Part shown: one piece after another, positions 1-23,134 of the stretch
Position numbering within the stretch: position 1 is the first letter of the stretch
Layout: the number at the start of each line of letters is the position of its first letter
IMG/VR virus record: IMGVR_UViG_2651869694_000013
DNA length: 23,134 nt
Origin: a virus
Lineage: Duplodnaviria; Heunggongvirae; Uroviricota; Caudoviricetes
Reading direction: 5' to 3' (one strand)
Translations under genes and position numbers: made by a program
The notes under the pieces: model-generated
What the model saw: only the letters and a program-made list of their open reading frames with translations
What the model was told of the DNA's origin: nothing
Database searches by the model: none

Positions 1-1074
1 TCATTTGTCGATTTCAATTTTGTCCCATTCCCGTCCACGGCTGTCTCTATACCGCGCCGCCATTGAATCTGATTTATGCCCGAGAAGACGTTGAGCAAAT
101 TTATCGCCAATCTGGTTCCGGTATAGCCTCGCTGACAGGCTACGCAGTTCATGGAATGTTGGCGGGTTTCCATCAAATGAGAGTCCAGATGCATTTCTCG
201 CCTTTGTAAAATACTTTGATACTGTTTTCGGGGAAAGAGGATCGTAATGCTTTGATGCGATTATAGTTTCACTGCTGCTGGCCTCCCTGCATTTCTGTAG
301 TGTATCAGCCAATGAGATATTGAGCGCGTCAATCGTTAGCGTTAGCGGAATGGCGAGTTTAGCCCCTGTTTTACTCTGTTCAATGTGAAGATGGTTGTCG
401 TTTATGTCTGACCATTTCATTCTGCACAAATCGCCGACTCTCTGCCCTGTAACGACGGCCAAATCCATCGCCAGCCTTAGCCAGATAGGGAGAGGTTCGG
501 CTGCATGGTAAATCTCGACATACTCATTAGCTGTCAGCCTTGAGCGCCTTACTTCTGACTTTGCTGTACGGGTTGCTGTTACCGGATTCGTTGCCACATG
601 CCCCTCGGCTATTGCTTCACGAAAAACGTCAACAAGGGTTGACCTGATTAATTTTGCGGAAGCTGCTTTACCTTCTGCTACGTAGGTGTTTAGCATTGCT
701 GCCACTTCTTTCGTTGATATGTCAGTGAGCGGTTTGTCCGGCAATTTTCTTCGGATTGCCCTGATTTTGCTGGCGTAGTCGAGTAGAGTTTTCGGCCTGA
801 TCCCCCTTTCGGTGAGGATTGTTTCATATCGGTCAAGCCACACATGAAGAGTGATTGCGTCACCGCCTTTAATTCTGTCTATTAGTGATTTGCGTCCGCT
901 GTCTGAGAGTAACTCAATATTGGCCTGTATTGCTTCAGTGATTGCTATCCTCCTGTCTCGGCCTAAACCAAACTCTTTACCCGTCCTTGGGTCCCTGTAG
1001 CAGTAATATCCATTGTTTCTTATATAAAGGTTAGGGGGTAAATCCCGGCGCTCATGACTTCGCCTTCTTCCCAT
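1..1074 (-). CDS. int: Tyrosine site-specific integrase, lambda Int type
   Basis: 357-aa ORF; translation matches recalled lambda Int essentially end to end (MGRRRSHERRDLPPNLYIRNNGYYCYRDPRTGKEFGLGRDRR...EWDKIEI). Stop codon sits at window positions 1-3, so attL/attP lies beyond the left edge. Confidence 0.95.
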   Translation of the reverse strand: MGRRRSHERRDLPPNLYIRNNGYYCYRDPRTGKEFGLGRDRRIAITEAIQANIELLSDSGRKSLIDRIKGGDAITLHVWLDRYETILTERGIRPKTLLDYASKIRAIRRKLPDKPLTDISTKEVAAMLNTYVAEGKAASAKLIRSTLVDVFREAIAEGHVATNPVTATRTAKSEVRRSRLTANEYVEIYHAAEPLPIWLRLAMDLAVVTGQRVGDLCRMKWSDINDNHLHIEQSKTGAKLAIPLTLTIDALNISLADTLQKCREASSSETIIASKHYDPLSPKTVSKYFTKARNASGLSFDGNPPTFHELRSLSARLYRNQIGDKFAQRLLGHKSDSMAARYRDSRGREWDKIEIDK

Positions 1075-1270
1075 TTCTGATCCTCTTCAAAAGGCTACCT
1101 GTTACTGGTCGATTTAAGTCAACCTTTACCGCTGATTCGTGGAACAGATACTCTCTTCCATCCTTAACCGGAGGAGGGAATATCCTGCATTCGCGCACCC
1201 ATCGACGAACTGTTTCAAGGCTTCTTGGGCGTCGCTGGCGAGCGTTCCACTCCTGAAGTGTCAAGTACAT
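1052..1270 (-). CDS. xis: Excisionase Xis
   Basis: 72-aa product MYLTLQEWNARQRRPRSLETVRRWVRECRIFPPPVKDGREYLFHESAVKVDLNRPV... matches recalled lambda Xis; 3' end overlaps the int start as in lambda. The tracked ORF extends upstream to 1360; the internal Met at 1270 is taken as the start. Confidence 0.9.
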   Translation of the reverse strand: MYLTLQEWNARQRRPRSLETVRRWVRECRIFPPPVKDGREYLFHESAVKVDLNRPVTGSLLKRIRNGKKAKS

Positions 1271-1293
1271 CGCAAAGTCTCCGCAATTACACG

Positions 1294-1320
1294 CAAGAAA
1301 AAGCCGCATTGATGCGGCGA
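1294..1320 (-). terminator. Putative rho-independent terminator (minus strand)
   Basis: Hairpin GCCGCA-TTGA-TGCGGC (1303-1318) followed on the minus strand by a T-run (plus-strand A-run 1296-1302). Confidence 0.4.
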
Positions 1321-1387
1321 TGGTAGGTCTGGATATCATTGAGCAATGAACAGGCCTCACCGAGTGTGAGGCGGTGTTATTTCATGG

Positions 1388-1732
1388 TTAGTCCTTGCGT
1401 AGCTCGCTGATTCTTCTGTAAGTCTCTGGTGCTTTGTTTCCGTGTATCTTCATTTCAGACTTCAACAGAGCAACGAGGGAATCCCATTCGTTGAGGATTC
1501 CTTTGAATGCCGGAACGCGCTTTGCAACCTTGTTGAATGAATCTCTGATTTCTGGAATCTGCTCAACAAGTGCAACGCATCGTCTGAAATCGGCTGCGTC
1601 ATGGGGAGCGCCGAAGTGATGACCATAGATATTCTTTTTCAGTCCACATGCGATTGAGGCAAGAGTTGCGCTACTGATGCCAACATCGCCAGTCGATTGC
1701 CATTTCAAAACCTTCATAGCCAAATCTGACAT
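1388..1732 (-). CDS. Hypothetical protein (114 aa), exo-xis region
   Basis: Intact ORF with a GGAGA Shine-Dalgarno about 5 nt upstream of the ATG; flanked by minus-strand terminator-like hairpins. No family recognised. Confidence 0.6.
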   Translation of the reverse strand: MSDLAMKVLKWQSTGDVGISSATLASIACGLKKNIYGHHFGAPHDAADFRRCVALVEQIPEIRDSFNKVAKRVPAFKGILNEWDSLVALLKSEMKIHGNKAPETYRRISELRKD

Positions 1733-1744
1733 TTCTTGTCTCCA

Positions 1745-1770
1745 ATAAAAAAAACCGCCATCAGGCGGCT
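1745..1770 (-). terminator. Rho-independent terminator (minus strand) overlapping the stop of the upstream small gene
   Basis: CCGCC-TGAT-GGCGG hairpin followed on the minus strand by eight T (plus-strand A-run 1746-1754). Confidence 0.55.
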
Positions 1771-1928
1771 TGGTGTTCTTTCAGTTCTTCAATTCGAATA
1801 TTGGTTACGTCTGCATGTGCTATCTGCGCCCACAGCATCCAGTGGTCATAGCAGTCGCTGATGTTCTCGGCTTCGATAACTCTGTTGAATGGTTCTCCAT
1901 TCCATTCACCTGTGACTCGGAAGTGCAT
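1761..1928 (-). CDS. Small phage protein (55 aa), resembles lambda orf55
   Basis: Hand translation of the minus strand gives MHFRVTGEWNGEPFNRVIEAENISDCYDHWMLWAQIAHADVTNIRIEELKEHQAA; GGAG Shine-Dalgarno 5 nt upstream. Below the ORF-track length cutoff. Confidence 0.55.
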   Translation of the reverse strand: MHFRVTGEWNGEPFNRVIEAENISDCYDHWMLWAQIAHADVTNIRIEELKEHQAA

Positions 1929-2170
1929 TTATCATCTCCATAAAACAAAACCCGCCGTAGCGAGTTCAGATAAAAGAAATCCTCGTCAGTGCGAGGATGC
2001 TGTTCATTGCTGCTATACACTTTTTTGCTCTCAACGTAAGCGGTAGCCCATTCTGTTGGGTTGGTGCAGTTGCTTTTAGGAAATGCTATTTACCCCTTAA
2101 ATTTCGGCTGAAAGAGCTAAAATCCATGCAAAAAATTTACGCAATTTTGTGTATTATTGTGCAGTAAGTA

Positions 2171-2773
2171 ATGAGCTATTTTCTGCGCAAAAAATGGATG
2201 GTAAATTTGTCCGGGTCAGGAAAAATTTTATGGGCGCTAAACATGAAAAAAGATTCGTATCCTTATTTGATTTGCATGACAGTTTCAGGGCTGATCTTTA
2301 TTTTCCTTTTCTTCTGGTGGCGGGCAGATATCTACAGGGTCACGTTTCTTAATCAGAGTATATCCCACTATTACATTCTGTTTAGCATGGGAATAGCTTT
2401 TCTGTTATCTCTGTTTTGGGTTAAGAAGGGGATAGTAAAACAAAGCGGCTGGAAGAGTCTGTCAGCATACCTTAAGGTTTATGCAGGGATGTGCATATTT
2501 GCTGGATTTTTTCTGATTATACCCCTTACAACACTAACTTATTTTTTGCCTGGAGAGATATCGTCTTATGTTGCACCGTATCGGTATACTTCCGGTAGTT
2601 CAAAAAGTTGTTCTGGAGCTGAGGTGGATGACCCCGATCTACATGAGAATATTCGCATTTGCTATCCGTATGGCAATTATGAGTACGATAATATTATCTA
2701 TGTTGAAAAGAAAATTAATACATTAGGTGCGGTAGTAACATATGCACAGACCGCGCGTGATGATACTGAATGA
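2171..2773 (+). CDS. Predicted integral membrane protein (about 3 TM helices plus a ~60-aa soluble C-terminal domain); convergent moron
   Basis: 200-aa ORF on the strand opposite to the early-left operon; visibly AT-rich; hydrophobic segments LICMTVSGLIFIFLFFWW, ILFSMGIAFLLSLFWV, MCIFAGFFLIIPLTTLTYFL. No strong Shine-Dalgarno at 2171, so the true start may be a downstream in-frame Met (2198 or 2243). Confidence 0.55.
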   Translation: MSYFLRKKWMVNLSGSGKILWALNMKKDSYPYLICMTVSGLIFIFLFFWWRADIYRVTFLNQSISHYYILFSMGIAFLLSLFWVKKGIVKQSGWKSLSAYLKVYAGMCIFAGFFLIIPLTTLTYFLPGEISSYVAPYRYTSGSSKSCSGAEVDDPDLHENIRICYPYGNYEYDNIIYVEKKINTLGAVVTYAQTARDDTE

Positions 2774-2807
2774 GATAGTATATAGCGGGCAAGTTTTAGT
2801 TAATTTA

Positions 2808-2842
2808 TCGAGGTAATATAATTTACCTCGACTCGTTTATTC
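2808..2842 (+). terminator. Putative terminator for the convergent membrane-protein gene
   Basis: Perfect 9-bp inverted repeat TCGAGGTAA / TTACCTCGA (2808-2831) followed by a T-rich tract (CTCGTTTATTCTGG). Confidence 0.45.
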
Positions 2843-2983
2843 TGGTATTAATATTTCGCTTTACGATCGATTTTTATCTGATGATATCATGCGGTTTTCA
2901 TATACTGACTTACTGTCTTTTCTCCGTTAGCGATTTTCTCCTGCTCAGCGATGATTTTATCTTTGGCTTCTAGTTAATTTCGC

Positions 2984-3205
2984 TCACTTCGAACCTCTCT
3001 GTTTACTGATAAGTTCCAGATCCTCCTGGCAACTTGCACAAGTCCGACAACCCTGAACGGCCAAGCGTCTTCGTTCATCTATCGGATCGCCACACTCACA
3101 ACAATGAGTGGCAGATATAGCCTGGTGGTTCAGGCGGCGCATTTTTATTGCTGTGTTGCGCTGTAATTCTTCAATTTCTGATGCTGAATCAATGATGTCT
3201 GCCAT
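2984..3205 (-). CDS. DksA/TraR-family C4-type zinc-finger protein
   Basis: 73-aa product with C-x2-C...C-x2-C spacing (CCECGDPI...CRTCASCQ), typical of phage TraR-like proteins. Confidence 0.75.
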   Translation of the reverse strand: MADIIDSASEIEELQRNTAIKMRRLNHQAISATHCCECGDPIDERRRLAVQGCRTCASCQEDLELISKQRGSK

Positions 3206-3256
3206 CTTTCATTAATCCCTGAATTGTTGGTTAATACGCTTGAGGGTGAATGCGAA

Positions 3257-3281
3257 TAATAAAAAAGGAGCCTGTAGCTCC
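3257..3281 (-). terminator. Putative rho-independent terminator (minus strand)
   Basis: GGAGC-CTGTA-GCTCC hairpin (3267-3281) followed on the minus strand by a T-run (plus-strand AATAAAAAA 3258-3266). Confidence 0.45.
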
Positions 3282-3303
3282 ATGATGATTTTGCTTTTCA
3301 TGT

Positions 3304-3519
3304 TCACCGTTCCTTAAAAACGCCGTTTAACATGCCGATTGCCAGACTTAAGTGAGTTGGTGTGAATCCCATCAGCGTTACCGTTTCGCGGTGCTTCTTC
3401 AGTACGCTACGGCAAATGTCATCGACGTTTTTATCCGGAAACTGCTGTCTGGCTTTTTTGATTTCAGAATTAGCCTGACGGGCAATACTGCGAAGGGCGT
3501 TATTATGTTCTATTGTCAT
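3304..3519 (-). CDS. Hypothetical small protein (71 aa), coupled downstream of the DpdA-like gene
   Basis: Start taken at the internal Met (MTIEHNNALRSIARQ...) with a GAGG Shine-Dalgarno 6 nt upstream; the longer tracked ORF would overlap the upstream gene. Begins 7 nt after the stop of the 250-aa gene. Confidence 0.5.
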   Translation of the reverse strand: MTIEHNNALRSIARQANSEIKKARQQFPDKNVDDICRSVLKKHRETVTLMGFTPTHLSLAIGMLNGVFKER

Positions 3520-3526
3520 ATTGGCC

Positions 3527-4279
3527 TCACACTTCGAATGCCAGTTGAGGGGTAAAGACGTCCCGTTCAGCGTTGTAATTAAGTGAACTGGCACTGTTGA
3601 ATGATTCAATGCGTTCCACAAGAACTTGCGTACGGGTTTCTTTACTTGCGGGAGCATATGGCGAACCTACCCAGGATTTGTCGATGCCTATATTTCTTGC
3701 GACGTTCGTGCTGTCTGCAGACGAAAGCGGTACATGAGTAAAAATGTCTTTATTTAACATCCGTAACCCATGAATCTTGGTGATTGGGTAGCCGTACTGA
3801 TCTACAACATGACGTATAAGATCGCGTAGTTTAGCCCGACACGCTCTCGGTCGTTTTGCATCGTATTCCCCCATCGAGCCGATGCAGACGCGGGGAAACT
3901 CATGGCACAGACGAATAAATCGCTCATCTGGTTCGTTCATGTGCCACACCGGAGCACCAATAAATTTACCGTGAGGCCATGCCGCAATCAGGGCGTCATT
4001 CTCTTCACTGGTTCCGCCGATAACATCCGGGATAACCGCGAATGAGAAACGAGGGTGATTGCCCCAGCGTTCAACAAATCTGTAATATTCATTCCAGTCT
4101 ACGGCCTTGTTTTTTGTCCAGAATGTGAATGCACCATTATCAAGAGCAAATGATTGGGTGACTTCGGAAGCCAGATCAATCTGAGCTGGATTAGCAAAAC
4201 TGATGAATGCGTGTCTGCCTTTCCAGGCTTTCAACGCACAGGTATCGGGAGTTATTGGACCACCGTGAAAATGAATCAT
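3527..4279 (-). CDS. Putative Tgt-fold DNA-guanine transglycosylase (DpdA-like); product assignment tentative
   Basis: 250-aa ORF with a GGGAGAG Shine-Dalgarno. By eye it carries motifs resembling tRNA-guanine transglycosylase catalytic regions: SFALDNGAFTF (cf. Tgt LTDSGGFQVF), AVIPDVIGG (cf. FDEC region), HGLRMLNKD...SSADSTNVARNIG (cf. YLMGVGKPED...FDCVMPTRNARNG). No C-terminal zinc subdomain. Recalled from memory, not alignment-verified. Confidence 0.5.
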   Translation of the reverse strand: MIHFHGGPITPDTCALKAWKGRHAFISFANPAQIDLASEVTQSFALDNGAFTFWTKNKAVDWNEYYRFVERWGNHPRFSFAVIPDVIGGTSEENDALIAAWPHGKFIGAPVWHMNEPDERFIRLCHEFPRVCIGSMGEYDAKRPRACRAKLRDLIRHVVDQYGYPITKIHGLRMLNKDIFTHVPLSSADSTNVARNIGIDKSWVGSPYAPASKETRTQVLVERIESFNSASSLNYNAERDVFTPQLAFEV

Positions 4280-4440
4280 ACACTCTCCCGTTTATTATTT
4301 ATCTCCTCAGCCAGCCGCTGGGCTTTCAGCGGATTTCGGATAACAGAAAGGCCGGGAAATACCCAGCCTCGCTTTGTAACGGAGTAGACGAAAGTGATCG
4401 CGCCTACCCGGATATTATCGTGAGGATGCGTCATCGCCAT
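4276..4440 (-). CDS. Hypothetical small protein (54 aa), coupled between exo and the DpdA-like gene
   Basis: Hand translation [54 protein letters not shown]; GGGGAG Shine-Dalgarno 4 nt upstream; its TGA overlaps the ATG of the next gene (ATGA) and its start overlaps the exo 3' end by 10 nt. Confidence 0.5.
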
Positions 4441-5111
4441 TGCTCCCCAAATACAAAACCAATTTCAGCCAGTGCCTCGTCCATTTTTTCGATGAACTCC
4501 GGCACCATCTCGTCAAAACTCGCCATGTACTTTTCATTCCGCTCAATCACGACATAATGCAGGCCTTCACGCTTCATGCGCGGGTCATAGTTGGCAAAGT
4601 ACCAGGCATCTTTTCGCGTCACCCACATGCTGTACTGCACCTGGGCCATGTAAGCCGACTTTATGGCCTCGAAACCACCGAGCCGGAACTTCATGAAATC
4701 CCGGGAGGTAAACGGGCATTTCAGTTCAAGGCCGTTGCCGTCACTGCATAAACCATCGGGAGAGCAGGCGGTGCGCATACTTTCGTCGCGATAGATGATC
4801 GGAGATTCAATAACATTTACGCCGGAAGTGAACTCAAACAGGGTTCTGGCGTCGTTCTCGTACTGTTTTCCCCAGGCCAGCGCTTTAGCGTTAACTTCCG
4901 GAGCCACACCGGTGCAAACCTCAGCTAGCAGGGTGTGGAAGTAGGACATTTTCATGTCAGGCCACTTCTTTCCTGATCGGGGCTTTGCTATCACGTTGTG
5001 AACTTCTGAAGCGGTGATGACGCCGAGCCGTAATTTGTGCCATGCATCATCCCCCTGTTCGACAGCTCTCACGTCGATCCCGGTACGCTGCAGGATAATG
5101 TCCGGTGTCAT
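4431..5111 (-). CDS. exo: Lambda exonuclease (Red-alpha, 5'-3' dsDNA exonuclease)
   Basis: 226-aa product matches recalled lambda Exo ([65 protein letters not shown]...). Confidence 0.95.
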
Positions 5112-5893
5112 GCTGCCACCTTCTGCTCAGTGGCTTTCTGTTTCAGGAATCCAAGAGCTTTCACTGCTTCGGCCTGTGTCAGTTCTGACGATGCGCGAAT
5201 GTCGCGGCGAAATATCTGGGAACAGAGCGGCAATAAGTCGTCATCCCATGTTTTGTCCAGGGCAATCAGCAGAGTGTTAATCTCCTGCATGGTTTCATCG
5301 TTAACCGGAGTGATGTCGCGTTCCGGCTGACGTTCTGCAGTGTATGCGGTATTTTCGACAATGCGCTCGGCTTCATCCTTGTCATAGATACCCGCAAATC
5401 CGAAGGCGAGACGGGCACACTGAATCATGGCTTTATGCCGTAACATCCGTTTAGGATGCGACTGCCACGGCCCCGTGATTTCTCTGCCTTCACGGGTTTT
5501 GAATGGTTCGCGGCGGCATTCATCCATCCACTCGGTAACGCAGATCGGATGATTACGGTCCTTGCGGTAAATCCGGCATGTGCAGGATTCATTGTCCTGC
5601 TCAAAGTCCATGCCATCAAACTGCTGGTTTTCATTGATGATGCGGGACCAGCCATCAACGCCCACCACCGGAACGATGCCGTTCTGCTTGTCAGGGAAGG
5701 CGTAAATTTCTTTCGTCCACGGATTAAGGCCGTACTGGTTGGCGACGATCAACAATGCGATGAACTGCGCATCGCTGGCATCACCTTTAAATGCCGTCTG
5801 GCGAAGAGTGGTGATCAGTTCCTGTGGGTCGACAGAATCCATGCCGACACGTTCAGCCAGCTTCCCAGCCAGCGTTGCGAGTGCTGTACTCAT
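5108..5893 (-). CDS. bet: Recombination protein Bet (Red-beta, ssDNA annealing protein)
   Basis: 261-aa product matches recalled lambda Bet ([68 protein letters not shown]...); overlaps the exo start by 4 nt. Confidence 0.95.
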
Positions 5894-5898
5894 CCGTT

Positions 5899-6195
5899 TT
5901 ATACCTCTGAATCAATATCAACCTGATGGTGAGCAATGGTTTCAACCATGTACCGGATGTGTTCTGCCATGCGCTCCTGAAACTCAACATCGTCATCAAA
6001 TGCACGGGTAATGGCTTTTTTGCTGGCCCCGTGGCGTTGCAAATGATCGATGCATAGCGATTCAAACAGGTGCTGGGGCAGGCCTTTTTCCATGTCGTCT
6101 GCCAGTTCTGCCTCTTTCTCTTCACGGGCGATCTGCTGGTAGTGACGCGCCCAGCTCTGAGCCTCAAGACGATCCTGAATGTAATAAGCGTTCAT
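5899..6195 (-). CDS. gam: Gam, RecBCD inhibitor (98-aa GamS-length form)
   Basis: [60 protein letters not shown]... matches recalled lambda Gam from its internal start. The upstream ATG at 6316 is 121 nt away and therefore out of frame. Confidence 0.9.
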
Positions 6196-6270
6196 GGCTG
6201 AACTCCTGAAAATGGCTGTGAAAATATCGCCCGCGAAATGCCAGGCTGATTAGGAAAACAGGAAAGGGGG

Positions 6271-6414
6271 TTAGTGAATGCTTTTGCTTGATCTCAGTTT
6301 CTGTATTAATATCCATTTTTTATAAGCGTCGACGGCCTCACGAAACATCTTTTCATCGCCAATAAAAGTGGCGATAGTGAATTTAGTCTGGATAGCCATA
6401 ATTGTTTGATCCAT
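6271..6414 (-). CDS. kil: Kil (host division inhibitor, FtsZ-targeting)
   Basis: 47-aa product [47 protein letters not shown] matches recalled lambda Kil; overlaps the 5' region of gam as in lambda. Confidence 0.8.
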
Positions 6415-6547
6415 TTTTCGGGACTCCTGGCTGATTAAGTATGTCGATAAGGCGTTTCCATCCGTCACGTAATTTACGGGTGATTCGTTCAAGTAAAGAT
6501 TCGGAAGGGCAGCCAGCAACAGGCCACCCTGCAATGGCATATTGCAT
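6383..6547 (-). CDS. cIII: cIII (FtsH protease inhibitor, stabilises cII)
   Basis: Hand translation [48 protein letters not shown]... matches recalled lambda cIII; GGAG Shine-Dalgarno upstream; overlaps the kil start. Confidence 0.85.
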   Translation of the reverse strand: MQYAIAGWPVAGCPSESLLERITRKLRDGWKRLIDILNQPGVPKNGSNNYGYPD

Positions 6548-6570
6548 GGTGTGCTCCTTATTTATACATA

Positions 6571-6594
6571 ACGAAAAACGCCTCGAGTGAAGCG
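6571..6594 (-). terminator. Putative rho-independent terminator (minus strand) between cIII and ea10
   Basis: Stem-loop CGCTTC-ACTC-GAGGCG followed by TTTTT on the minus strand. Confidence 0.4.
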
Positions 6595-6619
6595 TAATTG
6601 GTATGCGGTAACGCCGCGC

Positions 6620-6988
6620 TCAGGCGGCTTTGATAGTCATATCATCTGGATCAAATATTCCTGATGTATCGATATCGGTAATTCTTATTCCTTCGCTACC
6701 ATCCATTGGAGGCCATCCTTCCTGACCATTTCCATCATTCCAGTCGAACTCACACACAACACCATATGCATTTAATTCGCTTGAAATTGCTATAAGCAGA
6801 GCATGTTGCGCCAGCATGATTAATACAGCATTTAATACAGAGCCGTGTTTATTGAGTCGGTATTCAGAGTCTGACCAGAAATTATTAATCTGGTGAAGTT
6901 TTTCCTCTGTCATTACGTCATGGTCGATTTCAATTTCTATTGATGCTTTCCAGTCGTAATCAATGATGTATTTTTTGATGTTTGACAT
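6620..6988 (-). CDS. ea10: Ea10 (early protein)
   Basis: 122-aa product matches recalled lambda Ea10 (MSNIKKYIIDYDWKASIEIEIDHDVMTEEKLHQINNFWSDSEYRLNKHGSVLNAVLIMLAQH...). Confidence 0.85.
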   Translation of the reverse strand: MSNIKKYIIDYDWKASIEIEIDHDVMTEEKLHQINNFWSDSEYRLNKHGSVLNAVLIMLAQHALLIAISSELNAYGVVCEFDWNDGNGQEGWPPMDGSEGIRITDIDTSGIFDPDDMTIKAA

Positions 6989-7008
6989 CTATTCATATCC
7001 TCATAGAT

Positions 7009-7034
7009 AAAAAATCGCCCTCACACTGGAGGGC
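7009..7034 (-). terminator. Rho-independent terminator (minus strand) between ral and ea10
   Basis: GCCCTC-CAGTGT-GAGGGC hairpin (7017-7034) followed on the minus strand by six T. Confidence 0.55.
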
Positions 7035-7170
7035 AAAGAAGATTTCCAATAATCAGAACAAGTCGGCTCCTGTTTAGTTACGAGCGACATTGCTCCGTGT
7101 ATTCACTCGTTGGAATGAATACACAGTGCAGTGTTTATTCTGTTATTTATGCCAAAAATAAAGGCCACTA

Positions 7171-7371
7171 TCAGGCAGCTTTGTTGTTCTGTTTACCAAG
7201 TTCTCTGGCAATCATTGCCGTCGTTCGTATTGCCCATTTATCGACATATTTCCCATCTTCCATTACAGGAAACATTTCTTCAGGCTTAACCATGCATTCA
7301 GATTGCAGCTTGCATCCATTGCATCGCTTGAATTGTCCACACCATTGATTTTTATCAATAGTCGTAGTCAT
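7171..7371 (-). CDS. ral: Ral, restriction alleviation protein (modulates type I R-M)
   Basis: 66-aa product MTTTIDKNQWCGQFKRCNGCKLQSECMVKPEEMFPVMEDGKYVDKWAIRTTAMIARELGKQNNKAA matches recalled lambda Ral. Confidence 0.9.
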   Translation of the reverse strand: MTTTIDKNQWCGQFKRCNGCKLQSECMVKPEEMFPVMEDGKYVDKWAIRTTAMIARELGKQNNKAA

Positions 7372-7441
7372 ACGGATAGTCCTGGTATTGTTCCATCACA
7401 TCCTGAGGATGCTCTTCGAACTCTTCAAATTCTTCTTCCAT
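7355..7441 (-). CDS. Small acidic protein (28 aa), resembles lambda orf28
   Basis: Hand translation MEEEFEEFEEHPQDVMEQYQDYPYDYDY; overlaps the ral start. Confidence 0.55.
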   Translation of the reverse strand: MEEEFEEFEEHPQDVMEQYQDYPYDYDY

Positions 7442-7565
7442 ATATCACCTTAAATAGTGGATTGCGGTAGTAAAGATTGTGCCTGTCTTTTAACCACATC
7501 AGGCTCGGTGGTTCTCGTGTACCCCTACAGCGAGAAATCGGATAAACTATTACAACCCCTACAGT

Positions 7566-8120
7566 TTGATGAGTATAGAAATGGATCCACTCGTTATTCT
7601 CGGACGAGTGTTCAGTAATGAACCTCTGGAGAGAACCATGTATATGATCGTTATCTGGGTTGGACTTCTGCTTTTAAGCCCAGATAACTGGCCTGAATAT
7701 GTTAATGAGAGAATCGGTATTCCTCATGTGTGGCATGTTTTCGTCTTTGCTCTTGCATTTTCGCTAGCAATTAATGTGCATCGATTATCAGCTATTGCCA
7801 GCGCCAGATATAAGCGATTTAAGCTAAGAAAACGCATTAAGATGCAAAACGATAAAGTGCGATCAGTAATTCAAAACCTTACAGAAGAGCAATCTATGGT
7901 TTTGTGCGCAGCCCTTAATGAAGGCAGGAAGTATGTGGTTACATCAAAACAATTCCCATACATTAGTGAGTTGATTGAGCTTGGTGTGTTGAACAAAACT
8001 TTTTCCCGATGGAATGGGAAGCATATATTATTCCCTATTGAGGATATTTACTGGACTGAATTAGTTGCCAGCTATGATCCATATAATATTGAGATAAAGC
8101 CAAGGCCAATATCTAAGTAA
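7566..8120 (+). CDS. sieB: Superinfection exclusion protein B (SieB)
   Basis: 184-aa membrane protein matching recalled lambda SieB (MMSIEMDPLVILGRVFSNEPLERTMYMIVIWVGLLLLSPDNWPEYVNERIGIPHVWHVFVFALAFSLAI...); convergent with N. Confidence 0.85.
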   Translation: MMSIEMDPLVILGRVFSNEPLERTMYMIVIWVGLLLLSPDNWPEYVNERIGIPHVWHVFVFALAFSLAINVHRLSAIASARYKRFKLRKRIKMQNDKVRSVIQNLTEEQSMVLCAALNEGRKYVVTSKQFPYISELIELGVLNKTFSRWNGKHILFPIEDIYWTELVASYDPYNIEIKPRPISK

Positions 8121-8444
8121 CTAGATAAGAGGAATCGATTTTCCCTTAATTTTCTGGCGTCCACTGCATGTTATGCCGCGTTCGCCAGGCTTGCTGTACC
8201 ATGTGCGCTGATTCTTGCGCTCAATACGTTGCAGGTTGCTTTCAATCTGTTTGTGGTATTCAGCCAGCACTGTAAGGTCTATCGGATTTAGTGCGCTTTC
8301 TACTCGTGATTTCGGTTTGCGATTCAGCGAGAGAATAGGGCGGTTAACTGGTTTTGCGCTTACCCCAACCAACAGGGGATTTGCTGCTTTCCATTGAGCC
8401 TGTTTCTCTGCGCGACGTTCGCGGCGGCGTGTTTGTGCATCCAT
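8121..8444 (-). CDS. N: Antitermination protein N
   Basis: 107-aa product MDAQTRRRERRAEKQAQWKAANPLLVGVSAKPVNRPILSLNRKPKSRVESALNPIDLTVLAEYHK... matches recalled lambda N with its arginine-rich motif. The tracked ORF extends upstream; the internal Met is taken as the start. Confidence 0.9.
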   Translation of the reverse strand: MDAQTRRRERRAEKQAQWKAANPLLVGVSAKPVNRPILSLNRKPKSRVESALNPIDLTVLAEYHKQIESNLQRIERKNQRTWYSKPGERGITCSGRQKIKGKSIPLI

Positions 8445-8602
8445 CTGGATTCTCCTGTCAGTTAGCTTTGGTGGTGTGTGGCAGTTGTAGTCCTGAACGA
8501 AAACCCCCCGCGATTGGCACATTGGCAGCTAATCCGGAATCGCACTTCCGGCCAATGCTTCGTTTCGTATCACACACCCCAAAGCCTTCTGCTTTGAATG
8601 CT

Positions 8603-8633
8603 GCCCTTCTTCAGGGCTTAATTTTTAAGAGCG
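8603..8633 (-). promoter_or_regulatory. nutL site (boxA CGCTCTTA and boxB GCCCTGAAGAAGGGC on the minus strand)
   Basis: Plus strand shows GCCCTTCTTCAGGGC (8603-8617) and TAAGAGCG (8626-8633), the reverse complements of lambda boxB(L) and boxA, correctly placed between pL and N. Confidence 0.8.
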
Positions 8634-8677
8634 TCACCTTCATGGTGGTCAGTGCGTCCTGCTGATGGCTTAAAATT

Positions 8678-8746
8678 ACAAGAAAGATTGTATGTTGTAA
8701 ACAAGAAATATTGTAAAAAGGGGGCATGAAAAACAAACTCCATTGT
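8678..8746 (-). promoter_or_regulatory. oL/pL region with three 434-type 14-bp operators
   Basis: ACAAGAAAGATTGT (8678-8691), ACAAGAAATATTGT (8701-8714), ACAAACTCCATTGT (8733-8746) fit the 434 operator pattern ACAA-N6-TTGT; a TACAAT -10-like hexamer overlaps on the minus strand. Confidence 0.7.
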
Positions 8747-8796
8747 TTTTAAACGGAAAATAGTTTGTTTTTTGGTTATCGAGATTGAGGTGGGGA

Positions 8797-10152
<1,356 letters not shown>

Positions 10153-10161
10153 GACATTCCC

Positions 10162-10193
10162 GCTCTTACACATCCCAGCCCTGAAAAAGGGCA
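10162..10193 (+). promoter_or_regulatory. nutR site (boxA CGCTCTTA and boxB GCCCTGAAAAAGGGC)
   Basis: Exact boxA at 10162-10169 and boxB hairpin at 10179-10193, followed by the lambda-like tR1 region and cII leader. Confidence 0.8.
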
Positions 10194-10271
10194 TCAAATT
10201 AAACCACACCTATGGTGTATGCATTTATTTGCATACATTCAATCAATTGTTATCTAAGGAAATACTTACAT

Positions 10272-10565
10272 ATGGTTCGTGCAAACAAACGCAACGAGGC
10301 TCTACGAATCGAGAGTGCGTTGCTTAACAAAATCGCAATGCTTGGAACTGAGAAGACAGCGGAAGCTGTGGGCGTTGATAAGTCGCAGATCAGCAGGTGG
10401 AAGAGGGACTGGATTCCAAAGTTCTCAATGCTGCTTGCTGTTCTTGAATGGGGGGTCGTTGACGACGACATGGCTCGATTGGCGCGACAAGTTGCTGCGA
10501 TTCTCACCAATAAAAAACGCCCGGCGGCAACCGAGCGTTCTGAACAAATCCAGATGGAGTTCTGA
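10272..10565 (+). CDS. cII: Transcriptional activator cII
   Basis: 97-aa product MVRANKRNEALRIESALLNKIAMLGTEKTAEAVGVDKSQISRWKRDWIPKFSMLLAVLEWGVVDDDMARLARQVAAILTNKKRPAATERSEQIQMEF matches recalled lambda cII. Confidence 0.95.
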   Translation: MVRANKRNEALRIESALLNKIAMLGTEKTAEAVGVDKSQISRWKRDWIPKFSMLLAVLEWGVVDDDMARLARQVAAILTNKKRPAATERSEQIQMEF

Positions 10566-10597
10566 GGTCATTACTGGATCTATCAACAGGAGTCATT

Positions 10598-11497
10598 ATG
10601 ACAAATACAGCAAAAATACTCAACTTCGGCAGAGGTAACTTTGCCGGACAGGAGCGTAATGTGGCAGATCTCGATGATGGTTACGCCAGACTATCAAATA
10701 TGCTGCTTGAGGCTTATTCGGGCGCAGATCTGACCAAGCGACAGTTTAAAGTGCTGCTTGCCATTCTGCGTAAAACCTATGGGTGGAATAAACCAATGGA
10801 CAGAATCACCGATTCTCAACTTAGCGAGATTACAAAGTTACCCGTCAAACGGTGCAATGAAGCCAAGTTAGAACTCGTCAGAATGAATATTATCAAGCAG
10901 CAAGGCGGCATGTTTGGACCAAATAAAAACATCTCAGAATGGTGCATCCCTCAAAACGAGGGAAAATCCCCTAAAACGAGGGATAAAACATCCCTCAAAT
11001 TGGGGGATTGCTATCCCTCAAAACAGGGGGACACAAAAGACACTATTACAAAAGAAAAAAGAAAAGATTATTCGTCAGAGAATTCTGGCGAATCCTCTGA
11101 CCAGCCAGAAAACGACCTTTCTGTGGTGAAACCGGATGCTGCAATTCAGAGCGGCAGCAAGTGGGGGACAGCAGAAGACCTGACCGCCGCAGAGTGGATG
11201 TTTGACATGGTGAAGACTATCGCACCATCAGCCAGAAAACCGAATTTTGCTGGGTGGGCTAACGATATCCGCCTGATGCGTGAACGTGACGGACGTAACC
11301 ACCGCGACATGTGCGTGCTGTTCCGCTGGGCATGCCAGGACAACTTCTGGTCCGGTAACGTGCTGAGCCCGGCCAAACTCCGCGATAAGTGGACCCAACT
11401 CGAAATCAACCGTAACAAGCAACAGGCAGGCGTGACAGCCAGCAAACCAAAACTCGACCTGACAAACACAGACTGGATTTACGGGGTGGATCTATGA
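10598..11497 (+). CDS. O: Replication initiator O
   Basis: 299-aa product matching recalled lambda O (MTNTAKILNFGRGNFAGQERNVADLDDGYARLSNMLLEAYSGADLTKRQFKVLLAILRKTYGWNKPMDRITDSQLSEIT...); contains the iteron array. Confidence 0.95.
   Translation: MTNTAKILNFGRGNFAGQERNVADLDDGYARLSNMLLEAYSGADLTKRQFKVLLAILRKTYGWNKPMDRITDSQLSEITKLPVKRCNEAKLELVRMNIIKQQGGMFGPNKNISEWCIPQNEGKSPKTRDKTSLKLGDCYPSKQGDTKDTITKEKRKDYSSENSGESSDQPENDLSVVKPDAAIQSGSKWGTAEDLTAAEWMFDMVKTIAPSARKPNFAGWANDIRLMRERDGRNHRDMCVLFRWACQDNFWSGNVLSPAKLRDKWTQLEINRNKQQAGVTASKPKLDLTNTDWIYGVDL
10946..11070. other. Origin of replication: four O-binding iterons plus AT-rich region, inside the O gene
   Basis: Four tandem ~18-19-bp repeats of the form ATCCCTCAAAACGAGGGA (10946-11030) followed by an A/T-rich tract (AAAGAAAAAAGAAAAGATTATT). 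Confidence 0.8.
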
Positions 11498-12195
11498 AAA
11501 ACATCGCCGCACAGATGGTTAACTTTGACCGTGAGCAGATGCGTCGGATCGCCAACAACATGCCGGAACAGTACGACGAAAAGCCGCAGGTACAGCAGGT
11601 AGCGCAGATCATCAACGGTGTGTTCAGCCAGTTACTGGCAACTTTCCCGGCGAGCCTGGCTAACCGTGACCAGAACGAAGTGAACGAAATCCGTCGCCAG
11701 TGGGTTCTGGCTTTTCGGGAAAACGGGATCACCACGATGGAACAGGTTAACGCAGGAATGCGCGTAGCCCGTCGGCAGAATCGACCATTTCTGCCATCAC
11801 CCGGGCAGTTTGTTGCATGGTGCCGGGAAGAAGCATCCGTTACCGCCGGACTGCCAAACGTCAGCGAGCTGGTTGATATGGTTTACGAGTATTGCCGGAA
11901 GCGAGGCCTGTATCCGGATGCGGAGTCTTATCCGTGGAAATCAAACGCGCACTACTGGCTGGTTACCAACCTGTATCAGAACATGCGGGCCAATGCGCTT
12001 ACTGATGCGGAATTACGCCGTAAGGCCGCAGATGAGCTTGTCCATATGACTGCGAGAATTAACCGTGGTGAGGCGATCCCTGAACCAGTAAAACAACTTC
12101 CTGTCATGGGCGGTAGACCTCTAAATCGTGCACAGGCTCTGGCGAAGATCGCAGAAATCAAAGCTAAGTTCGGACTGAAAGGAGCAAGTGTATGA
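11494..12195 (+). CDS. P: Replication protein P (DnaB helicase loader)
   Basis: 233-aa product matching recalled lambda P (MKNIAAQMVNFDREQMRRIANNMPEQYDEKPQVQQVAQIINGVFSQLLATFPASLANRDQNEVNEIRRQW...); overlaps O by 4 nt. Confidence 0.95.
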   Translation: MKNIAAQMVNFDREQMRRIANNMPEQYDEKPQVQQVAQIINGVFSQLLATFPASLANRDQNEVNEIRRQWVLAFRENGITTMEQVNAGMRVARRQNRPFLPSPGQFVAWCREEASVTAGLPNVSELVDMVYEYCRKRGLYPDAESYPWKSNAHYWLVTNLYQNMRANALTDAELRRKAADELVHMTARINRGEAIPEPVKQLPVMGGRPLNRAQALAKIAEIKAKFGLKGASV

Positions 12196-12482
12196 CGGGC
12201 AAAGAGGCAATTATTCATTACCTGGGGACGCATAATAGCTTCTGTGCGCCGGACGTTGCCGCGTTAACAGGCGCAACAGTAACCAGCATAAATCAGGCCG
12301 CGGCTAAAATGGCACGGGCAGGTCTTCTGGTTATCGAAGGTAAGGTCTGGCGAACGGTGTATTACCGGTTTGCTACCAAGGAAGAACGGGAAGGAAAGAT
12401 GAGCACGAACCTGATTTTTAAGGAGTGTTGCCAGAGTGCCGCGATGAAACGGGTATTGGCGGTATATGGAGTTAAAAGATGA
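12192..12482 (+). CDS. ren: Ren (Rex-exclusion protection protein)
   Basis: 96-aa product MTGKEAIIHYLGTHNSFCAPDVAALTGATVTSINQAAAKMARAGLLVIEGKVWRTVYYRFATKEEREGKM... matches recalled lambda Ren. Confidence 0.9.
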   Translation: MTGKEAIIHYLGTHNSFCAPDVAALTGATVTSINQAAAKMARAGLLVIEGKVWRTVYYRFATKEEREGKMSTNLIFKECCQSAAMKRVLAVYGVKR

Positions 12483-12506
12483 CCATCTACATCACTGAGC
12501 TAATAA

Positions 12507-12539
12507 CAGGCCTGCTGGTAATCGCAGGCCTTTTTATTT
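12507..12539 (+). terminator. Rho-independent terminator (tR2-like)
   Basis: CAGGCCTGC-tggtaatc-GCAGGCCT hairpin followed by TTTTTATTT. Confidence 0.6.
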
Positions 12540-12554
12540 GGGGGAGAGTAAATC

Positions 12555-12761
12555 GTGGCTGAGTTAATTTTCTCTGCATTGAGGATTCTCGGTGCTATGT
12601 GGATGGTGTCGACGTTCATTGCGGTTGTCGGAAGTTTTGTCCGGTTGGTAGGCGAAGGTAAAGACCTGGTGGGTGTGCTTTTCGGTAGCATTCTCCTGTG
12701 GGTGATTATCGGTGTTGCGCCTGTCGCTGTAGCAAAAATGGCGTGGCGTTTTGTGAGTTGA
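12555..12761 (+). CDS. Small membrane protein (68 aa), GTG start
   Basis: GTG at 12555 preceded by a GGAGAG Shine-Dalgarno; two hydrophobic helices (ILGAMWMVSTFIAVVGSF and VLFGSILLWVIIGVAPVAVA). Confidence 0.5.
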   Translation: MAELIFSALRILGAMWMVSTFIAVVGSFVRLVGEGKDLVGVLFGSILLWVIIGVAPVAVAKMAWRFVS

Positions 12762-12778
12762 ACTGAGGATAAGTATCG

Positions 12779-13111
12779 ATGGACGAATCAAGAAAGCAGT
12801 TTGAAGAAAGTTGGTTGCGACGTGGAGGCGAATCCTCAGACCTTATCCGTTACCCTGAAAATCACCATGAAATTGGCAGCGGTAATATTGGTGGTCAATA
12901 CGTGATGGACGATGTTCAAGGCCACTGGCAAACGTGGCAGGCATCGCGAGCAGCTATTGAACTGGATATCGACTGGCCCGAATCGAATGACAACTTTTGG
13001 AAAGGTGGCGAAGAAGGCGCTTATGCGATGGGGCATGAGGATGGGAAGGACAAAACGGTAATTGCAGTGATGAAAGCCATCATAGCCGCTGAAGTCAAAG
13101 TGAAGGAGTAA
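12779..13111 (+). CDS. Hypothetical acidic protein (110 aa)
   Basis: ORF with a GAGGA Shine-Dalgarno about 9 nt upstream; no family recognised. Confidence 0.5.
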   Translation: MDESRKQFEESWLRRGGESSDLIRYPENHHEIGSGNIGGQYVMDDVQGHWQTWQASRAAIELDIDWPESNDNFWKGGEEGAYAMGHEDGKDKTVIAVMKAIIAAEVKVKE

Positions 13112-13113
13112 CG

Positions 13114-13524
13114 ATGAAGCAAACAATCTTCCTCCGAACTAAGCAACAACAGCAAGCCGCAATCAACGCCATCCTCGCAACTCCTCTCGATAAAGACAAG
13201 CCAGTCACCATCCGCATTACTGACTACAAGCGCAACCTTGACCAGAACGCAAAATTTCACGCGATGCTGGCGGATATCGCACGTCAGGTTCAATGGTGCG
13301 ATAAGTGGTTAAAACCAGAACAATGGAAGGTTTTGTTGATTAGCGGTCATGCAGTGGCAACAAAGCAGGAAGCTGATGTTTTGCCCGGGCTTGAAGGCGA
13401 ATACGTCAACATTCGCGAAAGCAGCGCGCAGATGAGCGTGAAGCGTATGGCAAGTCTGATCGAGTACACAACAGCCTGGGCTATTGGTCAGGGTGTCAGA
13501 TTTACCGACAGGAGGTACGAATGA
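13114..13524 (+). CDS. ninB: NinB-family recombination protein
   Basis: 136-aa product; resemblance to recalled lambda NinB (for example [22 protein letters not shown] versus RSLDQNRKLWA...); sits immediately upstream of a ninE-like start, as in lambda. Confidence 0.7.
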
Positions 13525-13622
13525 GACGACAGCGACGAAGCATCACCGACATAATCTGCGAAAACTGCAAATACCTTCCAACGAAACGCTCCAGAAATTT
13601 AGTTTTGAGCAGAATACCATGA
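13521..13622 (+). pseudogene. ninE: Truncated ninE-like gene (33 codons; NinE-like for 26 residues, then divergent and stopped)
   Basis: Hand translation [26 protein letters not shown] then LVLSRIP and stop. The start matches the recalled lambda NinE N-terminus; the ATG overlaps the ninB stop (ATGA). Appears to mark an insertion breakpoint. Confidence 0.45.
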
Positions 13623-13636
13623 TGTCAGTGCAAGGG

Positions 13637-13730
13637 GGAGAAAGTCTCCTCATTATCTGATTCGCAATTTACGTGCATATTTAAATATTGCACGTTACAA
13701 CGTGCATGTGTATGATTGACTTATCAATCA
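13637..13730. promoter_or_regulatory. Cluster of palindromic operator-like elements upstream of the 355-aa gene
   Basis: GGAGA-aag-TCTCC (13637-13649); three ACGTGCA/TGCACGT half-sites (13671-13677, 13689-13695, 13700-13706) around a TATTTAAATA core; TGATTGA-ctta-TCAATCA (13713-13730) containing a TTGACT -35-like hexamer. Confidence 0.4.
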
Positions 13731-13741
13731 CAACACGAGAT

Positions 13742-14755
13742 ATGCTCATGAAAAATGATGATGTTAGTGGGAAGGCCAAAGGCGGTAAGGCACGCGCGGC
13801 AAAAATGACAGCAGAGCAAAGAAAAGAATCCTCAAGAAAGGCTGTTGCCGCAAAAAAAGAAAAAGCTTTATTGCCCGTATCTGCGAATGAGGGAAAGTTA
13901 AAGATCGGTGATGCGGAATTAGATGTCGCGGTTCTCGAAAATGGACGGCGTATCATATCACAAGCTTCTGTTTTTAAAGCATTTGGCCGACCACAAAGAG
14001 GGGGTAGAGCACCTCAAGAAGAGGGGGTGATCAATATGCCCGCTTTTATGGATGCTGCAAACCTTAAAAAATATATAAATCAAGATGTTATGGATGTGAT
14101 CAATAAGGTCAAATACAAGACGATTACTGGCTCCGTCCAGGAAGGTTATGACGCATCCATAATACCTCTTGTCTGCGATGTTTATTTAAAGGCAAGAGAG
14201 GCAGGCGCTATCACCAGGCCAAACCAGTTAGAGACAGCCAAGAAAGCTGAAATTCTGGTGCGCTCATTAGCTAAAGTCGGAATAATAGCGCTTGTTGATG
14301 AAGCGACGGGGTACCAGCGAGATAGAGAAAAAGATGCGCTCGCCAAAATACTCGAGGCCTTTGTCGCAAAGGAAATTCAACCTTATATTACAACATTTCC
14401 TGCTGATTATTATGAAGAGCTTTTCAGGTTAAGGGGCTTAGAATACCCGCCGGAAAATCCCCGCTTCCGGCCTCAGTATTTTGGCGTTTTGACAAATGAT
14501 ATCGTCTACAAGAGATTGGCACCAAACATCCTTGAGGAGCTTAAAAAGCAGAACGTAAAGGCCTCAAAAGGTACAAAGTTGTTTCAGGGGCTGACGCCAA
14601 ATATTGGATATCAAAAATTAAGAGAGCATCTGTCATCAACCGTTACGATTATGAAGCTATCTAACGACTATTCAGATTTTATTGCAAAAATGAATCGCCT
14701 GCATCCAAGGTTTGAGGATGTGAAAACAGACGAACTGGATGATTCAGACAAGTAA
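13742..14755 (+). CDS. Uncharacterised phage protein (~337 aa) with a lysine-rich N-terminus; possibly P63C-domain family (unverified)
   Basis: Long ORF; the track starts it at a TTG (13688), but the ATG at 13742 or 13748 is more plausible. No Walker or other catalytic motif seen by eye. Confidence 0.6.
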   Translation: MLMKNDDVSGKAKGGKARAAKMTAEQRKESSRKAVAAKKEKALLPVSANEGKLKIGDAELDVAVLENGRRIISQASVFKAFGRPQRGGRAPQEEGVINMPAFMDAANLKKYINQDVMDVINKVKYKTITGSVQEGYDASIIPLVCDVYLKAREAGAITRPNQLETAKKAEILVRSLAKVGIIALVDEATGYQRDREKDALAKILEAFVAKEIQPYITTFPADYYEELFRLRGLEYPPENPRFRPQYFGVLTNDIVYKRLAPNILEELKKQNVKASKGTKLFQGLTPNIGYQKLREHLSSTVTIMKLSNDYSDFIAKMNRLHPRFEDVKTDELDDSDK

Positions 14756-14761
14756 CAGTAA

Positions 14762-14784
14762 CCCACCTTCAGGTGGTTTTTTTG
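14762..14784 (+). terminator. Rho-independent terminator
   Basis: CCACC-TTCA-GGTGG hairpin followed by seven T. Confidence 0.65.
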
Positions 14785-14849
14785 TACAAATCCTTCAGCG
14801 TAAGTTTACCTCCTTCACTGCATTACTACTGACCATTGACAACTTAACA

Positions 14850-14876
14850 AACCCAGCTTCGGCTGGGTTTTTTATT
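14850..14876 (+). terminator. Rho-independent terminator (second of a tandem pair)
   Basis: CCCAGC-TTCG-GCTGGG hairpin followed by TTTTTTATT. Confidence 0.65.
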
Positions 14877-14900
14877 GCTGAATTTTCAATATGAGAGGAC

Positions 14901-15614
14901 ATGACAATGAATGAGCTGATAAATAGCAACGCCATCAAAATGACCAGCATTGAAATCGCTGAGTTGGTGGGAAGTCGTCATGACAAGGTGAAACAATCTA
15001 TTGAACGACTGGCGGGACGAGGTGTAATAGCTTTTCCCCCAATGGGGGAGAAGCCCACCGCAGGCCGACCGGTAAGCTATTACATCTTCGAAGGAGAACA
15101 AGGTAAGCGCGACAGCATTATTGTCGTTGCCCAGTTGTCGCCGGAATTCACCGCTCGTCTTGTTGACCGTTGGCGAGAGCTTGAAGAAGCTGCGGTTAAT
15201 ATCCCAAAAACGCTACCAGAAGCGTTACGCCTTGCTGCTGATCTTGCTGAGCAGAAAATGCAACTAGAAAACCAGCTCGCAATTGCCGCACCTAAAGTTG
15301 AGTTTGCCGATCGCGTTGGCGAGGCCAGCGGAATTTTGATTGGAAACTATGCAAAGGTTGTTGGTATTGGTCCAAACAAACTGTTTGCGTGGATGCGTGA
15401 TCACAAAATCCTTATTGCTTCAGGTTCCCGGCGAAATGTGCCAATGCAGGAATATATGGAGCGCGGCTATTTCACAGTGAAAGAAACAGCGGTCAACACA
15501 AATCACGGAATACAGATATCGTTCACCACAAAAATCACCGGGCGTGGTCAACAGTGGCTGACCAGAAAGCTGCTCGATAACGGAATGCTGAAAGTAACAG
15601 GGGAGGCTGCTTAA
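14901..15614 (+). CDS. Phage regulatory protein, Rha N-terminal domain plus KilAC/ANT antirepressor C-terminal domain
   Basis: 237-aa product with a GAGAGG Shine-Dalgarno. N-terminal region (SIEIAELVGSRHDKVKQSIERL...) resembles the Rha family; C-terminal region (FADRVGEASGILIGNYAKVVGIGPNKLFAWMRDHKIL...) resembles the antirepressor KilAC domain. Confidence 0.75.
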   Translation: MTMNELINSNAIKMTSIEIAELVGSRHDKVKQSIERLAGRGVIAFPPMGEKPTAGRPVSYYIFEGEQGKRDSIIVVAQLSPEFTARLVDRWRELEEAAVNIPKTLPEALRLAADLAEQKMQLENQLAIAAPKVEFADRVGEASGILIGNYAKVVGIGPNKLFAWMRDHKILIASGSRRNVPMQEYMERGYFTVKETAVNTNHGIQISFTTKITGRGQQWLTRKLLDNGMLKVTGEAA

Positions 15615-15904
15615 TGGCTAACCTACGCAAAGAAGCACGCGGCAGAGAATGCCAGGTTCGTATTTACGGCATATGCAATGGCAATCCTGAAACTACAGTT
15701 CTGGCACATTACCGGATGGCTGGAATTTGCGGAACTGGAATGAAGCCTGAAGACCTGATCGGCGCATGGGCTTGTAGCGCGTGTCACGATGAAATCGACA
15801 GACGCACCCATAATCTCGACAACAAAGACGCCAGACTTTACCACCTCGAAGGCGTAATCAGGACGCAGGCGATACTGCTGAAGGAGGGGAAGATTAAGTC
15901 ATGA
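15614..15904 (+). CDS. DUF1364-family protein (YbcO-like putative zinc-binding nuclease)
   Basis: 96-aa product with conserved Cys/His pattern (RECQVR...CNGN...CSACHDEIDRRTH) resembling DLP12 YbcO; start overlaps the upstream stop (TAATG). Confidence 0.7.
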   Translation: MANLRKEARGRECQVRIYGICNGNPETTVLAHYRMAGICGTGMKPEDLIGAWACSACHDEIDRRTHNLDNKDARLYHLEGVIRTQAILLKEGKIKS

Positions 15905-16263
15905 ACGAATATCAGTTTGTGCTTCCATACCCGCCGTCGGTGAATACCTACTGGCGAAGACGGGGAAGCCAATACTACATCAGCGATAAAGGCCAGAAAT
16001 ACCGAAAAGACGTTCAGCAAATCATCCACCAACTCAAGTTAGATATTTTCACCAAATCACGACTCCGCATCAAAGTCATAGCAGACGTTCCAGACTCCCG
16101 CCGCCGCGACCTCGATAACATCCTGAAAGGTTTACTCGACTCCCTTATCCACGCCGGATTTGCGGAAGACGACGAGCAATTCGATGACATTCGCGTAATT
16201 CGTGGTGTGAAAGTACCAGGCGGACGGCTTGGAATAAAAATCACCGAACTGGAGAACGTATGA
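15901..16263 (+). CDS. rusA: Holliday-junction resolvase RusA
   Basis: 120-aa product with RusA-family signature (LPYPPSVNTYWRRRG...DSRRRDLDNILKGLLDSLIHAGF...GGRLGIKITELE). Confidence 0.85.
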   Translation: MNEYQFVLPYPPSVNTYWRRRGSQYYISDKGQKYRKDVQQIIHQLKLDIFTKSRLRIKVIADVPDSRRRDLDNILKGLLDSLIHAGFAEDDEQFDDIRVIRGVKVPGGRLGIKITELENV

Positions 16264-16448
16264 ACGCCACAATTCAAACGATACCAGAGCTTCTTATCCA
16301 GACACGAGGTAATCAGACCGAAGTGGCAAGGATACTTTCCTGCGCAAGAGGAACAGTGCTCAAGTACAACCGAGACAGCAAAGGTGAGCGTCACGTAATA
16401 GTTAACGGCGTCCTGATGGTAACGCCAGGCAAAAAGGGAAGACGATGA
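16260..16448 (+). CDS. ninH: NinH-like small DNA-binding protein
   Basis: 62-aa product (IPELLIQTRGNQTEVARILSCARGTVLKY...) resembling recalled lambda NinH (GNQTEVARRLKCSRGTVRKY). Confidence 0.6.
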   Translation: MNATIQTIPELLIQTRGNQTEVARILSCARGTVLKYNRDSKGERHVIVNGVLMVTPGKKGRR

Positions 16449-17068
16449 GACTCGAAAGCGTAGCTAAATTTCATTCGCCAAAAAGCCCGATGATGAGCGA
16501 CTCACCACGGGCTACGGCTTCTGACTCTCTTTCCGGTACTGATGTGATGGCTGCTATGGGGATGGCGCAATCACAAGCCGGATTCGGAATGGCTGCATTC
16601 TGCGGTAAGCATGAACTCAGCCAGAACGACAAACAAAAGGCTATCAACTATCTGATGCAATTTGCACACAAGGTATCGGGGAAATACCGTGGTGTGGCAA
16701 AGCTCGAAGGAAATACTAAGGCAAAGGTACTGCAAGTGCTCGCAACATTCGCTTATGCGGATTATTGCCGTAGTGCTGCTACGCCGGGCGCAAGATGCAG
16801 AGATTGCCACGGTACAGGCCGTGCGGTTGATATAGCCAAAACAGAGCAGTGGGGGATAGTTGCTGAGAAAGAGTGCGGAAGATGTAAAGGCGTCGGTTAT
16901 TCAAGAATGCCAGCAAGCGCCGCATATCGCGCTGTGACGATGCTAATCCCAAACCTTACCCAACCCACCTGGTCACGCACTGTTAAGCCGCTGTATGACG
17001 CTCTGGTTGTGCAATGCCACAAGGAAGAGTCAATCGCAGACAACATTTTGAATGCGATCACACGTTAG
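16445..17068 (+). CDS. Q: Late-gene antiterminator Q (lambda type)
   Basis: 207-aa product matching recalled lambda Q (MRLESVAKFHSPKSPMMSDSPRATASDSLSGTDVMAAMGMAQSQAGFGMAAFCGKHELSQNDKQKAINYLMQFAHKVSGKYRGVAKLEGNTK...). Confidence 0.95.
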   Translation: MRLESVAKFHSPKSPMMSDSPRATASDSLSGTDVMAAMGMAQSQAGFGMAAFCGKHELSQNDKQKAINYLMQFAHKVSGKYRGVAKLEGNTKAKVLQVLATFAYADYCRSAATPGARCRDCHGTGRAVDIAKTEQWGIVAEKECGRCKGVGYSRMPASAAYRAVTMLIPNLTQPTWSRTVKPLYDALVVQCHKEESIADNILNAITR

Positions 17069-17110
17069 CGCCATGATTGCCACGGATGGCAACATATTAA
17101 CGGCATAATA

Positions 17111-17139
17111 TTGACTTTTTGAATAACTTTGGGGAAACT
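17111..17139 (+). promoter_or_regulatory. Late promoter pR' with overlapping qut-like region
   Basis: TTGACT -35 (17111-17116), 17-bp spacer, GAAACT -10-like hexamer; the layout parallels the lambda pR' as I recall it. Downstream sequence diverges from lambda and shows no obvious tR'. Confidence 0.55.
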
Positions 17140-17305
17140 TGACATCAATAATGGGCGTTTTTTACATGTCATTGATGAGTCTCAATAACCTGCCGCCGAG
17201 TAGTTTTTATGCTCTGAATTGTATTTGTGTAGTAAACATGCTGACTGCAATGTAATAGAGTTTTTTTAGCCTGTAACCTCTTGACGGCATTGAATTGCTT
17301 TTGTT

Positions 17306-23134: not shown

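What the first reader, a model, noticed from the sequence alone, without database searches (positions are those of the whole stretch)
1929..2842. Convergently transcribed AT-rich membrane protein between the orf55-like gene and the TraR-like gene
A 200-aa ORF on the plus strand, opposite to the whole early-left operon, encodes about three TM helices plus a ~60-aa soluble C-terminal domain and ends at a perfect 9-bp inverted-repeat hairpin. Orientation, base composition and its own terminator suggest an independently expressed moron, possibly lysogen-expressed, in the variable exo-xis cargo region. No family recognised.
Basis: partly seen in the sequence, partly recalled or inferred. Interest (0 to 1): 0.5.

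Follow-up and report, generated by a model that had tools for sequence, protein, structure and literature searches.

The report
Uncharacterised prophage membrane-protein cargo gene
A real, well-conserved but unstudied gene of phage 434-type prophages encodes a small inner-membrane protein with a domain facing the periplasm; it moves as a self-contained cassette between two unrelated phage types and probably protects the lysogen at the cell envelope, though its function has never been tested.

Summary
A plus-strand gene lies in a ~950-bp low-GC insert (window ~2025-2971), antisense to the whole pL operon, between orf55 and the TraR-like gene.

The true protein is 176 aa, not 200 aa. Every diverged homologue starts at ATG 2243, and the 24-codon extension carries stop codons in diverged and decayed copies.

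It has three TM helices (N-in, C-out). The ~75-aa periplasmic beta-barrel contains the only two invariant residues of the family, Cys123 and Cys140. dN/dS is 0.06-0.15.

Pfam, NCBIfam, PADLOC, PDB and viral fold libraries recognise nothing. Only PHROG_1416 (unknown function) matches.

The cassette is in 17% of complete E. coli genomes, including O157:H7 Sp3 (ECs0804), and stays intact in decayed prophages. Diverged versions sit in the gpA-portal defence hotspot of P2-like prophages and at fixed chromosomal sites in Enterobacter, Serratia and Pantoea.

Prophage copies share a leader with an extended -10-like promoter 44 nt before the ATG. The lambdoid copies also share the 3' hairpin.

Best reading: a lysogen-expressed moron acting in the periplasm, most likely against incoming phage. 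Function and expression remain untested.

The parts
2025..2971 (.). 434-type-specific low-GC insert (the moron), 37.8% GC
   Evidence: More than 200 lambdoid phages share only 1929-2024. Homology to lambda, 933W and others resumes at about 2971. GC content. No minus-strand ORF of 40 aa or more lies wholly inside it.
2243..2773 (+). True coding sequence, 176 aa; the stop codon is 2771-2773
   Evidence: All diverged homologues start at this Met. dN/dS is 0.055-0.15. The frame is intact in 76 of 79 viral loci. PGAP annotates 176 aa in strain E2.
2171..2242 (+). Non-coding 5' extension of the 200-aa ORF (leader and promoter region)
   Evidence: In-frame TAG and TGA in the E2 copy. ATG followed directly by TAG in the Salmonella cassette. 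Stops in the 69-79%-identity P2-type copies.
2147..2164 (+). Two tandem TTGTG(T/C) boxes; ATTGTGCAG lies at 2156-2164
   Evidence: 1-3 copies at 10-11-bp spacing are kept in the E. coli/Salmonella-type prophage cassettes down to 52% identity, with three perfect copies in L108/L116. The 434 curators annotated it as a CII site, but that pattern occurs at chance frequency.
2179..2184 (+). -35-like box TTTTCT
   Evidence: Lies 17 nt upstream of the TAAATT hexamer. Conserved as TTTTCT, TTTTAA or TTTTCA in diverged cassettes. Its role is inferred.
2199..2207 (+). Extended -10-like motif TGgTAAATT
   Evidence: TGnTAAATT lies exactly 44 nt before the ATG in 70 of 79 viral loci, and within 39-45 nt in 73. 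These include 70-79%-identity cassettes whose synonymous sites are saturated. Not mapped experimentally.
2232..2235 (+). Shine-Dalgarno-like G-run (GGGC), 8-11 nt before ATG 2243
   Evidence: Invariant GGG columns in alignment A6; GGGG or GGAG in the Salmonella cassettes.
2261..2326 (+). TM helix 1 (residues 7-28)
   Evidence: Hydropathy and the AlphaFold2 helix at residues 5-29.
2327..2359 (+). Periplasmic loop 1 (residues 29-39, IYRVTFLN)
   Evidence: Mean column identity 0.70. The model places a short strand at residues 34-36.
2360..2425 (+). TM helix 2 (residues 40-61)
2426..2464 (+). Cytoplasmic loop 2 (residues 62-74), Lys-rich
   Evidence: Five Lys and no acidic residue in this copy. 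Family mean is 3.1 K+R against 0.5 D+E. Assigned by the positive-inside rule.
2465..2545 (+). TM helix 3 (residues 75-101)
2546..2752 (+). Periplasmic C-terminal five-stranded beta-barrel (residues 102-170), with invariant Cys123 (2609-2611) and Cys140 (2660-2662)
2808..2831 (+). Perfect 9-bp stem, 6-nt loop hairpin; tail CTCGTTTATT at 2832-2841
   Evidence: Present in 63 of 64 lambdoid copies. The E2 A->G change keeps a G.U pair. The GGTAA..TTACC core is kept in P2-type cassettes, which lack a T-run.
1948..1998 (-). Two tandem minus-strand intrinsic terminators (tL4 of phage 434) at the left edge of the insert
   Evidence: both have T-runs; -21.6 kcal/mol. M60848 annotates t-L4 here. This is part of the backbone shared with other lambdoids, not of the cassette.

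Best explanation
Window 2025-2971 is a moron. It is a roughly 950-bp low-GC cassette inserted in reverse orientation into the exo-xis (early-left) region of a phage 434-type lambdoid prophage.

It carries one gene, 2243-2773, encoding a 176-aa protein. The gene is probably read from its own weak constitutive sigma-70 promoter (TTTTCT, 17 nt, TGgTAAATT), which predicts a transcript start near 2214. The transcript probably ends at, or is stabilised by, the hairpin at 2808-2831.

pL is repressed in the lysogen, so the gene would be expressed there. It would be silenced by convergent, N-antiterminated pL transcription after induction.

The product is an inner-membrane protein with three poorly conserved anchor helices (N-terminus in, C-terminus out). 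Its conserved face lies in the periplasm: loop 1 plus a small disulfide-stapled beta-barrel.

Most likely function: the periplasmic domain binds a component needed by incoming phages to deliver DNA across the periplasm and inner membrane. That component could be a phage tail-tip or ejection protein, or a host inner-membrane entry port. The lysogen would then gain superinfection exclusion or heterotypic phage resistance without cell death.

Shown here: the gene is real and under purifying selection, the start codon, the insert boundaries, mobility between phage types, and conservation of the leader.

Inferred: the topology (strongly), the promoter and terminator function (moderately), and the anti-phage role (weakly, from context and architecture only).
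For: Real gene:
- dN/dS of 0.055-0.15.
- 76 of 79 viral copies are intact.
- 915 of 5,426 complete E. coli genomes carry it at 95% identity or more.
- It is kept intact in decayed prophages where int and bet are pseudogenes (O157:H7; Sakai Sp3 ECs0804), and in a remnant that has lost almost everything else.

Start codon.

Topology:
- Three helices at pLDDT 87.
- Lys-rich loop 2 and an acidic C-domain.
- The only invariant residues across the family are two Cys at the base of the beta2-beta3 hairpin.
- The predicted periplasmic parts are the most conserved: 0.70-0.75, against 0.47-0.60 elsewhere.

Moron features:
- Boundaries and GC content.
- All slot neighbours in other lambdoids are on the minus strand.
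- TGnTAAATT at a fixed 44 nt in 70 of 79 loci, despite saturated synonymous sites.
- The hairpin.

Anti-phage context:
- Six sequence types (52-79% identity) lie between gpA and the portal gene of P2-like prophages in E. coli, Salmonella, Klebsiella and Enterobacter.
- Rousset et al. 2022 (PMC9122126) showed this interval to be the old/tin anti-phage hotspot.
- In Klebsiella it neighbours an NB-ARC STAND-type NTPase.

Architecture: it resembles P22 SieA, which has 162-164 aa, three TM helices, sits in the inner membrane, has its own promoter and is prophage-expressed (PMC10883804).
Against: - No experiment or transcript data exist for this gene.
- PADLOC has no model for it. Hotspot location is guilt by association, since hotspots also hold non-defence cargo.
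- Members at fixed chromosomal sites in seven Enterobacter species, and in Cedecea, Pseudescherichia, Serratia and on Pantoea megaplasmids, lack the prophage-type leader (checked for Enterobacter, Pseudescherichia and Klebsiella R390). That fits a housekeeping envelope role equally well.
- Siphoviruses and myoviruses with unrelated injection machinery carry the same family, which argues against classical self-exclusion.
- The -35 box is weak, the hairpin tail is U-poor, and P2-type cassettes lack a T-run.
- No sequence or fold relationship to any known exclusion protein.
Confidence: 0.42

Rival explanations
1. An envelope or host-physiology factor not aimed at phages, for example a stress, metal, antimicrobial-peptide or colonisation function. 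On this reading an ordinary enterobacterial inner-membrane protein was picked up by temperate phages as a lysogenic-conversion gene.
For: - A fixed, syntenic chromosomal locus in seven Enterobacter species (gene | GGDEF | AI-2E transporter), in some species 16 nt behind a LysR gene.
- Chromosomal copies in Cedecea, Pseudescherichia and Klebsiella sp. R390, in Serratia (next to ptsG), and on Pantoea megaplasmids.
- Retention in pathogen cryptic prophages.
- The best, though weak, fold matches are membrane-anchored bacterial barrels of unknown function: DUF1093/YxeA and YhhM.
Against: Repeated, independent placement in the P2 gpA-portal hotspot, in six sequence types. That hotspot is enriched in anti-phage systems. 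No neighbour is conserved across the chromosomal contexts that would suggest a pathway.
Confidence: 0.3
2. An abortive-infection membrane effector. The protein forms or gates a pore and kills or arrests the infected cell when it senses phage entry.
For: Transmembrane proteins in known anti-phage systems are generally thought to be suicide effectors, as stated in PMC9122126. The gene lies in a defence hotspot.
Against: - It is a single gene, with no sensor partner conserved across its contexts.
- The TM helices are its least conserved part, and the periplasmic domain the most conserved.
- It is stably kept as a chromosomal gene in several genera, so it is not obviously toxic.
Confidence: 0.1
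3. The cassette mainly works as a CII-activated antisense transcription unit, analogous to paQ. It would dampen distal pL-operon expression during establishment of lysogeny, and the protein would be secondary.
For: The 434 curators annotated TTGTGTATTATTGT (2147-2160) as a CII site. The transcript would be antisense to the pL operon.
Against: - The TTGY-N6-TTGY pattern occurs 8 times in the window against 6.4 expected by chance.
- The authentic pI and pRE sites use TTGC.
- The repeats lie upstream of the -35-like box rather than flanking it.
- The repeats are kept in P2-like cassettes, and the protein itself is under strong purifying selection.
Confidence: 0.05
4. A spurious or decaying ORF with no function.
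For: No annotation beyond 'hypothetical' or 'putative membrane protein'. Three of 79 copies carry a small indel, and two have an IS element 8 nt upstream of the start.
Against: dN/dS of 0.06-0.15 with saturated dS. Homologues conserved down to 17% identity, with an invariant Cys pair. A confident fold prediction. Intact in 76 of 79 copies.
Confidence: 0.02

Closest known systems
P22 SieA (inner-membrane superinfection-exclusion protein)
   Same: Similar size (162-164 against 176 aa), three predicted TM helices, inner-membrane location, a single gene with its own promoter, and carried as accessory prophage cargo in reverse orientation to its neighbours (PMC10883804; P22 annotation).
   Different: No sequence relationship: hhalign probability is 0.1%. 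SieA's conserved motif FxRYPxEAxxFNK is absent and is predicted to be cytoplasmic, whereas here the conserved part is a periplasmic beta-barrel with a Cys pair. The genomic slot differs (between genes 16 and 9 of P22-like phages).
HK97 gp15, T4 Imm and T4 Sp (small membrane proteins that block phage DNA entry)
   Same: Small prophage- or phage-encoded envelope proteins that act without killing the cell. gp15 is a textbook moron. (Own knowledge, plus PMC11436027.)
   Different: No Pfam or PHROG match to those families. They have different TM number and size. None has a disulfide-stapled periplasmic barrel, as far as I know.
P2 old / tin cargo at the gpA-gpQ (cos-proximal) hotspot
   Same: Diverged members of this family occupy exactly this interval in P2-like prophages of four genera. 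The interval is described in PMC9122126.
   Different: The proteins are unrelated. Old is a nuclease/ATPase and Tin targets T-even ssDNA-binding protein (own knowledge). The window copy itself is in a lambdoid phage, not in P2.
PHROG_1416
   Same: The C-terminal 88 residues match the whole 90-position profile at E = 9e-50. The window protein belongs to this cluster.
   Different: The PHROG has no assigned function. It appears to be built from truncated gene calls covering only the C-domain, such as the 150-bp CDS annotated in phage 2B8.
DUF1093/YxeA-type and YhhM (DUF2500) membrane-anchored small beta-barrels

Membership tests
Moron (independent cargo transcription unit in a phage genome) | Present in some phages, absent from close relatives, with sharp boundaries | tested here: met
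   Only 434, 2B8 and mEp332 among 50,697 phage records carry it. Other lambdoids share sequence only up to 2024 and again from about 2971.
Moron (independent cargo transcription unit in a phage genome) | Base composition differs from the flanking phage DNA | tested here: met
   37.8% GC against 47-50% in the flanks.
Moron (independent cargo transcription unit in a phage genome) | Own promoter | tested here: inconclusive
   TTTTCT, 17 nt, TGgTAAATT is conserved at a fixed distance in 70 of 79 loci, including diverged cassettes. The generic promoter scan did not call it, and no transcript start is mapped.
Moron (independent cargo transcription unit in a phage genome) | Own terminator | tested here: inconclusive
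   A stable 9-bp hairpin scored as terminator-like and kept in 63 of 64 lambdoid copies. The T-tail is weak, and P2-type cassettes lack a T-run.
Moron (independent cargo transcription unit in a phage genome) | Expressed from the repressed prophage | not testable with these tools
   EDL933 RNA-seq tables exist (PMC4048457), but the Z-tag for this gene could not be resolved.
P22 SieA family | Sequence or profile similarity, including the FxRYPxEAxxFNK motif | tested here: not met
   hhalign probability 0.1%. The motif is absent from the sequence.
P22 SieA family | Roughly 160-200-aa inner-membrane protein with 3-4 TM helices | tested here: met
   176 aa and three TM helices by hydropathy and AlphaFold2. 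Membrane location is predicted only.
P22 SieA family | Blocks DNA injection by related phages | not testable with these tools
   Needs plating, potassium-efflux and DNA-entry assays.
Known anti-phage defence systems (PADLOC-DB v2) | Match to a defence-protein model | tested here: not met
   No hit at E <= 1.
P2 gpA-gpQ hotspot cargo | Located between gpA and the portal gene of a P2-like prophage | tested here: met
   Met for homologues of 52-79% identity. Not met for the window copy, which is lambdoid.
P2 gpA-gpQ hotspot cargo | Demonstrated anti-phage activity | not testable with these tools
   No mention of such a single-gene TM protein was found in the main texts of PMC9122126 or PMC13586616. 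Their supplementary tables were not examined.
T4 Imm, SieB, Rex and pore-forming colicin immunity proteins (Pfam/PHROG models) | Profile match | tested here: not met
   The only Pfam hit is DUF6057, at E = 0.025 and below its cut-off. The only PHROG hit is phrog_1416.
PHROG_1416 (unknown function) | Profile match | tested here: met
   E = 8.9e-50; residues 113-200 of the 200-aa ORF against profile positions 1-88 of 90.

The most novel reading that the evidence does not exclude
This is the founding member of an undescribed family of envelope-acting anti-phage proteins: a three-helix anchor carrying a disulfide-stapled periplasmic barrel with no recognisable structural relative.

The family shuttles as a promoter-gene cassette between the lambdoid exo-xis region and the P2 cos-proximal defence hotspot. 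It has also been fixed as a chromosomal gene in Enterobacter, Serratia and Pantoea.

It may work by masking an inner-membrane DNA-entry port. In Serratia the gene sits directly downstream of ptsG. PTS permeases are the entry ports for lambda (ManYZ) and HK97 (PtsG), by my own knowledge.

Its conserved tandem ATTGTGCAG repeats would be the operator of an unidentified host regulator.
Probability: 0.25. Interest if true: 0.65.

Novelty: new variant of a known kind. Interest (0 to 1): 0.45.

Why it matters
Phage 434 is one of the founding models of molecular genetics, yet this gene has never been studied. It is one of the few 434 genes placed so that it could be expressed from the repressed prophage.

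The same cassette is in about one in six complete E. coli genomes, including O157:H7 (Sp3/CP-933K), ETEC H10407 and Shigella sonnei, and it survives when the rest of the prophage decays. That pattern suggests it benefits the host.

If it blocks phage entry, it would add a new protein family to the short list of envelope-level exclusion mechanisms. It would also matter for phage-therapy host-range prediction in E. coli, Salmonella, Klebsiella and Enterobacter. Current defence-finder tools miss it.

Its movement between lambdoid and P2-like phages is a concrete example of cargo exchange between the accessory slots of unrelated temperate phages. In one case an Ea22-like exo-xis gene travelled alongside it.

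If instead it has an ordinary envelope role, it is simply an uncharacterised lysogenic-conversion gene.

Tried and rejected
1. The 200-aa reading and the 434 curators' TTG start at 2207. Both rejected: all diverged homologues start at ATG 2243, and the extension carries stops.
2. The upstream 56-aa ORF 1997-2167, annotated as a membrane protein in 434. It is frameshifted in the E2 copy and partly lies in backbone sequence shared by phages without the cassette. Probably not a gene.
3. The CII binding site at 2147-2160. The pattern occurs at chance frequency.
4. Homology to P22 SieA. None.
5. Pfam, NCBIfam and PADLOC. Nothing.
6. Sequence search of the PDB. Nothing below E = 0.4.
8. The deep profile search found only 62 representatives among 1.84 billion proteins. 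Its one multi-repeat hit (P0124) is spurious, with hhalign probability 4% and no Cys.
9. Rfam on 1700-3300 gave only an insignificant isrK-like hit.
10. Literature searches found nothing for ECs0804 or OL657226 about this gene, nothing for the mEp332 record or the ECOR phage names, and no matching single-gene TM protein in the hotspot papers.
12. The second family-wide word-index search returned mostly close relatives and added no taxa.
Full report
WHAT IS THERE

The window is a phage 434-type lambdoid prophage arm. On the minus strand it carries int (1-1074), xis, orf114 (1388-1732), orf55 (1761-1928), a TraR/DksA-type zinc-finger gene (2984-3205), exo and bet. Region 1929-2980 is 99% identical to phages 434, 2B8 and mEp332.

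It is the only gene here that opposes the pL operon. The segment is AT-rich: 37.8% GC for 2025-2971, against 47-50% in the flanks. A perfect 9-bp inverted repeat with a 6-nt loop lies at 2808-2831. It folds at -12.9 kcal/mol, z = -3.7. The region holds 8 terminator-like sites against 1.6 expected.

START CODON

The 200-aa reading is too long.

- All homologues below about 80% identity are 169-180 aa and begin at the Met encoded by ATG 2243.
- In a decayed E. coli copy (strain E2), the 24 upstream codons carry TGG->TAG and GGA->TGA, while the 176-aa frame has one non-synonymous and five synonymous changes.
- In the Salmonella cassette the upstream ATG is followed directly by TAG.
- Across 79 viral-contig loci, the P2-type cassettes of 69-79% identity all have stops in the extension.
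- PGAP already aa in E2.

The 434 curators chose a TTG at 2207. That codon overlaps the conserved -10-like motif and is no better supported.

The upstream 56-aa ORF (1997-2167) is annotated as a second membrane protein in 434. It is frameshifted in E2 and partly lies in backbone DNA shared by phages that lack the cassette. I do not regard it as a gene.

IS IT A REAL GENE?

Yes.

- dN/dS is 0.055 against E2, 0.078 and 0.15 against two Salmonella types, and 0.11-0.14 among P2-type copies. Synonymous sites are saturated in the distant comparisons.
- The frame is intact in 63 of 64 lambdoid and 13 of 15 other viral loci. The three exceptions each have one small indel.
- The cassette is in 915 of 5,426 complete E. 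coli genomes, always chromosomal and at least 95% identical.
- In O157:H7 it lies in the lambda-attB prophage, where int is frameshifted and bet truncated. This is Sp3 in Sakai (gene ECs0804) and CP-933K in EDL933.
- In strain E2 it survives next to torI in a remnant that has lost nearly everything else.

THE PROTEIN

AlphaFold2 on a 21-sequence alignment gives pLDDT 87. The model has three long helices (residues 5-29, 38-61, 70-101), then five strands. The C-domain modelled alone gives pLDDT 91.

Hydropathy finds the same three helices. Loop 2 is Lys-rich with no acidic residue, and the C-domain is net acidic. By the positive-inside rule (established knowledge) this gives N-in, C-out.

Across the family, down to 17% identity, the only invariant residues are Cys123 and Cys140. 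They sit at the start of strand 2 and the end of strand 3 of one hairpin. An invariant Cys pair in a small barrel is what a structural disulfide looks like, and such disulfides form in the periplasm (established knowledge). It independently supports the C-out topology.

The predicted periplasmic parts are the most conserved: C-domain 0.75 and loop 1 0.70. The helices and the cytoplasmic loop score 0.47-0.60. The helices therefore look like an anchor, and the business end faces the periplasm.

WHAT IT IS NOT

- No Pfam, NCBIfam or PADLOC family.
- The only profile hit is PHROG_1416 (unknown function), a 90-position model covering just the C-domain.
- No PDB relative by sequence.
- An exhaustive profile search of 1.84 billion representatives finds only 62 members.
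- P22 SieA has a strikingly similar architecture: 162-164 aa, three TM helices, inner membrane, own promoter (PMC10883804). Even so, hhalign gives 0.1% probability of a relationship.

CASSETTE ANATOMY AND MOBILITY

More than 200 lambdoid phages share only 1929-2024, the tandem minus-strand terminators annotated as tL4 in M60848. On the right, they share sequence from about 2971 onward. In those phages the slot holds minus-strand genes such as ASCH and Ea22. So 2025-2971 is an inverted, low-GC insert.

Diverged versions of the gene (52-79% identity, six sequence types) lie between the replication gene gpA and the portal gene of P2-like prophages. This holds in E. coli, Salmonella, Klebsiella and Enterobacter. 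There the gene is always next to and co-oriented with the portal gene, and convergent with gpA. Rousset et al. showed this interval to be the old/tin anti-phage hotspot (PMC9122126).

In an E. coli P2-like prophage the cassette is flanked by an Ead/Ea22-like gene, a lambdoid exo-xis gene. That is direct evidence of exchange between the two phage types. In Klebsiella its hotspot neighbour is a 790-aa NB-ARC/AAA_16 protein.

More distant members (34-50% identity) are ordinary chromosomal genes. One syntenic site recurs in seven Enterobacter species. Others occur in Cedecea, Pseudescherichia and Klebsiella sp. R390, on Pantoea megaplasmids, and in Serratia directly downstream of ptsG.

EXPRESSION SIGNALS (INFERRED)

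The E. coli/Salmonella-type prophage cassettes share a leader that the chromosomal copies examined lack. It consists of:

- 1-3 tandem ATTGTGCAG boxes at 10-11-bp spacing (window 2147-2164)
- TTTTCT (2179-2184)
- a 17-nt spacer
- TGgTAAATT (2199-2207)
- a G-run 8-11 nt before ATG 2243

TGnTAAATT sits exactly 44 nt before the ATG in 70 of 79 loci. These include cassettes whose synonymous sites are saturated. Conservation at that divergence argues for function.

I read this as an extended -10 sigma-70 promoter with a start near 2214. Such a transcript would exclude both upstream start candidates. No transcript start has been mapped.

The hairpin is in 63 of 64 lambdoid copies. One natural substitution keeps pairing as G.U. 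P2-type cassettes keep a GGTAA..TTACC core with one compensatory pair, but they have no T-run. Terminator function is therefore plausible in the lambdoid context but not established.

The 434 curators' CII site is not supported. The pattern is at chance frequency (8 found, 6.4 expected), the authentic pI and pRE sites use TTGC, and the repeats persist in P2-like phages.

MECHANISM

I commit to the following reading. This is a lysogen-expressed moron whose periplasmic domain interferes with an envelope step that incoming phages need. Exclusion at DNA delivery is the most likely step.

The basis is fourfold:
- a small, constitutively promoted, single-gene inner-membrane protein with a conserved periplasmic face
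- repeated residence in a validated defence hotspot
- retention in dead prophages
- architectural analogy to SieA

The weak points are real. There is no experiment. The family sits in phages with unrelated injection machinery. Several genera keep it as a plain chromosomal gene. A non-phage envelope function is therefore a serious rival (0.30). An Abi-type pore is less likely, because the helices are the least conserved part and no partner gene is conserved.

NOVELTY AND SCORE

The gene is deposited as 'hypothetical' or 'putative membrane protein' and is not new as a sequence. As a family it is uncharacterised, has no fold relative, and is missed by defence-annotation tools.

I rate it a new variant of a known kind: prophage envelope cargo or exclusion-type moron. 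Interest is 0.45. It is a good, cheap experimental target in a classic phage, but nothing here contradicts current understanding.

Noticed in passing
window 1997-2167 (+): The 56-aa ORF annotated in phage 434 as CPT_434_35 'putative membrane protein' is frameshifted by a 1-nt deletion in the E2 copy. Its 5' end lies in backbone sequence shared with phages that lack the cassette. It is probably an over-annotation.
   Followed up: partly
window 2147-2164 (+); L108 and L116, about 95-66 nt upstream of the ATG at 5001: Tandem ATTGTGCAG boxes at 10-11-bp spacing are conserved upstream of the promoter-like motif in the E. coli/Salmonella-type prophage cassettes (two copies here, three perfect copies in some P2-types). 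They are absent from the chromosomal copies examined. They look like an operator for an unidentified DNA-binding protein.
   Followed up: partly
window 1948-1998 (-): Two tandem intrinsic terminators (tL4 of phage 434) lie right after orf55's upstream side. This ~96-nt segment is shared at 88-91% identity by more than 200 lambdoid and Stx phages whose adjacent cargo differs, so it may serve as a recombination joint for cargo exchange.
   Followed up: partly
L117 6001-6510 (Serratia marcescens 'plasmid' pE28_003): A 50%-identical homologue sits 235 nt downstream of ptsG, in what is clearly a chromosomal fragment (pabC-mltG-tmk-holB...hinT-lpoB) deposited as a plasmid. PTS permeases are known siphophage DNA-entry ports, so the adjacency is a lead for the target.
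   Followed up: no
L040 about 221-232 and L043 about 93-104: Two lambdoid copies have an IS end (IS10-like ...GGGGATTCATCAG in L043) inserted 8 nt upstream of ATG 2243, at the same site. It replaces the native leader. This could be inactivation, or re-driving from an outward IS promoter.
   Followed up: no
L101 5622-6005 (-): An Ead/Ea22-like gene, a lambdoid exo-xis gene, lies beside the cassette inside the gpA-portal hotspot of an E. coli P2-like prophage. This points to block transfer between lambdoid and P2-like phages.
   Followed up: partly
L016 3251-5623 (-) and 2281-3120 (-): The Klebsiella P2-like hotspot holds a 790-aa NB-ARC/AAA_16 (STAND/NLR-like) protein and a 279-aa partner, with no PADLOC match. 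This may be an unannotated defence system.
   Followed up: no
window 3527-4279 (-): A 250-aa protein matches PHROG_887 ('queuine tRNA-ribosyltransferase', E = 4e-99) but no Pfam family. It occupies the exo-xis region where phage 434 has other small ORFs, and may be a DpdA/Tgt-like DNA- or tRNA-modification gene.
   Followed up: no
window 2881-2973 (+): A 30-codon hydrophobic ORF (MISCGFHILTYCLFSVSDFLLLSDDFIFGF) lies in the otherwise unexplained 140 nt between the hairpin and the right edge of the insert. Its conservation outside close relatives was not tested.
   Followed up: no
L023 442-969: A 3.5-kb contig binned as 'Candidatus Nanosynbacter' carries a 98%-identical copy of this E. coli prophage gene. 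This is almost certainly binning contamination.
   Followed up: no
[not shown]
   Followed up: partly
window 1748-1808 (-): A weak isrK-like Rfam hit (18.3 bits against a gathering score of 50; E = 0.37) between orf114 and orf55. It is probably just the terminator hairpin.
   Followed up: no

What the first reader, a model, noticed from the sequence alone, without database searches (positions are those of the whole stretch)
3304..4440. Tgt-fold (DpdA-like) candidate DNA-guanine transglycosylase inside the exo-xis operon, with no deazapurine biosynthesis genes
The 250-aa ORF (3527-4279) carries three motif blocks that by eye parallel the catalytic regions of tRNA-guanine transglycosylase (LDNGAF vs TDSGGF; PDV vs FDEC; SADSTNVARNIG vs FDCVMPTRNARNG) and lacks the Tgt zinc subdomain, as phage DpdA enzymes do. 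It is translationally coupled to two small unknown ORFs (ATGA overlap upstream, 7-nt gap downstream) and sits directly downstream of exo/bet/gam in a strongly lambda-like early-left operon that also carries ral. I saw no queC/queD/queE/folE homologues in the window, so any modification would depend on host-made preQ0/preQ1. A singleton DpdA in a temperate lambdoid phage would point to 7-deazaguanine modification of phage DNA as an anti-restriction strategy.
Basis: partly seen in the sequence, partly recalled or inferred. Interest (0 to 1): 0.8.

Follow-up and report, generated by a model that had tools for sequence, protein, structure and literature searches.

The report
Host-dependent phage DNA-guanine transglycosylase (DpdA)
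The 250-residue gene is a stand-alone phage DpdA, an enzyme family that swaps guanine in DNA for a 7-deazaguanine made by the host, but this exact protein was already listed as such in 2019, so the finding is correct and not new.

Summary
A 250-aa ORF lies on the minus strand at 3527-4279. It has an ATGA overlap with an upstream DUF1317 (lambda orf60a-like) ORF and a 7-nt gap to a 71-aa ORF. It sits directly after gam-bet-exo in a lambdoid pL operon that also carries ral.

The same protein (100% identity) is phage SfI gp34. Hutinet et al. 2019 list SfI among 76 "DpdA-only" phages, and RefSeq calls gp34 queuine tRNA-ribosyltransferase.

Two relatives have been measured. Salmonella phage 7-11 carries dADG at about 0.02% of G and Pantoea phage MED16 at about 0.13%. 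The MED16 modification had no detectable effect on the restriction enzymes tested.

The identity is therefore well supported and already known. The anti-restriction benefit in lambdoid phages remains untested.

The parts
3527..4279 (-). dpdA: a 250-aa stand-alone ('singleton') phage DpdA, a minimal TGT-fold TIM barrel without the zinc subdomain. Key codons are D47 (4139-4141), D85 (4025-4027), H113 (3941-3943), G134 (3878-3880), H170 (3770-3772) and D189 (3713-3715).
4276..4440 (-). DUF1317 (lambda orf60a-type) small ORF. It is 54 aa from ATG 4440, or 52 aa from ATG 4434 as PGAP calls it. Its stop overlaps the dpdA start (ATGA).
   Evidence: Pfam PF07026 at E 2.5e-33. PHROG 1998. PGAP annotation. 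Present next to dpdA in only 24 of 84 related loci.
3304..3519 (-). 71-aa ORF of unknown function (PHROG 303), starting 7 nt after the dpdA stop, with a GAGG Shine-Dalgarno that overlaps that stop.
   Evidence: The PHROG 303 match begins at residue 45 of the 117-aa ORF. PGAP calls a 216-nt gene. No Pfam match. Present in 22 of 84 related loci.
3267..3281 (-). Terminator-like GC hairpin followed by a T run, immediately downstream of the 71-aa ORF.
   Evidence: Consensus scan only; function not tested.
4431..6195 (-). Context: exo (4431-5111), bet (5108-5893) and gam (5899-6195), the lambda Red genes of the pL operon that lie directly upstream of the cassette.
   Evidence: ORFs. PGAP names in the 99.97%-identical prophage.
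7171..7371 (-). Context: ral, the restriction-alleviation gene in the same leftward operon.
   Evidence: Pfam Ral at E 1.6e-48.

Best explanation
The ORF encodes a DpdA-family DNA-guanine transglycosylase of the gamma-proteobacterial 'singleton' clade. It is a stripped-down TGT-type TIM barrel. By analogy with bacterial DpdA and Tgt, D189 would attack C1' of a target deoxyguanosine and D47 would act as general acid/base. [quoted passage not shown] The G134-S-M-G loop would hold the 7-substituent, and H170 would pair with the nucleophile. The excised guanine is replaced by a 7-deazaguanine base (preQ0, or its precursor ADG) that the phage does not make and must take from the host Q pathway (FolE, QueD, QueE, QueC). 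The gene is a single-gene accessory cassette in the exo-xis region. It is translationally chained to exo and orf60a, so it should be made from pL early after infection or induction and be silent in the lysogen. The expected outcome is post-replicative, low-level (about 0.01-0.3% of G), probably motif-restricted modification of progeny phage DNA. A protective role against some nuclease-based defence is plausible but unproven. Shown here: the fold, homology to validated DpdAs, conservation of the active site, absence of que genes, and operon position. Inferred: DNA as the substrate, which base is inserted, the timing of expression, and any benefit to the phage.
For: Family membership: PHROG 887 holds this protein (4e-99), CAjan DpdA (8e-96) and 7-11 DpdA (7e-74). 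hhalign of the family profile against CAjan DpdA gives 98.8%, E 5e-17, over 173 columns. Deleting dpdA in CAjan abolishes dPreQ0 (Hutinet 2019).

Relatives: BLASTP gives 36% identity, E 1e-36 to 7-11 DpdA and 39% identity, E 3e-47 to MED16 DpdA. Both phages encode only DpdA and carry dADG in their virion DNA.

Active site: D47 and H170 are invariant in 62 of 62 sequences. D85, H113 and D189 are present in 61 of 62, and G134 in 59 of 62. Motif spacing matches CAjan DpdA almost residue for residue: 38/42, 28/27, 21/21, 36/34 and 19/19.

Host supply is feasible: 9g dpdA expressed alone in E. coli put dPreQ0 into 0.03-0.3% of plasmid G.

Domain fusions: relatives at about 40% identity are fused to QueD/PTPS (P0244) or to a Dam-type DNA methyltransferase in a P2-like prophage (P0231), and both keep every active-site residue.

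No que genes are present in the window.
Confidence: 0.65

Rival explanations
1. The enzyme is an active TGT-fold base-exchange enzyme whose real substrate is not phage DNA. The substrate could be host or phage tRNA, or a protein-linked deazaguanine as handled by Cap10 in type IV CBASS. The trace dADG seen in the DNA of relatives would then be a side reaction.
Against: By sequence the protein is far closer to DNA-modifying phage DpdAs (98.8% hhalign, same PHROG) than to Tgt (no hhalign signal). It gives no hit to any PADLOC model. No CD-NTase or Cap9 gene is annotated in the window or in the near-identical prophage. The tRNA-binding zinc subdomain is absent. One relative is fused to a DNA adenine methyltransferase. 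CAjan DpdA also lacks the zinc cluster and yet modifies about 32% of G.
Confidence: 0.12
2. The enzyme does modify DNA, but the purpose is not classical anti-restriction. A sparse, motif-specific 7-deazaguanine mark could serve another role, such as evading a different defence, marking lytic-cycle DNA, or affecting packaging or gene expression. Alternatively it could be nearly neutral accessory cargo.
For: MED16 dADG had no noticeable effect on the restriction enzymes tested, and its authors list alternative roles. The operon already carries ral against type I restriction-modification systems. The gene is sporadic: the full cassette is in 95 of 5426 complete E. coli genomes, whereas the flanking small ORFs match in 3601. 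Other exo-xis genes influence the lysis-lysogeny decision.
Against: In phages with high modification levels, 7-deazaguanines do protect against many restriction enzymes (Hutinet 2019). Strong purifying conservation of the active site across 62 diverse clusters argues against neutrality. A sparse mark at a specific motif could still block one particular enzyme that has not been tested.
Confidence: 0.3
3. The ORF is a decayed, catalytically inactive remnant that is carried along in the mosaic exo-xis region.
For: [quoted passage not shown] PGAP labels the protein hypothetical.
Against: The reading frame is intact and full length. All catalytic and pocket residues are invariant or nearly so across relatives of 31-51% identity. 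The model is confident and compact. The ORF is tightly translationally coupled within an expressed operon.
Confidence: 0.04

Closest known systems
Singleton phage DpdA (third group of Hutinet et al. 2019): SfI gp34 YP_009147480, also listed for HK106, BTP1, SPN3UB, Salmonella phage 7-11 gp032; Pantoea phage MED16 gp38 was described later (2021)
   Same: Identical to SfI gp34 (100% over 250 aa). 67.6% identical to the BTP1 and SPN3UB proteins, 39% to MED16 and 36% to 7-11. The proteins have a similar length (234-261 aa), the same motifs, no zinc cluster and no phage que genes. In BTP1 the gene also lies in the accessory region between the recombination genes and xis/int.
   Different: Nothing in the protein itself. 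Here the gene sits in a different lambdoid chassis (434-like immunity and replication region, integrase at the left end of the window). Only 7-11 and MED16, both virulent phages, have been analysed chemically. No temperate member has.
DpdA1 of Queuovirinae (Escherichia phage CAjan gp35; phage 9g DpdA)
   Same: Same PHROG 887. hhalign 98.8%. Same six motifs with near-identical spacing, and no zinc cluster.
   Different: About 18-21% identity. CAjan DpdA is 306 aa with a longer C-terminal extension. It is encoded beside folE, queD, queC, queE and a preQ0 transporter and modifies about 32% of G. The window protein depends on the host for its base.
Bacterial DpdA of the Dpd restriction-modification system (S. 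Montevideo, PDB 7UI4)
   Different: Bacterial DpdA is 413 aa, has a structural zinc site and a large Ins8 insertion, and was assayed together with the ATPase DpdB. It works alongside DpdC and the restriction genes. None of these is present here, and the protein does not hit the PADLOC DpdA model.
tRNA-guanine transglycosylase (bacterial Tgt, archaeal ArcTGT; Pfam PF01702)
   Different: No Pfam TGT match. No hhalign signal to the single E. coli Tgt sequence. No N-terminal beta-sheet lid and no zinc subdomain. About 125 residues shorter.
Cap10 of type IV CBASS (PDB 9NTN)
   Different: 9% identity. Cap10 works with a CD-NTase and the QueC-like Cap9 and binds the NDG-modified N-terminus of CdnD. 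No such genes are present here.

Membership tests
Phage DpdA (PHROG 887; DpdA1-like singleton clade) | Significant profile-level homology to an experimentally validated phage DpdA | tested here: met
   PHROG 887 at E 4e-99, the same family as CAjan and 7-11 DpdA. hhalign against CAjan DpdA at 98.8%, E 5e-17.
Phage DpdA (PHROG 887; DpdA1-like singleton clade) | TGT-type (beta/alpha)8 barrel fold | tested here: met
   [not shown]
Phage DpdA (PHROG 887; DpdA1-like singleton clade) | Catalytic Asp pair (general acid/base and nucleophile) and base-recognition residues conserved | tested here: met
   D47 in 62/62, D189 in 61/62, D85 in 61/62, H113 in 61/62 and H170 in 62/62 sequences. These align with D63, D206, H132 and H187 of CAjan. 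The CAjan equivalent of D85 differs between alignments (D105; a 3-residue shift). No structural superposition was done.
Phage DpdA (PHROG 887; DpdA1-like singleton clade) | Guanine-to-7-deazaguanine exchange in DNA; modified base present in phage DNA | not testable with these tools
   Requires LC-MS/MS or an enzyme assay. The relatives 7-11 and MED16 carry dADG, but no knockout was made.
Phage DpdA (PHROG 887; DpdA1-like singleton clade) | 'Singleton' status: no preQ0 or G+ synthesis genes in the phage | tested here: met
   tblastn with the CAjan Que proteins is negative on the window. PGAP annotation of the near-identical prophage region is clean. SfI is listed as DpdA-only. No conserved partner gene in 84 loci. 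The late region of this particular prophage lies outside the window.
Bacterial Dpd restriction-modification system DpdA | Partner genes dpdB (ATPase) and dpdC, and a structural zinc site with the Ins8 insertion | tested here: not met
   No such neighbours. No hit to the PADLOC DpdA model. No cysteine after residue 147.
Canonical tRNA-guanine transglycosylase (Pfam TGT PF01702) | Score above the Pfam gathering threshold; zinc-binding C-terminal subdomain | tested here: not met
   No Pfam hit for this protein or for any of the 62 relatives. No zinc cluster. Validated phage DpdAs also fail this test.
Type IV CBASS Cap10 | Encoded together with a CD-NTase and a QueC-like Cap9 | tested here: not met
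   Neither is present in the window or in the annotated near-identical prophage. No PADLOC hit.

The most novel reading that the evidence does not exclude
The gamma-proteobacterial singleton DpdA clade may not be a weak preQ0 insertase. It could be a specialised enzyme that installs ADG (or CDG) directly, taking it from a host QueC pathway intermediate, at a few defined sequence motifs. In temperate lambdoid phages it would be expressed only from pL. Virion DNA, but not prophage DNA, would then carry a sparse 'lytic-cycle' epigenetic mark with a function other than blocking classical restriction enzymes. This would explain why 7-11 and MED16 contain dADG rather than dPreQ0 although they have no DpdC-like hydratase.
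Probability: 0.12. Interest if true: 0.6.

Novelty: already known. Interest (0 to 1): 0.3.

Why it matters
7-Deazaguanine modification of DNA is an established counter-defence in virulent phages. DpdA-only phages are the largest group in the 2019 survey and the least understood. The gene studied here shows that the same enzyme is a mobile single-gene cassette in the early-left operon of lambdoid prophages. The full cassette is in about 1.8% of complete E. coli genomes, and the protein is also in the Shigella serotype-converting phage SfI. If it is active, induced prophages would export DNA carrying a host-fuelled modification, which could affect horizontal transfer between strains. Because lambda genetics is so tractable, this cassette is a convenient system for asking what a singleton DpdA actually does. 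The identification itself adds nothing to what is already published and annotated.

Tried and rejected
- Pfam, NCBIfam and PADLOC hmmscan of the protein gave no hit. I did not count this as evidence against the interpretation, because validated CAjan DpdA and 7-11 DpdA also miss Pfam, as do all 62 family members.
- phmmer and profile hmmsearch against PDB sequences returned only noise (HipT, GCN4 coiled coils).
- hhalign of the family profile against the single E. coli Tgt sequence gave no signal (probability 0.35). A proper TGT profile was not built.
- The afdb50 fold library was unavailable.
- I looked for a hidden partner gene, such as a DpdC-like hydratase or a specificity factor, by clustering all ORFs in 84 related loci. 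No real gene family is present in a majority of them. DUF1317 is in 24/84, the 71-aa ORF in 22/84 and the TraR/DksA zinc finger in 28/84. I therefore rejected the idea that the two coupled small ORFs are functional partners of DpdA.
- The 71-aa ORF gave only spurious ankyrin-repeat matches against PDB sequences.
- Literature searches for DpdA together with 'lambdoid' or 'temperate phage' found no study of this subgroup.
- One apparent fusion, DpdA-like plus baseplate hub GPD (P0267), was set aside as probably a gene-calling or assembly artefact.
- The Dam-DpdA fusion lacks roughly the first 38 residues of the barrel, so I weigh it only lightly.

Full report
**Observation**

The ORF list and the raw sequence show three tightly packed minus-strand ORFs within 3304-4440.
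- The first is a 54-aa ORF at 4276-4440 (Pfam DUF1317, E 2.5e-33). PGAP calls it 52 aa, starting at 4434.
- The second is the 250-aa ORF at 3527-4279. Its ATG overlaps the stop of the upstream ORF, because the plus strand reads 'tcat' at 4276-4279.
- The third is a small downstream ORF. The mechanical list, and the original SfI annotation, extend it to 117 aa (3304-3657), which would overlap the 250-aa gene by 131 nt.
- PHROG 303 aligns only from residue 45 of that long version, and PGAP annotates a 216-nt gene in a near-identical prophage. The real start is therefore ATG 3519, 7 nt after the stop of the 250-aa gene, with a GAGG overlapping that stop.

Upstream lie exo (4431-5111), bet (5108-5893) and gam (5899-6195).

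**Origin of the window**

**What the 250-aa protein is**

Plain HMM scans against Pfam, NCBIfam and PADLOC are negative, and so are sequence searches of the PDB. The experimentally validated CAjan DpdA, the 7-11 DpdA and all 62 diverse relatives also miss Pfam.

More sensitive tests are positive.
- The protein scores E 4e-99 against PHROG 887 ('queuine tRNA-ribosyltransferase'). That family also takes CAjan DpdA (8e-96) and 7-11 DpdA (7e-74), but not E. coli Tgt.
- An exhaustive search found 894 clusters at 50% identity.
- A 62-sequence alignment of full-length representatives (A1, 31-51% identity to the query) matches CAjan DpdA by hhalign at 98.8% probability, E 5e-17, over 173 columns.
- Direct BLASTP gives 36% identity and E 1e-36 to 7-11 DpdA, and 39% identity and E 3e-47 to MED16 DpdA.

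**Structure**

AlphaFold2 with alignment A1 gives a confident model (pLDDT 93.6, pTM 0.90) with alternating strands and helices, as in a TIM barrel.
- Foldseek against the PDB was not discriminating.
- Foldseek against viral models gave 30 matches at E<=1e-3. Many are named queuine tRNA-ribosyltransferase, and they include a Vibrio phage nt-1 protein.

**Active site**

In A1, D47 and H170 are invariant. D85, H113, D189 and S190 are present in 61 of 62 sequences, A50 in 60 of 62 and G134 in 59 of 62. These residues form six colinear motifs.

| Motif (window protein) | Residues | CAjan DpdA | E. coli Tgt |
|---|---|---|---|
| LDNGAF | 46-51 | D63 | D89 |
| PD | 84-85 | D105 | D143 |
| PVWH | 110-113 | H132 | Q187 (inferred) |
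| GSMG | 134-137 | G153 | G213-G214-L |
| HGL | 170-172 | H187 | Y242-L-M |
| SADS | 187-190 | D206 | D264 |

- The spacings between motifs are 38, 28, 21, 36 and 19 residues here, against 42, 27, 21, 34 and 19 in CAjan DpdA.
- The residues correspond in order to the bacterial DpdA set: D95 (acid/base), D130 and H181 (base recognition), G206-G207-M208 (7-substituent) and D256 (nucleophile). Cap10 has a D248/H226 catalytic pair.
- The CAjan equivalent of D85 depends on the alignment. BLASTP pairs it with D105, while hhalign and MAFFT shift it by three residues.
- The mapping is inferred from alignment and motif order. I could not superpose coordinates.
- There is no cysteine after residue 147. 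The Tgt zinc cluster (C302, C304, C307 in E. coli Tgt) is therefore absent, as it is in CAjan DpdA.

**No biosynthesis genes and no partner gene**

tblastn with CAjan FolE, QueD, QueC, QueE and the preQ0 transporter finds nothing in the window. PGAP annotation of the near-identical prophage shows none either.

I clustered all ORFs in 84 related loci (64-100% DpdA identity). No real neighbouring gene family is present in a majority of them. DUF1317 is in 24, the 71-aa ORF in 22 and a TraR/DksA zinc finger in 28. The flanking small ORFs match in 3601 of 5426 complete E. coli genomes, while the full cassette is in 95. In the P22-like phage BTP1 the gene has quite different neighbours in the same accessory region. 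DpdA therefore moves as a single-gene cassette, and the two coupled ORFs are ordinary exo-xis genes (compare).

**Functional hints from domain fusions**

Two relatives at about 40% identity are fusion proteins. One carries an N-terminal QueD/PTPS domain (P0244, on a 24-kb phage-like contig). The other carries an N-terminal Dam-type DNA methyltransferase domain in a P2-like prophage, just upstream of the gpA replication gene (P0231). Both keep every active-site residue. These fusions link the clade to the preQ0 pathway and to DNA modification. The Dam fusion lacks the first ~38 residues of the barrel, so I weigh it lightly.

**What is already known**

The protein is 100% identical to phage SfI gp34. 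RefSeq names it YP_009147480.1, 'queuine tRNA-ribosyltransferase'.

Supplementary Data 1 of Hutinet et al. 2019 (PMC6884629) lists SfI YP_009147480 with a DpdA entry only. The same is true of HK106, BTP1, SPN3UB, SEN1 and 7-11. The paper describes this third group of 76 phages as encoding DpdA but no preQ0 or G+ synthesis genes, and as possibly relying on host preQ0. It notes a singleton cluster specific to gamma-proteobacterial hosts.

Measurements exist for two relatives. Phage 7-11 DNA contained dADG at 50 per 10^6 nt, about 0.02% of G. Pantoea phage MED16, whose DpdA belongs to the same cluster, carries dADG at about 0.13% of G, with no noticeable effect on the restriction enzymes tested. 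Phage 9g dpdA expressed alone in E. coli put dPreQ0 into 0.03-0.3% of plasmid G, which shows that host pools can feed a DpdA. I found no paper that addresses the lambdoid or temperate members experimentally.

**Mechanism proposed**

The enzyme is a host-fed DNA-guanine transglycosylase.
- D189 forms the covalent deoxyribosyl intermediate, and D47 acts as acid/base.
- The base inserted is preQ0 or ADG from the host Q pathway.
- Expression is from pL early in lytic growth, by translational coupling through bet, exo, orf60a and dpdA.
- The result is sparse post-replicative modification of progeny DNA.

The fold, the homology, the conserved active site and the absence of que genes are shown here. 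The substrate, the base, the timing and the benefit are inferred. I put 0.65 on this overall. Membership of the DpdA family is close to certain. Real DNA modification in this phage is likely. An anti-restriction benefit is no better than even.

**Rivals**
- A non-DNA substrate, as with Cap10 (0.12).
- DNA modification with a role other than anti-restriction, or a nearly neutral one (0.3).
- An inactive remnant (0.04).

**Verdict**

The entity is already catalogued and annotated, so it is not novel. The remaining interest lies in the open question of what singleton DpdAs do, for which a lambdoid prophage would be a convenient experimental system.

Noticed in passing
window 3304-3657 (minus strand): The SfI GenBank and RefSeq records annotate the ORF downstream of dpdA as 354 nt, overlapping dpdA by 131 nt. 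The PHROG 303 alignment, PGAP, and the GAGG followed by ATG 3519 all indicate a 71-aa gene at 3304-3519. The deposited start is probably too far upstream.
   Followed up: partly
window 3267-3281 (minus strand): A terminator-like hairpin (GGAGCTACAGGCTCC followed by TTTTTTATTA) lies right after the 71-aa ORF, between the dpdA cassette and the TraR/DksA zinc-finger ORF (2984-3205). It may be a pL-operon terminator that N antitermination reads through. This rests on a consensus match only.
   Followed up: no
window 2171-2773 (plus strand): A 200-aa ORF lies on the strand opposite to the pL operon, in a low-GC patch (0.37-0.39 against 0.47-0.53 nearby). It has hydrophobic stretches and no Pfam hit, and PHROG 1416 (unknown function) matches only its C-terminal 88 residues. 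It looks like a moron-type insertion.
   Followed up: partly
[not shown]
   Followed up: partly
L091:6001-7266 (P0231) and L090:2840-3847 (P0244): Relatives of this DpdA clade occur as fusion proteins. One is Dam-type N6-adenine DNA methyltransferase plus DpdA, in a P2-like prophage just upstream of the replication gene gpA. The other is QueD (PTPS) plus DpdA, on a phage-like metagenomic contig. Each was seen on one contig.
   Followed up: partly
[not shown]
   Followed up: partly
window 8797-9273 (minus strand): A 158-aa ORF lies between N and the immunity region. Its N-terminal part looks like a signal peptide (PHROG 2651, unknown function; no Pfam hit). PGAP annotates a shorter 103-aa version in the near-identical prophage.
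   Followed up: no

Follow-up and report, generated by a model that had tools for sequence, protein, structure and literature searches.

A P63C-family gene with operator-like repeats in a foreign block of the nin region of an E. coli prophage

The closest described counterpart of the locus analysed here is found in 933W, where L0095 (ST933Wp35) and roi lie in the same arrangement as in our window: a truncated ninE, a control region, an open reading frame, terminators, and the start of roi. In 933W-type Stx phages the block lies in the delayed-early operon, with the replication genes on one side and Q on the other; it also occurs in BP-4795, Lahn1, Nil3, and Stx2 converting phage I. The sequence is known already: copies in Stx phages, 933W and BP-4795 among them, are 96.7–100% identical and annotated as a P63C-domain protein and Roi, and since 1999 the main gene has carried the label hypothetical. 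Lambdoid morons, in the sense of Hendrix and Juhala, are autonomous units of promoter, gene, and terminator, and some mobile-element proteins repress their own promoters, among them InsA, which acts at the ends of IS1, and I-TevI. Iyer, Koonin, and Aravind reportedly described Bro-N and KilA-N proteins in 2002 as ‘regulators of DNA viruses’, and P63C is said to be named after Mx8 p63.

The window, by which we mean the whole 23,134-nucleotide stretch of IMG/VR virus record IMGVR_UViG_2651869694_000013, comes from an E. coli prophage whose nin region, as judged by sequence comparison, holds a 1.3-kb block of foreign phage DNA carrying one P63C gene. Setting both junctions against HK620 delimits a foreign segment of ~1.29 kb (13600–14885, + strand) that took the place of the 3′ half of ninE together with almost the whole of ninF. 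On the left, a 33-aa frame (13521–13622, + strand) is NinE only in codons 1–26, according to both Pfam (positions 1–26 of 58, E = 1.5e-16) and alignment with HK620 and 933W, and DNA identity with HK620 ninE stops at ~13599; an earlier reading of the sequence alone (hereafter the sequence-only reading) had proposed an insertion junction inside ninE, and homology does break after codon 26. The same truncation occurs in 933W behind a different upstream gene: there the block follows a dam methyltransferase gene and precedes ninG, whereas in the window it follows ninB and precedes ybcO-rusA. The two blocks are 96.7% identical overall and 100% identical over 13600–13750; the corresponding region of the 933W record is at about 17,500–18,750. 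On the right, alignment with HK620 ninF and roi shows that the last ninF bases are kept (14886–14906, + strand) and carry the roi ribosome-binding site GAGAGGA (14893–14899). The gene order is ninE-(orf)-ninF-roi in HK620 and HK629, ninE-ant-roi in 1717, and truncated ninE-P63C-roi in the window and 933W. The P63C gene is missing at the same position in the collinear HK620 and HK629, a presence/absence pattern of the kind by which morons are recognised.

Sequence matches on both sides indicate that the flanks of the insert descend from a P22-type immI. Positions 13600–13644 share 91% identity with the immI region of Salmonella phage VSe13, and the 3′ flank matches the immI of P22 and HK620. 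Directly downstream of the P63C gene are 44 nt left over from the 3′ end of a P22-type mnt (14759–14802, − strand; 95.5% identity to P22), the last codons of which (KKTT-stop) form on the + strand a terminator hairpin at 14763–14776 followed by T7; its fold is weak (−7.3 kcal/mol), and the homologous hairpin of HK620 is annotated as tMNT. Next to it is the 3′ end of a P22-type ant with its terminator (14806–14885, + strand), 94% identical to Stx phages 1717, Nil2, P27, and CP-1639, in which the matching ant end and terminator precede roi. This terminator, annotated as tANT in HK620, is a strong + strand hairpin at 14849–14870 with a UUCG loop and T6 (−15.1 kcal/mol, z −3.85). The P63C gene is thus followed by two intrinsic terminators (14763–14783 and 14849–14876), as a moron is by its own. 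The sequence-only reading had listed them as tandem terminators of a regulated module; both are present, but as in HK620 the tandem is what deletion left of a P22-type immI and no designed feature. Signatures such as ‘tandem terminators’ and a ‘truncated gene’ in a nin region can therefore be scars of mosaic recombination and not designed regulation.

The locus resembles the immI of P22 and HK620 in its mnt 3′ end, its ant 3′ end with terminator, and, in the case of HK620, the tMNT-tANT scar itself. Unlike P22 immI, it has no mnt, arc, ant, or sar gene and none of their operators, and it occupies the nin region instead of the interval between gene 16 and gene 9; of the P22-type antirepressor module (ant with arc/mnt and operators), only the 44-nt mnt and the ant 3′ remnants are left in the window. 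Relatives of the P63C gene adjoin Arc/Mnt/Ant modules in prophages of Morganella and P. aeruginosa. An Rfam search of the window and of 13450–15000 returned no RNA family in the region. A small RNA between the two terminators was considered and rejected, as that stretch is made up of what remains of mnt and ant, and the consensus scan gives no promoter match in it. Near the left end, a GGGGAGA/TCTCCTC hairpin without a U-run (13635–13651, + strand; −12.8 kcal/mol, z −2.15) occupies a position at which homologous cassettes (L009, L014, L058, L123–127) have an intrinsic terminator, and it may be a decayed insulator.

The gene itself (13748–14755, + strand) encodes a protein of 335 aa, assigned to the P63C family from PF10546 (E = 1e-23, 84.2 bits, cut-off 26.1), phrog_2384 (E = 2.2e-146, covering 2–337 of 338), homologue alignment, and structure models. 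Those two profile matches are the outcome of the domain search that the sequence-only reading had proposed for a 355-aa protein. A frame of that length exists, and is the longest, initiated at TTG; its start, however, is most likely the ATG at 13748, since the homologue alignment and a conserved upstream box place it there. The RefSeq ORF of 933W begins at an ATG within the third of the half-sites described below (349 aa); the true start probably lies further downstream. PF10546 is matched by 36/36 aligned homologues, and by these comparisons the gene is a full-length member of its family, which numbers more than 7,600 homologues and ~4,900 clusters at 50% identity across many phyla.

The protein begins with a basic tail, followed by an N-domain of the alpha/beta type; its C-terminal half, which contains the P63C domain, is helical and highly conserved. 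The lysine-rich N-terminus noted earlier is lysine/arginine-rich and conserved across the family. This two-part layout, with a putative DNA-binding module at the N-terminus and a conserved C-terminal domain, recalls the Bro-N/KilA-N regulators, but the P63C N-domain has no sequence-level Pfam match to Bro-N, KilA-N, or Rha. Structural matches to Bro, KilA, and Mx8 p63 are weak, and so is the fold evidence for DNA binding. The family has no solved fold. Searches against NCBIfam and PDB sequences gave nothing meaningful, and the defence models of PADLOC-DB 2.0 gave only chance-level matches (E 0.005–0.015). No functional study came up in literature searches on P63C, L0095, the Roi/933W terminators, and EcOnc sRNAs.

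Upstream of the gene, all the palindromes of the sequence-only reading were located: the GGAGA/TCTCC hairpin described above, a TGATTGA/TCAATCA palindrome, and three operator-like half-sites, ACGTGCA at 13671–13677 (+ strand), TGCACGT at 13689–13695, and ACGTGCA at 13700–13706 (+ strand). The count of ACGTGCA carries no meaning by itself because the 23-kb window is expected to contain 2.8 and contains 3. The set is nevertheless not due to chance, because all three copies fall within 36 bp and because their arrangement is kept in homologous loci. It is retained in seven enterobacterial loci with unrelated neighbours, in which the N11 spacer has diverged. A candidate sigma-70 promoter can be read from the sequence here (13687–13715, + strand), with TTGCAC (13687–13692), 17 nt, and TATGAT (13710–13715) giving 8/12 matches; its −35 lies inside the second half-site and the third half-site lies within its spacer. 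Consensus promoter scans returned no match for a cassette promoter, this candidate scoring under the threshold, and in the homologues L013 and L014 a perfect TATAAT stands where its −10 lies. Between promoter and gene is the box AATCACAACACGAG (13726–13739, + strand), 8–12 nt upstream of the start codon and nearly invariant in the seven enterobacterial loci; it holds the only Shine-Dalgarno-like element, a weak GAG, and folding indicates that the box can pair with the start-codon region.

The earlier proposal that these palindromes are repressor operators fares differently for the different repeats. The ACGTGCA set is operator-like and stays with the gene in different contexts and phyla, but TGATTGA-N4-TCAATCA (13713–13719 and 13724–13730) is not kept in homologous cassettes and may be a matter of chance or specific to this lineage. 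An FNR- or CRP-type reading of this palindrome was rejected, as inspection showed the half-site spacing to be wrong and the palindrome is not conserved.

What is new here is that the half-site set is conserved upstream of P63C homologues in unrelated contexts. The 100 nt in front of P63C genes from many phyla hold repeats of the form TGCA[A/C]G[C/T] at 13–16 times the background level. Across 83 genome loci, we found 1.58 sites per 100 nt in this upstream region compared with 0.097 in the remainder, with at least two upstream sites in 55 loci and sites confined to −100 to −1. A replicate on 52 distinct viral upstream regions gave 1.26 versus 0.097 sites per 100 nt, while control regions upstream of other ORFs had 0.12 per 100 nt and at least two sites in only 8 of 427 cases. 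The pairing of motif and gene spans Proteobacteria, Actinobacteria, Chloroflexi, Planctomycetes, Acidobacteria, Nitrospira, and others, and it recurs in prophage immunity regions, among tail genes, in immI, in a chromosomal island, and inside insertion sequences where the gene is divergent from an IS1-family transposase. Spacing, number, and orientation of the half-sites vary between lineages. Clustering of ORFs from 87 loci revealed no constant neighbour, the only recurrent one being the IS1 transposase in about 21 of them. When operator subtypes were compared with protein regions for co-variation, the difference was equal in all regions, which reflects relatedness and gives no specific evidence.

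That control palindromes accompany relatives of the gene across many phyla suggests that the P63C protein is probably a self-repressor. Our favoured reading, to which we assign a probability of roughly 0.6 from these sequence data, is that 13600–14885 is a fragment of a P22-type immI moved between ninE and roi, forming one insulated and autorepressed single-gene cassette. The half-sites would be an operator overlapping a weak sigma-70 promoter, and the protein that binds them would be P63C, by way of its Bro-N/KilA-N-like N-domain, its basic tail, or both. Expression would be low and self-limited, would not depend on PR, and would probably occur in the lysogen as well. Cassette transcription would be kept out of the genes from roi to Q by the terminators downstream, above all by tANT, and these would also add to the N-dependence of transcription from PR. 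With a putative operator of 36 bp, a cassette of 1.3 kb, and predictions of autorepression and of terminators insulating Q, the gene is now directly testable. The cassette is moron-like in being an extra gene between conserved genes, with its own control region and terminator, that is missing from collinear relatives. It departs from morons in that its promoter is a prediction, its apparently autoregulatory operator is kept across phyla, and its terminators are scars of another module.

A different possibility is that a host regulator or another prophage protein binds the half-sites, in which case the cassette would be a moron that has joined a host regulon. Host control of morons is common, and the weakness of the fold evidence for DNA binding by P63C would fit such an arrangement. 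The motif, however, tracks the gene through phyla that share no such dedicated regulator, and it hardly occurs in front of neighbouring genes or in the rest of the window, so we regard outside control as unlikely. The repeats might also act in RNA, as a 5′-leader structure, an attenuator, or a processing site, instead of as a DNA operator. Half-sites can form hairpins, the segment 13708–13765 folds better than shuffled sequences (z −2.83) and is able to occlude the start codon, and scans list hairpin-plus-T matches over the half-sites of L013 and L014. Against this, the half-site region itself folds no better than shuffles (z −0.72), most half-sites would be untranscribed because they lie upstream of or overlap −10-like boxes, their spacing, number, and orientation vary by lineage as for protein sites, and in IS-borne copies they lie between divergent genes. 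We consider a role in RNA very improbable.

The IS-borne copies place the gene in a wider setting. In about 20–21 of 87 related loci, the P63C gene is divergent from an IS1-family (DDE_Tnp_IS1) transposase gene, with the half-sites between the two; inverted repeats (GGTAGTG...) and 8–9-bp target duplications are seen in L043 (element at 1978–4338), L046, and L088 (element at 2017–4232), and the ends of this IS group read GGTAGTG(G/C)nTCAnTTTGAA. In these IS1-family elements with a divergent second gene (L042, L043, L046, L088, and others), that gene encodes a full-length homologue, with 47% identity across 322 aa, and is preceded by repeated half-sites of the same kind as in the window. They suggest a role for P63C in mobile elements, and our literature search found no published description of such a two-gene IS1-family group. 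ISPa14, a candidate for an IS1 with an extra ORF, turned out on checking to be a plain 788-bp IS1.

With roughly a quarter of family loci carrying a divergent IS1-family transposase and the sites lying in the shared intergenic region, the half-sites could be inert relics of an IS1-type element, whether transposase sites or promoter, without function in the phage copy. This we hold to be highly unlikely. The window contains no IS1 transposase, and neither GGTAGTG inverted repeats nor a target duplication surround the cassette. Moreover, in solo copies that lack a transposase and whose proteins are 70–87% identical to the one encoded here, the half-sites are invariant while the intervening sequence has diverged, which argues for selection on the sites.

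As in InsA and I-TevI, a protein of a selfish element would, by analogy, limit its own expression through sites overlapping its promoter, although P63C shares no homology with either. With low confidence, we propose that the C-terminal half acts on DNA transactions of mobile elements, either in the control of transposition or recombination or in the exclusion of competitors. A broader scenario, tentative and in our estimate somewhat doubtful, joins these points. P63C proteins would be cross-phylum, sequence-specific DNA-binding effectors native to an undescribed two-gene IS1-family group, in which transposase and P63C share an operator-filled control region, and 933W and the present prophage would have captured gene and operator as a free-standing cassette. 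The C-terminal domain would then control transposition, recombination, or replication, or exclude competing elements, and the protein would be expressed from the prophage beside the genes that set the timing of Q expression and, where the phage carries stx, of toxin expression.

Every feature of the sequence-only reading exists, namely the truncated ninE, the palindromes, the long ORF, the terminators, and a Rha/KilAC gene, but its view of them as a self-contained module holds only for the P63C ORF with its control region and terminators. The Rha/KilAC gene is roi (14901–15614, + strand), found from Pfam to have a KilAC/ANT domain (PF03374, E = 2.6e-32, 111.8 bits) and a candidate Rha-like N-terminus, for which the match to Phage_pRha (PF09669) reaches 28.4 bits, just below the cut-off of 29.9. 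Its product shares 88% identity with Roi of HK620 and 83% with that of 933W. By gene order roi belongs to the ordinary ninE-ninF-roi backbone and lies outside the unit, because it adjoins ninF in HK620 and HK629, phages without the insert.

The sequence-only reading had gone on to suggest an alternative induction or anti-repression switch, in which a phage repressor or Roi would bind the palindromes as its operators, with P63C acting together with the Rha/KilAC protein. Several observations lend themselves to it: annotators call a KilAC/ANT protein an ‘anti-repressor’, the same slot in sister Stx phages holds a P22-type ant gene, and the flanks of the cassette come from the immI, or antirepressor, region. 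A review of Stx phages describes Ant beside Roi as an enhancer of lytic induction (PMC3430580). Yet roi is present without the cassette, and the cassette with the same half-sites is found in many places without roi and beside different repressors. ACGTGCA does not occur in the remainder of the window, including cI (9198–9830) and its flanks, where immunity operators should lie; profile comparison finds no relation between P63C and Roi/KilAC; and mnt, arc, and ant are themselves deleted here. HK022 Roi, which Clerget and Boccard reportedly found in 1996 to bind DNA inside its own gene and to affect lytic growth on IHF-deficient hosts, is to our knowledge not a CI antagonist. With no link to repressor inactivation in these data, we did not retain the switch, which seems to us quite improbable, and we do not think that the P63C protein inactivates any repressor. 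The anti-repression idea is a better fit to the sister variant of the slot in other Stx phages, with its P22-type ant gene. The strong Shine-Dalgarno sequence attributed earlier to this gene is present, and it suits the second ATG (14907) better than the first (14901), so that roi likely starts at 14907.

All of the elements that an earlier sequence-only reading had listed for this block were found in the window, and the interpretation placed on them, a self-contained module that could act as an induction or anti-repression switch, was supported only in part. The window, a lambda-like E. coli prophage, carries an integrase gene (1-1074, minus strand), a lambda cIII thermoregulator RNA element (6502-6560, minus strand; RF01804, 88.5 bits, the sole Rfam family reaching its gathering score in the window), an S24-type CI repressor gene (9198-9830, minus strand), O, P, and ninB (13114-13524), followed beyond the block by YbcO (15614-15904), RusA (15901-16263), NinH (16260-16448), and Q (16445-17068), and by this gene order the insert belongs to the delayed-early nin region of the rightward operon. 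The truncated ninE is a 33-aa frame (13521-13622) matching NinE over residues 1-26 only. Downstream lie a GGAGA/TCTCC hairpin (13635-51), three ACGTGCA half-sites (13671-77, 13689-95 inverted, and 13700-06), and a TGATTGA/TCAATCA palindrome (13713-30). The long ORF ends at 14755 as described, but the 355 aa given for it represent the maximal TTG frame; judging by where homologous proteins begin and by a conserved box upstream, we moved the start to the ATG at 13748, giving 335 aa. The RefSeq start of the same gene in phage 933W (locus L001, 2686-3735, equivalent to 13706-14755 of the window) is an ATG inside the third half-site (349 aa), and the homologue alignment and upstream box indicate that translation there probably also begins 42 nt further downstream (335 aa).

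Alignment to phage HK620, which like HK629 has the order ninB-ninE-(orf)-ninF-roi-ybcO-rusA-ninH-Q, confirmed the proposed insertion junction: identity extends to ~13599 inside ninE and resumes at ~14886, in the final bases of ninF and including the roi ribosome-binding site. This delimits the foreign segment as 13600-14885 and leaves roi in the backbone; the Roi encoded here is 88% identical to that of HK620. In 933W the same truncated ninE occurs, but behind a dam methylase gene, so the junction is old and was inherited together with the cassette. Judged by their matches, both flanks are immI DNA of the P22 type. On the left, the match of 13600-13644 is to immI of Salmonella phage VSe13. On the right, 14759-14802 shares 95.5% identity with the 3′ end of P22 mnt in reverse, and 14806-14890 shares 94% with the 3′ end, terminator included, of the P22-type ant gene found in certain Stx phages. 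The two terminator-like hairpins recognised by the earlier reading are thus a deletion scar. HK620 carries the same tandem (73.7% identity), named tMNT and tANT in its annotation and described there as “associated with remnants” of the two genes. The first hairpin (14763-76 plus T7), made by the final mnt codons, is weak (-7.3 kcal/mol), and the second (14849-70 plus T6) is strong (-15.1 kcal/mol, z -3.85). In Stx phages 1717, Nil2, P27, and CP-1639, the corresponding position before roi is filled by this P22-type ant, and the ninE/roi slot is a recombination hot spot holding ninF, ant, or a P63C gene depending on the phage. We also observed ant in this slot in many Stx1a/Stx2a phages (in 1717, locus L015, 2263-3027), and a 135-aa ORF with ninF in HK629 (L003, 1587-1994).

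The block itself is an ordinary kind of mosaic insert (moron) that 933W-type phages already carry. Measured from the start of ninE through roi, it shares 96.7% identity with 933W, BP-4795, Nil3, Stx2 converting phage I, and others, and 98.3% with Lahn1; in 933W it is annotated as a “P63C domain-containing protein” (L0095/ST933Wp35) followed by roi. Sixteen phage records match the control region (13600-13750) at 100% identity, and the block was found at ≥80% coverage in 49 of 5,426 complete E. coli genomes. A literature search found no functional study of it. The encoded protein belongs over its full length to the P63C family (PF10546, 84 bits; phrog_2384, E 2e-146) with no match in defence-system, NCBIfam, or PDB-sequence searches. 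Homologues number >7,600 in 90% clusters (4,869 clusters at 50% identity), most of them 320-360 aa and aligning end to end, with near-invariant G13, R16, and R25 in a basic N-terminal tail and an extremely conserved C-terminal half in which D184, E185, T187, G188, Q190, R193, and many other residues are invariant.

Besides an IS association, what the insert exposes for this large uncharacterised family is, above all, a previously unrecognised and testable regulatory signature, the half-sites upstream of the gene. By count alone, ACGTGCA is unremarkable in the window (3 observed vs 2.8 by chance), yet all three copies fall within 36 bp in an arrangement that recurs at other loci, which excludes chance as its origin. 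The aligned 110 nt upstream of close homologues read as an ACGTGCA (often preceded by an intrinsic terminator), N11 (AT-rich and variable), TGCACG, N4-5, ACGTGCAT, a -10-like box (perfect TATAAT in L013 and L014), TTCACAACACGAG, and 8-12 nt to the ATG; the invariant columns coincide with the half-sites across differing genomic contexts, while the TGATTGA palindrome is not conserved in the homologous regions. We then examined 83 loci drawn from a collection with one genome per species (Proteobacteria, Actinobacteria, Chloroflexi, Planctomycetes, Acidobacteria, Bacteroidetes, Chlamydiae, and Nitrospira; P63C proteins of 42-70% identity). TGCA[N]G[CT] half-sites, mostly ATGCAAGCAT/ATGCTTGCAT and some TGCACGCA, occurred at 1.58 per 100 nt in the 133 nt upstream of the P63C gene vs 0.097 in the rest of the loci, confined to -100..-1, with at least two in 55 loci and at least three in 38. 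For 427 other ORFs of these loci, the upstream regions gave 0.12 per 100 nt, and only 8 had two or more. The result was consistent in an independent set from viral contigs, comprising 52 distinct upstream regions (1.26 vs 0.097), and most regions scoring zero hold variant palindromes, e.g. AGCAAGCAT...ATGCTTGCT and TTAGCATTATGCTAA. Binding by a host or other phage regulator fits this cross-phylum pattern poorly and is unlikely; a role at the RNA level is disfavoured by half-site position and folding statistics, and we give it very little credence.

Clustering all neighbouring ORFs of 87 P63C loci revealed one real recurrent neighbour, a 280-320-aa IS1-family DDE transposase (DDE_Tnp_IS1 above cut-off), directly upstream and divergent in ~21 of the 87 loci and in several phyla. 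The half-sites fill the ~100-nt gap between the two genes, and in L084 a 12/12 sigma-70 promoter of the transposase abuts the first half-site. The pair is flanked by IS1-like inverted repeats, GGTAGTG(G/C)nTCAnTTTGAA, defining IS1-family elements of 2.1-2.4 kb in which a single-ORF transposase gene and a P63C-family gene point away from each other. Such elements lie at L043:1978-4338 (2,361 bp, 9-bp target duplication), L046:1942-4066 (8-bp duplication), L088:2017-4232 (2,216 bp, 8-bp duplication), and L042:1981-4313 (no duplication seen). No description of this P63C-carrying IS group was found in the literature searched; ISPa14, considered as a known example, was rejected as a plain 788-bp IS1. 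The window protein is 47% identical to the IS-borne L043 protein over 322 residues, and neither the transposase nor GGTAGTG-type ends occur in the window. That the half-sites are inert IS relics is improbable, as they are conserved in solo copies. In L049, L055, L063, and L085, the transposase -10 box seems to lie only ~6 nt from its ATG (~100-60 nt upstream of the P63C start), which would give a leaderless or nearly leaderless mRNA, and a conserved ATGCTTAGCGTCAAGCAT element overlaps the -35.

Because the P63C gene is the sole constant partner of the half-sites, its product is most likely what binds them, and because they overlap a weak candidate promoter (13687-13715, TTGCAC-17-TATGAT), autorepression would be the expected effect. 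The cassette may thus be a low-level, PR-independent unit; tANT especially would prevent its transcripts from reaching roi...Q, and would add one more terminator for N-modified polymerase to pass. An induction or anti-repression switch involving the downstream gene, as first proposed, is improbable given that roi belongs to the backbone and that the P63C protein is unrelated to Roi/KilAC. That gene (14901-15614), described as Rha/KilAC, has a strong KilAC/ANT domain, but its Rha match is sub-threshold; it has in-frame ATGs at 14901 and 14907, and the ribosome-binding site GAGAGGA (14893-99) and HK620 annotation favour 14907.

Close homologues of the P63C gene occupy varied contexts: directly 3′ of an S24 repressor gene, between cI and N (L009/L010, 87% identity; L014, 70%), after Arc/Mnt/P22-Ant in Morganella (L011, 83%), antisense between baseplate genes (L013, 72%), among tail genes of P. 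aeruginosa prophages, often beside Arc and Ant, and on a small Pseudomonas island. In P. aeruginosa L099, L101, and L102 (4199-7038) and in L011 (1831-5026) its neighbours are a repressor pair of the Arc/Mnt type and a P22_AR_N antirepressor, a recurrent association with immI-type modules that matches the mnt/ant scars beside the gene in the window. In Pseudomonas L004-L008 (4084-8189) it is accompanied by a 181-aa ORF and, in divergent orientation, the gene of a 418-aa protein with weak pol-beta/nucleotidyltransferase matches. The chromosomal site differs between loci (next to pheT/ihfA, pyocin S genes, or an integrase), so this small block may be a mobile or defence island. The prophage in the window appears to be a relative of Stx phages that lacks stx; 3′ of Q, where those phages carry stx, lies a 252-aa ORF (17306-18064; no Pfam match, hydrophobic by eye), followed by a NanS-p-like esterase gene (DUF1737 + SASA + DUF6645) at 18608-20458.
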